Virus record (IMG/VR): IMGVR_UViG_3300035498_000356 | Coordinates: 32,001-96,000 of that record | From: a virus | Taxonomy: Duplodnaviria > Caudoviricetes | DNA length: 64,000 nt | Direction: 5' to 3' (one strand) | In this document: in pieces, positions 1 through 64,000 of the stretch | How positions within the stretch are numbered: the stretch's first letter is position 1 | Layout: each line of letters starts with the position of its first letter | The notes under the pieces: model-generated | Seen by the model: only the letters and a program-made list of their open reading frames with translations | The model's database searches: none | What the model was told of the DNA's origin: nothing | Program-made: the position numbers and the translations under genes

Positions 1-1770
1 AATAATAATGATGCATCTAGGCCTGAATATGAATTTACAATAACAGCTCCGAGAGTTTAGAAAGATAATAATTCTAGTAATTCCAGTGATCCTATTGTTC
101 AAGGTATTCTTAATGGAGAATATAACGGAATTAAATTTGAACCAACACAACAGAATGTTTAGCATTATTTAGATTTATATAATTCAGATAAAGAAGTTGG
201 TAATAAATTTAGCGGTAAAGAATATGCTAAATTAGCTGGAATAATAGGAGCTGGAGCATTGGCGGCATATGGAGGAGCATATGCATTAAGCACACTTCCC
301 TAGTGGGGACCTACAGCAGGAAGATTGTTTTCTAAATATGTAGCTGCTCCTACTGCTGCTGGAGAAACATTTGATTTAGTCACAAGACCTTTATTAGGAG
401 GTTAGACTACATCCGAATTAGCAAGCAATTATTTACAAAGACGTGGATGGAATTAGACACTTGCTGATGTAACTGGTTCATTTACAAATCCTGGTTATTG
501 GATTAATTTTGGAGGTACTGGTAGATATACAGCTCCATTATTTAATAAAATTGGATTAGGTTTAGAAAAAGAATTTTTAACTCCAGAAATGGAATAGTTT
601 GTTAAAAGTAATTTACCTAAAGGTAATTTGTTAAAAGGTGAGTTTTAGACTAGAGTTTCTGAACCAGTTGTAAATTCTAATAATAATAATTTTATTAGTA
701 ATTCTAGTAAATTATCATTTGCAGAACGAATAGGATTACCTAAACAAGATAGAAATAATTTAAATAAACTTCAAAAAGATGCTCTTGATGATTTAGAGCA
801 ATATATTAACTCAGGATAGCACAGATAGACGCCTTATGTTGATGAAGTTACAGGAGCATTTCATTGGGGGAATAAAAATGAAAATATTCCAGCAATTAAA
901 ATTTTAATGGAAAAAGGAGTGCCTAATAGAAATGGTAAATTTAATTGGAGATCACCTTACGGCGGACAATATGCTCTTGATGAAAATATGTTATTTGCAG
1001 AATATTCTCCACATTCAATGTTTGAATTAATTCCTGAATTTAGAATTAGATTAGGTGAAGCAAGTTCAACAACAGGAAAATATGGATATAGAAAACTATA
1101 TTTAACATCTCCAAAGGTTGATGCATAGACTTTAATTACCAAAAACGCAGAAGAAGAATTATTAAAATAGAAATTAATACAAGAATCTTCTCCACGAATA
1201 GACAAAAACATAATGAAATCTTTTTGGATAGGAATAAATGATACTACAAAACCTGGTACATATATTTCAGGTGATGAAGGATCGCTTCCATTAGGATATT
1301 TTTTAATTGATGCATATAAAAGTATGCTTAAGGATAAATCGTTTGACAGAGATAATTTTGGAAATATAATTGGACATTCGAGAAAAAATTTTATAGATAT
1401 TGTAAATACATTAAATAGACCATTTAAATGGAAAGCTAGAATTGACGGATTATCTACAGATTCATATTTAGCGTTATTAAAATAGGCTGCAAGAGAAAAT
1501 AGTCCTTACGAATTAAGATATTCTCTTGACGGATTTACAACATTTAATAATTAGAGTATAGATAATAAATTTATTTCAGATTTATTAGAAAAAACTAAAT
1601 CTGGAGAAGCTACGCAAGAAGAATTTTTAAATGCATTCCATGATTGGGTCGCTCCTTACAATGGAATGGATGCAAAAATAGTTAATGGAGAAATTGTAAT
1701 TCCTCATCCATTTTTATATAAACGCAAGAAAGGTGGAAAATTAAACAATAAAGTAAATGCAACCTCTTGA
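1..1770 (+). CDS. Recoded (TAG=Gln) virion/cargo-type protein, 5'-partial
   Basis: Frame 1 is open from base 1 to TGA 1768-1770 if about 13 TAGs are read through, which joins track fragments 907-1128 and 1213-1485. It has an Ala/Gly-rich hydrophobic segment and a C-terminal KKGGKL motif common in crAss-like structural genes. Confidence 0.8.
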
Positions 1771-2017
1771 AGTACGCCAAGCTAATAGAGCTTTATTAAG
1801 AGCGGCTAAAACTAAATGTGAGATATGTGGTGAGTCAGACTACTGTTGTTTAGAGATGCATCATAAAGAGAATAAACAATATAACATATCTAAAGCAGTA
1901 TAGAATATACCTACTAGATTATTTAAGAAAGAATTATCTAAATGTTTTTGTTGTTGTTCTAACTGTCATAAGAAGTTACATAATAAATCAATAATGCCGG
2001 CCTAGGAGAAATCCTAA
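1757..2017 (+). CDS. Small HNH endonuclease (TAG-recoded)
   Basis: MQPLEVR...KCEICGESDYCCLEMHH...CCSNCHKKLH shows a CxxC/HH/CxxCH HNH signature; 2 in-frame TAG; ends at TAA 2015-2017. Confidence 0.8.
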
Positions 2018-2030
2018 GTCGGCATTATTT
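1990..2030. terminator. Bidirectional intrinsic terminator
   Basis: aataatgccggcctagg-agaaa-tcctaagtcggcattattt hairpin with A/T flanks, between convergent gene blocks. Confidence 0.75.
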
Positions 2031-2082
2031 TATATAAATATCATATGTAGGGAGATTTATTAATATCTATAATATTAGCGAT

Positions 2083-2271
2083 TTAATATTTAACACTTTC
2101 ATAATTAATTTCGTCTAAAAAATTTAGAAAGAATTGTTCATTAGTTAATCCTGCTTCTTCAACAGAATGTATGTAAGCCTTAAGCGTTAATAGAATAGTT
2201 TGACCCATACTATATAATCTATTCTTTTCATTATCATATTGTCCTTGTTTGATTCCAGAAATCTTCTGCAT
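2083..2271 (-). CDS. Hypothetical protein
   Basis: ORF track; in the minus-strand operon. Confidence 0.6.
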   Translation of the reverse strand: MQKISGIKQGQYDNEKNRLYSMGQTILLTLKAYIHSVEEAGLTNEQFFLNFLDEINYESVKY

Positions 2272-2275
2272 TTTT

Positions 2276-2578
2276 TTAAGATTCTAATTCATACACTCTG
2301 TTATTTACATAATACTTTTGTTTTTTAATGTCAGATAAAAAAGTATCATATTTGTTATTAGGATTTCTATATCTATACCATTTAAGAGTATATTCTTCAT
2401 TCGGAATATACTCTTTTTTATTTCCTCCTGTTAATTCAACAAATCTATTTTCTAATTTGTCATTATCTACTTCCTCAATTATTTCAATATCAGACTTATT
2501 TAATTTAAGTCGTTTTAATTTCTTATCAAGATTGTTTGCTTGATATAATTTATTATTATATTTAAATATTGTTCCCAT
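2276..2578 (-). CDS. Hypothetical protein
   Basis: ORF track; its ATG directly follows the suppressor tRNA 3' end. Confidence 0.7.
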   Translation of the reverse strand: MGTIFKYNNKLYQANNLDKKLKRLKLNKSDIEIIEEVDNDKLENRFVELTGGNKKEYIPNEEYTLKWYRYRNPNNKYDTFLSDIKKQKYYVNNRVYELES

Positions 2579-2650
2579 GTTCCCAAACCAGGATTCGAAC
2601 CCGGACTAAAGGATTTAGAGTCCCCTTTGCTACCATTACAACATTCGGGA
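2579..2650 (-). tRNA. Amber suppressor tRNA (anticodon CTA), tRNA-Gln-like
   Basis: Reverse complement reads TCCCGAA TG TTGTAATGGTAGCAA A GGGGA CT-CTA-AA TCCTT TAGT CCGGG TTCGAAT CCTGG TTTGGGA. The D arm resembles that of tRNA-Gln(TTG) at 12996. Confidence 0.92.
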
Positions 2651-2665
2651 AAAAGAAGTACAGTA

Positions 2666-3061
2666 TTACTGTACTTCAAATCTTTCTTTTAGTTTAACTA
2701 AATTTTTTATACGTTCGTCTATAACGCTATTTATTTCATCGTATATAATATCAAGAGCTTCCTGAATATCTTCGGAATCTTCTTTTGTGATATTATCTTT
2801 ATTTATAAGCTCATCAAGCTTACAGAAATCAAGTTGATCTTCAAGTCGTTCAGCTACTTCGATAAATGTATCATCATCAAGAGCTTTAATATCTTCTTTG
2901 TATTTATTAATGACTTTCTTAATAGGACATTCAGTTATCTCAACTTCTTTATCATTAATAAGCAACTTTTTCTTACCATTGACGTCTGAAAACTAAATAG
3001 TTACAGCATCTTCTAATTCTAAATTCGTAAGTAGATTAAATAATTCTTTTAAAATATCCAT
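2666..3061 (-). CDS. Hypothetical acidic protein with one in-frame TAG
   Basis: ATG at 3061 gives MDILKELFNLLTNLELEDAVTI*FSDVNGKKKLLINDK..., in frame with track ORF 2666-2965. Confidence 0.75.
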
Positions 3062-3086
3062 AAACTTTTAATTTTTAATTACATAG

Positions 3087-3118
3087 CAAATATAATGATT
3101 CTGAAATTATTATCCAAA
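3087..3118 (-). promoter_or_regulatory. Bacteroidetes housekeeping-sigma promoter (TTTG-N20-TATATTTG)
   Basis: Exact -33/-7 consensus on the minus strand, upstream of the suppressor-tRNA operon. Confidence 0.75.
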
Positions 3119-3128
3119 CATAGAATAG

Positions 3129-3872
3129 TTAAAAGATGTTAAATGATTCTACATCTTCAGAATTAACTTGTTTAAGAAGCTGTTTAACTAATTTAGTAAG
3201 ATTAGCAACTTCTTTCTTTTGTTCTTCGCGTTCTTGTAAGAGTGTTTGTATGTCAGCAGTATTTTTATCTATCTGTTGTTTGTGATTTTTAAGAACCCAA
3301 ATTATTCCTTGCTCTACTTCTGTAAGATGATAAATTTTCTCTCTAACTGCGATTCCCGTTTCGGAATCATGTTTGCTAGTTTTGACTATATTGAGAAGAT
3401 TCTTCTTTTCTAATGATTTATCACATTTATAAATAGTCTTCTCAGGCATATTTATAAGTGAAGATAATTCAGCATTAGAAAGTGAAATCTTTCCATAGTC
3501 TTCAACATCTGTATACATGTATTGTTGAGAAGCTACTAGATACGCTTTTTCTGTAAAGGTGAGATCTTTATTATCTAAGAATTCATAACTAAAAGATTCA
3601 AATTTATCCCACTTTAAAAATCTATATATGTTAGACCTTCCTTTCTTATAAACATATAGGTATCCAGATTCCGTCAAGTTGTCAATACATTTTCTAATTG
3701 TAGGGATTGATGCTCCAGATACTTCACTAATTTTTGATAATGATGGAAATGCTTCTTTAGTTTCCGAATTCATAAATCTTTTTATAGAAAGATAGATTAG
3801 TAAATCTTGTGGAGTCAAATCCAGGGTCATATTGTTCGGCAATTGCACATGCCGCATACTTTTATTGTTCAT
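3129..3872 (-). CDS. Replication-initiator-like winged-HTH protein
   Basis: N-terminal AFPSLSKISEVSGASIPTIRKCIDNL (HTH_36/RepA-N-like), a second HTH-like repeat and a coiled-coil tail; adjacent to iterons. Confidence 0.7.
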   Translation of the reverse strand: MNNKSMRHVQLPNNMTLDLTPQDLLIYLSIKRFMNSETKEAFPSLSKISEVSGASIPTIRKCIDNLTESGYLYVYKKGRSNIYRFLKWDKFESFSYEFLDNKDLTFTEKAYLVASQQYMYTDVEDYGKISLSNAELSSLINMPEKTIYKCDKSLEKKNLLNIVKTSKHDSETGIAVREKIYHLTEVEQGIIWVLKNHKQQIDKNTADIQTLLQEREEQKKEVANLTKLVKQLLKQVNSEDVESFNIF

Positions 3873-3876
3873 AATG

Positions 3877-3908
3877 CAAATATAAGCATTATTTTGTTAA
3901 GTTCCAAA
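3877..3908 (-). promoter_or_regulatory. Bacteroidetes promoter (TTTG-N20-TATATTTG) for the Rep-like gene
   Basis: Consensus match; the -7 element lies 4 nt upstream of the ATG, so the mRNA is probably leaderless. Confidence 0.7.
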
Positions 3909-3927
3909 ATTTTGAAACATTTTTGAA

Positions 3928-4025
3928 TTCTCTCATTTTTCACATTCATTCTCTCAGATTGCACGATCGTTCTCTCAGATTGCATCTAACTATACTTAAT
4001 ACTATACTTAATAACTATACTTAAT
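3928..4025. repeat. Iteron-like direct repeats (putative origin)
   Basis: TTCTCTCA(GATTGCA) at 3928, 3949 and 3970 (21-bp period), then ACTATACTTAAT at 3989, 4001 and 4014, followed by a T-rich tract. Confidence 0.7.
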
Positions 4026-4299
4026 AGGGATTGAATATTTTTTGTATAAATTTTGTATAAATGAATTTTTAAAAATTTTTTTATTTTTTTTGATGGGGGG
4101 ATTGATTTTTTATTTTTTTTTTTGATGAATGGGGGAGTAGTCGTAGGGCGTGGTGCCCCCGCTCTACTCGTTGGGAAATCGGAATTGCTATCGCAATTCC
4201 ATTCCCAACAAAAATAAAAACACTAGCAACCTTATAACAAGTTACATTCCCGTAGGCATTGAAAAGATAGATGCCATAAGTCATTAATTAATTAAAGCT

Positions 4300-4893
4300 A
4301 TGTTACAATTGACAGAAGGCGCCCGCTGCCACAAAAGCGGAAGAAAATCCTCGACAATCAACCTCGTCGAGGGTCAGGCCTACTGCATCATCGCAGTGGG
4401 CGAGTTTTCATTTAGGCAGGATGGGAAAACAATTCTGTTTAATAAGGTGATCTTAGGAGTCCTCGACTCCGAGAGTCACCTTGTAAACGTGACCGATGAG
4501 AATCGGTCGAAGTTCATCGCCGAACACAAGACGGCGGTGAACCCGTCAAATGGTCAGTATGAAACTGTCTCCAACGTGGGCAGTTTCATCACGCTGTACA
4601 CCAACAGCGTGATGAAGTCCGGTCTCAACGAAGAGGCCGGGCTCTTCGAAAACTACTCCGACCTGTACGGGGTAGTTTTTGAAGTAGTTTCCGTTCAAGG
4701 ACGCACAGTCCTTGAAAAAGGAACTACTAAGACCTCTACCTTTATAAAGGCAGAGGTTTTAAATAAAAAGCTGTCAGTCGCAGAGATTGCGACTGACGCA
4801 GTAAAGGAACTTATTAATACGCAATACCCCAAGAACTCAATTTGGGGATTGGAAGGTAAGTTCTCTAGGATCATTCCTGCTAAGAAGCAGTGA
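4300..4893 (+). CDS. Early hypothetical protein (MLQL start)
   Basis: 197-aa ORF, GC-richer than the rest of the window. Confidence 0.8.
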   Translation: MLQLTEGARCHKSGRKSSTINLVEGQAYCIIAVGEFSFRQDGKTILFNKVILGVLDSESHLVNVTDENRSKFIAEHKTAVNPSNGQYETVSNVGSFITLYTNSVMKSGLNEEAGLFENYSDLYGVVFEVVSVQGRTVLEKGTTKTSTFIKAEVLNKKLSVAEIATDAVKELINTQYPKNSIWGLEGKFSRIIPAKKQ

Positions 4894-4961
4894 TGATCCA
4901 TCATAGTAACAGTTGCGTAGAGATACGCGACTGTTACTATTCTCTCCTCATGACTCTAATT

Positions 4962-5000
4962 AAAAATATCCTATCGCCACCGTGCGGTAGGATATTTTTT
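4962..5000 (+). terminator. Intrinsic terminator
   Basis: aaaaatatcctatcgc...gcggtaggatatttttt hairpin; a second long hairpin lies at 4903-4940. Confidence 0.6.
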
Positions 5001-5114
5001 CTCCGCCATATCTACGCGAAAAACCCCAACCGAAACCCCAACCACTAGCCAAATGTATATCAAGTTACACTAGATGAACGTATAACAAAATTAATCACTA
5101 AATTTTTTAAGATT

Positions 5115-5702
5115 ATGTTACAGTTATTGAACGAAAATGATCAGACTGCATACGATGCAGTCGTAGCTGGTTGCAAAGCCACAGGTGATAAGGCTATAGG
5201 CGCTATTACCAAGACGAGTAAGTCGTCAGAAGGTAATAACTTTGAAGTAGGAGACAGGATTTACTTTCCGTCTCCATTACAGGCATTCGAGACTAAAATT
5301 GGAAATAGCTCTTATCCTGCTTATTATTATCTTGTTAAGGTGGTCAATAGCGGGAATACAACTTTCAAGAAGTTCTTCCCGAATTCACTCGGCAGGCGAA
5401 TTCGTCTCGTCAAGCTTGATGATTCAGGTCAAGTTGTTGACCCGATGAAGGTCGAGTTTGTAGGTGCGCGTGGCACCGCTGCTGATGAATACGGTAAACA
5501 CGTTGGCCAGCGCATTTGCGACTTCTTCGAGCAGATGGTAAGTGAGCATGGTGGAATCTTTGTCTCTGGTAAGGAAGCCATTCACACTTATCATTATGGT
5601 ACTTCTGATGTCGAACCTGCTTCCCTTTACACATGGGACTGGTTCGAAGAGGAACCTTCCGAAGAGAAGCCTACTACCAGCAGAAGAGGGAATGCTAGAT
5701 GA
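5115..5702 (+). CDS. Early hypothetical protein (MLQL start)
   Basis: 195-aa ORF with typical coding bias. Confidence 0.8.
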   Translation: MLQLLNENDQTAYDAVVAGCKATGDKAIGAITKTSKSSEGNNFEVGDRIYFPSPLQAFETKIGNSSYPAYYYLVKVVNSGNTTFKKFFPNSLGRRIRLVKLDDSGQVVDPMKVEFVGARGTAADEYGKHVGQRICDFFEQMVSEHGGIFVSGKEAIHTYHYGTSDVEPASLYTWDWFEEEPSEEKPTTSRRGNAR

Positions 5703-5899
5703 TTCTAGTATCCCTCGCCAGGCGGCACAGTGATACTCATCTTGTTTCAGAGCAAGGTGAGTATTACCGTGTTTCCAATGCTGATCGGCTAGAGGATGGT
5801 TACTGGTACTATGTAGAATTGCTTGGTATTCCTGGTAATAGGAGTATCCGCAGAGTTCTGTGTTGCATGCCAGTGACTGTTACTGGCCAGCCTCGTTGA
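5699..5899 (+). CDS. Hypothetical protein
   Basis: ATGA overlap with the upstream gene. Confidence 0.55.
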   Translation: MILVSLARRHSDTHLVSEQGEYYRVSNADRLEDGYWYYVELLGIPGNRSIRRVLCCMPVTVTGQPR

Positions 5900-6131
5900 A
5901 ATTTTGATATGACTGAGCGGTGAAGGATAAGAATAGGAGCGGTACATCCCTCTCCCACCTCTAATCTTACCGCTCAGTCACTATCATTTTCAATTTTAGC
6001 GACATCCTATAACATGATCCGTTATACGTCATTGAGCATATATGTTCAATTCTAAACGTGAATTTCGCATGACATTTGATATTTAAGTTAATAATTAAAT
6101 GCAGATTTGGTACGTGAGTATAGAGTCTGCA

Positions 6132-6182
6132 CTGTCGTGTCATAAGGCACCTGATGAGTCGCTGAAAATTGCGACGAAACAG
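6132..6182 (+). ncRNA. Hammerhead ribozyme, type III
   Basis: CTGTC | GTGTC-ataa-GGCAC (stem I) CTGATGA GTCGC-tgaaaatt-GCGAC (stem II) GAAACAG (stem III). Core complete; GUC cleavage predicted after 6136. Confidence 0.85.
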
Positions 6183-6705
6183 CATTATTTTTAGCCTTAC
6201 TGTCTCTTCCAGATGCTAAGCCATATACTTAATTCCGAGTATATGAATATGGAAGTGAGGACCTATTATACAATTAGCTGCATGTATAGTAGGTCCAATA
6301 TAAAAAATTACGAAATTTAAAAAAAGGGATGAAGGGGAAATGTTCATTTTTTGTATTTCACGGTAATTTACGTAAGTCGGCACCTCCGTTTAAGATAGTT
6401 TGTGGAGGATTTCAAACGGCATCTAGCAGCTGAGATGTTTAGTAGAAATGGAAATAACATAATATCAGTCTGATCAACTGTAAAAGTTATAGAGCCTGCA
6501 AGTAATTAAAACTATTTAGAGATAGGTATACATGTCTCTGAACACTCGCATAGATAGGTGGATTTGGTCAATCTGCATCTAGACTATCTATGTGAGTGCT
6601 ACCGACCATTTTAAACCAACAGCCTGCATGTCCAAAGTAGCAGCCTATCAATAAGATAGATTGGTGATGGGAAGAAATTTAGATTAATCATTAAAACCGA
6701 AAGAA

Positions 6706-6915
6706 ATGAAAAAAGACACAACAAACCATTTCTGGGTTGCCAGAAATGAAGACGGAAGGTTATTCATGTATAATGCTAAACCCATTCGCATAGATAACGA
6801 ATTTAGTCCTGAATATCCAGGAGTAGCAGTATGGGGACTGTCTAAATTCGATTTTCCATCTGTTACATGGGAAAACTCTCCGAAGCAAGTCAAAGTTACA
6901 TTGTTAGGCAAATAA
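6706..6915 (+). CDS. Hypothetical protein (WVARNEDG-type small phage protein)
   Basis: ORF track; A-rich leader. Confidence 0.7.
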   Translation: MKKDTTNHFWVARNEDGRLFMYNAKPIRIDNEFSPEYPGVAVWGLSKFDFPSVTWENSPKQVKVTLLGK

Positions 6916-6926
6916 AAAGTAAAATT

Positions 6927-7157
6927 ATGACTATTTATAACATAACAACGGTAAATGCTAAAGGAGTACATACCAAATCATTTTTGACAGAGGAAGAAGC
7001 ACGCAAATATTTTAATACGCGTGTTTCTAACATATCTAGATGTGAAAATGTTGCAAAATTTGAAAAGGTATCTGAAAACCTTTTCAAATTTGAAGTAATG
7101 TATTATCCAAAAGATGAAGCAGTTAATTTTATGTCATTGACTGCATCTGAACTTTAA
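6927..7157 (+). CDS. Hypothetical protein
   Basis: Internal ATG of track ORF 6867-7157, preceded by an A-rich leader. Confidence 0.65.
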   Translation: MTIYNITTVNAKGVHTKSFLTEEEARKYFNTRVSNISRCENVAKFEKVSENLFKFEVMYYPKDEAVNFMSLTASEL

Positions 7158-7163
7158 AGACAG

Positions 7164-7230
7164 CCAGGAGTCTATAAAATAATCTCTGATGAGACTGGAC
7201 GAAACACTATCTTATGATAGTGTCAGATTA
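7164..7230 (+). ncRNA. Hammerhead ribozyme, type I with minimal stem II and pseudoknot
   Basis: TAATCT CTGATGA GactggaC GAAA CACTATC-ttat-GATAGTG TC | AGATTA. Loop-II CTGG can pair with CCAG at 7164-7167; cleavage predicted after 7224. Confidence 0.85.
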
Positions 7231-7599
7231 ACAGTATTGGATAGTTTAAGTTCTCTCAGAAATGGGAGAACTCACTTTTTGTGTGTTAGAAACCATACTT
7301 GACAGATAGCTAGTCAATAGATGTTTCGACTTTCACTTTGTGAAAGTGTATTTGTACGGGATGTAGCTATCAGGTTATTCACATTAACCTAACGACTCTA
7401 CGAGGAGAGAATAGTAAGTGATAAAGGCTCCTCACTTTTTTTGTGTTACGAGGTTGAAAATCCTCATTATATATGGCAGGAATACGTTCTTGCTATATAT
7501 AATAAAATCTCTCATTATAGACAATACCTTGACGTGGTATGGGAGCTTTAAAAACTAAAATTGTCTGAATCACAAGTTAAACCATTAAATCACAAAAAA

Positions 7600-7755
7600 A
7601 TGAAGGCATGTGAACTTAAATCAGGATACCTGGTATGTCACAATGATGACATTGTACGTTTATATGACAATCTTGAGGAAGCCCAAGAGCATATAGCATA
7701 CCATAAAGGTAGCAACGACTGGAACATTCTTTACATCACAGTTAAGAATGCATAA
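7600..7755 (+). CDS. Hypothetical protein
   Basis: ATG at 7600 inside track ORF 7561-7755. Confidence 0.55.
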   Translation: MKACELKSGYLVCHNDDIVRLYDNLEEAQEHIAYHKGSNDWNILYITVKNA

Positions 7756-7881
7756 TATTACAGTTCTACTCTTCTCCTGTTAAGGTGCAAAACCAGAATT
7801 AAATAGAAGAGCGTTTTAAATCGAGAATATTATGGCGACTCGGAAAGACGAGTATTTTTTATTCACTAAACCTAAACAACT

Positions 7882-8361
7882 ATGTTCGAAGGAAAAACAG
7901 TAGATATTGAGAATATCTCAATGTATCAGCCAGAATTAGCTGATGCAATTCTCAATATTAAAGAGACCAATGAGGTCTATACGTATGATCATAAAGATCT
8001 TGATTTTATCAAAGATCTTATTAATGATCGTATGTACCATTGTCAGAGTGAACTTCAACAACATATTGATACTGCTGAAAGAAATGGCAATTTCATTTAC
8101 TATCGAGTAGATGATGAGATTCGCCACTTCTCAATTCCAGTATATGAGATGATGTTGAAATGGATAACCAGTCTTATGGATAGATGTCAAATAACGGCAT
8201 CTGACCTTAATCAAGGGATAGTACAGCAGGCATTGCGTCAGCTGTTCTATGAAGTAAGATACGGAATCTATGTTAACAATGACGACAAGTCTGTAGATGA
8301 GAAATTTACAATCTTGTCAGACTTAATGATAATTTGTTCACCATATTCACAGAACTGCTAG
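7882..8361 (+). CDS. Hypothetical protein
   Basis: 159-aa ORF ending in TAG. Confidence 0.75.
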   Translation: MFEGKTVDIENISMYQPELADAILNIKETNEVYTYDHKDLDFIKDLINDRMYHCQSELQQHIDTAERNGNFIYYRVDDEIRHFSIPVYEMMLKWITSLMDRCQITASDLNQGIVQQALRQLFYEVRYGIYVNNDDKSVDEKFTILSDLMIICSPYSQNC

Positions 8362-8394
8362 AAATAGCGGTTCTGTGAACTTAAAACTAACATT

Positions 8395-8709
8395 ATGGTA
8401 CTTATAGACACTCAACGCTTCTTTAACGACTTCGCCCAGTTAATTACTGGACATACTTCCAATTGTGTTCAAGCTGTATTACAGATACAAACTGTTGGTA
8501 TTTTCCATAGATGTACTGTATACAAAGCGACATTTGAACACGAGTGTGGAATCTTTTCAATGGCAGTATTCGAGGTTTCATTCAATGGACACCTATCATT
8601 CGTATATATTGATAATGGACTTACTTATCAATATATTGATGGCAACGTGACCAGAGTGAACAATTCTCGTAGTGACATTTATAAGAGAATAATCGAAGAA
8701 AATCAATGA
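8395..8709 (+). CDS. Hypothetical protein
   Basis: ORF track. Confidence 0.7.
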   Translation: MVLIDTQRFFNDFAQLITGHTSNCVQAVLQIQTVGIFHRCTVYKATFEHECGIFSMAVFEVSFNGHLSFVYIDNGLTYQYIDGNVTRVNNSRSDIYKRIIEENQ

Positions 8710-8912
8710 TTATGGATGCACTGATAATCGCACTTTGGTTCATCATCCCAATCGTTCTCAACTTTGATTACGATGGTCTTAAAAAGGATGATGAGTAAGA
8801 AATATATCGTTGTAGACTCCGTGGGTGCATACCTGCGGAGTTTCTGCACATACAACGAAGCACTAACATTTAAAGTCAGTAGGTGCAGGACTGACTGGAA
8901 GATAAAAACAAT

Positions 8913-9245
8913 ATGAATCTTTACAAATTCAACCATGAGATTTACATTGAAAAAGCAAATGCAAGTCTCCCGTTCACCAAAATTATTTCAGGTATATTTT
9001 GGAGAAACAGACAATTAGTTCCATTAAACAGTTGTCTTAATACAGCACGTGTAGTTGCAAGAGATCTTACATCAATAGACTTTGTACTTTTAACAGCAAA
9101 TTGTCTTACGAATCTTCAAACTATTATATTACATTACTTCCCAGATGTAAATTTTGATGAAGTAGTAATACGTAGTGAAAATGATAGAGTTAAGGTTTAC
9201 ATCCCTAACTTAAAATTATACGAAGTAAAGGAAGAGGAGGATTAG
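8913..9245 (+). CDS. Hypothetical protein (paralog family A)
   Basis: LYKFNHEIYI...LVPL motif shared with 9689 and 15243. Confidence 0.7.
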   Translation: MNLYKFNHEIYIEKANASLPFTKIISGIFWRNRQLVPLNSCLNTARVVARDLTSIDFVLLTANCLTNLQTIILHYFPDVNFDEVVIRSENDRVKVYIPNLKLYEVKEEED

Positions 9246-9247
9246 AT

Positions 9248-9685
9248 ATGGAACTACTACTAGCTATTTGTATAGTGATTGCAGGTGCAATCATTATTGC
9301 AATGATGATTGAACGAGATCGTAAACAAAAGGAGCTTGAAGAAATTCAAGACTTCTATAAAACGATTGATGTGCACGTTGAGGCAACTAAACGTGCTACT
9401 ACCCTTGAAAGACTGTTTTACATACATAAGTCTGCATGGGCTGAGGGAATCAGAAATGATAACCTCGGTCCATGCATATATGGCATGTTCAGAACAGCAG
9501 ACATTAACGATATGACAAAAGATGAAGTTTATCTTGGCAATATCAACGGTTTATTTACACAGCCTTTAACATTCTGGGAATCACAGGATGATCAAGATGC
9601 ATATAAAACTGTTTTTAGACAGTATCAACTTCATCTACTTACAAATTTCAAAGCAGTTAAACTATCCAAATCTCAACAGAGTTAA
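9248..9685 (+). CDS. Membrane-anchored hypothetical protein
   Basis: N-terminal hydrophobic helix. Confidence 0.75.
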   Translation: MELLLAICIVIAGAIIIAMMIERDRKQKELEEIQDFYKTIDVHVEATKRATTLERLFYIHKSAWAEGIRNDNLGPCIYGMFRTADINDMTKDEVYLGNINGLFTQPLTFWESQDDQDAYKTVFRQYQLHLLTNFKAVKLSKSQQS

Positions 9686-9688
9686 AAA

Positions 9689-10027
9689 ATGAAAATATAC
9701 AAATATTGCAATAAAGTTTATATCAATGCCGAAGATGTAGATGCTAACAGAAATTCTGTATATCATACTATATTATGGCACGATATGACACTATTTCCTT
9801 TAGAGGAAATAGTTGAAAGCGTATTGAATTCATTCATATATAATAACAGTGTAAGTCTATGGCTTAATGGCTCTCTCAATATGAATGATATTAAAGCAAT
9901 CTGTAATGTCTTTGAAATAGGACAAGATCAGATTAAAATTGAAGCTACATCTATAGAAGATGATTTGGCAATAGGTTTAACTCTAGAAAATATCAGCTAC
10001 TCCGCAGTTGGCAGAAAAGGAGAATGA
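9689..10027 (+). CDS. Hypothetical protein (paralog family A)
   Basis: IYKYCNKVYI...LFPL. Confidence 0.7.
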   Translation: MKIYKYCNKVYINAEDVDANRNSVYHTILWHDMTLFPLEEIVESVLNSFIYNNSVSLWLNGSLNMNDIKAICNVFEIGQDQIKIEATSIEDDLAIGLTLENISYSAVGRKGE

Positions 10028-10272
10028 GTTGGGCAGAAGAACAACCTTGGTTTGGTACTGAAGATTTAGTGCTAGACCAAGAAGAAAGAGAGCAAGAGTT
10101 ATTAGAGAATCATCTTTGGGAAACCAGAGATGGTTCTCTATATAATATAAGAGACATGGAAACCACTCATATAAAGAACTGTATTAAGATGATATACAGG
10201 TCTAATGGTCAGTGGAGACACTCATACTTGCGACTTTTTGAATCCGAGTTAAGAAGAAGAAAATTCACATAA
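10024..10272 (+). CDS. Hypothetical protein (WETRDG...IRDMETTHIKN phage family)
   Basis: ORF track; ATGA overlap. Confidence 0.75.
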   Translation: MSWAEEQPWFGTEDLVLDQEEREQELLENHLWETRDGSLYNIRDMETTHIKNCIKMIYRSNGQWRHSYLRLFESELRRRKFT

Positions 10273-10284
10273 AATTATTTTAGT

Positions 10285-10482
10285 ATGTACACAGAAAAAG
10301 AAGTAAAAACAGCATTAGAGATTGTAGCTCTAATGACACCTCCTGTTTTATTGACAGAAGAGCAGTTTAAAGAAGAGTACAATTCTCTTTCAGAGAAGAT
10401 GCAAAAGCTTGTATCTGCTGTTCTAATGGCAAACAAAGCAACTCGTGATCTTAGAGACTTCATGGATTCACTTGCAGACTAA
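10285..10482 (+). CDS. Hypothetical protein
   Basis: ORF track. Confidence 0.65.
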   Translation: MYTEKEVKTALEIVALMTPPVLLTEEQFKEEYNSLSEKMQKLVSAVLMANKATRDLRDFMDSLAD

Positions 10483-10661
10483 ACATCTTGAAAACTTTTT
10501 AACACAGTGAAGTTTAGAAATATTTATAGCTGTATATTATTTTTTCTTAGCTTTTGAAGCGAATAATAGTAACTTCCCATAAAAACTAAGTGGAGTGACC
10601 ACGAAAGTGGTAATTAAATTACCTGGAATTAAATTAAATCCTATCCAGGAGGTAAATAATT

Positions 10662-10883
10662 ATGACACTAGGTCGTAATAGCATCATCGCAAAAATCATG
10701 GTCCCGAATGCAATTCAGTTTGAAGGTGAAGTCATTGTTCAATGTGACAAGCTTCATCGCATCTGCGATATGGAACCGCGCATTAATGACATCTTTAATC
10801 AGTTTAAAGGTCGTCAGCTAGACAGTATCAATGTCTATGAAGAACTTGAAGAAGAACTTAATGATTATTTTGTAAAGTTATGA
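10662..10883 (+). CDS. Hypothetical protein
   Basis: ORF track. Confidence 0.65.
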   Translation: MTLGRNSIIAKIMVPNAIQFEGEVIVQCDKLHRICDMEPRINDIFNQFKGRQLDSINVYEELEEELNDYFVKL

Positions 10884-11284
10884 ATAGACTTCCGATAGCT
10901 AGCAAACACATTGATGCGTTAAGAGACTGGATAGCCACGTATAAGAATGCAATTGTTACTACTGATCAAATCAGGAGCATTGCGATAATATGCGGCTTAC
11001 CTAAAAATTCAACGTTCATTAGCACTTTTACAAAAGCTCCATTTATTAAAAAAGTAGCTAGAGGTAAATACAAATTTGTCTCTGATGTTACTGAAGGAGC
11101 TTTAGATAATACTATTAAAGAATACGGATGTATTCTTAAGAAGTATGAATCTAATAAGGCTAGAAAGTTGTCTATTCCCAAACAAGAAATCTTAGTTGCG
11201 CCAACAATGCAACAGAAAGCACTTGAACAATTCGCAATTGACTTCTTAAATACACTTGGATATAGAATTTATAAAAAGTGTTAA
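10880..11284 (+). CDS. Hypothetical protein, possibly wHTH
   Basis: ORF track; IKKVARGKYKF wing-like motif. Confidence 0.65.
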   Translation: MNRLPIASKHIDALRDWIATYKNAIVTTDQIRSIAIICGLPKNSTFISTFTKAPFIKKVARGKYKFVSDVTEGALDNTIKEYGCILKKYESNKARKLSIPKQEILVAPTMQQKALEQFAIDFLNTLGYRIYKKC

Positions 11285-11287
11285 AAT

Positions 11288-11318
11288 TTTGAAGTTTAAG
11301 GAAAAAACCTTATATTTG
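11288..11318 (+). promoter_or_regulatory. Bacteroidetes promoter (TTTG-N19-TATATTTG) driving the RNA island
   Basis: Consensus match immediately upstream of the tRNA/ncRNA array. Confidence 0.75.
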
Positions 11319-11383
11319 TAATCGTAATAAAGGAATACGCACTGCAACATTATTAATTAGAGGAAAAATTAAAATGTATTCCT

Positions 11384-11455
11384 TCTCTTGTAGGATTAAA
11401 ATGGTAATCCGCTTAGTCATAAGAGATATGGGTTCGAATCCCATCAAGAGATCCA
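11384..11455 (+). ncRNA. tRNA-like RNA with truncated anticodon arm
   Basis: Acceptor TCTCTTG/CAAGAGA plus TCCA, D arm, T arm ATGGG-TTCGAAT-CCCAT; the anticodon arm is only CTTA-gtca-TAAG. Confidence 0.7.
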
Positions 11456-11566
11456 GTTCATGGCTGATTTGTTTAATTTATAAGTAGTTAGAAAGAGCCT
11501 TTCAATATAATAAAGGAGTTTTTAGATAAACTTAAATACATATAAGTATTTACTCTTTCTACTTTT

Positions 11567-11638
11567 ACTTCCGTAATTCAATGGATAGAATCTTTGACTT
11601 CTAATCAAATTATGGCAGTTCGAATCTGCCCGGAAGTA
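11567..11638 (+). tRNA. tRNA-Arg(TCT)
   Basis: Cloverleaf; TTTGA-CT-TCT-AA-TCAAA. Confidence 0.85.
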
Positions 11639-11850
11639 CAATATTTCTATAAGAATGCACGCAGTAATTTTTGCTCAAAAATATAACGAAGGATTTAATT
11701 GCATTCTTTAACTTTTTTCATATGTAATTTTATAAGGATACTTACAGCAAAAATTATTATATTAAATTATTATTGTTTTTTTGTCATATTGCTTTTTCCA
11801 TTTATAAGTATCCTTATTTAGGTTATTAATTTAGTTAGTAACCTAAAACT

Positions 11851-11925
11851 GGGGTTAGTGATGTAAATTGGTTAGCATATCATCTTTGCAAGATGAAAGT
11901 TAGGGTTCGAATCCCTCTATCTCCA
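11851..11925 (+). tRNA. tRNA-Ala(TGC)
   Basis: TCATC-TT-TGC-AA-GATGA; G3:U70 pair. Confidence 0.75.
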
Positions 11926-12044
11926 CAACGCTTTTGATAAAATCTGAATAATCATATTTCTGTGAAGAAATATATCAGATAAAAATTACGAGATTAATAT
12001 TTCATATGTATAAACTACTGGTCTGTGAAGATAGGTAGTTTTAT

Positions 12045-12155
12045 ATCTAAGTAGTTTAATTGGTAAAACATTGGTTAAAAAGTTTTTAGTTTACGTTGGG
12101 TATTTTATGATTATGTTATTTAACCAATATGTCAGTTCGATTCTGACCTTAGGTG
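12045..12155 (+). ncRNA. tRNA-like RNA with a 39-nt loop replacing the anticodon
   Basis: Acceptor ATCTAAG/CTTAGGT, D arm, 10-bp stem ATTGGTTAAA/TTTAACCAAT, T arm GTCAG-TTCGATT-CTGAC. Confidence 0.7.
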
Positions 12156-12330
12156 CAATTAGAATAATATTCTTATCTTTGCAACTAATAAAAAATAAAG
12201 ATTTACCTCCTTTCTGTATTTAAGTTAATAATTAGAAGTCTTTTAAACTTCTGGAATATTATTCTTGTCTTTATATAATTAGTATGCAAGATAAAACTAA
12301 GTAGCTGTCTGTGAAGATAGCTACTTATCT

Positions 12331-12398
12331 ATCTCTATAGTTCAATGGTAGAACAATAGTTTTTACTAGAAATGATAGTTCGAATCTATCTAGAGACA
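12331..12398 (+). ncRNA. tRNA-like RNA with truncated anticodon arm
   Basis: D arm TAGTTCAATGGTAGAAC, mini-arm TAGT-tttt-ACTA, T arm GATAG-TTCGAAT-CTATC. Confidence 0.65.
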
Positions 12399-12466
12399 CT
12401 ACTGAGTTTTTCATGATGTTTAGGTTAGATGCAAAAGCTACAGTTCGTGAGAATAGTAGCTTATAC

Positions 12467-12553
12467 ACTCCATTAACTCAATGGTAAGAGTCGGATCCTT
12501 ATAAGATCAAAGCCCTAGCAAGGTATAACCTGGGTCAGTACCAGGATGGAGTA
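12467..12553 (+). tRNA. Atypical tRNA-Ile(TAT) with long variable arm
   Basis: ACTCCAT/ATGGAGT acceptor; GATC-CT-TAT-AA-GATC; non-canonical T loop GTCAGTA. Confidence 0.6.
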
Positions 12554-12572
12554 CTAAAATTTTAAATTGATT

Positions 12573-12836
12573 ATGACTTTCAGAGAATTAGAATTCAATC
12601 CACATCGAGTGGACCCTACTGCCATACAAGCTAGAGCATATTTCCCTAATGGATATGAATTATCAATAATAGGAGGTGATAGTTTCTATGGAAATGGAAA
12701 AGATACATTTGAAGTAGCAATACTTAAAAATGGTCAACTATGTTATGATTCTCCACTCACAGATGATGTTTTAAAGTTTCAAACTCCTGAAGATATTGAT
12801 AATATTCTTCAAGAAGTAGAATCTTATCTTCCATAA
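12573..12836 (+). CDS. Hypothetical protein (FPNGYELSII...FEVAIL phage family)
   Basis: Track ORF 12567-12836, ATG start at 12573. Confidence 0.75.
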   Translation: MTFRELEFNPHRVDPTAIQARAYFPNGYELSIIGGDSFYGNGKDTFEVAILKNGQLCYDSPLTDDVLKFQTPEDIDNILQEVESYLP

Positions 12837-12847
12837 TGTTAGTAAAG

Positions 12848-12918
12848 ATTTAGGTAGTTTAATGGTTAGAACGCTTAATCGCATTTAAGAGATAGAAGTT
12901 CGAATCTTCTTCTAAATC
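12848..12918 (+). ncRNA. tRNA-like RNA with aberrant 6-nt anticodon loop
   Basis: ATTTAGG/TCTAAAT acceptor; CTTAA-tcgcat-TTAAG; shares the GCTTA...TAAGAGAT scaffold of the 11384 element. Confidence 0.65.
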
Positions 12919-12995
12919 CTATTTTTGTCATTTTTATAATTGGTTTTAATGGTTGGGTCTTTATAGTTTTCTTCCTTTAAAGAAAGCTATTGTTT

Positions 12996-13066
12996 TGGAA
13001 TATGGTGTAATGGTAGCACTACAGATTTTGATTCTGTCTGCCAAGGTTCGAATCCTTGTATTCCAA
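12996..13066 (+). tRNA. tRNA-Gln(TTG)
   Basis: ACAGA-TT-TTG-AT-TCTGT; canonical cloverleaf. Confidence 0.9.
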
Positions 13067-13084
13067 CTAAAAATATTTAAAGAT

Positions 13085-13279
13085 ATGGTAAAGTACATAC
13101 TTAAACAAGGCAATGCGGCATTTGTTAGATTGTCAACTAATGATGAGTATGTTATTACTCCTGTAGTTGATAATGCTACTTTATTTGACTATGTTGGAGA
13201 TGCAATGAAAGTTGCAGTATCCATCAATGATAGACTTAGATCTAATATTACACGATTTATTTCAATGAACGTCAAATAA
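13085..13279 (+). CDS. Hypothetical protein
   Basis: ATG after tRNA-Gln, in frame with track ORF 12953-13279. Confidence 0.6.
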   Translation: MVKYILKQGNAAFVRLSTNDEYVITPVVDNATLFDYVGDAMKVAVSINDRLRSNITRFISMNVK

Positions 13280-13441
13280 AAAATTTCTCAGCTCACACCT
13301 ATTGCTACAATGGTCGTTGACTTTTATAAAAGGGTTTTCAACAAGATAAATCTTTTTCAGGTAGGAACATACTGAATAATTGTTTCAGAGAAATTTATTT
13401 AAGATAGTTTGAGAGTTCTACTTAAATAAATTTCTCACAAT

Positions 13442-13514
13442 GCTCTCTTCTTCTAAGTGGTTAGGAATCCAGATTTTCATTCTGGCAATTCGGGTTCGAA
13501 TCCCGGAGAGAGTG
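13442..13514 (+). tRNA. tRNA-Glu(TTC)
   Basis: CCAGA-TT-TTC-AT-TCTGG. Confidence 0.88.
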
Positions 13515-13755
13515 CAAAATATTCAAATGTTTTATAGCTTCGCAGGTAAAGACAGAACAGCCTTGCCTATTCAATAATATAATTTGATTCGCGGTAGTAT
13601 AATTATTGAGAATAGCATTGATAGAAACGTCTATGTGCACAAAATATATCTATCAGGAATTTGTAATTACAAATGGCAGTAAGGCTATAAAACTTTATGA
13701 ATATGTAGGTCCATGCCCGATAACACTAGGAGTACCTGTAAAAGTATGGATATTC

Positions 13756-13828
13756 GTGCGTATTAGCTTAAATGGAAAGCGCCTCTTTCAGTAGGTATTT
13801 ATGCTGGTTCGAGTCCAGTCTACGCACC
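13756..13828 (+). ncRNA. tRNA-like RNA with 8-nt loop CTTTCAGT
   Basis: GTGCGTA/TACGCAC acceptor, D and T arms intact, anticodon arm irregular. Confidence 0.65.
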
Positions 13829-13836
13829 TAATATAT

Positions 13837-13909
13837 CGGAATGTATTTCAGTAGGTAGAATTCTTCATTTGGGATGAAGAGGTCGCACGTTCGAGTCGTG
13901 TCATTCCGA
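13837..13909 (+). tRNA. tRNA-Pro(TGG)
   Basis: CTTCA-TT-TGG-GA-TGAAG. Confidence 0.9.
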
Positions 13910-14200
13910 CTTATTTATTTAAAAAGATTACAGACTTTTTTCTAATATAGTTTTTTATTTTATTTAATTTCATTTTGTATGTCAACTTGAGGAATTAGTT
14001 TTAAACTAAGATGGGCAAAATACTGAATTAACAGTTGAAAGATTCTGTAGCTGTCAGGTGTAATTGGAATCAAATTAGGGTATGCTAAGACAGGCATTAT
14101 AGGAAGTTAATCTATTGTAAAAGGTGTGATTCCTTTGGGAATTAGTATGAATTACTAATTACTTTAAATTCTTTAGATTGAGTAAAGTTGACATATTTTT

Positions 14201-14286
14201 AGAGGATAAACCTTTTAGGAAAAGGAATTGTTTGCTAAACAAATTGTGCAATATTATTGCATATGGTTCGAGTCCATTGTCCTCTA
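14201..14286 (+). tRNA. tRNA-Ser(GCT)
   Basis: TTGT-TT-GCT-AA-ACAA; long variable arm TGCAAT/ATTGCA. Confidence 0.75.
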
Positions 14287-14302
14287 CTAATTTTTAATAA
14301 TT

Positions 14303-14581
14303 ATGGCAAAAGCATTTCAAAACGAAAAAGGATTCAAGGTTATTGAATTAAATACTGATGAATGTAGAGATCTTAGATGGGGAATCCCTGAAGGGATGGT
14401 ATGCATGCATTGCAATAATATTATTGAAGGTCCTGTATACTTTATTGTAGTTCTTAATGATGTTATGGATAAAAAATGTTATGATGAATACATGTCCACT
14501 GCTATTTATTATGAAGAAGATAAAGAATACGAAGATAGGAATTTTAAGTATTATTGTAAGCTTTTAAATTTGGCACTATAG
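14303..14581 (+). CDS. Hypothetical Cys-rich protein
   Basis: CMHC motif; ORF track. Confidence 0.7.
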   Translation: MAKAFQNEKGFKVIELNTDECRDLRWGIPEGMVCMHCNNIIEGPVYFIVVLNDVMDKKCYDEYMSTAIYYEEDKEYEDRNFKYYCKLLNLAL

Positions 14582-14620
14582 ATTTTATTTATAGTGCCTT
14601 TTATTTTTTTTTAATTAGTT

Positions 14621-14875
14621 ATGATAAATAAATTAAAACAAGACATTGAGGATGATTATATTTTCTTAGATTCTTTACTTAGTCAAGAAATTACATATAA
14701 GCCAAATACTATCTTGGATATTTATAATAAATATCCTGATGATATTAAAGAAATACTTATAAAATATTTATCAAAACATATTGAATATAATACTTTAAAG
14801 ATATTAAAATTAAAACTTGAGAAATCTGAACAAGGCGAACCTCTTTCAGATGAAGACTTAATAAAATGTATTTAA
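14621..14875 (+). CDS. Hypothetical protein
   Basis: ORF track. Confidence 0.65.
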   Translation: MINKLKQDIEDDYIFLDSLLSQEITYKPNTILDIYNKYPDDIKEILIKYLSKHIEYNTLKILKLKLEKSEQGEPLSDEDLIKCI

Positions 14876-14876
14876 T

Positions 14877-15203
14877 ATGGACACAATTACAAATGGAGAC
14901 TGTTTAGTAGAAATACTAAGAGACTGTTGGGAGGATAGGTATAAAAAAGAACATCCTTCTTTAAAGTTGGGTAGATTTAATTATGTTGTCGAAGATGGAA
15001 AATTAGATAGAATCTATTCTTTTTTATCAGATATAGGCGCTTATTTATTATGGGATAAGCAAAGGATAGAAGTTGATATAATTCCAGATGTAAAAGATTA
15101 TATTGAATATGAGGAGAAGTATATGCATCATGCATTAGATGTTGTTAACTCTTATATGCAAGATGAAATTAATCAGAATGAAGAAAATACACAAATTTCT
15201 TAA
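14877..15203 (+). CDS. Hypothetical protein
   Basis: ORF track. Confidence 0.7.
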   Translation: MDTITNGDCLVEILRDCWEDRYKKEHPSLKLGRFNYVVEDGKLDRIYSFLSDIGAYLLWDKQRIEVDIIPDVKDYIEYEEKYMHHALDVVNSYMQDEINQNEENTQIS

Positions 15204-15242
15204 AAACAGTCCACAGAAAGTTGAACTAAAACTGATAAAAGA

Positions 15243-15620
15243 ATGAACTTTGAATTATATACTTATGAAAAGAATGTATATATAAAAAGAGAATTTTTTA
15301 ATAAAGAAGTTAGTCCATTAATTAAATGTGTATTGTATAATGATGAAGTCCTTGTTCCACTTTGTTCATTATTTAGTAGACGTGATGTAGAAAAAGTCAT
15401 AATTAATGAAAAAGGACAAGTATGCTTTATAATACCACAAACAGTTAATAATGGATATATAAAACATGTTACAATTTCATTTATTAATGAACTTGCTTCT
15501 TTATTAGGACTTGACAATATTGATAATGTATCAATAGAATGTACAAATATCAATCCTTTTCATATATACATAATATTTCCTGAAGTTAAAACAATAGAAA
15601 TTAAACATGAGAACAATTAA
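15243..15620 (+). CDS. Hypothetical protein (paralog family A)
   Basis: LYTYEKNVYI...LVPL. Confidence 0.7.
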   Translation: MNFELYTYEKNVYIKREFFNKEVSPLIKCVLYNDEVLVPLCSLFSRRDVEKVIINEKGQVCFIIPQTVNNGYIKHVTISFINELASLLGLDNIDNVSIECTNINPFHIYIIFPEVKTIEIKHENN

Positions 15621-16011
15621 ATTCAGAGGTAAAATTGTAGGAACTGGAGAATGGACTTATGGAAATTTACTTATAGCTAATAATACATATAGTATTTTTG
15701 ATTCTGAATCATATGCCACACATGAAGTAATTCCAGAATCAGTTGGGCAATTCACTGAAGTATATGATTCTACTGGAGAAGAAATATATGAGGGTGATAT
15801 TGTAAAAACAACTCTAATATCTGATGAACCAAATACTGATTATCCAAAAGTTAGTAAAGTAAAATTTCATCCTTGGTATGGTTGGAGATTTGGAGCTGAT
15901 TATATTAGATATGGATTTCCTCTTGAAAATCCTAATCTTAAGCCTAAAGAAAGAGTTGAAGTTATAGGAAATATTTATGATAACCCTAACTTGTTAAAAA
16001 CAAAAAAATAA
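15607..16011 (+). CDS. YopX family protein
   Basis: IKFRGK...WTYG...VGQFT...EIYEGDIV...EVIGNIYDNP. Confidence 0.88.
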   Translation: MRTIKFRGKIVGTGEWTYGNLLIANNTYSIFDSESYATHEVIPESVGQFTEVYDSTGEEIYEGDIVKTTLISDEPNTDYPKVSKVKFHPWYGWRFGADYIRYGFPLENPNLKPKERVEVIGNIYDNPNLLKTKK

Positions 16012-16042
16012 TACTAGAAATTTCATAAATACTTATACCAAT

Positions 16043-16309
16043 ATGACAGACAAACAATTTACTAGAGCACTTGAATTGCGCAAGCAAATGGAAGAACTTC
16101 TAGATAGAGATATACAATTATCTGAATATCTTGAAATAATTGATGATACTAATGATATGACATCTCCGCAAATTATGGAAATAGTCATGAAAATGTTTGA
16201 TTTAAATCCAGAAGCAGCAAGAGATATGATGTATAAACTAATTCACAAGATAAGCGAATATACAATCGAGTACTACAATGTATTACGTAAAGAGTTTCAA
16301 AGTCTTTAA
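16043..16309 (+). CDS. Hypothetical protein
   Basis: ORF track. Confidence 0.7.
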   Translation: MTDKQFTRALELRKQMEELLDRDIQLSEYLEIIDDTNDMTSPQIMEIVMKMFDLNPEAARDMMYKLIHKISEYTIEYYNVLRKEFQSL

Positions 16310-16393
16310 ATATGTCAATGATTATTTTAATTATATTTGCAGGAATATTTTCAATATTATTTTGGTACATAATAAATAAAATAATTAATTTAG

Positions 16394-16708
16394 ATGAAAA
16401 CAAGGCTGTTAAAGAAACTTCGCAAGCAAGCGAAAAGAGCTATAATTGCTTGCGTCGATGTTTGGTTCGATAGAAAAATAATGTATACGATTACTTACTC
16501 TGGTAAGAGCAATGAAGGTTATGCCCTAAATGCCTTACGACAGTTTAATGCACCTCGTTCTACTAAGTATATTGAGTCTTTACCTGTTTTATATGAATGT
16601 CTATCAGATGTAAGGTGATTATATATTCTTGAATTAATTCAAGATATGCGTAGACAAAGGTTATATAAATTAGCGCAAAACGAAGCGAAAATAATATCTA
16701 AATTATGA
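16394..16708 (+). pseudogene. MKTRLLKKLR-family gene interrupted by an in-frame TGA (16616-16618)
   Basis: The frame continues 30 codons to a TGA that overlaps the next ATG; the paralog at 16705 has a comparable C-terminus. Confidence 0.55.
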
Positions 16709-17040
16709 AAACAGAACTACTAAAAGCACTCCGTGAGTTGGCTAATCTAAAAATTGACTACTCTACAAATAAACATACATATATCTTGTACAAATACACT
16801 TACAGCAGAGACTGTCATATGTATGGTAGAGATGCAGATGTGGAGCAATACTCTGACTATAAAGAATTCGATAAAGCAAGACGTATTTGCAGATGTGATT
16901 GTATTCTAAGGTTCGTACAACTTCTGAGAAATGCCATATCAACGCTCATGGATGCTGAAATACCGGAGTACATGGAGTACTCGGAACTTGCCATTATGTG
17001 GTATATTAAAAAAGCTAAAGAACGCGACAGTATAAATTAG
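16705..17040 (+). CDS. Hypothetical protein (MKTxLLKxLR family)
   Basis: Paralog of 16394. Confidence 0.7.
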   Translation: MKTELLKALRELANLKIDYSTNKHTYILYKYTYSRDCHMYGRDADVEQYSDYKEFDKARRICRCDCILRFVQLLRNAISTLMDAEIPEYMEYSELAIMWYIKKAKERDSIN

Positions 17041-17054
17041 AACATTTCCGACAA

Positions 17055-17270
17055 ATGTCAGAACAGAATAAATGCAAAACGTGCGACCATCACAAACGCA
17101 AGGTGCGGATGGGCGAGATAGTGAGCACTTGTACACTCCGTGCAACCAAGCGCAGCACTATCGATGATGAGATAACAGACCCCGACTCAGTGTGTGACCG
17201 ATACTCCCCCAAGCAGAGCAACATCGTACTCGGCTACAAAGGAGGACTCGGCACTATCAGCGAAGACTGA
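17055..17270 (+). CDS. Small Cys-rich protein
   Basis: CKTC...C...C; GC-richer than its neighbours. Confidence 0.65.
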   Translation: MSEQNKCKTCDHHKRKVRMGEIVSTCTLRATKRSTIDDEITDPDSVCDRYSPKQSNIVLGYKGGLGTISED

Positions 17271-17336
17271 AAAAGGGAAATAACAAGGTAAAATAGGGAA
17301 TTTTTCAAAAATTTCCCAATCTAAACAACAGATAAC

Positions 17337-17624
17337 ATGATAGGAAAGAAAGTAATTGTCCGTGGTGACAGAAGTGGTGTGTTTTTCGGCACATTGAGTG
17401 AGAGAAATGGTGGAGAAGTAGTACTGACTAACTGCCGTAGGTTGTGGTATTGGAATGGGGCGAATTCCATATCACAAATTGCTGTTGATGGAGTTGCAGA
17501 ACCCGAAGATTGCAACTTTACAGTAGCAGTAGAGTCTATATTAATACTTGATGCGATAGAGATTATTCCATGTACGGATAAAGCTATCAACTCAATTGAA
17601 GGAGTAAAAATATGGAAGTATTAA
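17337..17624 (+). CDS. DUF6948-like small phage protein
   Basis: KVIVRGDRSGVFFGTL...RRLWYWNGANSISQIA. Confidence 0.75.
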   Translation: MIGKKVIVRGDRSGVFFGTLSERNGGEVVLTNCRRLWYWNGANSISQIAVDGVAEPEDCNFTVAVESILILDAIEIIPCTDKAINSIEGVKIWKY

Positions 17625-18301
17625 GTACTGAAAAGATAGAAGAATTTCTATCAATTAGCTCTGGCTATGGCTCTAGTCCTGGCTCTGGCGATTGTTATGG
17701 CTCTGGTTATGGCTGTGGCACTAGATCAAGCCATAGTTCAGGTCCTGACTCTATCCTTGGTTATGATCTTGGTCATGGTTATGGCTCTGGTTCTGGCTCT
17801 ATTTATGGTTTTGGCTATGGTGAAGGTTGTGGTCATTATGGTGATAATATTGGTAATTTCAATGGTGTAAAAGTCTATCAAGTTGACCAAATGCCCACTA
17901 TATTTTGCAGTATTCATGGCAATAGTGCGCAATGTATGATACTTAACCAAGATTTTACATTGACTCCTTGTTTCGTAGTAAAAAGTAATGATATGTTTGC
18001 TCATGGAGAAACACTACACAAAGCTATGAGTGCACTCCAATATAAACTATTTCAGAAGTGCCCACCGAAAGAAAGAGTTGCTAAGTTTCGCGAAGAGTTT
18101 CCCGATTTCAACACTCCGATTGACGCAGCAATTCTATTTGATTGGCATCATAAGTTGACCGGTAGTTGTGAAATGGGTAGACTTAATTTCTGTAAAAATC
18201 ATAACATTAACCTTGAAACAGATACATTCACCGTAAATGAGTTTATAGAGTTAACTCAAAACTCTTATGGTGGAGAAATTATTAAACTAATAAAGAGATG
18301 A
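17612..18301 (+). CDS. Gly/Ser/Tyr-repeat protein
   Basis: GYGSG repeats followed by a conserved-looking WHHKLTGSCEMGR domain. Confidence 0.75.
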   Translation: MEVLSTEKIEEFLSISSGYGSSPGSGDCYGSGYGCGTRSSHSSGPDSILGYDLGHGYGSGSGSIYGFGYGEGCGHYGDNIGNFNGVKVYQVDQMPTIFCSIHGNSAQCMILNQDFTLTPCFVVKSNDMFAHGETLHKAMSALQYKLFQKCPPKERVAKFREEFPDFNTPIDAAILFDWHHKLTGSCEMGRLNFCKNHNINLETDTFTVNEFIELTQNSYGGEIIKLIKR

Positions 18302-18492
18302 ATAAAAAGAGAGAAATTAATTTAAGTGCACTTATGTATATACTTACATATTGCTTGATTATTTTTATTCCTGAGATAATTACACTTGGATTATCAGGAG
18401 AATTAAATGACATATACAATTTGTTAAACAATGCATGGATAGCAGCTATGTTGTCTATTGCTGTAGCTAATTTACAAATAACAGAGTCATAA
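18298..18492 (+). CDS. Small membrane protein
   Basis: Two hydrophobic helices. Confidence 0.6.
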   Translation: MNKKREINLSALMYILTYCLIIFIPEIITLGLSGELNDIYNLLNNAWIAAMLSIAVANLQITES

Positions 18493-18508
18493 ATATCCAA
18501 CTTAGTCA

Positions 18509-19057
18509 ATGAGTTTAATAAACTTTAAAAGAGATATGATGCAAACAGCTACAACAATAAGTCAAGGTAAACATTTACTTGATTTAGGTATATCTTATAA
18601 ATCATCTGATATGTATTATGTCTTTACTATATACACAGAAGATGATAGATTTATAATGAATGCTTCATTAGAAGATTACGAAGATGCAATTAAAAAAGAT
18701 ATGGAAGCATATAGTGAATTATTTTATTGCAATAGAACTCCTAGTGAAGATACCTCTTCATTCCCAGCATGGTCTTTAATGGCACTAATTAATTTATGTC
18801 CAAATGCAATTAATTATGCAATTAAAGATGATGATTATTTTGAAGAATGTGAAGCACTAATATCCAACAATAGCATTATTGGTCGCTTTGCACTTGTAAG
18901 AGAAAGTAATCATAGTTGGAAATGTGGATATTATACTTTAAATAGTTACGTATGTGTTGCAATGCGTGGTTATAGTGCATTTGATGCTATTATCAAATTA
19001 ATTGAATGGTTATTTAATAATTATCCTAAAACTTATAAAAATTATTTAAATAAATGA
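18509..19057 (+). CDS. Hypothetical protein (TTxxQ...AWS family)
   Basis: Paralog-like motifs shared with 19457. Confidence 0.7.
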   Translation: MSLINFKRDMMQTATTISQGKHLLDLGISYKSSDMYYVFTIYTEDDRFIMNASLEDYEDAIKKDMEAYSELFYCNRTPSEDTSSFPAWSLMALINLCPNAINYAIKDDDYFEECEALISNNSIIGRFALVRESNHSWKCGYYTLNSYVCVAMRGYSAFDAIIKLIEWLFNNYPKTYKNYLNK

Positions 19058-19455
19058 AACCATTTAAATTTAGAGGAAAGAATCCGTATACTAATGAATG
19101 GGTATATGGTTCTTTATTGCAGACTTCGGATGGTACATTAAATTGTATTATTAATCAGGATACTGTAGCACCAGGAGAACCTTTTGAAGTAGATAAAGTA
19201 GATCCCGATACTATTGGAATGCGTACTGAAATGTGTGATTCTGATGGAAAAGAAATATACGAAGGAGACATTATTACAGTAGTTAATGAACCAACTAATT
19301 ATTCAGCAACTATTTTAGTAGAAATTAATCCTTGGCATGGAATTGTACTTGGAACCTTTAATGACGTTTTTGTATACGATCCTTCAAGTGTTCTTAAAGT
19401 TATTGGCAATGCTTATGATAATCCTGAATTATTAGATAAATTAACATATCGTTAA
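19054..19455 (+). CDS. YopX family protein
   Basis: FKFRGK...WVYG...EIYEGDII...KVIGNAYDNPELL. Confidence 0.88.
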   Translation: MKPFKFRGKNPYTNEWVYGSLLQTSDGTLNCIINQDTVAPGEPFEVDKVDPDTIGMRTEMCDSDGKEIYEGDIITVVNEPTNYSATILVEINPWHGIVLGTFNDVFVYDPSSVLKVIGNAYDNPELLDKLTYR

Positions 19456-19456
19456 T

Positions 19457-19975
19457 ATGAAAAAATCACAAATAGAGTATCTATTAAATACTCAAGACTT
19501 TAATTCAAATCAAGTAACAACTTTAGAACAAAGTATCAAGCTTAGGAATTTTATTAATTCATTTGCTGATAAAAAGTATATCTTTATTGATACAGTTACT
19601 TTTGAAGAAGTTTCATATGATAAAATGATTGAAGAATCATTAAATTGTCATATTATTTTAGTTGATATTGATTTTGATACTAAATATGGTATTTTAGCAT
19701 GGAGCTTTGAAAAATTATTTCATTTACTAAGATTTATTGGAGGATATAAAATGTTTTATACTCCTGGTGAATGGTTACCTGAAAATGATATAAAAAGCAC
19801 ATGTTGTATTATTAGACCATACACAAAACCTAGTGAAATTTATTGTGGAACAGGAATCAATGAACTAGAAGCAATAGTTAACGCAATTTGTAAACTTAAA
19901 AAAAATGATTTATATTTGCTTAATGATTTTGATATGTCTTCTAACTTTTATCATTTATCAAATAATCAAATATAG
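19457..19975 (+). CDS. Hypothetical protein
   Basis: ORF track. Confidence 0.7.
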   Translation: MKKSQIEYLLNTQDFNSNQVTTLEQSIKLRNFINSFADKKYIFIDTVTFEEVSYDKMIEESLNCHIILVDIDFDTKYGILAWSFEKLFHLLRFIGGYKMFYTPGEWLPENDIKSTCCIIRPYTKPSEIYCGTGINELEAIVNAICKLKKNDLYLLNDFDMSSNFYHLSNNQI

Positions 19976-20239
19976 TAGAGAAACTAATAGGTTATATGAT
20001 GAATGTAGAGACTCGCTAAGTAAAGCTATACTAGAGATAGAAGAAACTAGAAAGATGTTATTAGAAGAGTTAGATAAACTATAAATAATTTAAATTTTTA
20101 AAACTATGATTAAATTCTTAAAAAAATTAATGATTTGGTATTTTGAATCTACTGCTAAAATTTACAATTAGAAAAGTATTAGTGACTTATAAGTCATTAA
20201 TACTCCATTTTGAGAGTTTAATCTTAAAAAGTTAAAATT

Positions 20240-21895
20240 ATGTTTGATAAGAAAGTTACTTCTCTTATGGAGAATTGTTCAATCGAGAACAAATTTATTA
20301 AGTCTGGACTTATATTAGGTTCAAAGACTCTTTCTGAAGAAGGAGCAGTAAAGTTGTCTACAACAGGAAATGATTTTGTAGATCAATTTGCTTCTATATC
20401 TAAGTACAAGACTCCTAGATCTTATTATGAAGTAGATAAAGATATGAGATTATTATGGAGTCAGAACCCACTTCTTTGTCTAAAGTTATCAGTCTATATT
20501 AGGATGATAACGAGAACTCCTACTTATATTTCTAATAAAAATAAAACTAAGAAGTTTTCAATACAAAAAGGACAAGGATTAAAGAATGAAGGAATTATGA
20601 GAATAATGTGGATAGCTATTAACTATCCTAAAGTATTCTATAAAAATATAACACTTTTCATTGCTGCTGGTTCTTGGAAAGATATTGTAACAATGATGAA
20701 TTGGGATTTACAATTCAATGGATGGAATAATAGAGTTCTTCCATGGAATTTCTTAATGCAGACAATTAGAGCCGGATTAATATGTAATGAAACAACACAT
20801 CTTGTCCGTAAATATCTTCCGACAATTCGCAGTAATAAAAAGTGCACAACTCTTGAATCACAAGCTGATACATTAATTGGTAGATATATAGCTAAAAATC
20901 TATTTCCTAAAGAAGATAAAATTACGCGATATACTGAATATCGTAAATTAAAATCTAAGGGATTAGCACATAAATGGCAACAACAAATTAGTAATCAACT
21001 TTATAATGCAATTGATTTTAATACTATTCCAGGAAAAGCATTGCATTTATTAGTGCACTCCAAATTCTTAAATAACCATAATTTAACAGACAAATATTCT
21101 GAATGGATTAGTAACAAGAAATCTGTTAAATACACTGGATTTGTATTTGAGATATTTAATGATATTAATGGAAATACTGAAAAACATATACTTGATACTG
21201 CTAATGCTCAATTTAATAAATTACTACAACAATGCAATGCATATAGTAAATTATTGCCTATACTAGATAAATCTGGTTCAATGGCTAGTCAATGTATTGG
21301 ATGCAACATGACTGCTTATAATGTAGCTAAAGCAATGGCATTATATTTTTCTAGTTGTTTAACTGGACAATTTACTAATGTATATGGTGAGTTTAATAAT
21401 AAATGCGAATTACGTAAATGGAAAGGTGAAACTGCAACAGACAAGTGGATTAATGCTGGAAACAATATAGCATATGGATCTACTAATTTTGAATCTGTGA
21501 TTGATTTATTAATAGAGATTAAAGAAGCAGGTGTAGATGAATCAGAATTCCCAGAGGGCATATTATGCTTGAGCGACGGCGAATATTCGGATTTTAATCA
21601 TAGAAATGAAACTATGTTTAAAGTTTCTATTAATAAATTAAAGCTAGCAGGGTTTTCTGATGAATATGTCAATAACTTTAAAGTAATACTATGGGATATT
21701 CCTAATTATTTTTATAGTTCTCACCCTGAAACTAAATATGAATCATATGCAAATTGTCCTAATATGTTTCATATGTCAGGATTTGATGCTTCGATTATTA
21801 GTTTCTTGCTTGAAGGCAATATAAATCCATGTAATTCTAAAGAACTATTTTTATCTTGTATGAATCAAGAGTTATTAAATAAATTAACAATATGA
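20240..21895 (+). CDS. DUF2828/TROVE-like helical domain plus VWA domain protein
   Basis: MIDAS DKSGSM, GSTNF and LSDGE motifs; N-terminal STTGNDFVDQF, GQG and GSWKD motifs. Confidence 0.75.
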   Translation: MFDKKVTSLMENCSIENKFIKSGLILGSKTLSEEGAVKLSTTGNDFVDQFASISKYKTPRSYYEVDKDMRLLWSQNPLLCLKLSVYIRMITRTPTYISNKNKTKKFSIQKGQGLKNEGIMRIMWIAINYPKVFYKNITLFIAAGSWKDIVTMMNWDLQFNGWNNRVLPWNFLMQTIRAGLICNETTHLVRKYLPTIRSNKKCTTLESQADTLIGRYIAKNLFPKEDKITRYTEYRKLKSKGLAHKWQQQISNQLYNAIDFNTIPGKALHLLVHSKFLNNHNLTDKYSEWISNKKSVKYTGFVFEIFNDINGNTEKHILDTANAQFNKLLQQCNAYSKLLPILDKSGSMASQCIGCNMTAYNVAKAMALYFSSCLTGQFTNVYGEFNNKCELRKWKGETATDKWINAGNNIAYGSTNFESVIDLLIEIKEAGVDESEFPEGILCLSDGEYSDFNHRNETMFKVSINKLKLAGFSDEYVNNFKVILWDIPNYFYSSHPETKYESYANCPNMFHMSGFDASIISFLLEGNINPCNSKELFLSCMNQELLNKLTI

Positions 21896-22101
21896 AGTTA
21901 ACAAATACACAAGTAGGAGGTATCATATATCTCCTACTTTCTTTATTTTGGATGATATATGCAATAATATTTAAATATGATTTATTGTTGATACTACTTC
22001 CAATTCTTATTCCTATATATTTATTTATTTTTGCATTAATAATTTGTAGCTTAATGGCAGTAATTGCTATAATTATTTCATTATGTAGAAGATATGATTA
22101 A
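21892..22101 (+). CDS. Small membrane protein
   Basis: Hydrophobic, two predicted TM segments. Confidence 0.6.
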   Translation: MKLTNTQVGGIIYLLLSLFWMIYAIIFKYDLLLILLPILIPIYLFIFALIICSLMAVIAIIISLCRRYD

Positions 22102-22363
22102 AGTAGGAGAAATTCAAGGACATGATGTAATTTATGTTCCTGAACGTAATCAAATATTCTGTAAAAATACTTCTGTTAATTTTGATTTAATAGAAAGAAT
22201 TATACTTAAACAACAAAAGTTAATGGATGAGATTAAAGAAAAGAATCTCACTATTACAAAAAATGGAAGTTTGGTAACATTGGGATGTTTGACTACAACA
22301 TTAAGTAATTGTAAACAGATTAATAAAACAGTTAAAAACATAAGAAAAAATGAGAAAAAGTAA
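22094..22363 (+). CDS. Hypothetical protein
   Basis: ORF track. Confidence 0.7.
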   Translation: MIKVGEIQGHDVIYVPERNQIFCKNTSVNFDLIERIILKQQKLMDEIKEKNLTITKNGSLVTLGCLTTTLSNCKQINKTVKNIRKNEKK

Positions 22364-23801
22364 CCCTATTTTCAAACAGAAAGTTAGTAAATACGAGCAA
22401 TCAATGAAGGAAAAGTTCGTAGAAATTATGAACAATCCTAACACTAAATATGCTGATTGCCTTGATTACATTCAGAATGAAATTGACCAATCTAGAAAGA
22501 TGGCCAATCTTCAATATTCAATTCCGTGTTTTAGGAACGATGGTGTATATCAACTTAATCAAGCTATTAGTGAAGTATTTGGTTCTACTACATCTAAAGA
22601 GAATGATAACCCTTCAGGAGATAGTAATGTATCTACAGTAGATATTACTCTTGCAGATGGAACTAGAATTAAAGCCCCTTTTGGTGATATTTCACTTTCT
22701 GGACTTGGAGATGATTCTTATATCAACATTAATTATGATTATGATAAGCATACACTAGAAGTAACTGGAAAATGTCAATTTAAGTTTTCTTCTCTAATGG
22801 ATGATATTATAGAAGTTACTAAAAGAAATATTTCTCAGAATTCTATTTATAAAGGTCAAGCTTTAGAAATTACTGATATTAATGAACCTAAAATACTTAA
22901 CCTTGATAACATAGATAACCAACTTCTTATCCTGTCTGATAAAACTAAATATGATCTAAAGCCTATTAGAGCTAGACTTTTGAATCCTCAGAAGTGTTTA
23001 GATAAAGGAGTTCCGCTTAAATATGGAGCTTTGCTATCTGGAAATTATGGAACCGGCAAGACTCTCGTAGCTTTTAAGCTAGCAAAGCTTGCTGTGGATA
23101 ATGGATGGATATTTATCTATCTTAAAGACCCTAAATTACTTGCAGAATCACTTCGAATGTCCAAAATTATTGATAAATCTGGATATGGCGTAGTGATTTT
23201 TACAGAGGATATTGATCAGGTAATTCGTGGCAATCGTGATGCTGCTATGCAAGATATTCTTAATACTCTCGATGGTGGTGATACGAAAGACATGAATGTA
23301 ATTAGTTTGTTTACAACTAATCATATTGAATTGATTGAACCTACTTTCTTACGTGGTAAGAGAATTAGTTCAATTATTGAAATGGGTGCTCTTGATGCTA
23401 AAACAGCAGAAGAATTTATTCGTGCGTCATTTGAATCTGGATGTTACACTATTCAAGATGATTTGACAGAAGTATGTCAATACATTGAGAAAGCTAACAT
23501 TGTTCCAGCATTCATGGCTGATATTATTGAACGAGTTAAAGCAATGATGATTCTTAGTGATCAATGTTTTGTTGATCCCAAGGAGATTAAATATTCTGTT
23601 GACTCTTACATGCATCATGTTGAATTATCTAAGATTAAGGATTTATCAATAACTCCTGAAAAGCAGTTTGTAGATTCACTTAGACAAATTTTAGATACTG
23701 ATAAAGATGATGCTCGCATTAAAGGAATCCTAGAAATGACTGGTGTGCATATGGATGAAGATCCAGATGATTATTTACCATCAGCTTATAAAATTAGGTA
23801 A
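22350..23801 (+). CDS. AAA+ ATPase
   Basis: Walker A GNYGTGKT, Walker B IFTEDID, TTNH sensor, LRGKR. Confidence 0.88.
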   Translation: MRKSNPIFKQKVSKYEQSMKEKFVEIMNNPNTKYADCLDYIQNEIDQSRKMANLQYSIPCFRNDGVYQLNQAISEVFGSTTSKENDNPSGDSNVSTVDITLADGTRIKAPFGDISLSGLGDDSYININYDYDKHTLEVTGKCQFKFSSLMDDIIEVTKRNISQNSIYKGQALEITDINEPKILNLDNIDNQLLILSDKTKYDLKPIRARLLNPQKCLDKGVPLKYGALLSGNYGTGKTLVAFKLAKLAVDNGWIFIYLKDPKLLAESLRMSKIIDKSGYGVVIFTEDIDQVIRGNRDAAMQDILNTLDGGDTKDMNVISLFTTNHIELIEPTFLRGKRISSIIEMGALDAKTAEEFIRASFESGCYTIQDDLTEVCQYIEKANIVPAFMADIIERVKAMMILSDQCFVDPKEIKYSVDSYMHHVELSKIKDLSITPEKQFVDSLRQILDTDKDDARIKGILEMTGVHMDEDPDDYLPSAYKIR

Positions 23802-23844
23802 TAAAATATGCAAAATTTAGGTAATTAGAAATAGTTATCTAAAT

Positions 23845-23875
23845 TTTGCACTTTGATAAAAAATGTGTATATTTG
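23845..23875 (+). promoter_or_regulatory. Bacteroidetes promoter (TTTG-N19-TATATTTG)
   Basis: Consensus match upstream of the wHTH gene. Confidence 0.7.
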
Positions 23876-23900
23876 AAACATAATTTAAAAACTTTATATT

Positions 23901-24194
23901 ATGGATTCAATAACTTATAGAGATTTAGAAATAAATCAAAATCGGAAAACGTGTTATGTTGGAGGATCCGAAGTATTTCTAACTAAAAAAGAGTATGAGT
24001 TGTTGAAATACTTTATGGAGCATCCAGATTATGTTTATTCACGTAAAGAATTAACTTCTGAACTATGGTCAGAAAAAAGTAATGATAGAGTAATAGATAT
24101 TACAATATCTAGACTTAGAAAAAAAATTCCCAAGTATAGTAAAAACTTAAAAACAAGAGTTGGATTTGGGTATTATTTCGATTCTGAAAATTAA
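23901..24194 (+). CDS. Stand-alone OmpR/PhoB-type winged-helix DNA-binding domain
   Basis: LTKKEYELL...SRKEL...W...RVIDITISRLRKKI...LKTRVGFGY; no receiver domain. Confidence 0.88.
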   Translation: MDSITYRDLEINQNRKTCYVGGSEVFLTKKEYELLKYFMEHPDYVYSRKELTSELWSEKSNDRVIDITISRLRKKIPKYSKNLKTRVGFGYYFDSEN

Positions 24195-24311
24195 ATTATA
24201 GTTATAAGAATACTTACAGCAAATTAATTACTTGCTAAAAATTACTATTGGTTGTAAATAAATAATAGTATTCTTTATTTAAGTAAATCATTATTTAATC
24301 TTATTATCTAA

Positions 24312-26228
24312 ATGTCTTACAATAAACAAAACGAATAGCCTAATTTTAATTACGAAATAGGAAATTTTTATAATCCTACATGGCTTCCTGAAATAACTAT
24401 ATATGGATAGAGACCTTTACCTTGGAGTACAAGGGCTTTTAATAATGTAGGTAGGTTTTTTAACAAAATACTCCTTAACAAAAATAATATTCGTGTAAGA
24501 AATGCTATGACACATCCTAAAGCAATGAATGCAGTGCAAGAGGGAGGTAATATAGCAGGAGCAATTGCTGTTGCCCCACTTGCAGCATATACGGCTGTTC
24601 AAGCAGCTCCAGTAATCATGCCAGCACTTAAGGTAGCAGGATAGGCTATGACTCCTTCAACATGGATTGGAGGATTATCACAAGCTGCTGGCTATTAGGC
24701 ACCTGCTTGGATGCTAAATGGAGCTGACTTAGCTTTATCAGCATATTTCGCTAACGAAGCTGGTAAAGACATAGACCAAAATGGACTAACTTGGAGAACT
24801 GGACTTAATGCTTTAATGTCGTTAGCTCCATTTACAAAAGAGACTGAGGCAATTAATGGTGTTGCTAATACTGTTAAGAAACCTATGTCTGCTGTAAATT
24901 CAGTAGTTGATGATTTTAGAGCAGCAAGGAATGCAGTTAGTAAACCAGAAACTGCACTTGCAAGAGGATTATAGTTGAGTAAGAATACTTCTTCTCCTAT
25001 ATATGAGAAATAGATATTGACTGCTAATTAGTATGGAGTTAAGGATTAGAACGGATTCTATATCCAATAGCGTTTTGATGGTCCATTCCTAAACGAAGAT
25101 TTAGAATGGATAGCACATAACTTTAATTCTGGTGCTTTAAAAAAGGACAATATTGGTACATATAGACATTTCAAGTTAGGAGACTTAGAGAAATTTAAGC
25201 TTCGTTATAATGGAGGAGAAACCTTTACTCTAGAATAGAGACTGTATAATCCAAGCTCTAAGACCGAAGAATGGTATGAAGTAATGAACGGGCCAATCGG
25301 AGAAATTAGAGGATATATGGAATAGGTTAGGAACAATACTATGAAGAATGCTTCTCCAATTCAAAAGGAATTAATAAATCACTACGATGCTGTTAAAGAA
25401 TATGAAAGCGGAACTCGCCTTAATGAATATACATCTTTTCCAGAAGTTACAAATGAAGTTAAAAAAAATTTATAGAATGATATAGATAATTTCTATATGA
25501 GTCCAGAATATATGGATAAGTTAGAAACTCAAATAAGGGAGAATCCAGACATAAAGATGATACCTAACTTGAAAAATGAGTTCTATTCTGAATTAACTGA
25601 TTTAAAAGATAATACTATTCCTGTAGCATATGGAACCACAAACTAGAATAGTGGCATGTCACAAACTCTTGTATATTCAATTGAAGACCCGAATACTGGT
25701 GAATTACTTGGGTTTGAAGAAGAACCTTATATAGGAATAAATGTAAACCATCATAAATTTGATTTTCCAGAGTTTACTATAACTCATGAGAATGGTCACA
25801 ACATGTGGAGAGAATCAAAAGACTATAATTCAGATAGATTCCCTGTATTTAGTGCCATAACTGAATTAAACAAGAGAAACTTTGGAGATCCTAGATAGTA
25901 TGCTCGTTTAGAGGCTGTAATTGTAAATGATGATGCACAAATAAAGTATATGACTGATGTTAATGAATTCTCCTAGAGAATAAGAGAAGGAATTAAGGAT
26001 GGCATTTTAAAAGGATATTCTCCAGAATAGATCTATAATGAATCTCCAGTATTTGAAAGAACATTTTTAAAAAAGTGGTATCCAAAAGATTATTTAATAA
26101 AGGCTTTAAGTACTGGATTAGGATTAACACCAATATTAAATAACAATTCGATGGAAAAGATTAACGAAACTCCTGTGTGGGATGCTCCAAATAATAATGA
26201 ACAGACCAAAGAGGAAGACAAATATTAA
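24312..26228 (+). CDS. TAG-recoded 638-aa virion/cargo-type protein with HExxH zincin motif
   Basis: One frame from ATG 24312 to TAA 26226-26228 with about 16 TAG; joins track fragments 24711 and 25656. Ala-rich hydrophobic region; THENGH. Confidence 0.8.
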
Positions 26229-26325
26229 AATCAGGTTCTAAGTTTTGCAACAGTCGGTGAAAGACCGAATAAAGTGAAAACTTAGCATTCCTTCTATTCT
26301 CTGTATATCAAAGTGGGAGGTGATT

Positions 26326-26410
26326 GCCAGAATGATGAAATAGGTAGACATAGAAGATTTAAAATCTTCTGATTATTATAATCGTGCGGGTTCGAGTCCC
26401 GCTTCTGGTA
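26326..26410 (+). tRNA. tRNA-Leu(TAA)
   Basis: GAAGA-TT-TAA-AA-TCTTC; variable arm; GCGGG-TTCGAGT-CCCGC. Confidence 0.88.
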
Positions 26411-26458
26411 CTAAATTAATACAATTAAATTATGAATGGAAAATAAATTTGATTTACA

Positions 26459-26731
26459 ATGAAAAGGCAGAATTATAATTATAAAATTCTCGAAACAATT
26501 CAAAATAAGCTTCCTGAATTTGAAGCTTATTATGATGAAATTGAGAATTACATTGAGAAATGTCCTCAACAACGTTTTGGACAAATACTTTGTAATTATA
26601 TATGTTGGGATTATAGAGATAAACAATGCGATTGGGAACATCGTAAGTTATTAAATACTATATTTCCTAATAATCCTGATCCATTTTTTGAAGAAAGTAG
26701 TGAAACATATTTAAGATTAAATGAAGAATGA
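26459..26731 (+). CDS. Hypothetical protein (PQQRFGQ...DPFFEES)
   Basis: ORF track. Confidence 0.7.
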   Translation: MKRQNYNYKILETIQNKLPEFEAYYDEIENYIEKCPQQRFGQILCNYICWDYRDKQCDWEHRKLLNTIFPNNPDPFFEESSETYLRLNEE

Positions 26732-26942
26732 AATATTGACTTTAGAAGAAATTCTAAAAGAGCCGTTGAAGAAAAATATTAAACATAATTTTTCTGATAA
26801 ATTTGGTAAAATTGTCTATTATGATTATAATGGTATTTGTAAAACAGGTACACTTATAGGATTAGTAGACAATAATTATATTATAGAGAAAGAAGGAATT
26901 AAAACTTATTTACCATTATGGAAATCAATAAGCCTACTTTAA
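26721..26942 (+). CDS. Hypothetical protein
   Basis: ORF track. Confidence 0.6.
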   Translation: MKNEILTLEEILKEPLKKNIKHNFSDKFGKIVYYDYNGICKTGTLIGLVDNNYIIEKEGIKTYLPLWKSISLL

Positions 26943-27175
26943 TTACATGTGCTTGTCAAAGTCCTGAACACATAATGTTAGCCGATTTTGATGAAGATAA
27001 TAACTTAGTATTTTTAAGTGTACATCTTTGTCCAGAAAGAAATATATTTAAAAGAATTTGGAAAGCTATTAAATATATTTTTGGTCATATTTGTATTTAT
27101 GGAACATTTGATGAATTTGTAATAGATAATTCAAATGTAAATGAGTTTAAAGAAATAATTAATTTTATAAAATAA
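26918..27175 (+). CDS. Hypothetical protein
   Basis: ORF track. Confidence 0.7.
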   Translation: MEINKPTLITCACQSPEHIMLADFDEDNNLVFLSVHLCPERNIFKRIWKAIKYIFGHICIYGTFDEFVIDNSNVNEFKEIINFIK

Positions 27176-27549
27176 TGCGCTTATATTCTACAAATAAAGA
27201 TCCTTATATAGCTGAAGATGATATAATGTGCTATAAGATATTATTTACAGATAATAATGAATTACGTTCTCCTTATCAGTTTTTTAAATTTGAAAGAAAA
27301 ATTAGATATGATAATTCTGATGAACCAAGAATATCAAAAACTGAGGATAATAAATATGAAATTTCCTTTGGATATTTTCATGCATATTCAAATGTAAATA
27401 CAGCAATATCACGTTGTTTAGCAATAGATAATGATATGTCATGTAATGCTCTATTACCAAAAGTATTTATTGCAATAATACCTAAAGGTTCAAAATATTA
27501 TAAAGGAGAAGATGAAGATATATGTTCTGATTCAATAATAATTATATAA
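27175..27549 (+). CDS. Hypothetical protein (GYFHAY...IIPKGSKYY phage family)
   Basis: ORF track. Confidence 0.7.
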   Translation: MRLYSTNKDPYIAEDDIMCYKILFTDNNELRSPYQFFKFERKIRYDNSDEPRISKTEDNKYEISFGYFHAYSNVNTAISRCLAIDNDMSCNALLPKVFIAIIPKGSKYYKGEDEDICSDSIIII

Positions 27550-27584
27550 TCAATTTAATTAAGAATATACGTTAGTTTCCTATT

Positions 27585-27998
27585 ATGGAAAATATAGATC
27601 TAAAAGTTGATAAGTATTATGTTGATGATTTAAGAGATGATTTGATGGTCAATACTGATTTAGATTTATATGAATTTATTGGTAATGACCCTGTAAGAGC
27701 GTTTTATTTAGGAATAAATATGCGTAATTGGTTTAATGAATTAGATAAAGGCCAACAATATTTATATTCTAAACAGCTTAGACACAACAAAGATGATCTG
27801 GAAAAATATGAGAATCAAATTAAGTTTTGGACTGATAAATATCCAGAAAAAGGTGAAGTTAATTTAGCAGAACTTGCTGAATATATAATGAATAATCTTT
27901 TTTATGACGAAGAAACAGAGGAATCAGATAAAGTCAAATTTGGTTTCTTTTTTGGTGATATGATTGCTCAATCTTCAAAAACTTCACAAGATGAATAA
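27585..27998 (+). CDS. Hypothetical protein
   Basis: ORF track. Confidence 0.7.
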   Translation: MENIDLKVDKYYVDDLRDDLMVNTDLDLYEFIGNDPVRAFYLGINMRNWFNELDKGQQYLYSKQLRHNKDDLEKYENQIKFWTDKYPEKGEVNLAELAEYIMNNLFYDEETEESDKVKFGFFFGDMIAQSSKTSQDE

Positions 27999-28419
27999 TA
28001 TTACTATTTACACAGATGGCGCTTATTCTCCTCTACGAGACCAAGGAGGTATAGGATTAGTAATTCTATATAATGATAAGAAATTATTAGAATATTCTAA
28101 TACTTATTATCATACAAGTAATAATCAAATGGAGGTAGGAGCTGTAATAATAGCTTTACGATTAATTAAGAAACCATGTGAATCCATTGAAATTCACACT
28201 GATTCCCAATATGTTATCGGATGTGGTACATTAGGTTGGAAACGTAGAAAGAATGGAAAACTATGGCAAGAATTTGATAATCAAATTAAAAGAGTTAATC
28301 AATTATGTCCTAATATAAAGTTTATTCATGTAAAAGGACATCAAAATGATGACTCTGAATCTACTAAATGGAATAATATAGTAGATAAACTTGCTGTCCA
28401 AGCGTCACAGACAGTTTAA
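27991..28419 (+). CDS. rnhA: Ribonuclease HI
   Basis: IYTDGA, SNNQME, HTDSQYV, HVKGH, NNIVDKLA. Confidence 0.92.
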   Translation: MNNITIYTDGAYSPLRDQGGIGLVILYNDKKLLEYSNTYYHTSNNQMEVGAVIIALRLIKKPCESIEIHTDSQYVIGCGTLGWKRRKNGKLWQEFDNQIKRVNQLCPNIKFIHVKGHQNDDSESTKWNNIVDKLAVQASQTV

Positions 28420-28424
28420 TTTTT

Positions 28425-28805
28425 ATGAAGTATTTTTTAACTCTGTTGTTAAGTTTGTTTTTCTTAACATCATTCGCTGAGCAACCTTCATTTATGTCTT
28501 TAGGACCTAAAGAAGGCTTATGGGAAGCTTTAGAATATTACAATATCCATAATAAGGAAATTGTATATGCTCAAGCTGTTCTGGAAACTGGACACTTTAA
28601 ATACACAAATAATAATAATTTATTTGGCATTAAAAGTGGTAAACATTATCGTAAGTTTAAACATTGGTCAGAAAGTGTTGAAGCTTATAAAAATCTTATT
28701 CAATCTAGGCATAAACCTGGAGAAAATTATTATCATTTTTTAGAAAGAATTAGATATGCAGAAGCTAAAGCATATACGAGATTACTTCGTCAAATTGCTA
28801 AATAG
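28425..28805 (+). CDS. Glucosaminidase/FlgJ-like peptidoglycan hydrolase with signal peptide
   Basis: AQAVLETG, NNLFGIK, YAEAKAY; N-terminal signal sequence. Confidence 0.8.
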   Translation: MKYFLTLLLSLFFLTSFAEQPSFMSLGPKEGLWEALEYYNIHNKEIVYAQAVLETGHFKYTNNNNLFGIKSGKHYRKFKHWSESVEAYKNLIQSRHKPGENYYHFLERIRYAEAKAYTRLLRQIAK

Positions 28806-29283
28806 CAATATCATCGGAAGTATTCAAGGGTATGTTAAAGAATTTAAAACTAACTTTAAATATACAATTGAAGGCTATAAACGATGGTTTGATTATAGAA
28901 GATTAGTAATTCACGACTTCTATGATTTTGACTACTCTAGTATTCTATTAGCTGAACAATATCAAATTAAGCGAGTGCGGGATTCAATTATTAAATATCA
29001 AACTCATGTATCATGGGAAAGAGATGTTGAAAAAATGAATCTTGCACTTTCTTTATTGGATATTATTCTTGATAATGTAGATATACTTGAGATAGGCGAA
29101 GGTCCGTGGAAGAAAGGTAAATGGAAACTACTTAAATATGTAAACACTAGAAACCTTTATAGATTTACAGACTTTGATGTTCCTAAATTACCTGAAATTA
29201 CAGCCAAAAATCTATATTACGAAAAAGCTTGGTATCTTTATTTTGAACTTAGAAAAGAATTTACACGTAATTGGTGGGATTAA
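28756..29283 (+). CDS. Hypothetical protein (C-terminal WWD)
   Basis: ORF track; start codon uncertain. Confidence 0.7.
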   Translation: MQKLKHIRDYFVKLLNSNIIGSIQGYVKEFKTNFKYTIEGYKRWFDYRRLVIHDFYDFDYSSILLAEQYQIKRVRDSIIKYQTHVSWERDVEKMNLALSLLDIILDNVDILEIGEGPWKKGKWKLLKYVNTRNLYRFTDFDVPKLPEITAKNLYYEKAWYLYFELRKEFTRNWWD

Positions 29284-29286
29284 AAT

Positions 29287-29730
29287 ATGGAAAAGTTAAC
29301 AAACGCTGAAGTTAAAGCATTGACTAATCAAGTAATAAAAGAGCTTGAAAATTATCAAGAAAGAAAGAGGAAAGAAAATATGGATAAATATCAACCTAGT
29401 GATACTTATCTAAAACTTGATGCTTTGCTTAAAGAATACAAGAGGTCCAATGATGTAATAGAAGCTATGCAAAAAATAGCAAAAGAGAGTTATGATAAAA
29501 TTCAAAAACTCTCTAAAGAAGCTACTAATAATAAGTATTGGATTAATTGTGGAGATGCTAATCATGTTCTTAATATGCAAAAAGAATACGAATGCACTCC
29601 TAAAATACCTGATAGAGAAACAATTAAAGATGATATTATAATATCTTCTATTGGTTGTGAGCAAAGTGGATTTGCTGAGAATATTATTAGACGTATTGTA
29701 AATAAATACATAAAGTATGGTAATAAATGA
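29287..29730 (+). CDS. Hypothetical protein
   Basis: ORF track. Confidence 0.7.
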   Translation: MEKLTNAEVKALTNQVIKELENYQERKRKENMDKYQPSDTYLKLDALLKEYKRSNDVIEAMQKIAKESYDKIQKLSKEATNNKYWINCGDANHVLNMQKEYECTPKIPDRETIKDDIIISSIGCEQSGFAENIIRRIVNKYIKYGNK

Positions 29731-30001
29731 ATCTGATTTTCGATTAACTTTAATTAAAGATACAAGTGGTATTTTTGATTTAGAGTTATTAAAGACAATC
29801 AATAAAGGGAAAGAGAATGAAAGGCAAGAATTTGCTAATGTAGCTTATGGAGTATCTTTAGATACAGCAATTAAATATATTGCTAACTATAGAATACAAA
29901 ATAAGTTAGAATCCTCTAACCTGGAAACATACTTAACCGAATATAGAAACATTGTAAAAGAAATAACTGATTGTGTTAGAAAGATTACTGAACTCCCTTA
30001 A
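29717..30001 (+). CDS. Hypothetical protein
   Basis: ORF track. Confidence 0.7.
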   Translation: MVINESDFRLTLIKDTSGIFDLELLKTINKGKENERQEFANVAYGVSLDTAIKYIANYRIQNKLESSNLETYLTEYRNIVKEITDCVRKITELP

Positions 30002-30452
30002 TTCATTATGTGAATTTTTAGAAGAAGTATATGAAATAAATGAAGGAGGATGTTGTTTTGTAGCTATGGAATTAGCTAAACAATTTGATAAACTTCATAT
30101 TAAATATGAACTCGTTGTTTATGATACAGAAGAGCGTAGTCAATTTGAAATTGAAGATGAGATTCGGAATAAGCATCGAAATAGTATGCATCGTAGGCAT
30201 TGTATAACTGGAACTGGAACATGTTATCATTATTGTTTGAAAGTAGGAGATACTTTCATTAATGATACTGATCGAGAAGTATATGGTTACTTAATTCCAG
30301 ATGTTGATGCATCTAATATATCGTATATTTACAAAAATGGATTGTGGAATGATTTATATAACAAAAATCATAACAAAACAGTTAGAAGTCTAATAAAATC
30401 ATTCTTTAAAGAGTATGAAGATATTGATTTCAAAAATGTATGTCTAGATTAG
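29973..30452 (+). CDS. Hypothetical protein (INEGGCC motif)
   Basis: ORF track. Confidence 0.7.
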   Translation: MLERLLNSLNSLCEFLEEVYEINEGGCCFVAMELAKQFDKLHIKYELVVYDTEERSQFEIEDEIRNKHRNSMHRRHCITGTGTCYHYCLKVGDTFINDTDREVYGYLIPDVDASNISYIYKNGLWNDLYNKNHNKTVRSLIKSFFKEYEDIDFKNVCLD

Positions 30453-30492
30453 ACATGCCAATTAAATATTCACAATGTAATAATTTACACGT

Positions 30493-30885
30493 ATGAAAAA
30501 GAATGTAAAATCAGAGAGAGTTAATGTAAGAAATGATAATGAAATGCGTTTAAATGGCTTCTTTAGGCCTTTTGAACAAGCTAAACGAGATGTATCAGTA
30601 TGGTCAAAAACTGATAATGATCGTAAACTCTTGAAACGATTGAAACATAGCATGAAAGGAGATTGGCATTTTCATGCTATTCCTAGACCGAGACCTTTGT
30701 GTAAAGCTAAACTTATTGTAAGACTAAAGAATAATAAGAAATTTAAGAAATCTGTTTATTCTTTTGAATGTTTTGATACTGAAATTAATGATTTGATTGC
30801 TTCATTTGGACATGTAAATAAAAATGGGTATCACGTTTCTCCAGTAATTAGTTATTCATTTAATGGAAAATATCATCACGTATAG
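30493..30885 (+). CDS. Basic hypothetical protein
   Basis: ORF track. Confidence 0.7.
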   Translation: MKKNVKSERVNVRNDNEMRLNGFFRPFEQAKRDVSVWSKTDNDRKLLKRLKHSMKGDWHFHAIPRPRPLCKAKLIVRLKNNKKFKKSVYSFECFDTEINDLIASFGHVNKNGYHVSPVISYSFNGKYHHV

Positions 30886-31126
30886 ATATAATAATGAACA
30901 ATTAATAGAAATGCCATATTATTTATATGAATTTTCTTATTATGAATTATTTAAGAATGGATGTAGAAGTATAGATAGTAAGTTTATAAAATCAAATAAA
31001 CCACTTAGTATTTCCGATTATTCTAAAATTAATTCTAAAGTTGTTCGTTTTGTCTCTTTATTAGGTGCTCCATTATCTTACATAAAAGAATTAAAATTAC
31101 CAATATTTAAATTAAAGAAGAAATGA
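30863..31126 (+). CDS. Hypothetical protein
   Basis: ORF track. Confidence 0.6.
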   Translation: MENIITYRYNNEQLIEMPYYLYEFSYYELFKNGCRSIDSKFIKSNKPLSISDYSKINSKVVRFVSLLGAPLSYIKELKLPIFKLKKK

Positions 31127-31494
31127 AAGAAAAATTCACAACTTGGACTGATACTTTTGTTGATAATGAGGGTAAGTCACATCATTTTATAATTGTTGCT
31201 CTTACTGAAATTATTGATCCAAGAGTGCTTGCATTTCCAGATGGGAATAGAACCAAATTAGTTAAAGGTGTTAAACTTGGATGGGCTATTTGTAATCCTA
31301 CTGATAAATTTGATACCCAGTTGGGTATTGAAATTGCAAAAGGACGTGCCAAAAAGAATTCTGAATATGCTTTAATGGCAAGTGAAAATGGATACATAAA
31401 TACCAATATGATTGTTGCATTTTTAGGACAAGAAGCTCAATTCTTTAAGTCTAATCCTGGAACTAAGATAGTAAAATATCGTAGAATTAAATGA
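31123..31494 (+). CDS. Hypothetical protein (CNPTDKFD...GIEIAKGRA)
   Basis: ORF track. Confidence 0.7.
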   Translation: MKEKFTTWTDTFVDNEGKSHHFIIVALTEIIDPRVLAFPDGNRTKLVKGVKLGWAICNPTDKFDTQLGIEIAKGRAKKNSEYALMASENGYINTNMIVAFLGQEAQFFKSNPGTKIVKYRRIK

Positions 31495-31826
31495 AAAAAG
31501 CTTTAAGTATTGCAATAATTATTATTGGATTACTTCTAGTATATATACTGTGTAACTGGTATTATACTCATAAAACAAATGTAGATTCAATAGATTATGT
31601 TGAACAAATAGATTCTATTGAATCTGCATTAGATGACCTGCAAGTAAAGAAAGACAGTACAAATTCACAGATAGAAGCAATAGTTATCAAAATAAAAGAG
31701 AATTCTGATAAGTATGAAAAAGTTAGTAATACTATTATTAACAACACTCCTACTGACGACTACTTGTTTTTCTCAAACTATATCAACTCAAACAAATCAA
31801 GACTCGATAGTTTATATAACTTCTGA
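31491..31826 (+). CDS. N-terminal TM plus coiled-coil protein (i-spanin-like)
   Basis: TM helix then coiled coil; overlaps the next gene by 113 nt. Confidence 0.55.
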   Translation: MKKALSIAIIIIGLLLVYILCNWYYTHKTNVDSIDYVEQIDSIESALDDLQVKKDSTNSQIEAIVIKIKENSDKYEKVSNTIINNTPTDDYLFFSNYINSNKSRLDSLYNF

Positions 31827-32118
31827 ACAACTTAAATATACGAATCTTATATTTGTAGAGCACGATAAGTTATTTAATGAAAATATTCTCTTAAATAAAC
31901 AAATTTCTAATTATCAGAATAAAGTGGATATACTTGAAAAATCTGATTCTTTAAGAAATGTAGAAGTAGGAGTATATAAAGATTTAAGTAGCAATTATAC
32001 TTCACAAATAAAAGCTTTGAATAAGACTATTAAGAATAAAAAGAAAACTATTCTAGGTCTTGAAATCGGAGTTGTTGCTATCTCTGTAGCATTTTTAATT
32101 TATGGACTTGTTAAATGA
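31714..32118 (+). CDS. Signal peptide, coiled coil and C-terminal TM protein (spanin-partner-like)
   Basis: MKKLVILLL...TCFSQ signal; overlapping arrangement reminiscent of Rz/Rz1. Confidence 0.55.
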   Translation: MKKLVILLLTTLLLTTTCFSQTISTQTNQDSIVYITSEQLKYTNLIFVEHDKLFNENILLNKQISNYQNKVDILEKSDSLRNVEVGVYKDLSSNYTSQIKALNKTIKNKKKTILGLEIGVVAISVAFLIYGLVK

Positions 32119-32235
32119 AAAAACCAAGAGTAAAGAAAGATGAATACGGAGTAAAATATAAATATCCAGATAGAACATGTAAGGAATGTAAAAAATATCC
32201 TTGCTTTACAGGTATAACTTTATGTCGATCTGATT

Positions 32236-32568
32236 TTGCAAAATACGGGTGCGTCTATTACGGTAGTTAAATGTAAATTAGTTGCATCTATGACAGATTT
32301 AGCAGATTATGTTACTTATGTATTTGAAATTCTAGATAAAGAGTTTCTTAGATATTCTAAGTATATAATGTGTACTAAATTTCCGAATTGGGAAACAAAG
32401 TTGATTGCGATAGGTGATATTGGATATTTACATTTTGAGGAAATTGAAGCAGGTAAAGATAGATGGTGGGATGGAAATAAATTTGTTTCATATCGTTATG
32501 ATATGACTCAATTTATAAACTTTGTTCCTGAACCAACACCAGAAGATAATCAACAATATATAATGTAA
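32236..32568 (+). CDS. Hypothetical protein
   Basis: ORF track; start codon uncertain. Confidence 0.7.
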   Translation: MQNTGASITVVKCKLVASMTDLADYVTYVFEILDKEFLRYSKYIMCTKFPNWETKLIAIGDIGYLHFEEIEAGKDRWWDGNKFVSYRYDMTQFINFVPEPTPEDNQQYIM

Positions 32569-32585
32569 TAAATAGAGTATTTTAA

Positions 32586-33458
32586 ATGTTTAAAGAGAAA
32601 CTAACTGAGGCTATCAACGCAAAGAATAATGATGTTAATTCTTACGTATGGAAATTTGCTAGAGATGAAAATGGTAATCAAGATTCAATTCGTTTAGTTG
32701 ACGCTACTGAAGAACAGCTTAATCAATTTTATAAGAGAGCTAATGTAATGCTCCATAATACTGATTCTAAAAATCCAGGTAGATATGTAATTAGACAGAT
32801 TACACGCGACCAAATGGATAGATGTAATACTGAATTGTTCTTGCGTGAATATCGTAAAGGTGCATTTACTAATGGAGAAGCATGTTCTCAATATATTCTA
32901 TGTCGTCAATTGCTTGATAGAATTAATGAGAATAAAGAAGTATTCCCTGATGGTAAACTTTATGAAATTCCTATTACTGAAATCTTTACAAATGTACCTA
33001 CAGAATATAGAAATCTAAGTGTTGGTTTGCTAGTAGATGCATGTATGGATAAGCTTGGTGCTATTAATACTTCACATATTTCTTTTAAGTTTATTGTAAC
33101 TCATCTAGGTGTATTTCTATCTGATGATGATATTAAAGAACTTGTTAGCAATAATGAAAGAGGTAAGTATTTAAGTAATGAATCTTTAGTTAAAGAAGCG
33201 CTTGATATTAAGCCAAATTATCAAGTACGTGTAAGTCCTTCTGGTCTCAGTTATTCAGAATTTAGATCTATGGTTCGGTTGAAGTCTCGTTCAATATATC
33301 AATATTCAAGTCTTACAACTGAACAACTTCTAACATTACGTAATAAAGTATTATTCCGTTTTGAACAAAAAGTCAATCATCAAATTCAACAGTGGGAAGA
33401 TATTATTACACAAATTCGCAAAGTTGCAGAATTTAAAGGATATACTTTGGAAGATTGA
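32586..33458 (+). CDS. Hypothetical protein
   Basis: 290-aa ORF upstream of the helicase. Confidence 0.8.
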   Translation: MFKEKLTEAINAKNNDVNSYVWKFARDENGNQDSIRLVDATEEQLNQFYKRANVMLHNTDSKNPGRYVIRQITRDQMDRCNTELFLREYRKGAFTNGEACSQYILCRQLLDRINENKEVFPDGKLYEIPITEIFTNVPTEYRNLSVGLLVDACMDKLGAINTSHISFKFIVTHLGVFLSDDDIKELVSNNERGKYLSNESLVKEALDIKPNYQVRVSPSGLSYSEFRSMVRLKSRSIYQYSSLTTEQLLTLRNKVLFRFEQKVNHQIQQWEDIITQIRKVAEFKGYTLED

Positions 33459-33493
33459 TGTAAATAATCTTTCTGCTCTTATTTATTTAGTAT

Positions 33494-34753
33494 ATGATTT
33501 CACGAGATGATAAACAAAAAGAATGTATTAAGTATTGGCTAAAAAATAAAGCATGTGGAACAATGGTAATGCCAACTGGTTTTGGTAAAACTAGAACTGC
33601 ATTAAAAGCCTTAAAACTTTTTATTGATAAAAGAAAAGATACAACATTTATTGTTGTTGTACCTACTGATAATTTAAAAGTTCAATGGGAGCAACAACTT
33701 GATGAATGGGGTCTATCATTAAATGGTCAGGTTATAATTATTAATACTGCTATCAAAAACAAATATATTACTGATATTTTAGTGATAGACGAATGCCATC
33801 GTTCTAACTCAACATGCTTTAGAGAATTATTTAAAGCTGTACAATATAAATATGTTCTTGGATTAACTGCTACATATGAACGCCTTGATGGATTACAGAG
33901 AGAAGTTATGGATAAATATTGCCCTGTATGTATTACAGTTACTCTTGAAGAAGCATTACTAAATGAATGGTTGTCGCCATATACTGAATATCAAGTTTTA
34001 ATAAGCGTTGATGATATAGATGAATATAAAAAGTATAATAAGGAATTTGTAACGCATTTTGAATTTTTCTCATTTGATTGGAATAAAGTTATGTCTTGCA
34101 TAGGTCCTAAAGGATTTATTGCAAGATCAAAACTTAGAGATGAAATGTGTCCAAATGGAACAGAAGAACAACGTAAACAAATGTTTCAACAGATTACATT
34201 TCATGCTACTGGATTCATGAGAGCCTTAACAAAACGTAAAGCTTTTATAAATAATCATCCTAAGAAATTAGAATTGGCTAGAAAAATAATTAATGCTTTA
34301 CCGAATTCTAAAATTATAACGTTTTCAAATAACATTAAAATGGCAGAGTCAATTGGTATTGGTCCAGTTTATTCTGGTAAGGATAGTAAGAAAAAAGCTA
34401 GAGCAAGTTTGGAAGAGTTTAATAATCAAGAAAAAGGAGTATTGAATTCTATTAAAAAACTTTGCGAAGGTGCTGATCTTAAAGGTCTCGATACTGCTAT
34501 TATGTTAGGAATTGATTCATCGGAAATACGTGCTACTCAATCAAGGGGTAGAGCAATTCGATTCAAACAAGGAAAACATGCTTTAATATTTAATTTAATC
34601 ATTGACGACACAGTAGAAACAACTTGGTTTAAAAATAGTCATAAAAATTCTCAATATGTAACAATAGATGAGAATGGATTGGATGATGTTCTTAATAATA
34701 AAGAACCTCAACCATATAAAAAGACTATTAAACAATTTCAATTTAGATTTTAA
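33494..34753 (+). CDS. Superfamily 2 (DExH) helicase
   Basis: PTGFGKT, DECH, LTAT, EGADL, QSRGRAIR. Confidence 0.92.
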   Translation: MISRDDKQKECIKYWLKNKACGTMVMPTGFGKTRTALKALKLFIDKRKDTTFIVVVPTDNLKVQWEQQLDEWGLSLNGQVIIINTAIKNKYITDILVIDECHRSNSTCFRELFKAVQYKYVLGLTATYERLDGLQREVMDKYCPVCITVTLEEALLNEWLSPYTEYQVLISVDDIDEYKKYNKEFVTHFEFFSFDWNKVMSCIGPKGFIARSKLRDEMCPNGTEEQRKQMFQQITFHATGFMRALTKRKAFINNHPKKLELARKIINALPNSKIITFSNNIKMAESIGIGPVYSGKDSKKKARASLEEFNNQEKGVLNSIKKLCEGADLKGLDTAIMLGIDSSEIRATQSRGRAIRFKQGKHALIFNLIIDDTVETTWFKNSHKNSQYVTIDENGLDDVLNNKEPQPYKKTIKQFQFRF

Positions 34754-34844
34754 TAATTCTATGTAAAAATTACACCTCGAAAGAGTATTATGCTTTTACA
34801 GTTTAAAGATGCAAGTATTATTTGTATAAACACTTTAAACTGAT

Positions 34845-35459
34845 TTGAACTTAACATTAACACTAGAAGATGAAATTTCAGTTTTAGAAAAATACCGATT
34901 AACTCCTACTGAATTGTTTCTTTTGAGAGTATTACTAATATTCCAGGATGAAAATGATACTAAATTGTTTTCTAATTATATAAAAACACTTAAACAAGCA
35001 GGAGTTAATTTAAGATCTGTATTACAAAATTTACAGAATAAAGGTATTATACTTAAAAGTTATAAGATACCCGAAGAAGGCCAACAATTTGATCCTTTTG
35101 ATATTGAAATTAATAGAAATTTCATTAAGACATTATACAAATGCTCATTTGAATTAGGAAAAGAGTTATTTGAAAACTATCCACAATTCACTACTATAAA
35201 TAATAGTATTGTTTCTTTAAGAGGAGTAAGTAAATTCTTTAATTCTCTAGAAGATGCATATTTTAAATATGGTAGATATATTAAGTGGAATGTTGAAACA
35301 CATAATCATATTATTGAACTTGTTAAATGGGGTAAAGAACATGACGTCATTAAACAATCATTAGGAAGTTTTATAGTTAATAATGCTTGGTTAGACTTAG
35401 AAGCATTGCAAAATGGAGATACAGTTAATTATAACTATGATTCTATTAGAGAACTATGA
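34845..35459 (+). CDS. Hypothetical replication-associated protein
   Basis: TTG start; ATGA-coupled to dnaB. Confidence 0.7.
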   Translation: MNLTLTLEDEISVLEKYRLTPTELFLLRVLLIFQDENDTKLFSNYIKTLKQAGVNLRSVLQNLQNKGIILKSYKIPEEGQQFDPFDIEINRNFIKTLYKCSFELGKELFENYPQFTTINNSIVSLRGVSKFFNSLEDAYFKYGRYIKWNVETHNHIIELVKWGKEHDVIKQSLGSFIVNNAWLDLEALQNGDTVNYNYDSIREL

Positions 35460-37090
35460 TTACTGAAGCTCTTATTGAAGCAATTAAGCGAGGTCGTGAA
35501 GGAAAGTCTCAAGGTTATAGTATTGGACTTCCTAAACTTGAACAAGTCATTGATGGAGTATGTAAGGGAACTTACGTTTTACTCGGAGCAGAATCCGGGG
35601 TAGGTTGCAATTTTTAACACAGCCGTTCCAATTGAGGAATCATTGGAATTATTATTGGGCAATATCGGTGAAAGTCTTAATAAAGATAACACCGAGATAA
35701 ATTCAGAAATTAAAGAATCTGAATCATCGTACAGCATAGATATTGAACCTCTTAATTGAGAATATAATATATCCAAGAGTGTCCAACATCCCAACTGAAA
35801 TAAGTGGATGAAAATATATGCGGGACTTATTAGTGATAATAAGAAACTAGAATAAAAAATCTAGTGATAACATACTCGAAAAGCTCATTTATGCTCTATT
35901 CAATGATTTATAGACCTATTATGGATCATCTAGATGATGGAAAATTCAAAATAAGCCTATTTAGTCTTGAAATGAATGCGGATATGATTTTAGCTAAATT
36001 ATTATCTACATATATTTTTGAGACTTACAATGTTAGATTAAGCATTAAACAACTTTTATCAGTGCAAAGAGGATTTATTTTGAATGATGATTGTTATCAA
36101 ATAGTAGAAAAATGTATTCCATGGATGAGAAAAGTGGAATCTATTATAACTATTTATGATAAGAATGCTTCTGCTAATTCAATTTATTCTCATCTTCTTA
36201 AAGAATTAGAAGCTAGAGGACATTTTGAAGAATCTGATAAAAGAAAAATATATATTCCTGATGATCCAGACATTATACACATCGTAGTGGTCGATCATCT
36301 CGCCAGAATTTATGCGTCTGAGGGAAGAACACTCAAACAAGAGATGGATTTAACCTCTAAATATCTCTATTCATTAAAGAATCGTTGTGGTATATCACCA
36401 ATTGTTATACAACAATTAAATAGAGGTATTCAAGGCATGGATCGACGACGTGAGGGAATGTTAACTCCTACAACAGCAGATTTTAAAGATACCAATTCGT
36501 CAAAATAGGCGAATTTAAAACTCCGTTAAACGGGGAAAATCCTAACTTGGACAATCCCGTGCTAAACCTTCAAGAAATTGAAGAAAATGCCTAACGACTA
36601 GAAGTGAAGCTAAACAGGTAATGCTGTAGCTATAAATTCTTCCACGAAAGCGGGGCACTGTTTCTATTAATAGAAATTAAAGATATAGTCTGAACTATAT
36701 AGAAATATATAGAAGTTATAGATAAAGAGCTATGACGTTAACAAAATTGCAATAGAAGACGCAGAGATAGTTCTAGCTTTATTTAGCCCTAATCGTTTAA
36801 AATTAAATAGTCATAGAGGCTATGATATTAAACAAATGGGCGATAAGTTTAGAAGTGTCATTGTTCTTAAATCAAGGTATGGAGAATCTGATGTTGAGGA
36901 TTTTATTTATTATGATGGAAAATGTAATGTTTGGAAGGAGCTTCCTAGAGCTTCTGAAATAATAGATTATGGTAAATTTGATAATCCACGATGGTGGATA
37001 GATAATGTCAAAGGTATTGAATTTATAGATTCTGAAGTCAAAGATGATCAATCTAAAGATAGTGAAACTAACTTTAAATTCGTTCTATAA
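35456..37090 (+). CDS. dnaB: Replicative DnaB helicase split by two group I introns (exons 35456-35605, 35879-36500, 36750-37090)
   Basis: Splicing restores Walker A GAESGVG|KSS and DFKDTNS|SIEDAEIV; VVVDHL, QQLNR and KSRYG motifs present. Confidence 0.9.
35606..35878 (+). mobile_element. Group I intron 1 in dnaB (no ORF)
   Basis: P1 GGT|TG/CAGCC with a U-G pair at the splice site; ends in G; S-like AAATATATGCGGGAC. Confidence 0.85.
36501..36749 (+). mobile_element. Group I intron 2 in dnaB (IA2-like, no ORF)
   Basis: P1 AATTCGT/GCGAATT; AACGACTA and AAGATATAGTCT elements; terminal G. Confidence 0.9.
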
Positions 37091-38119
37091 TGGCAGCAGA
37101 AACTATATTAATTTTAGGTGAATCTGGAACTGGTAAAAGTTCATCTTTACGCAATCTTGATCCCACTACAACATTTATTATATCAACTACTTCTAAACCT
37201 CTTCCTTGGAGAGGATGGAAGAAGCATTATAGTAAATGGGACTTAAAAACAAACCCACAAGGCAATTGGTATCAAACATCCAATTCACAAAATATTGGAA
37301 CTATTATGAAATATGTAAGTGCTAAAAGACCAGAAATAAAAACACTTATATTTGAAGATGCTCAGTACTCAATGTCATTTGCTTTCATGGATAGACGTTC
37401 TGAAAAGTCTTATGATAAGTTTAATGATATTGGTGGAGACTTCACTGACCTACTTAGAATATCAGAATCGCTTCGTGATGATCTAAAAGTAGTATTCATC
37501 AGTCATAGTGATAATATTGGTGACAATATGAACCCACACTGGAGTTTAAAAACGATTGGTAAATTTTTTTGCCTGTTAATCCCTAATTCGGTAAGAGTTA
37601 AATATAAAAAATACGCTCTCTAAGAAAGCCTAAGGTCCAAATTTATATGGTTTGGATAGCTGGTAATACCGAGCCAAGCTGGAATTTGTAATTCCTGGCG
37701 TGTGTAACGACTATCTCCGTATCGGGAGAGTAAAATTAATTTGATAAATTAGTTTGAAATGGGATTTATTAACCTGTAGATTTTTATTTTCAAGAATAAA
37801 AAATCAGGTTAATTAAGATATAGTCTAAACTATATAGAAATATATAGAATATAATGGTATTAGATTTTATCACTAATATGTAAACATTATATTATAATTG
37901 AAAATGGTCAACGAAAAGATAACACCAGAAGGTTTGTTCACCTATGTATTTTATGCTATGGTTGTCGATGGTGATAATGATTATGAATATAAATTCTTAA
38001 CCAACACTGATAGAGAACATGTAGCAAAAACACCTATGGGAATGTTTGAAGATAAATTAATTGATAATGATTTAGCAGAGATTATTAAAGTAATTGATGC
38101 TTATAATGAAGGAGAATGA
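37090..38119 (+). CDS. AAA_24/Sak4-like ATPase split by a group I intron (exons 37090-37560, 37901-38119)
   Basis: GESGTGKS; the spliced junction reads KTIG|KMVNEKITPEGLFT; AKTPMGMF. Confidence 0.88.
37561..37900 (+). mobile_element. Group I intron (IA2-like, no ORF)
   Basis: GGT|...GCC P1; AACGACTA; AAGATATAGTCT; terminal G. Confidence 0.88.
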
Positions 38120-38652
38120 GTAAATTAACATTTCAATTTTCTTTTGACACAGAAACAGGAGAATTTTCTGTAGTCAATACTGATACTGGAGAAGTAAAAA
38201 CAGCTAAAGTATCTAAGAAAGTAGAAGTTTCTGACAATGAAACTCCTACTTTAACTTTGGAAGACACCAAGTGTGTTCTTAATGGTTCTGCAATTCATCT
38301 ATTGAATGTAGAACCTGGTGATAAACTAGATATTAAATATCGTAAAAAAGATTCTATTATTCCTGTAATAGCTACTGATGATACATTTGGAACTCACTCA
38401 GGCAATAAGCTTTGTAAGAATAATAGTTTTGCATATCGTGGAAGTAAGCATGATGAACTTGCTAAGTATGGTACTGTATTTACTCTAGTTAAAGATTCAG
38501 AAGGAGTATTTATTCTGCAAGGAGATAAAACTCCAGAACCTTTAGTTGAAGATACTCCAGTAGAAACGGATAATCTTGATTCTGAATTAGAAAATCTTCT
38601 TAATTCAGATTCGGATGTAACAGAAATTTCAGATTTTCAATTTACTCTTTAA
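38116..38652 (+). CDS. Hypothetical protein with acidic tail
   Basis: ORF track. Confidence 0.75.
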   Translation: MSKLTFQFSFDTETGEFSVVNTDTGEVKTAKVSKKVEVSDNETPTLTLEDTKCVLNGSAIHLLNVEPGDKLDIKYRKKDSIIPVIATDDTFGTHSGNKLCKNNSFAYRGSKHDELAKYGTVFTLVKDSEGVFILQGDKTPEPLVEDTPVETDNLDSELENLLNSDSDVTEISDFQFTL

Positions 38653-38667
38653 ATAATTTTATAAATT

Positions 38668-39441
38668 ATGGCTTTTAATTTTGGAAATATTACAAACGCT
38701 ACAGTAACAAATTCAACTTCTTATTTAAAACCTTATCAGATTTATTCTGATGTTGAAATTAAGAAAACAGAAATAGTAGAAGGCGAAAAAGATGGAAGAC
38801 ATTGGAAGCGTCTTGATATTGTTTTTGGCAATAATGAAGGAGAATATACTGAAAGTATGTTCTATTGTGACGAGAATAATCCTCGAGATATTACTCGCCC
38901 TGAATATGACCAACCTAATGGAGGTAAACGTTATGGTGCAGCTCCTATTGAGGAATTGCAAAATGAGATTGCATCCATTGGTTTTGCATTCTTTCCTAAA
39001 CAATTTGAAAAACTTCAAGCAGCAGCAAGCAAGATTGGTACTGTTGAGCAGCTGATGGCTTTGTTTAAGAAATGTATTGACGGTAATATTGGTAAAGTGA
39101 AAACCAATATGAAACTTGTAGGTCGTAAAAGTTCTGATGGACATGTATATGCACGTCTACCTAAATTTACTGGTATGGCCGAAGCTAAGACACAAGAATC
39201 CGCATCTCGTAATGGAGTAGAAGTTGGACAATGGTATTCTTGGAGAGTATCTCCATTTAATGATAATCCCGATCGACTTACATTCAGCAGTTATGAAATG
39301 CAACAAGCTAATTCTCTAGCTTCTGCAAAGCCAACTCAAATGAGTCCATTGGATTCACTTGATTCAGTTGAATCAGTACCTGCTTCAACTGTTAAACCAA
39401 GTGAAGATGAGGATTTGTCGGACCTTTTGGCTGCACTCTAA
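38668..39441 (+). CDS. ssb: Putative single-stranded DNA-binding protein
   Basis: Position between the recombinase-like ATPase and primase; acidic C-terminal tail; high-expression codon usage. Confidence 0.55.
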   Translation: MAFNFGNITNATVTNSTSYLKPYQIYSDVEIKKTEIVEGEKDGRHWKRLDIVFGNNEGEYTESMFYCDENNPRDITRPEYDQPNGGKRYGAAPIEELQNEIASIGFAFFPKQFEKLQAAASKIGTVEQLMALFKKCIDGNIGKVKTNMKLVGRKSSDGHVYARLPKFTGMAEAKTQESASRNGVEVGQWYSWRVSPFNDNPDRLTFSSYEMQQANSLASAKPTQMSPLDSLDSVESVPASTVKPSEDEDLSDLLAAL

Positions 39442-39496
39442 TAAATTTGTAAATTCAAACTAAAATTGCTTTATTTGCAATAAAAAGATTTATTGC

Positions 39497-40516
39497 ATGA
39501 ATTTTAGTTTATATGATAAACCTAGATTAACTAAGGATTTCATATTATCTAAATTAACCGAAGAGCAAATATTTAGTTATTATATAGGAGGAAATATATT
39601 TAATAAGAAATTATTTAGAAGTCAATTACGAAAAGATAAGAACCCAACATGTTCTTTCTATCGTAATAAATCTAATACTCTTATATATAAAGATTTCGCA
39701 ACCGGACAATCTCTAAACTGCTTTGGGTATGTTTGTGAATTGTTCGGTTGTGATTACTTTAAAGCGTTACAGATAATTGCTAATGACTTTAATTTAGTTA
39801 AGAATGATTCATTAGTTAAAACTAGAGGTAAAATTATTTCAAAAGATTATAAGATAGAAGAAAAGGAATTTTCTAAGATACAGGTTGAAATTCAAGACTT
39901 TACTGATTACGATATAAAATGGTGGGGTAAATATGGAATTACTACAGATATACTTAAAAAATATCATGTGTTTTCTTGTAAACATGTATTTTTAAATGAT
40001 AGATTAGTTTCTGAATATGGACAACATTGTCCTATCTATGGATATTATGGAAATAAATATCAAGGTAAGGAACTATGGAGAATATATTATCCCAAACGTA
40101 AATCGTATCGTTTTTTAACTAATTGGCCCACTAAGAAAATTCAAGGATATGATCAATTACCAAAGAAAGGTAAATTATTGGTAATTACAAAGTCAATGAA
40201 AGATCTAATGGTTTTGAATTCATTAGGTATATCAGCTATTGCTCCAAACTCAGAAACACAAATTCCAGGTGAAGCAATATTAGATGATTTAAAGAAACGA
40301 TTTAAAAATATAGTAGTCCTATTTGATAATGATTTAACTGGAATTAGTTTTATGAATAAATTCAAAAAGCAACACCCAGAATTTATATATACATGGATTC
40401 CTAGAAAACTAAATGCTAAAGATATTAGTGATTACTATAAATGCAACGGTAAAGAAAAAACAATCAATCTAATTAAACAATTTATTTTATGGCTAAAAAA
40501 AGTTAGAAAGACTTAG
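39497..40516 (+). CDS. dnaG: DNA primase (TOPRIM)
   Basis: LRKDKNPTCSF, YKDFATG, ITKSMKD, LFDNDLTG, KDISD. Confidence 0.88.
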   Translation: MNFSLYDKPRLTKDFILSKLTEEQIFSYYIGGNIFNKKLFRSQLRKDKNPTCSFYRNKSNTLIYKDFATGQSLNCFGYVCELFGCDYFKALQIIANDFNLVKNDSLVKTRGKIISKDYKIEEKEFSKIQVEIQDFTDYDIKWWGKYGITTDILKKYHVFSCKHVFLNDRLVSEYGQHCPIYGYYGNKYQGKELWRIYYPKRKSYRFLTNWPTKKIQGYDQLPKKGKLLVITKSMKDLMVLNSLGISAIAPNSETQIPGEAILDDLKKRFKNIVVLFDNDLTGISFMNKFKKQHPEFIYTWIPRKLNAKDISDYYKCNGKEKTINLIKQFILWLKKVRKT

Positions 40517-41061
40517 ACACATCAGTAATTATAACGTATAAAGACGGAAGTTTTGAACAATTCAATTCAATAAGTGAAGCATCAGAGAAAACAGGATTAT
40601 CTGAATCTGCTATTAAAATACGTTGTAATAAATGTAGAGAAGGCTCTATGAACAAAAAAGATAAAATTCACTGCAAGTGGATAGATGATACTACTTTTAG
40701 AAGCTATCAAGCTAAGAAAAGTAGGAATAAAGGAAATAAATTTGAATTAGATGTTATTAAAGAATTAACTGAATTAGGATATAAAGGACTTGTGTCATCA
40801 AGATCTCAAAATCGTAATTTAGATAATTCTAAAGTTGATATAGCCGAAACTACAGATAAACTTCCATTTTATATCCAATGCAAGGCAACTTTGAATACTC
40901 CAAATATTGAAACTATTAGTGAAGAATGCCCTTTGAAGGATAAACCACTTGTTATATTTTGGAGAAAACAAAAAGTTAATTCCGAGTCTTCTGATTATGT
41001 GATATTGCCAAAAGAAGTCTTATATAATCTATTAAAAAATGAAAAGACTAACAACTAGTGA
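40489..41061 (+). CDS. Holliday-junction-resolvase-like PD-(D/E)xK nuclease with N-terminal HTH; TAG at codon 6
   Basis: MAKKS*KDLD...FNSISEASEKTGLS is in frame with track ORF 40648 (KGNKFE...VDI...IQCK); ends TAG TGA. Confidence 0.75.
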
Positions 41062-42043
41062 ATTTGTAAAATAGTCTCGTGAAACCCATGGTAATAAATA
41101 TGATTATTCTAAAACAGAATACTACACCAAAAGAGATAAGGTATGTATAATCTGTCATAAACTTGATACTGAAGGTAAAGAGCATGGAGAATTTTGGTAG
41201 ACTCCTGATGCTCATACGAGAGGTTAGGGATGTCCAAAATGCAAGTTTTAGAAATTAAGCAAAGATAGAGTTAAAGATATAAATAATTTTATAAAAGATG
41301 CTAATTTAGTTCATAATAATAAATATGATTATAGCAAATTTAGTTATATTAATGCCCGAACTAAAGGTATTATAATTTGTCCAAAACATGGATAGTTTTT
41401 ACAAGATCCAGCTAATCATTTATCTGGAAAAGGATGTTCTGAATGTGGAAAAATAACTATATCAAAGAAACAACTAATGCCACAAGAAGAATTTATTTCT
41501 AGATGTAAAACTTTAAATCCAGATTATAATTATTCTAATACAATATATACTGGAATTGAGAATAAAATTACATATATTTGTCCAATACATGGAGAAATTG
41601 CTTAGAATGCACATGACCATTTGTATAATCATGCTAGATGTCCTAAATGCAATTAGTCTAAAGGTGAATTTTTAGTAGAAAATGTTTTAAATAGCTTAAA
41701 TATTAAATATATTTCATAGTATAAAATTCAAATCCCAAAAAATATTCGTACATCTGGATATTGTTATATAGATTTTTATTTACCAGACTATAATATATTT
41801 ATAGAGTATAATGGGGGTGTAGCATTATATTCCAGTTAAACATTTTGGAGGAAAATTAAAATTAAAGGATTAGCAAATTCGGGATAACTATGTTAGAAAA
41901 TTTTGTAAAAATAATGAAATTAAATTATTAGAAATACCTTATAATATAACTGATTTGAAAGATATTGAATTTTTAATTCAGTAGAGTATAGAAAATGATC
42001 AAAACCACTAGTTAGCTATAATTCCTGTCGATTTATTTTATAA
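41039..42043 (+). pseudogene. Free-standing homing-endonuclease-like gene (DUF723-type CxxHG/CPxC repeats plus Vsr/DUF559-like nuclease), TAG-recoded, +1 frameshift at G5 run 41813-41817
   Basis: HGNKYDYSK, CPKHG and CPIHG repeats; the motif IDFYLPDYNIFIEYNG/V*HY continues only in the shifted frame. Confidence 0.75.
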
Positions 42044-42069
42044 ACTTTTAGAAAATTATCATAAGAATC

Positions 42070-42279
42070 ATGACTAAATTTATATTTGGAGTTCAAGATA
42101 ATAGTATAGATGAGAGAACATTATACTCAATTGAAGCATGTACTATTGAAGAAGCAAGAAATAAATTCTGTAAATTATGTATGCCTATTATTAAAATGAA
42201 GTATGATGATATGCTTGATATGCTAGCAGATATAGATGTTATTATAACCGAATACAATAATAATATTATTGAACTCTAA
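42070..42279 (+). CDS. Hypothetical protein
   Basis: ORF track. Confidence 0.65.
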   Translation: MTKFIFGVQDNSIDERTLYSIEACTIEEARNKFCKLCMPIIKMKYDDMLDMLADIDVIITEYNNNIIEL

Positions 42280-42497
42280 TGAATAAGTATGTAATTCCTA
42301 TTTGTGATACTAAAGACGACCTTATCTACAATCTAGTTATTTCTGCGAATTCAATATCAGATTGCGAAGCAAAGCTCATGGAAAAAATGAGTGAAAGATA
42401 TGATATTGATCCAGAGTTTGACTTTAATGAATTTATTGATGATATGGGCGAATATGATGTTCTTATAGGAGAAATACAAGATATAGAAGAACTATGA
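42279..42497 (+). CDS. Hypothetical acidic protein
   Basis: ORF track; resembles the 42070 protein. Confidence 0.65.
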   Translation: MNKYVIPICDTKDDLIYNLVISANSISDCEAKLMEKMSERYDIDPEFDFNEFIDDMGEYDVLIGEIQDIEEL

Positions 42498-43015
42498 ACT
42501 TAAAGATTTCTTTAGATTTAGATGGAACAATATTTGATTGGGATAATTATTACCAATCAAAATTTGGAATACCTAAATCAGATTTTGAAATAACAAAAAA
42601 TGTAATGGGAATATTAAGAAAGGATAAACAGTATTGGTTAGAACAACCTATTCTTAATATTCCTAACTTTATACCTAATTGTTATTGTACTTCTAGGGTT
42701 ATTCCTAAACGTTGGATTACTGATCAAATTAAAGTTAATGATTTACCTAAAGCTCCAGTGTATCAAGTATTTGGTTTTGGACTTAGTAAATATTCTCAAC
42801 TTAAAAGGTCACAATCTTCCGTTCATGTGGATGATTCTATTTCTGTATTTAAAGATTTAAATTTGAAAGGAATTCCATGTTTATTATTAGATTCTCCTAA
42901 TAATAAAGATTGGGGTCCAATAGGTAGAATTCATTCTTTAAATATAGATGAGATTGAAGAGGTATATGATTTATTTATTAGAACTATGTTTCCTTGTTTT
43001 AAAGAGTTGATATGA
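42494..43015 (+). CDS. HAD-family 5'(3')-nucleotidase-like protein
   Basis: LDLDGTI, TSR, HVDDS. Confidence 0.8.
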   Translation: MNLKISLDLDGTIFDWDNYYQSKFGIPKSDFEITKNVMGILRKDKQYWLEQPILNIPNFIPNCYCTSRVIPKRWITDQIKVNDLPKAPVYQVFGFGLSKYSQLKRSQSSVHVDDSISVFKDLNLKGIPCLLLDSPNNKDWGPIGRIHSLNIDEIEEVYDLFIRTMFPCFKELI

Positions 43016-44055
43016 AAATAACACCACTATTAGAAACTCTTAGATTACAGAAAATAGACGATAGTACATATTTCTCTAAGAAGTACAGTAATTATATTAG
43101 TAATTCTAGATTGAGTTTAATCAATCCTAAACAAGATGGAAGTCCTGAAAAATTTTTTGAAGGATTTAAACCATTCTATTCTCCAAGTTTGCAAATTGGT
43201 TCAGCAGTACATGCTATTGTATTGCAACCTGAATCATTTCATATAGCAGATGATTTAGGAAAACCAACTAGCAAAATGGGAATAATGGCTGATGAATTAT
43301 ATTCTGATTATATAAATGGAACTTTAGATAATGAGAAGATAAGAGAAATATCTTTAAAGGTTGATTATTATTCAAATGCTCTATGGGGAGAAGCAAAATT
43401 CAAAAAAGTCATTGATGATTGCACTCCTTATTGGGAGGCTCGAAAGCACTATTCTGAGGCAATTTCAGACAATAGTGTTGAAGAATTATATCTTGATTAT
43501 CGAAGTCGTCAAATTGCTATCAGCTGTATAGAATCACTGCAAAACAGTAATTATATATTAGATAAGATGCATCCAAAAACTGAATTTCCGGATTCAATTA
43601 TATCTGAAAATGAGCAAGCTATTTTGTTAGATATAAAAGTTGAAATGGAAAATTCAGAACCATTTATACTTAAACTTAAAGCTAAACTAGATAATTATGT
43701 TATTGACACATTGAATAATACAATATGTGTTAATGATATAAAGACTTTAGGTAAAACTGTAGATAAGATGAATGAAAATATAGATAGATTCCATTATAAT
43801 AGGGAATTTGCATTCTATTTATATTTATTAAATCTTGTAGCTCATAAGTATTACGGCTTAAAAAATCCAATAGCTAAAGGAAATTATTTAGTAGTATCTA
43901 CTATTCCTGGATATTATACAAAAGTAGTTCCTTTAACTAAAAAGATGCTTCAAGAAGGATTTGATGAACTTAAATATTTAATACATTTAGTTGCAGAGAA
44001 TGTTGCAACTAAATATAAAGACTTTGGTATATGGAATACAGCTATCAGCAATTAG
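43012..44055 (+). CDS. PD-(D/E)xK exonuclease (ExoVIII/RecB-like)
   Basis: ISNSRL, GSAVHA, KAKLD...NDIKT, YNREFAFY. Confidence 0.8.
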   Translation: MKITPLLETLRLQKIDDSTYFSKKYSNYISNSRLSLINPKQDGSPEKFFEGFKPFYSPSLQIGSAVHAIVLQPESFHIADDLGKPTSKMGIMADELYSDYINGTLDNEKIREISLKVDYYSNALWGEAKFKKVIDDCTPYWEARKHYSEAISDNSVEELYLDYRSRQIAISCIESLQNSNYILDKMHPKTEFPDSIISENEQAILLDIKVEMENSEPFILKLKAKLDNYVIDTLNNTICVNDIKTLGKTVDKMNENIDRFHYNREFAFYLYLLNLVAHKYYGLKNPIAKGNYLVVSTIPGYYTKVVPLTKKMLQEGFDELKYLIHLVAENVATKYKDFGIWNTAISN

Positions 44056-44360
44056 AAGATTTGTATTCTAAATATTTTAGCTTTGGTAATTTAGGAATTA
44101 GCTTTGATTCTAAGTTAGCATTACTTTCAATGCTATGCCATCTTACTGAAGAACTAAAAGGAAAGAAACCTGATATTAACCATTATCAAGTTTTAAGAAA
44201 TATTGTAGGAACTAAAATTCCGGATAATGTTGTTAAAGGCATTTCTATAGTAGCTAAAGATATGAGCTATGGATGTCAACAATTTCCAACTTTTGGACTT
44301 ACAAATAAACAAATGATAGATAAAATAAAAGAATTAGCAGATAATTATTTACCATTTTAG
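44031..44360 (+). CDS. Hypothetical protein
   Basis: ORF track. Confidence 0.7.
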   Translation: MEYSYQQLEDLYSKYFSFGNLGISFDSKLALLSMLCHLTEELKGKKPDINHYQVLRNIVGTKIPDNVVKGISIVAKDMSYGCQQFPTFGLTNKQMIDKIKELADNYLPF

Positions 44361-44476
44361 ATTTAACACTTTTTAACAGTAAATTATTTTATTATATAAT
44401 ATAAAATGACTAAATTTGCTAGAAAGGTTAGAAACCAAAGATGTTTAAAATTTTTATAGATTTTTTTGGTAAAGCA

Positions 44477-44508
44477 TTTGGATAGTAAAAAATAAAATAC
44501 TATATTTG
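44477..44508 (+). promoter_or_regulatory. Bacteroidetes promoter (TTTG-N20-TATATTTG)
   Basis: Consensus match. Confidence 0.7.
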
Positions 44509-44559
44509 CTTTATAAATGTAAAATGAATTAATGTTAAATTTTAAATTTTATTTGTCTT

Positions 44560-45213
44560 ATGGAAAATAATTATGTATTCCGTTCAATCGAAGTAGTAGG
44601 CGCAACAAAAGAAGATGCATTTGCAAGTCAGGACACATTCACAGCTCCTGTAGAAAATTGGCGTAACGCAACACAGGCATTCCGTAATTGGAAACAGTCA
44701 CAGACTGAAGCTATTACAGATGCTGCTGTAAAGGAGTTTATGCGTGAATATATTCGTGCTAACAAGATTGCTCCTGGTGCTGCTGCTTATATTGTAAATG
44801 AGCCTGCTGTTAAGGATACTCGTAAGCGTGCTTACACTATTGAGGATGTTAAACGTGAAGGTGGTGCTACTCACTATGGTAAAGTATTTGAACTTTGTGA
44901 GAAGCTTGAAGATGGAACAATTCGTGTACTTGCTTCTACACCTTGCGAAATGGTACCGCAAACTGATGATGAAGGTAATCGTTTGCTTGATGAAGATGGT
45001 AATGTTCGTATGAAGGTTTCTTCTGCAACTAAGGCTGAAGCTAAGAATCTTGCTAAAGCGCTTATTACTGAAAAGGGTTATAAGGGTTCAGGTTTTGCTC
45101 GTCTAGTTCGTAAAGTTGCAACTGGTGATGATGTTGTATTTACATTCTCTTATACGCCTTCCAAGAGTGCACAGAACGGAGTTTATACTGTGTTTGGTTT
45201 GGAAATTTGTTAA
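44560..45213 (+). CDS. Hypothetical protein, probably highly expressed
   Basis: Has its own promoter and terminator; biased CGT/GCT/AAG codon use. Confidence 0.8.
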   Translation: MENNYVFRSIEVVGATKEDAFASQDTFTAPVENWRNATQAFRNWKQSQTEAITDAAVKEFMREYIRANKIAPGAAAYIVNEPAVKDTRKRAYTIEDVKREGGATHYGKVFELCEKLEDGTIRVLASTPCEMVPQTDDEGNRLLDEDGNVRMKVSSATKAEAKNLAKALITEKGYKGSGFARLVRKVATGDDVVFTFSYTPSKSAQNGVYTVFGLEIC

Positions 45214-45260
45214 GAATTTATTTTTCGATATTAATGATAAATTAAGTTTGAATGATTTTG

Positions 45261-45293
45261 AAGGAGTTGGTCTGTGAAGATCGACTCCTTTTC
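45261..45293 (+). terminator. Intrinsic terminator with TGTGAA loop
   Basis: AAGGAGTTGGTC-TGTGAA-GATCGACTCCTT followed by a T tract. Confidence 0.75.
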
Positions 45294-45350
45294 TTATTTT
45301 ATACCCAGAAATGGTTTTAACAATTGAATAAAACAATTAAAAATATTTGA

Positions 45351-46865
45351 ATGAAGGAAAGTACATTAAAACAATTGCAAGATGATTTGCAATATATTCT
45401 TGATAACAATCTTACAATTTCAGAGTGGCAAGATAAGTTTAATAAAGGTAAACTTAATATCTCATCTAGAATGGTTTCTTATAGATCTGATATTAAGAAT
45501 GTAAATAATTATCCAGAAATATATAACCTCTATATGGCTATTAAAGAAAGAGATAATAAGCCTAAGAATATAGAACAAGATGATACGTCTTGGTCTGTTG
45601 ATAGAGATGAAAATGGAGTTATACAAAAATATCACATTTATTATCCTACAAAAAGTGGGATTCCATTTATTACGGCATTAACTAGACAAGATGCAGAAAC
45701 TCTATTTAGTTTATATACATATTATGGAGGTAATGTAACAGCACGTAATGTTTGTAATGAATTTCCACAATATACTCTTGCTGAGATTAAGATGATATTT
45801 AGATGTTTTAATCTTACTAAAGATTCTATATTTGTAGCTCCTCACTTATTAGAAGAACTAACTCCTGAACAGATTGCTCAATATAGAATGCAAGTTAAAG
45901 AAAGAGCTGCATTTAAATATTGTGATGCTAAACAAGAAAGAGATTTCACTAATCAGATTAAAAAGATGGCTAGTGAAATTAATAAGCTTAAAGACTCTAA
46001 AGATCTTGCTGAATCTCTTATTGGTAAAGTTGAATATGAAAAAGTATCAATAAAGAAAGAAGTTCCAGAAAAAGGAACTACTGGAGTTATATGTCTTTCT
46101 GATTTACATGTAGGAGCATTTAATGTTCCCGAAGGATATATAGATCTACCTGAATATAATGAATCAGAAGTTAATAGAAGACTTGATTATATAATTAATC
46201 AACTTTCCTATAAAGGTTGGGAAAATGTAATTGTATTAAATCTCGGAGATTCTATTGATTCATTTAGAAAAATGACTACGTCAATGTCTCATCAATTGCC
46301 CTGCGTAAAGACAGATAGAGAGATTGCCGAAATGTATCTTTCTGTAATGAAGCGATTCTTTTATCAACTTAAACAAATAGTTCCTAATGTTCAATATAAT
46401 TCAATAGGTTCTGGTAATCATAGTGGTGATACTGGATGGCTATGTGATATGGTATTAGTTAGAGATTTAACTAATGAACTTGGAATAAAATGTTATTTAA
46501 GTAATAAAGAAATAGATGCATTCAATTATAGAGGAACATCTTATATTTATTTACATGGAAAAGCACAAGCAACTAAAGGTCAATATAAAGGATTTCCATT
46601 AAACCTGAATGATAGAACTCAATGTTGGTTTAATGATTTCTTTGCAGATACTGACTTAGAATTATTAGATAAAAAGGTAGTTATTAAAGGTGATTTACAT
46701 CAATTCTCAGTTAATAGTGTATCTTCATTTGACTATATAAATTGCCCTTCCGTTTATGGAAGTAGTACATATATAGTAAGCAATTTTGGATATACTAAAT
46801 GGGGATGTGCTTATCTTGAAATAGATACTCTTGGAAATTATAATATAGGTGTTATTAAAGAATAA
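45351..46865 (+). CDS. Calcineurin-like metallophosphoesterase/nuclease
   Basis: SDLHVG, LGDSID, GNH, HG, GDLH. Confidence 0.82.
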   Translation: MKESTLKQLQDDLQYILDNNLTISEWQDKFNKGKLNISSRMVSYRSDIKNVNNYPEIYNLYMAIKERDNKPKNIEQDDTSWSVDRDENGVIQKYHIYYPTKSGIPFITALTRQDAETLFSLYTYYGGNVTARNVCNEFPQYTLAEIKMIFRCFNLTKDSIFVAPHLLEELTPEQIAQYRMQVKERAAFKYCDAKQERDFTNQIKKMASEINKLKDSKDLAESLIGKVEYEKVSIKKEVPEKGTTGVICLSDLHVGAFNVPEGYIDLPEYNESEVNRRLDYIINQLSYKGWENVIVLNLGDSIDSFRKMTTSMSHQLPCVKTDREIAEMYLSVMKRFFYQLKQIVPNVQYNSIGSGNHSGDTGWLCDMVLVRDLTNELGIKCYLSNKEIDAFNYRGTSYIYLHGKAQATKGQYKGFPLNLNDRTQCWFNDFFADTDLELLDKKVVIKGDLHQFSVNSVSSFDYINCPSVYGSSTYIVSNFGYTKWGCAYLEIDTLGNYNIGVIKE

Positions 46866-46872
46866 ATTAAAA

Positions 46873-47046
46873 ATGGAAAAGACCGCTAGAAACAAAAATT
46901 ATTGGTTTGAAAATTACAAACCGAGTAAAACATCAGTTCCTGTAACATATAATGGAATTGAATATCTTTCAAAGAAACAATGTTGTGTATTAGAGCATAT
47001 TAGTATGAATCAACTCAATAAATATCTTGAAAACAATGGAAAATAA
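46873..47046 (+). CDS. Small hypothetical protein
   Basis: ATG start within track ORF 46849-47046. Confidence 0.5.
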   Translation: MEKTARNKNYWFENYKPSKTSVPVTYNGIEYLSKKQCCVLEHISMNQLNKYLENNGK

Positions 47047-47389
47047 ATCTTTAGTTACTGCTAATGATATACTCAATTTAGTTGATACTATAATTTCAAA
47101 TGTAGATAAATATGATATTGGATTTAGTTCTAGTGAGCATGATGATGAACTTAAATTCAATCATCTAAGTATATATATTTCAGATAAAGAATATATTTGT
47201 ATTCAATATGATGGTGAAAAAATTAGATTAAATAATAGAAATATTGATATTTTTATTAGACAATTATCAGAAATAGAAAAATGTACATTATCTTTAAAGT
47301 TTGAAATTCTTAATGATATTCTTAAACAAAGATTATCAGATAGGATTCATGAACTTATTACAATTCCAAATGACGATATAGATGAATAA
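47036..47389 (+). CDS. Hypothetical protein
   Basis: ATG start within track ORF 47027-47389. Confidence 0.65.
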   Translation: MENKSLVTANDILNLVDTIISNVDKYDIGFSSSEHDDELKFNHLSIYISDKEYICIQYDGEKIRLNNRNIDIFIRQLSEIEKCTLSLKFEILNDILKQRLSDRIHELITIPNDDIDE

Positions 47390-47720
47390 GATATTCGTTC
47401 TTAAAAAAGTTGTATCGTATCCATTAGATGTTGGTGAAATTATTGCTGCATATACATCTATGGAATCTGCAATGCAGGCTAAATCCAAATTAGAAGAATC
47501 ATTTCCAATTATAAACGAAGAAGACTTTGTAAAAATTGATAATGATGTATTTGATTTTTGTCAAGAACAAGATATAGATAGCAATGATAAAGCTAATTGG
47601 ATAGATGTTGCTAAAACTGTATGTGATTTCAGTGAGAATGATTTAATAAAAGCTTATGACTTTTATACTACTACTGAATATGGAACATACGATATAATTG
47701 AAACTGATTTATGGAATTAA
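47382..47720 (+). CDS. Hypothetical protein
   Basis: ORF track. Confidence 0.7.
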   Translation: MNKIFVLKKVVSYPLDVGEIIAAYTSMESAMQAKSKLEESFPIINEEDFVKIDNDVFDFCQEQDIDSNDKANWIDVAKTVCDFSENDLIKAYDFYTTTEYGTYDIIETDLWN

Positions 47721-48511
47721 CTATTGATGAATTGTTAAGAGGTAAAGGAACTCAAATTAAAGGTAAAGAGTATCTTCCTACAGCTGCTTATGTAGAACCT
47801 TTTCTAGAACGTTTGTCACCTTATACAAATGATTTTAGAGTACAGGTTAAATTACCAGATCAAATTACACTTACAGAAAATGGAGGTGTAAATATGGAAG
47901 ATATTACATTTAATAGAGTTTGGGTACAAGCTATTATGCCTGATGAACTCAATTATGAAAATCATAGAGATAGTGTAAGTCTATTATATGCTCTTGATAC
48001 ACGTAAGCCTGTAGTTAAGATATTTAAATCTGGAGTAAATATGGCATGTTTAAATATGTGTATATTTAATCCAAGTTATATTAATCTACAATCGCTTGAA
48101 CCAGAAGCTCCTATTAATTTTAAGTGCGTGAAACCACTTATGGAAGAAGTATCTGATACTGCAATGTGGATGCATAAACTTGAAGAAACAGAAGTTCCAT
48201 ATAATTATGAATTAATTAATGAGAACTTAGGTATGTGGATTCGTAATAGCATTAAGAATACTTATGATTCTGGATACGGTAAAGTAAAATTAGCAACATC
48301 TACACCTATTGATGCTTATAAACTTTTATACGAGAAGAAAGATTCTCCTTATTATGTAGAAGAAGGAGCATCTACTAATATGTTTAATGTTTATAATGCA
48401 TTTACTGAATTAGTAACAAACGATGGTACTAAAGAAGATAAACGTGGTGGAGATTTATGTTGTAAAGCTGAAAAGACTTTGATGATTAAAGATATTCTAC
48501 AATTGGTTTAA
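47711..48511 (+). CDS. DUF932-like protein
   Basis: ACLNMC and NMFNVYNAFT motifs. Confidence 0.6.
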   Translation: MELTIDELLRGKGTQIKGKEYLPTAAYVEPFLERLSPYTNDFRVQVKLPDQITLTENGGVNMEDITFNRVWVQAIMPDELNYENHRDSVSLLYALDTRKPVVKIFKSGVNMACLNMCIFNPSYINLQSLEPEAPINFKCVKPLMEEVSDTAMWMHKLEETEVPYNYELINENLGMWIRNSIKNTYDSGYGKVKLATSTPIDAYKLLYEKKDSPYYVEEGASTNMFNVYNAFTELVTNDGTKEDKRGGDLCCKAEKTLMIKDILQLV

Positions 48512-48527
48512 TTAAAATTATAATTTG

Positions 48528-51500
48528 ATGACTGAACAAGAATGGCTAGGCGATAATCAACTCTCATTAGATATTTGGAATAACAAATATAGATATAATA
48601 ATGAATCATTTGAAGATTGGCTAGACAGAGTAAGTGGAGGTGATAAAGAAGTTAAACAGTTAATTATTGATAAGAAGTTCTTATTTGGAGGTCGTACACT
48701 AGCTAATAGAGGTATTGAAGGAGCAGGTAGTTATTCTAATTGTTATTCAATTGGATTTGTTCCTGATTCATTGGAAGGTATAATGGATGTAGCTACTAAA
48801 ATAGCACTTACATTTAAAGCACAAGGAGGTCAAGGACTTTCCTTATCTAAAATACGTCCTAAAGGTTCTCTTATTAGAGGGCAATATGAATCAGATGGAA
48901 TTGTTCCATTTATGCATATTTTTAATACAGTTACTGAAAGTATTTCTCAAGGAGGTTCTAGAAAAGGTGCGTTATTAATGTCTCTTGATGCTACACATCC
49001 AGAAGCTCTTACTTTTATTAAAATTAAAGAAAATCCTAATGAGATTACTAAAGCTAATCTTTCCGTTGAGTGTTCGGATCATTTTATGAATAACATTTAT
49101 AGCAATGAAAAATACGCAGAAGTATTTAATGCTATATGTGAATCCGCTAGAAAAAGTGCAGAGCCAGGAATAATCTTTACAGATAGATTTCGTAATTATA
49201 ATCTTATGGAATTTGTAGATGATTATCAGATAGAGACTTGTAACCCCTGCGGAGAACAGCCGCTGCCTAAAAATGCTGCTTGTAATTTATCTTCTATTAA
49301 TCTTTCTGCATATGTAATTAATCCATATTCTGAAAGAGCATGTTTAAATGAGGATCAATTAGTAAATGATGTTTATACTATCGTAAAAGCTATGGATGAT
49401 GTACTAGAAGAAAATATAGAACGTCATGCTCTTAAAGAGCAACAAGACATGACTAAGAAATATCGTAATCTAGGAATAGGAATTATGGGATTGGCTGACT
49501 GTCTTGTTATGTTAGGAATTAAATATGGATCTAAACAAGCTTGTTATGTAGCATCTGATATAATACAAATTATATTTAGATCTGCTGTATATGCAAGTAG
49601 TGATTTGGCAGAAAAAAGAGGAAATTTTCCTGGGTATTCTGAAAAAATATGGGATTCTGAAATTATACAGCATAGTTTTACTGATGATGAAATCCTTAAA
49701 CTAAAAGAAAAGAATAAATTACGTAATTGTAGTCTTATTTCTATTGCTCCAACTGGGTCAAACTAATAGGCTCAGTATAAATTCCGTTAATTGCTGGAAC
49801 TTCCTTAAATTAGATAAACTACAACATAATCCGAAAGGATAAGTGTGAATGTTTGAAAATTATCTAAATTTTGATTTTTCTAAAAATATATGTATATTTA
49901 CTCATGATTTTTAGATATGAGCCTTAGGCTCAATATAATCGAAGATGGAAAATCAGCAACCATGTATCTAAATATTTTATATATGATATAGGGCTCAACG
50001 ACTAAATTTTGTACACTGTAAGCTGATGACAGTGGAAACACGGAAATTATTTTATATATGAGTAAAGTTAATATTACTAAAGAAGAATTAGAAGATTTGT
50101 ATATCAATTAGGAGTTATCAACTCGTGATATTGCAAAAAAATTAAATGTAGGGCAAACTACTGTAAGAAGATGGTTATCTAAATACGAAATTAAAACAAG
50201 AACGTCTAAAGAATCTAAAAATACATCTGTGTATCAAAAGAAAGTAGAACAACTTGCAGAAAGGTATAGAATTGAATATGTTAAAGACTATACTAAATTT
50301 TGTGAATGTTGTGGAAAAGAATTTCATGTTGATGGTAGACATAAAAACCAAAAGTATTGTTCTCCTGAGTGTGTTAGAAATTCAAAAGTTACCAGAGAAT
50401 CTAAAATATTAGAAACTGGAGAAAGAATTTATAAAAATACTTATACATGTGAATTATGTAATAAAGAATATACCTTTTGGAATCCTCGGTATTATAAAAG
50501 GCGTTTCTGCGATAATTGTTTATCACAACATAAATCAGACATATTTACTAATAAAATTACTACTACTTGCGGCTATTGTGGAAAAGATATAGAAGTAATT
50601 CTTAGTAGATTTTATAGTAATAAATATTGTTATTGTAATGTTAAATGTATGGCTGAACATTATGCTTAGATTTATACTGGTGAAAACTCTCCAACCTGGA
50701 AAGGAGGAGTAAATAAACATTACAAAGGAAATTGGTTACATCAATCAAAACTTTGTAGAGAACGTGATAATAATTGTTGTCAAATTTGCGGAAAAAGTTA
50801 TGAAGAAAATGATAATCATAACATGGATGTTCATCATATTAGAAAATATAGATTATTTGAAAATCCTGATGAAGCAAATAATTTAGATAATTTGATTTCT
50901 TTATGCCACTCTTGCCATAGTTTTATTCATTCTAATAGTAATATAGACAAATTGTATATTAAAGAATAATAAGATATAGTCTGATCTTATAGGAAACTAT
51001 AAGCTGTGGATAATTCCCGTATATGATGTTGCGAATCATATAGAACAAAATGCTATAGGAACCATGTTGAATATATCAACTGGTTGTGAACCTTTCTTTG
51101 CATTAAGCTATATTAGAAAGACCGTTTCTTTGAATAAAGAGGATACTTTTTATACGGTTGATATAAAAGCAGTAGAGGATTATAAAAGAATTACGGGAAA
51201 TGTTAAACTTCCTTCATATTTTGTAACTTCTGAAGAAATTCCGTATGAATCCAGAATTAATATGCAGGCAGCTTTGCAGGAATTTACTGATACAGCTATT
51301 TCAAGTACAGTAAATCTTTCTAGTGATACTACTGTTGATCAAATTAAAGATTTGTATATCAAAGCATGGAAAGCAGGATTAAAAGGGGTTACTATTTATG
51401 TTACAGGTAGTAGGGATCCAATTCTTAGTACAGATTCTAAGAAAGAATCTGAAGAAAAACCTGAAGTAGAAATATCTCAAGAATTTAGTCTTAATACTGA

Positions 51501-52056
51501 TAACGCTAAATCACAGTTAGATAACCCTCATGAACTTGAAAGAGGAGAAATTATCAAAGCTGGTAATGAATGTATTGGTCTTAAGCGGACTTTGATTACT
51601 GGTTGCGGCAGTTTACATTGTACGGCCTACTTTGACCCTTTTAATGGTGAATTACGGGAATGCTACCTTTCTAAAGGTAGTACAGGAGGTTGTAATAACT
51701 TTATGATTTCTCTTTCTCGTATGATTAGTCTTGCTGCCAGAGGTGGAATAAAGGTAGAAGATATTTTAGATCAACTTAAATCTTGTGGTGTTTGTCCATC
51801 ATATGCTGTTCGATCAGCAACCAAACGTGATACTTCTAAAGGTTCATGTTGTCCAGTCGCTGTTGGAGAAGCATTGAAAGAAATGTCAGAAGAAATGAAA
51901 ACATTAGTGAATACTAATCAAACTTCAACAATCGAAATAAAACAAAATGATGATAAATCAGAAGGAGCTGAATGTCCTAATTGTCATGAAATGACTTTAG
52001 TACATGTAGGTGGGTGTACTTCATGCACATCCTGCGGTTTTTCTCATTGTAGCTGA
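48528..52056 (+). CDS. nrdJ: Class II (B12) ribonucleotide reductase split by a group I intron (exons 48528-49758, 51053-52056)
   Basis: SNC, CNPCGEQPL, ACNLSS; splicing gives SIAPTG|SIGTMLNISTGCEP; C-terminal TSCPD-like domain and Zn ribbon. Confidence 0.92.
49759..51052 (+). mobile_element. Group I intron (IA2-like) encoding an HNH endonuclease
   Basis: P1 ACTGGGT/GCTCAGT; TTGCTGGAA, AATCAGCAA, AACGACTA and AAGATATAGTCT elements; terminal G. Confidence 0.9.
50058..50969 (+). CDS. Intron-encoded HNH homing endonuclease (2 in-frame TAG)
   Basis: N-terminal HTH, CxxC repeats, CQICG...DVHH...NLISLCHSCH. Confidence 0.85.
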
Positions 52057-52060
52057 TATT

Positions 52061-52255
52061 ATGATTGTATTTAAAATACTATTACTGTTAATTAGTTTAT
52101 TTAAAATCTTTATTCTATCATCTAGTAAACTAATTGATGAATTATATGAAGTTTTAAAAGAATATCTTTCTTACGAACAACTTTTAGGAATTCAATCATT
52201 AGTAATTATGGATGGTGTAATAGAGTTAATTTGTGTACTATGGATGTTTATATAG
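52061..52255 (+). CDS. Small membrane protein
   Basis: ATG start within track ORF 52010-52255. Confidence 0.5.
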   Translation: MIVFKILLLLISLFKIFILSSSKLIDELYEVLKEYLSYEQLLGIQSLVIMDGVIELICVLWMFI

Positions 52256-52509
52256 TATATAATAATGACGACCTAATAAGAAAGTTGGGAGGTGCTTATA
52301 CATTGAAAGTATCTCCCTACTTTCATTTTATTAACGACCTAACAAAGAAAGGCAAGAAAGAAGCTTGGAAACTTAAACAAGAATTTGGAGCTAAGTTAAC
52401 TCCATTTGCAGTTGTCTATGAATCAGAAAAGCCAATTAAAGCCTTTTATTCAGAAACAGGAGAAGATATTATATCATCTCTTATTAAATACTTAAATGAT
52501 GGAAACTAA
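52240..52509 (+). CDS. Thioredoxin-fold-like hypothetical protein
   Basis: FGAKLTPFAV motif; adjacent to the RNR. Confidence 0.55.
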   Translation: MDVYIVYNNDDLIRKLGGAYTLKVSPYFHFINDLTKKGKKEAWKLKQEFGAKLTPFAVVYESEKPIKAFYSETGEDIISSLIKYLNDGN

Positions 52510-52771
52510 CGAATTAGGATATGGATTTACAATTAATGAGACATTAACTAGATGGCTCAGAAAAGGTTTAAATCCACTTCCAGAATCTTATAAAGTTTTG
52601 TCTGTTTGGAAAGATAATATTTATATTGACAATATACTAGTTGATGGCAATAAAGATATAGAAAGTCTCGGTAAAGACGATATTGATGCTACTGCCAGAC
52701 TAGACATTTTTAAATACTTATATTATGCTGAAAATAATAGCAATACTACTTCTGATACAAGCAATACATAA
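52496..52771 (+). CDS. Hypothetical protein
   Basis: ORF track. Confidence 0.65.
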   Translation: MMETNELGYGFTINETLTRWLRKGLNPLPESYKVLSVWKDNIYIDNILVDGNKDIESLGKDDIDATARLDIFKYLYYAENNSNTTSDTSNT

Positions 52772-52961
52772 TCTTATATCAACTATTAAAGGAGTTGATA
52801 TTAACACAATACATCAATACGCAATAAATGAATATCCACAAATTCCAGAAAAAACACTACGAACAATATGTACACTTAGTATATATATTGCAGGAGCACT
52901 ATCCGGAATCGTTAATGGATTATTTATTTATGCGTCATATTATTTATTTTTCTTATGTTAA
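52725..52961 (+). CDS. Small membrane protein
   Basis: Two hydrophobic segments. Confidence 0.55.
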   Translation: MLKIIAILLLIQAIHNLISTIKGVDINTIHQYAINEYPQIPEKTLRTICTLSIYIAGALSGIVNGLFIYASYYLFFLC

Positions 52962-53176
52962 AACGTAGAGGATTATCTGGAATTTATATATTTGATAAAT
53001 TCCCTGGGGAAGAGAGAAGAGAACCAACATGTGTTGAAGATTGTCAAGAAGAGACAAGACATAAATGGTTGGATTCTTTAGAGAGAGAAGCATTGATTAA
53101 TACAATTGATCATCTTTGTGGAACCATTACTGCAATATCTGATAAATTTGGAATTATTTGTGGTAGTGAAGAATAA
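52955..53176 (+). CDS. Hypothetical protein
   Basis: ORF track. Confidence 0.7.
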   Translation: MLKRRGLSGIYIFDKFPGEERREPTCVEDCQEETRHKWLDSLEREALINTIDHLCGTITAISDKFGIICGSEE

Positions 53177-53183
53177 TTAAAAT

Positions 53184-53888
53184 ATGAAATATCTAATATT
53201 AGGAGATATTCATGGTCGAATTATTTGGAAAGATATAGTCTCTAAGGAAGATTTTGATAAAGTAATCTTCCTTGGAGACTATGTCTCTACGCATGAAGAC
53301 ATCTCAGCTAAACAGCAAATATCAAATCTTTTAGATATTCTTAAATATAAGTATAACAATCTTGATAAAGTAATACTATTACGAGGTAATCATGATATAC
53401 AACATCTCGGTTACTCATGGGCTGAGTGTTCTGGATATAATTCAGAAATAGGAAACTATATGTCTGAAAGTGTATTTAAAGAACGATTATTAAATCTTAC
53501 TCAATGGTGTTATATTGATGATGATTTGAAAATTATTTTTTCGCATGCTGGAGTATCTCAAGTTTGGTTAGATGATTCTGGAATTGAAGATGCTCATAAT
53601 ATAAATAGTTATGAGCCATCTCAATTATTTGGATTTACTCCTGATAATTATTTCGATAATTGTGGATATTCTAAAACACAACCGCTTACTTGGATTAGAC
53701 CTGAATCATTATGTATGTGTAATGTATTAGGATATACTCAAGTTGTCGGACATACTCCTTGTAAAAAGATAATTGAAGTTAATAAATCTACTAAAGGAAA
53801 TCAATCTATTTGGTTATGTGATACTTTAGGATACGGAGAATATTTAGTAATAGATGATGGAGAATTTAATGTTAAAAAATTTAAATAA
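53184..53888 (+). CDS. Metallophosphoesterase
   Basis: GDIHG, GDYV, RGNHD, SHAG, VGHT. Confidence 0.9.
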   Translation: MKYLILGDIHGRIIWKDIVSKEDFDKVIFLGDYVSTHEDISAKQQISNLLDILKYKYNNLDKVILLRGNHDIQHLGYSWAECSGYNSEIGNYMSESVFKERLLNLTQWCYIDDDLKIIFSHAGVSQVWLDDSGIEDAHNINSYEPSQLFGFTPDNYFDNCGYSKTQPLTWIRPESLCMCNVLGYTQVVGHTPCKKIIEVNKSTKGNQSIWLCDTLGYGEYLVIDDGEFNVKKFK

Positions 53889-53890
53889 TT

Positions 53891-54409
53891 ATGGAAATGC
53901 TAAAAGTAAATGTGATTAATAATTCTGAAAACAGCTTGCCTAAATATGAAACAGAAGGAGCAGCTGGACTAGATTTGCGTGCTAGTTTTAAATATGTTAC
54001 TCCTGATAATCCAATCAAATTATATGGAGATGGAGAAGTTTTATTTCCAGGAGATTCACATTCTAAGGCAATGTTAAGACTTGATCCAGGAAGTAGAGCA
54101 ATTATTCCTACTGATATGTCCATTGCAGTTCCTAAAGGATATTTCTGTGCTATTTATCCTAGAAGTGGTTATGCAATTAAGCATGGATTGGGATTAGTTA
54201 ACTCTGTTGGTGTTCTAGATGAGGATTATAGAGGTGTAGTGGGAATTCCAGTTATTAATCACGGTTTTGAACCTATTTGGATTGAAGATGGTGAACGTAT
54301 TGCACAGATGATTATTCAACCTTATGCTAAGATTGAATGGAATGAAGTTAGAAATTTAGATGAAACATCTAGAAATTCAGAAGGATTTGGAACTACTGGC
54401 TTAAAATAA
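53891..54409 (+). CDS. dut: dUTPase
   Basis: AGLDL, PRSG, GVLDEDYRG, RIAQ, GFGTTG. Confidence 0.95.
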   Translation: MEMLKVNVINNSENSLPKYETEGAAGLDLRASFKYVTPDNPIKLYGDGEVLFPGDSHSKAMLRLDPGSRAIIPTDMSIAVPKGYFCAIYPRSGYAIKHGLGLVNSVGVLDEDYRGVVGIPVINHGFEPIWIEDGERIAQMIIQPYAKIEWNEVRNLDETSRNSEGFGTTGLK

Positions 54410-54414
54410 TAACT

Positions 54415-54609
54415 ATGACTAATATTATTGACGAACTTAATTATAAAATCTATCATCATCTAGGTAAGAAATTATCTAAACTTGCATTAGAAGCATTAAA
54501 AGCTTTAAATTCTGTAATGCATTTTAGTGAAAAAGATATGGATGATTTACTTAATATTTACATGTCAGAATCATACGAACAGAATCGAAAGAGATTCTAC
54601 GAATGGTAA
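54415..54609 (+). CDS. Hypothetical protein
   Basis: ORF track. Confidence 0.6.
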   Translation: MTNIIDELNYKIYHHLGKKLSKLALEALKALNSVMHFSEKDMDDLLNIYMSESYEQNRKRFYEW

Positions 54610-54624
54610 TAACTATTTATTAAT

Positions 54625-54987
54625 ATGGGACTTGATATATTTTTTGATAAAAGAAGTAAACTTAATATAGGATATTTTAGGAAGGTTAATTTCTTGGTAT
54701 CATTCTTTGAAAATTTAGGATACAATTTAGATAATTGCGTTCCTATTAAAATTAAAAAAGAAGATATTGTAGAATTAATTAGTTTATGTTCACAAGTATT
54801 GAAGAATCATGATAAAGCAGAAGAATTGCTTCCAACGCATTCTGGATTCTTTTTTGGAAGTACTGAATATGATGATATGTATTTTGAAGATGTGTTTGAA
54901 GTATATAAATATTGTCAATTTGAATTACTTCCAGAATTCGATAAACTTAATAATACAGAATATATAACATTTACAATTGATTTTTAG
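54625..54987 (+). CDS. Hypothetical protein (MGLD...YFRK...GFFFG phage family)
   Basis: ORF track. Confidence 0.75.
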   Translation: MGLDIFFDKRSKLNIGYFRKVNFLVSFFENLGYNLDNCVPIKIKKEDIVELISLCSQVLKNHDKAEELLPTHSGFFFGSTEYDDMYFEDVFEVYKYCQFELLPEFDKLNNTEYITFTIDF

Positions 54988-54990
54988 AAT

Positions 54991-55374
54991 ATGAAATTAG
55001 AACCACTTTTGCCACTTATTAAAAAGTATCAACGAGCTGCAAAGTCTGACGATTATACCGAAACTGATAGAATTGGAGAAGAATTAGAAGATGCTCTTTG
55101 TGAAGATCATAGAAGATTAAATTGTGAAATTACATTAAAATTCTCTACTGATTTGAGTGAATTAAATAGTCAAGATTGTAATTTTCTATCATATTTAACA
55201 GAGGATGATGTAATTGACCCATTGCAATCAGCGTCAACATATATTAATGAAAATATTGAATATTGTTATAATAATTCATATTTAGATAACAATGGAAGAA
55301 GTATCATTGTAAAAATAACTGATTCAACAGGTAAAGTAATATACCAAAATAAAATGAATGGTGTTAATTGGTAA
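54991..55374 (+). CDS. Hypothetical protein
   Basis: ORF track. Confidence 0.7.
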   Translation: MKLEPLLPLIKKYQRAAKSDDYTETDRIGEELEDALCEDHRRLNCEITLKFSTDLSELNSQDCNFLSYLTEDDVIDPLQSASTYINENIEYCYNNSYLDNNGRSIIVKITDSTGKVIYQNKMNGVNW

Positions 55375-55378
55375 AAAC

Positions 55379-55675
55379 ATGGATAAAGAAAAGTTTATAA
55401 GTTTGCTTAAAGAGCATGATTCTCAAGTAGAAAGAATTGATTTGCTTCAATCTATTGGATTAAATATATATGATTCTCCACTAATTGAATATGGTAATTT
55501 TATGTTTGACGAAGTTATTAAAGCATATTTTACTGAAGAAGGAGATGATTGGATTTCCTGGTTTATATATGAAAAAAATGGGGATCCAGAGATAAAAGCA
55601 TTTGATAATGGAAAAGAAATTCCATTGGAAACATATGATGATCTTTGGGAACTAGTAAAAGAATACATTAAATGA
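55379..55675 (+). CDS. Hypothetical protein
   Basis: ATG start within track ORF 55358-55675. Confidence 0.7.
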   Translation: MDKEKFISLLKEHDSQVERIDLLQSIGLNIYDSPLIEYGNFMFDEVIKAYFTEEGDDWISWFIYEKNGDPEIKAFDNGKEIPLETYDDLWELVKEYIK

Positions 55676-55884
55676 TATTATATGCTGTACAATATAATGG
55701 ACCACTCACGAGTAATGTGTGGTCCATTATTCGTATTTATAAGGATGAGGATAAGGCAATAAGTTATTTAAATAAAGTAAAGAATAACTTTGAAGATAAT
55801 AATTATACAATGCCTAAATTAGAGATAACTAAAATTGATACAGATTCTAACTCGGATTACGTTTATGATTATGAAGAATGCTAA
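55672..55884 (+). CDS. Hypothetical protein
   Basis: ORF track. Confidence 0.6.
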   Translation: MILYAVQYNGPLTSNVWSIIRIYKDEDKAISYLNKVKNNFEDNNYTMPKLEITKIDTDSNSDYVYDYEEC

Positions 55885-55943
55885 AATATGATTATTTTTT
55901 AATATAATAATCTAAATGATATATTTAATTATAATATTAAATT

Positions 55944-56825
55944 ATGAAAATATTTGATAAAAATTCAGGAAACGAAATTAAGCCAAGATTACGTTCAAAA
56001 ATATCTGGAACAAATAGAGTAATTGAATGTACCCTAAAAGGACCCGATATTACTAACGTAATCTTTGGAGCAACTTCTAGAGGTATTATTGATGGAAGAG
56101 AAATTCCTGATGGAATTTCTTTTGATAATTGTGTATTTAATTATGTGGATTTTGAGACAATTTCAGAATGCACTTTCAAGAATTGTCACTTCAATAAGTG
56201 CTTATTTACTTCGATGAGAAATGTTGTATTAGAAAATTGTACTGGATATTTTTCTAAAGTAAAAAATTATTACAGTAACATTGTTCCTATACTATCAGGT
56301 AATTGTTCTTTTATTAATTGTAACGGATTGGAATTTGATGGATATATTGATTTTGATGATACTGTTATTAAGTCAATAAATTGCCCAGATCTAGACATAG
56401 CGTTGACCAGATCTGAACAGAGAAGAAAGGAGTATGAAGAAATAATACGTAAGACTAAAGAACTTCGCAAATCTATAAAGTATGGGTATAAAGTGGTTAC
56501 TGCACCAGTTCTTGTTAAATTATCATTTCCAGAAGAAGCTGAAATTGTAAACCTCGACAAAGATAAGAGTAGAGCTAATATGGCTTTTGTAGAAGCTGTC
56601 TATATTGTTAATGACTTTGGAAGAGAAGGAGTAACTAATAGGAGTTACTTGCCTTCATGTAATTATGAAGTTGGTAAGTTAGTGGTTCCAGATTCATATG
56701 ATCCGAATCCAAATAATTTGTGTGGACATGGAATACATTTCTGTAAAGATATTGAAAGTTTGTCTGAACATTCTTACGTGGATATAGATCAAATTAAAAA
56801 CATTAAAAAGAAATTAAATCTTTAA
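55944..56825 (+). CDS. Pentapeptide-repeat-like plus DUF5758-like protein
   Basis: FDNCVF/FKNCHF repeats; C-terminal YEVGKLVVPDSYD...CGHGIHF. Confidence 0.7.
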   Translation: MKIFDKNSGNEIKPRLRSKISGTNRVIECTLKGPDITNVIFGATSRGIIDGREIPDGISFDNCVFNYVDFETISECTFKNCHFNKCLFTSMRNVVLENCTGYFSKVKNYYSNIVPILSGNCSFINCNGLEFDGYIDFDDTVIKSINCPDLDIALTRSEQRRKEYEEIIRKTKELRKSIKYGYKVVTAPVLVKLSFPEEAEIVNLDKDKSRANMAFVEAVYIVNDFGREGVTNRSYLPSCNYEVGKLVVPDSYDPNPNNLCGHGIHFCKDIESLSEHSYVDIDQIKNIKKKLNL

Positions 56826-56850
56826 TATTAACTATAATATATTTTGAATT

Positions 56851-58056
56851 ATGCTTAATAAGTTTTTGTTAAGTAAAAGTTCTAATGGAAAATTTCGATT
56901 TGCCGTAATTGAATGTGATGAAGAATGGTATGATAAAGTACACGGATATGTCATTACTAAAAATTACGGACAAGTTTATGGGAAAACAACAGAAGCACCT
57001 TCTATAATTGTTAGTCAGACTAAACAGAAAAGAACTTGGAAAGAACAATATACTTTGCAATTTAATTCTGAAGTTAAAAAGTTTTTAGATAAAGGATATA
57101 AAGAAATTCCTAAACATCCTAATGAATATACACAAGAAGAATTATCAAATATATTTGGAGAGGTAGTTACTAATACTCAAGGTGTTATTAAGCCAATGTT
57201 AGCTAAACAATATGAGAAAGTTACTAATCCTAAAATATTTGATAATCAATGGATGGCTAGTAGAAAACTTGATGGTGTTAGATGTCTGATGTCATGGAAT
57301 GGATCAAAAATAATGACTAGTAGCAGGGGCGGCGAGCACTACAATTATTCTACTGAACATTTACGCACAAATGATGTATTAATTAAATTCTTTAAGAAGA
57401 ATCCTACTGCTATTTTAGACGGAGAACTATTTAAACGTGGTAAAACACTTCAAGCTATTAGCGGTGCTGCTAGAATGGAAAAAGATGCAGATACAGATTG
57501 GCTTCAATATTGGATATATGATGTATATGTTTCTGATAAACCTGAGCTTATAGCTAAAGAACGAAGTGATTTTCTAATAAGTGAATTTGGTCTTGATATT
57601 CCTCTGTATTATGGTCAAGAAGAATCAGAAGAACCAATATATTTACTAGAACAAACTCCTGTTCAAGGATGGAATAATATAGAAGCACTACATGATTCTT
57701 ATGTAGAAGCTGGATTTGAAGGTGTAGTTATACGAAATCCTAATAGACCTTATAAACCTAATGGCAGAACTAATGATATGATTAAAGTCAAAAAATATAA
57801 ATCTTCTGACTTTAAAGTAATAGGATATGAATTAGGTGTAAGAGGTTCTGAAGATATGTGTTTCATATGTGAATTACAAGATGGAAGAACATTCAAAGCA
57901 ATGCCAGTAGGGGATAGAATTACTAAAGATGAGTATGTAACAAACTTTGAATCTAAATATAATGGCCATTTAGTTGAATGCACATATTTTAATTATTCTG
58001 AGGATGGAATCCCAACTCAGCCTAAAGCCAGGATATTTAGGTTTGATTTAGAGTAA
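56851..58056 (+). CDS. lig: ATP-dependent DNA ligase
   Basis: KPMLAK, RKLDGVR, LDGEL, EGVVIR, IKVKK. Confidence 0.93.
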   Translation: MLNKFLLSKSSNGKFRFAVIECDEEWYDKVHGYVITKNYGQVYGKTTEAPSIIVSQTKQKRTWKEQYTLQFNSEVKKFLDKGYKEIPKHPNEYTQEELSNIFGEVVTNTQGVIKPMLAKQYEKVTNPKIFDNQWMASRKLDGVRCLMSWNGSKIMTSSRGGEHYNYSTEHLRTNDVLIKFFKKNPTAILDGELFKRGKTLQAISGAARMEKDADTDWLQYWIYDVYVSDKPELIAKERSDFLISEFGLDIPLYYGQEESEEPIYLLEQTPVQGWNNIEALHDSYVEAGFEGVVIRNPNRPYKPNGRTNDMIKVKKYKSSDFKVIGYELGVRGSEDMCFICELQDGRTFKAMPVGDRITKDEYVTNFESKYNGHLVECTYFNYSEDGIPTQPKARIFRFDLE

Positions 58057-58062
58057 AGTAAA

Positions 58063-58317
58063 ATGAGTAAAGTAGAGGAAATAATAGATGATCTTGGACT
58101 ATTTTGTGTAGAAGTAGAAAGGAATGTTCTAGATCGTTGTATACATATTACAGGAGGAAGTAGAAAATTAAAGAATTGTAAGATTGCATTCAGTCAAATA
58201 AATACAATCTTAGATGCTCTTCCGGATTGGGACTTATATTATTTTTATATTGATGAATCAAATCTTTGGAGTGCACAATTAAGACTTGATATTAAATTGT
58301 GTACAACCAATTCATAA
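58063..58317 (+). CDS. Hypothetical protein
   Basis: ORF track. Confidence 0.6.
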   Translation: MSKVEEIIDDLGLFCVEVERNVLDRCIHITGGSRKLKNCKIAFSQINTILDALPDWDLYYFYIDESNLWSAQLRLDIKLCTTNS

Positions 58318-58518
58318 TATTAAATTATGCAATTAAAAATTACAAATCCTATCTCTGACAAATTAAAAATATATTGTGTTGAAAAAGAAGATGGTTTATA
58401 TTTTGATATAAAATATCTTTGTGAACTTAATATATTATCAAATGCATTCAATGTTAGTAATTTTAAAATAGACATGAATGCAGAAACATTAACATTTGAT
58501 ATATGAATATTTCTGAAA

Positions 58519-59241
58519 ATGACACTATCTGAATGGATTAAAATTCTAAATGATTTAGAATTTAAAGAAGATACATTTGATTATGTTGGATGTGAATTAA
58601 GTAAAATTACTTTAAAGCATGAGAATGAAACAATAGGTATATTTTGTTGTTATTCTGATGAATATTTAAAATATGTAAATAATCTGCCTAAAGATACAGA
58701 ATTTGTCCCAGATTATAATAAATGTGAGGTAGAAAGTATTCAAATTTTTACTAAAGAATTTGCATATCCTATCATGCATTATGATTCAAATGGCAAATTT
58801 AAAGGCTGTATAGAACTTGGATATAGATATGATAATTTTAATTCACTTACATATGATAATTTCATAAAGGCATTATGGATGTCAAGAAATCCAATTGAAG
58901 CTAAATTAGAAATAGTCGAAGGATTTATTTCTGAAGTAAGATTATTTTTGGATAAACATGGTGATGTTATTAAAAAATTAAATCTTAAAGAAGCTGGTAA
59001 TTCACTACTTAAAGTCGGTGATGCACTTAGACAAACAGAGCCTTATATAGCATATTCATGTAGTGAACATGATTACTTTGGTGTATATTTTGAATATAAT
59101 ATATTTACTGGCAAACTCATTCTTAAACAATGTAAATATAATTCACCATACGATCATGATTATGTAATTAATGCTATAAATGTGAATGATATAACTTCTG
59201 AAGAATTAGAAACAGAAATAAAATTATATATAGCCACATAG
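58519..59241 (+). CDS. Hypothetical protein
   Basis: ORF track; ends TAG TGA. Confidence 0.7.
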   Translation: MTLSEWIKILNDLEFKEDTFDYVGCELSKITLKHENETIGIFCCYSDEYLKYVNNLPKDTEFVPDYNKCEVESIQIFTKEFAYPIMHYDSNGKFKGCIELGYRYDNFNSLTYDNFIKALWMSRNPIEAKLEIVEGFISEVRLFLDKHGDVIKKLNLKEAGNSLLKVGDALRQTEPYIAYSCSEHDYFGVYFEYNIFTGKLILKQCKYNSPYDHDYVINAINVNDITSEELETEIKLYIAT

Positions 59242-60089
59242 TGAAAAATATAAGTATCATACAAACAATAACTGATAGACAAGATACCTCCTTGAAGATA
59301 TTCTTTAAGGAGATATCTAAAATACCACTTGCTGATATTAATGAAGAAATTAGATTAGCTAAACGTATTAGAAAAGGTGATATACAGGCTGCCAATAGAT
59401 TAGTAGAAGCTAATTTAAGATTTGTAATTACAGTAGCTAAACAATATCAAAATAAGGGAATTCCTCTTGTAGATCTTATTCAAATTGGAGCTATTGGATG
59501 TAGAGAAGCTGCAATGAGATGGGATGGAGAGAAAGGATATAAATTTATTTCATATGCCGTCTGGTGGATTAGGCAAGCTATTGTACATGCAATTTCTTAT
59601 CAATGTAGAACTGTAAGACTTCCAACTAGTCAAATAGTTAGTGGAAATAAAATCAATAAATATATTGAAGATTTTGAAAAAGAGAATCAAAGAGTTCCAT
59701 CGTTAGAAGAAATTAGTGATAATACTAAACTTCCAATTGACAAAATTAATTCTATACTAACTAGTAGAACTGTATCACTTGATTCTCCATTTAAAGATGA
59801 AGATACTAACACTTTGCTTGATATACTTCCAAATGAAAATATTAAAGCTACTGATGAACATATAGAACATTCTGAAACATCAGATGAATTAGAATATGTA
59901 TTATCACAATTATCTAATAGAGAAAGCGATGTTCTTAGAATGTCATTTGGTCTTGGAATGAATCCTATGCAAAATGAGGAAATTGGAAGTAGATTAGGAT
60001 TAGGAGAAGAAAGAGTGCGTCAAGTACAAAAAGAAGCTATAGAAAAAATTCAAGATAAATATAGTGATATTTTAAGAGAATTATTATGA
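59241..60089 (+). CDS. rpoD: RpoD-like sigma-70 factor
   Basis: LVEANLRFVITVAKQY, DLIQ, KFISYAVWWIRQAI, region-4 EEIG...ERVRQ. Confidence 0.9.
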   Translation: MKNISIIQTITDRQDTSLKIFFKEISKIPLADINEEIRLAKRIRKGDIQAANRLVEANLRFVITVAKQYQNKGIPLVDLIQIGAIGCREAAMRWDGEKGYKFISYAVWWIRQAIVHAISYQCRTVRLPTSQIVSGNKINKYIEDFEKENQRVPSLEEISDNTKLPIDKINSILTSRTVSLDSPFKDEDTNTLLDILPNENIKATDEHIEHSETSDELEYVLSQLSNRESDVLRMSFGLGMNPMQNEEIGSRLGLGEERVRQVQKEAIEKIQDKYSDILRELL

Positions 60090-60562
60090 TTGAAAGGAAA
60101 ATACTTGTATTGCGTGGACTTCCAGCAAGTGGAAAAACTACATACGCAAGAAAATGGATTTCAGAAGATTCTGAACAGCGAATAAGATTTAATCGTGATG
60201 ATATTAGAAATATGCTAGGAGAATATAAAGTTCCTAGTAAAGAAGATTTAATAACATCTATATATTATCATTTTCTAGATGAAGCAATGATTTCTGGATA
60301 TGATATAGTATTAGATAATATGAATCTTAATAAAACATCATTAAGTGAATTAGAAACATTTGTTAAAAATACAAATTATGACTTTGATAGAACTCCAATT
60401 GGAATACATTATACTATAGAATATAAAGATTTCTTTAATGTTCCTATAGAAACATGTATTGAACGAGATAAAGCTCGTGAAAAGCCAATAGGAGAAAATG
60501 TAATAAGAAGTATTTATAATAAATATAAAAATGATATAGCACCATGGAAGTATTTAAATTAA
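60086..60562 (+). CDS. Polynucleotide-kinase-like P-loop kinase (AAA_33)
   Basis: GLPASGKTT, NRDDIR, DNMN, CIERDKAR. Confidence 0.85.
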   Translation: MIERKILVLRGLPASGKTTYARKWISEDSEQRIRFNRDDIRNMLGEYKVPSKEDLITSIYYHFLDEAMISGYDIVLDNMNLNKTSLSELETFVKNTNYDFDRTPIGIHYTIEYKDFFNVPIETCIERDKAREKPIGENVIRSIYNKYKNDIAPWKYLN

Positions 60563-60795
60563 TCCATGATGAAAAAGTAATTGTTTGGAGAAGAAATTAT
60601 GTATCGGTAGAAGCCAATTCTAGAAAAGAAGCTATTCTAAAATTACTTGAATGTCCGAGTAACTATATAGATGATTCTGAATATTTGTTTGAAACTGAAA
60701 CAGATATTCATCATTATGATAACATTGGTCCTAATGTAGAAGTTATGGATAACAATGGTAAAACAATATATTCCGATGATATTGGAAGTATATGA
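60544..60795 (+). CDS. Hypothetical protein
   Basis: ORF track. Confidence 0.6.
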   Translation: MEVFKLIHDEKVIVWRRNYVSVEANSRKEAILKLLECPSNYIDDSEYLFETETDIHHYDNIGPNVEVMDNNGKTIYSDDIGSI

Positions 60796-63700
60796 TCTTG
60801 AATGTCTTAGGAACGTATTCACTTATACTGGATACGTTCCTAAAGAAAATAAATATTATCAATTTGTTATATGTCCTTGGAGAAACGATTTAATAGATTT
60901 ACAAAAACATCTTACTAGAGATAAGCTTGTTCAAGTAGGATATAATAATCTTAGCTATGATTATCCATTAATTCATCACATATTAAATCATTATAATGAG
61001 TATAAATATCAATCTGGATTGGAAATATCACAAGCTATCTATGCTAAATCTCAAGAAATTATTGATCAAGAATTTAGCATAATTTCCGATAAGAATTCAT
61101 ACATTCAACAGATTGATTTATATAGAATTCACCACTACAATAATAAAGCTAGAATAGCTAGTTTAAAGGATATTGAGATAGCAATGAATCTTCCTGATGT
61201 AAGAGAAATGCCTATTCATCATACTACATGGTGTAAAGAAGGAGATGAAAAGGAAATACTATCTTATAATGCTTGGGATGTATATAGCACATATCAATTT
61301 TTATTAGTAACTTTAGGTAAGACTGATTTTCCTAATTATAAAGGTAGAAATAAAATTGAATTGAGACAGAAGTTGCAATCAAAATTTAATATTCCATGTT
61401 TAAATTGGCCTGATGTAAAAATTGGAGAACAATTAATATTAAATTTATATTGTAGAAAAAATAATTGCAATATTCAAGATTTAAAAAGAAAAGGTGGAAC
61501 AAAAAGAGATAAAATTTATTTAAAAGAATGCATTCCTAAATGGGCTAATTTTCAGACTAAAGAATTTAATGAAATAAAAGATAAATTTAGTAATGCTGTC
61601 ATATCTAATATTAAAGGTGCATTTAAAGAAACTATTAATTTTCATGGAATCAATATTGATTATGGAACAGGTGGAGTCCATTCTAGCATCGAACCAGGAA
61701 TATATTCTGCTGATGATGAATGGATAATATTAGATGAGGATGTTGGTTCACTATATCCTAGTATGGCTATTCAATTAGGAATTTATCCAGAACATTTAGG
61801 AAAAGAATTTTTAGATATATATAATAATGATATAGTTTCTGTTAGATTATCAGAAAAAAGAAAACCTAAACAAGATCGCGATTTAGTAATTATGGAGGGA
61901 TATAAACTTGCCGCAAATGGTATTATAAATTTCATATTTAACATATTTTAACTAAATTAATATTAAATACGTCTTTATTTATTTGCATTTACAATTAATT
62001 TTATGTATATTTGCTTTATAACTAAAATATAAAATGATATGATTAAAATTAACTGTAACAAACACGATTTAGAAAATTGTACTGGAGTGTACATATTCAG
62101 AAACACAAAGAATGGTAAATGCTATATTGGAAGTACTGTAATGACATTTAAGAAAAGAATGGATCATCATTTATGGCATTTAAGAGAAAACAAACATAAA
62201 AATTCTCATTTCCAAAATGCATGGAATAAATATGGTGAAGATGTTTTTGAATATGATATTTTAGAGATATGCGATAAATCGGAATGCTTAAATAGAGAAC
62301 AATATTATTTAAATACTATATTATTTGCACAAGATTTTATAAATGGTAAGTCAAATGAATTCATAAAATTAGGATATAATATAAATCCGTTAGCAACTGG
62401 AACTCCTAATTTAAGTAAAGAAACAATTGAAAAAAGAACTAAAACATTTAGTGTATTTATAAAAGAAGCAAGTGCTTATTATAGTAAATTTAAAAATTTT
62501 GAAATTGATTTAGATGATATTCCTGAAAAATATATGGAAATGATTCAGAGTTGGATAAATAATGTTCCTTGGAATAAAGGAAAACATTACGAATCAACTG
62601 ATCATTTAAAAGTTCCAAAAACTATTACAGAAAAAACTATTAAAGCTAGAAAGGAAAATTCTATTAAAGCTAGAAATAAAGGAAAAAGAATTCTTGTATT
62701 TGATATAGATCATAATTATTTAGGCAAATGGAGAAGTCCTGCTGATTTACATGAATGGTCTTTATCAGATAATAATAATTATCCTTTAATTTTATCAGGC
62801 AAAGCTAAGAGTAAAGAATTGTTAGCACAAAATTTAACAAAAGCTTGTAGAACTAAAAAACCATATAAAGGTTTATATTTTGAATATGAAGATGATGCCC
62901 GTCTTAGATGCAAATCTGAGAATGAAGAGGGTAAAATCGAAGAACCCTGGGATGGGGACATCGAGTTAACTTATTCAATTACGCAAGGTGAATAAGTAAT
63001 GTAACGCGTAGCAATTGAATAAATATAATATTGCCAAGAGTATCCTCTAACCTAAATTTTAGGTTAAAAATGTACGCTGAACTTATACAAACAAAGAAGT
63101 ATAAGAATATGAAGATAAAAAACTTCATAGATAACACAATTTGATTTATGGCAAGTCAGGTGAGGAATCATCTATATTGTATGATCCACTATATACTATG
63201 AAAACAACAATTGGTGGACAAATGTTTATTAGTTTATGGACAGAAAAGTTAGTAAAAAGCATTCCTAGAATTAAATTTATACAACAAAACACGGATGGCT
63301 TGAGCTATTTGCTTCCTAGAGAGGATTTTAGCAAAGCAAAGGCAGTAGCAGAGGAGATGACACGTATAACTGGGTTGTATATTGAAGATACAATATATTC
63401 CAAAATGATTATCAGAGATGTCAACTCATATATTGCAGTATATGATGATAGTACACCAGAAAATGAACATCTCAAACTAAAAGGATGTTTTGAAATTGAT
63501 AAAGAATTTCATAAAGATCCTTCAATGAAAATTGTAGCTATTGCACTAAAGGAATATTTTGTAAATGGAATTCCTATTAGAGATACAATTTTAAATCATA
63601 CAAATATATACGATTTCTGTTTAAGGCTAAAAACTAATGCTAAGTCTATTCCAATATATACTTATGTAGATTTAGAAACTAAAGAAATATGTAACAAAAC

Positions 63701-63935
63701 ACTTGATAGAACTACTAGATATTACATATCAAATAAAGGTGGTTCTTTAAGTAAGAAGTTTAAAGAAAACGATAATGTAGTTGGTGTTAATATTGGATAT
63801 TCAGCAACTATATTTAACAAGTATATAGAAAAGGATAATTTTAAAGATTATGACATTAATTATCAATTCTATATAAATGAAGCAATGAAAATTGTAAACA
63901 CTATAGTTAAACCTTTAAGTTTATTTGACTTATGA
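60776..63935 (+). CDS. polB: Family B DNA polymerase split by a group I intron (exons 60776-61921, 63144-63935)
   Basis: YDLE exonuclease motif, DVGSLYPS; splicing gives KLAANG|IYGKSG; NTDG. Confidence 0.92.
61982..62013 (+). promoter_or_regulatory. Intron-internal Bacteroidetes promoter (TTTG-N20-TATATTTG)
   Basis: Consensus match 25 nt upstream of the GIY-YIG ATG. Confidence 0.7.
62039..62995 (+). CDS. GIY-YIG homing endonuclease
   Basis: TGVYIF...CYIGST...R...H, EQYY, GYN; NUMOD-like C-terminus. Confidence 0.9.
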   Translation: MIKINCNKHDLENCTGVYIFRNTKNGKCYIGSTVMTFKKRMDHHLWHLRENKHKNSHFQNAWNKYGEDVFEYDILEICDKSECLNREQYYLNTILFAQDFINGKSNEFIKLGYNINPLATGTPNLSKETIEKRTKTFSVFIKEASAYYSKFKNFEIDLDDIPEKYMEMIQSWINNVPWNKGKHYESTDHLKVPKTITEKTIKARKENSIKARNKGKRILVFDIDHNYLGKWRSPADLHEWSLSDNNNYPLILSGKAKSKELLAQNLTKACRTKKPYKGLYFEYEDDARLRCKSENEEGKIEEPWDGDIELTYSITQGE

Positions 63936-64000
63936 GTAGTTATTTAACATTTTATGGTATTCCAAAAGACAAACAAAAGTATGATAAGATGGGAAATGTA
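63932..64000 (+). CDS. Hypothetical protein, 3'-partial
   Basis: ATGA overlap with the polB stop; frame open to the window end. Confidence 0.55.
   Translation, partial: MSSYLTFYGIPKDKQKYDKMGNV

Follow-up and report, generated by a model that had tools for sequence, protein, structure and literature searches.

A complete 155-kb gut phage genome carries two hammerhead ribozymes of different types on the plus strand of its small-gene region, and we consider it probable that both are active and, each acting independently, cut the plus-strand transcript to release a linear RNA of 1,088 nt, a form of ribozyme-based punctuation or insulation. The DNA analysed here, hereafter the window, is a stretch of 64,000 nt corresponding to bases 32001-96000 of an IMG/VR virus record, which has direct terminal repeats and is rated complete. 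A preliminary description of this DNA had placed two hammerhead cores on the same strand around a segment of structured RNA with two small open reading frames (ORFs), and had proposed that the segment is self-excised and then stabilised or circularised. As detailed below, its map of the locus was confirmed, while its functional proposal survives only in part. The features of the region, in window coordinates, are the following:

5905-5985, plus strand: stable long hairpin with a U-rich tract (fold -39.7 kcal/mol, z = -8.2)
6129-6185, plus strand: type III hammerhead ribozyme (RF00008, 42.8 bits; complete core; covarying family)
6186-6705, plus strand: 520-nt leader RNA, strongly folding and devoid of ORFs (minimum free energy z = -3.99 against shuffles)
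6543-6598, plus strand: 15-bp hairpin within the leader (-27.8 kcal/mol, z = -5.1)
6706-6915, plus strand: small gene, 69 aa, belonging to a large and uncharacterised protein family (all-beta, ~65 aa)
6927-7157, plus strand: small gene, 76 aa, with a 66%-identical homologue in the related phage record G001
7157-7229, plus strand: RAGATH-1 type I hammerhead ribozyme (RF03152, 78.3 bits; covarying pseudoknot)
7249-7288, plus strand: terminator-like hairpin with a T-run (from a terminator scan; -15 kcal/mol, z = -2.5)
7402-7448, plus strand: weaker hairpin with a T-run, holding the second copy of an 18-nt repeat (family D9; 94% identity)
7600-7755, plus strand: next small gene, 51 aa from ATG 7600, whose homologues follow ribozymes in the related records G001 and G002

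The first ribozyme has a complete catalytic core, with CUGAUGA at 6151-6157, GAAA at 6176-6179 and GUC at 6134-6136, in agreement with the family consensus (CUGANGA, GAAA, and a UH triplet, H not being G, after an A15.1-U16.1 pair). Cleavage is predicted between C6136 and G6137, as the preliminary description had it. Its score against RF00008 (E = 5.6e-6 in the window, 3.1e-9 in the genome) falls below the Rfam gathering cut-off of 48.5 bits because two outer pairs of stem III are mismatched. Indeed, a stem-checking classifier assigned 5 bp to stem I, 5 bp to stem II and 4 bp to stem III, and this last helix, in which the four pairs are followed by two mismatches, is the shortest in its family. 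Stems I and II are closed by loops, and stem III is open. A homologue in the related record G002, 93% identical to the window copy, scores 49.8 bits and lies above the cut-off. Moreover, across seven distinct phage-contig relatives of this type III form, 90.8% of cells are paired and two-sided changes occur at 9 of the 17 pairs, a level of covariation that was reached by none of 500 shuffles and that no slid register came close to. Regarding the context of these elements, there are six other distinct type III copies, of which five have an ATG ~20-30 nt 3' of the ribozyme and thus appear as 5' leader elements. The window copy is the odd one, being followed by 520 nt of non-coding RNA in place of a start codon, and since this stretch holds no ORF, a reading as an mRNA 5' leader fits poorly here.

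The second ribozyme, for which a type I core with cleavage after 7224 had been described, is an ordinary member of the RAGATH-1 family with no notable difference from it: the match to RF03152 spans model positions 1-77, i.e., the full length, with an E-value of 1.3e-11 and a score well in excess of the gathering cut-off of 56.3 bits. In this fold, stem II is replaced by a pseudoknot between CUGG in the short loop (7195-7198) and CCAG in the loop of an upstream hairpin (7164-7167). The complementarity, over at least four bases and with several different sequences, is kept in 24 of 26 distinct phage-contig copies, which carry CUAGG/CCUAG, CUCGG/CCGAG, CUUGG/CCAAG and other combinations. Stem I is open, as is proper to type I, with AAUCU pairing with AGAUU, and cleavage is predicted between C7224 and A7225, 5 nt before the end of the ribozyme itself. 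RAGATH-1 copies are also found, without annotation, in genomes of the Crassvirales, e.g., cr131_1 and cr272_1.

The two predicted cuts delimit an RNA of 1,088 nt (6137-7224), with both ribozymes on the plus strand, so that positions, strand and distance all agree with what had been reported. Within the 155,354-bp genome, no further hammerhead or other Rfam ribozyme was found in a scan that used permissive E-values in the window and gathering scores in the rest of the genome. A core-pattern match at 55046 was considered as a third hammerhead and discarded, being at chance level and without stems. By simple arithmetic, the chance that a same-strand pair falls within 1.1 kb is about 0.7%, which makes a fortuitous arrangement unlikely. 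Cleavage in trans by either ribozyme was likewise rejected: by inspection, neither has free substrate arms, because stems I and II of the type III element are closed and the RAGATH-1 cut lies in its own stem III hairpin.

The RNA enclosed by the cuts contains the structured segment and the two small ORFs announced in the preliminary description, the former folding beyond its shuffles and both ORFs having homologues. No plausible ORF was found in the 520-nt leader under translation table 11, with TAG read as glutamine, or with readthrough of TAG together with TGA; it has no Rfam match and no homologue in GenBank phages, and a comparison by nhmmer with the ORF-free RNA between hammerheads of crAss-like phages returned no similarity. 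A shared 9-mer was set aside as a chance match. The leader is nearly invariant in L046, a fragment of a 98%-identical strain that differs from the window at 8 positions in 6201-7600 vs 60 in 7601-9666, just 2 of the differences falling in the leader. At one of these positions, the change T6593C, a G.U pair in the hairpin at 6543-6598 is replaced by a G-C pair. Inside ORF 6706-6915, the same fragment shows four differences at 3-nt spacing. The 69-aa product of this ORF has 316 distant homologues (representatives, E <= 0.001), and its AlphaFold2 model is all-beta (pLDDT 93.9) with no fold match in the PDB. Neither this ORF nor the following one belongs to a Pfam or PHROG family, and the stop codon of the second (6927-7157) abuts the RAGATH-1 ribozyme.

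On either side of the cassette lie hairpins that may bear on transcription. The long hairpin at 5905-5985 is located 145 nt 5' of the first ribozyme and possibly marks the end of the preceding transcription unit, as judged from its fold and U-rich tract. The terminator-like hairpin at 7249-7288 starts 25 nt past the second cleavage site and holds the first copy of the 18-nt D9 repeat; the element that holds the second copy, at 7402-7448, is rated weak because its fold is no better than that of shuffles. For the gene that comes next, ATG 7600 was preferred to a TTG start at 7561, against which a strain indel in the A-run just 5' of 7600 argues.

Concerning the genome as a whole, the nearest relatives of its helicase are proteins of human-faecal phages, followed at a distance by those of crAss-like Bacteroides and Cellulophaga phages, and the genome encodes a tRNA array and a suppressor tRNA with a CUA anticodon. 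The minus strand holds a replication-initiator gene (3129-3872), and from ~4300 on, long ORFs are all on the plus strand, with many small ORFs first and the replication module later. The ribozyme bracket is located ~2 kb inside this rightward string, and early expression of the cassette, as judged by position, is therefore plausible. No promoter could be located: a sigma-70 promoter scan gave background level only, and the Bacteroides-type -7 motif TAnnTTTG is absent from the plus strand between 5245 and 11310. Relatives were also sought in viral contigs through the neighbouring protein encoded at 5115-5702, and no close one was found.

Same-strand hammerhead clusters recur in other phages. 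Viral sequences were scanned with a RAGATH-1 core pattern, which gave 32 loci, and with a pattern derived from the stem II/loop II module found in the type III element, which gave more than 118. As the type I hammerheads of these phages escape the Rfam model RF00163 for that type, we wrote our own classifier, which checks all three stems. In 143 phage loci it called 127 type I, 35 RAGATH-1 and 13 type III hammerheads. Clusters of two to three hammerheads on the same strand are present in 21 of these 143 loci, mostly 320-620 nt apart; the units that they enclose mostly hold one small ORF, which in most of them starts 8-44 nt after the cut. The succession of a type III ribozyme and a RAGATH-1 ribozyme, in this order, was seen in the window and had no second case in this sample.

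From these elements a simple processing scheme can be proposed. Hammerhead cleavage leaves a 5'-OH and a 2',3'-cyclic phosphate end. Both hammerheads would self-cleave co-transcriptionally on the plus-strand transcript of the small-gene region. The type III copy would strip the upstream RNA and leave a 5'-OH end that starts with a compact ribozyme fold. The RAGATH-1 copy would drop the downstream RNA, including the terminator-like hairpin, and leave a 2',3'-cyclic phosphate end capped by its own fold. Because the 5' ribozyme is of type III and the 3' ribozyme of type I, both ribozyme bodies would stay on the released molecule. The product would be a linear 1,088-nt RNA consisting of the 520-nt structured leader and the two small genes, uncoupled from their neighbours. 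The sequences themselves show that the motifs are intact, covary, are rare in the genome and recur as clusters in phages; cleavage in vivo, the chemistry of the ends and any effect on stability or translation are what we infer from these motifs. Reasonable consequences of such an architecture would be a protection against nucleases that attack RNA ends and an uncoupling from the transcription of neighbouring genes. The self-excision put forward in the preliminary description is thus plausible in view of hammerhead chemistry and of two intact, covarying motifs; its circular product found no support, and the cassette is not conserved among related phages.

This last point emerges from a comparison with the five nearest relatives, records of ~150-165 kb here called G001-G005. 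RAGATH-1 is present in all six records, including the window genome, the type III ribozyme in only two, and three of the five relatives have genes in common with the window region. In G001 the order is RAGATH-1, a homologue of ORF 6927-7157, RAGATH-1 again, a homologue of 7600-7755 and a type I copy, so that the first of these genes is flanked by two RAGATH-1 hammerheads. In G002, RAGATH-1 and the type III ribozyme stand back to back, with 54 nt between their cuts, directly before the homologue of 7600-7755. G003-G005 have RAGATH-1 alone, to which G003 adds, 4.7 kb downstream, a core-mutated copy with GAGA for GAAA. RAGATH-1 is therefore the conserved element and the bracket is no conserved unit, because the second ribozyme varies in type, order and distance from one relative to the next.

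Such reshuffling is an argument for a different reading, in which the ribozymes serve above all as boundary marks of exchangeable gene modules: their conserved sequences of ~60-75 nt, adjacent to small accessory genes, would be homology patches for recombination between co-infecting phages, the cassette would result from genome mosaicism, and the pair would have no joint RNA function. Besides the other orders in which the same ribozymes are found in G001 and G002, ORF 6927-7157 and the RAGATH-1 copy 3' of it have an 80%-identical counterpart in G001 amid unrelated surrounding DNA, and one stem II/loop II module is identical in the type III ribozymes of the window and of G002 and in a type I copy at another locus (L016). 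However, this reading leaves the intact cores and the covarying stems, which speak for selection on RNA, unexplained. As a full account of the pair we consider it rather unlikely. It does not exclude RNA processing, with which it is compatible, and the shuffled orders do hint at the use of the ribozymes as homology patches in the exchange of small modules, as a second reading beside the first.

The scheme of two active ribozymes also has to be weighed against the idea that only RAGATH-1 matters, be it for the 5' end or the expression of the 51-aa gene or for the 3' end of the upstream message, with the type III copy being weak, conditional or decaying, so that no defined 1,088-nt RNA accumulates. 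The presence of RAGATH-1 in six of six records, against two for the type III ribozyme, agrees with this idea, as do the sub-cut-off score of the latter, its shortest stem III and its two mismatched outer pairs. The core-mutated copy in a related phage indicates, in addition, that such copies do decay. However, every core base of the window's type III ribozyme and its stems I and II are intact, and its 93%-identical orthologue in G002 scores above the cut-off. Moreover, many type III hammerheads in nature cleave in cis with a stem III of just 4 bp. We thus hold it to be quite improbable that RAGATH-1 acts here by itself, and retain the linear RNA defined by both cuts as the preferred product.

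Finally, the excised 1,088-nt RNA might be closed end to end, by an RtcB-type ligase of the host or by reversal of the hammerhead reaction, to give a stable coding circular RNA. The ends left by hammerheads are exactly those that RtcB joins, as is established biochemistry, and RtcB is widespread among bacteria; Bacteroides thetaiotaomicron, the control in our search for this enzyme, is one of those that have it. In addition, the 3' end of the cassette (..GUGUC) could rebuild 3 bp of the type III stem III, which has 4. However, RtcB was not found in the phage genome, whose sole ligase-like gene encodes an ATP-dependent DNA ligase (PF01068, 78.6 bits) and no RNA ligase. The ribozymes are of unlike type, whereas viroid and retrozyme junctions rebuild one ribozyme. 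As a result of this difference in type, the ligated ends would restore merely 3 bp of stem III, a match to which the conserved GUC and one further base contribute and which is not retained in G002. The termini do not pair with each other in the folded cassette, a terminal duplex being no better than in shuffles (P = 0.27), and the 20-mer that would span the junction from 7224 to 6137 is absent from assembled metagenome contigs, a search of low power. The bracket, as seen above, is not conserved among relatives, and no circular products were detected from similar clusters (Perreault et al., 2011; PMC3088659). It is hence highly improbable that host RtcB closes the RNA released by the two ribozymes into a circle that would combine the roles of structured non-coding RNA and of template for the two small proteins, and the circularisation advanced in the preliminary description is not upheld. 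If true, it would provide the first example, in a DNA phage, of a circular RNA that is made by ribozymes and codes for proteins.

The locus offers a clean study case, as it belongs to a complete gut phage genome of 155 kb in which two ribozymes and no others were found. The topologies, by which both ribozyme folds would stay on the released RNA, and the relatives, in which the ribozymes are reordered around common genes, make of it a convenient natural experiment on whether ribozyme ends (5'-OH, cyclic phosphate, terminal folds) stabilise or insulate phage messages.

Several known systems can be set beside this arrangement. RiboJ is an engineered 5'-UTR insulator built from a type III hammerhead. 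In the same manner, five of the six other distinct type III phage copies would strip upstream RNA ~20-30 nt before a start codon. The element at 6129-6185 has the same core and topology as RiboJ and the RF00008 family, but it differs from them by its score below the Rfam cut-off, its 4-bp stem III and the 520 nt of non-coding RNA that stand in the place of a start codon.

Among systems that make circles, Tornado is an engineered one in which a ribozyme-flanked RNA is ligated by RtcB. The cassette shares with Avsunviroidae, satellite RNAs, retrozymes and engineered circles the presence of flanking self-cleaving ribozymes, here predicted, that release an RNA with 5'-OH and 2',3'-cyclic phosphate ends. 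Nevertheless, these circular systems rely on repeats of one ribozyme, restored at the junction, or on designed stems that pair the ends, whereas the cassette has two ribozymes that are not the same, unpaired ends and no repeat unit. Circularisation of ribozyme-flanked RNAs through RtcB ligation has been achieved with engineered constructs (PMC7761336, PMC7229834).

A hammerhead that heads an early phage transcript is also known from the haloviruses HF1 and HF2, in which the 5' end of an early transcript maps to the cleavage site of the HHphage hammerhead (PMC3088659). The type III element may be alike in its position at the head of an early RNA, but HHphage belongs to an archaeal virus, has a variant core, acts as a single ribozyme and lies 13 nt before a start codon.

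Ribozymes are found more often than expected in the vicinity of other ribozymes and of phage genes, an enrichment whose reasons are unknown, and papers of 2019 and 2023 still described the role of hammerheads in the biology of bacteria and phages as unknown (PMC10085705; PMC6765202). Our literature search returned no publication that deals with hammerheads of crAss-like phages. The arrangement itself and the hypotheses attached to it are not new and constitute no new category, having been in print since 2011. Indeed, single genes or short runs of genes in prophages frequently have several hammerheads around them, and self-cleavage was demonstrated in vitro for three tandem clusters and in E. 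coli for one of these (Perreault et al., 2011, PLoS Comput Biol; PMC3088659). These authors proposed processing into operon- or gene-length mRNAs; they also raised the possibility of spliced or circular products, but did not detect such products (PMC3088659). Like these clusters, the window pair consists of at least two same-strand hammerheads within 1-2 kb around small, non-conserved phage genes. It departs from them in associating a type III with a RAGATH-1 type I ribozyme, an association in which both ribozyme bodies would be kept on the released RNA. Likewise, while the hammerheads of the usual phage clusters are 320-620 nt apart in our 143-locus sample, the unit described here extends over 1,088 nt, the first half of which is an ORF-free structured RNA.

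The interval 6968-7600 (+), which contains the RAGATH-1 hammerhead and a 370-nt ORF-free spacer with hairpins, shows zero differences across 630 nt from L046, a strain fragment of 98% identity; the genes immediately 3' of this interval differ from L046 by 2.9%. Regarding the small genes, the family of the 69-aa protein encoded at 6706-6915 (+) (316 representatives) includes one 137-aa member with a fused RNA polymerase alpha C-terminal domain (PF03118), which hints at a connection with transcription. The TTG start listed at 7561 for the ORF 7561-7755 (+) is probably wrong, since the homologues in the related phage records G001 and G002 start at the residue equivalent to ATG 7600, which gives a 51-aa product, and the A-run immediately 5' of this ATG contains an indel between strains.

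A hammerhead resembling the upstream ribozyme around stem II was found in the phage record G003, at locus L016:

L016 5001-5060, plus strand: type I hammerhead copy

Its stem II is identical to that of the type III copy in the window, and loop II differs at one base. One core/stem II module is thereby seen in two topologies, type III in the window and type I in G003. In the latter copy, the core GAAA is replaced by GAGA, and this ribozyme is probably decayed or weak.

Several other features of the window deserve mention:

2579-2650, minus strand: tRNA with anticodon CUA (reads UAG), opposite in strand to the tRNA array
4233-4246 and 5056-5069, plus strand: repeated short motif pair upstream of the genes at 4300 and 5115
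4286-4310 and 5101-5125, plus strand: second repeated short motif pair upstream of the same genes
20240-21895, plus strand: 551-aa protein matching PHROG 850 ("RNA-binding protein")

Given the CUA-anticodon tRNA, TAG may be reassigned in part of this phage. The genes at 4300 and 5115, each preceded by these repeated motifs, are paralogous; a search of the plus strand from 5245 to 11310 for the Bacteroides-type motif TAnnTTTG found none. In Pfam, the 551-aa protein matched only DUF7788 and DUF2828, both sub-threshold, and no TROVE domain was seen.

Beyond this phage, six viral contigs of 13-14 kb (L054, L065, L077, L100, L134 and L145) carry, close to the contig end, three same-strand type I hammerheads spaced by 375-410 nt, with a single small ORF (67-99 aa) per unit starting 8-44 nt past the cut. 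In the window phage and two crAss-like contigs, sub-threshold matches to RAGATH-12 RNA lie 3' of hammerheads and adjoin tRNA genes:

window 10567-10654, plus strand: RAGATH-12 match (51.8 bits; cut-off 75)
L020 300-379, minus strand: RAGATH-12 match
L002 2644-2723, minus strand: RAGATH-12 match

This similar placement suggests a recurrent order, running from one or more hammerheads to a RAGATH-12-like RNA and then a tRNA array.

Hammerhead pairs are also found in ~97-kb Crassvirales genomes, where a conserved, ORF-free RNA of 400-460 nt is flanked by a classic type I hammerhead and one of the RAGATH-1 type:

L004 (NC_055902.1, crAss-like phage cr131_1) 1-560, minus strand: type I/RAGATH-1 bracket
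L020 1380-1940, minus strand: type I/RAGATH-1 bracket
L025 1570-2190, plus strand: type I/RAGATH-1 bracket

In L025, a tRNA lies ~140 nt downstream of the bracket. In cr131_1, four hammerheads, for which no annotation was present in NC_055902.1, are interleaved with tRNA-Met, tRNA-Gln and a 70-aa ORF.
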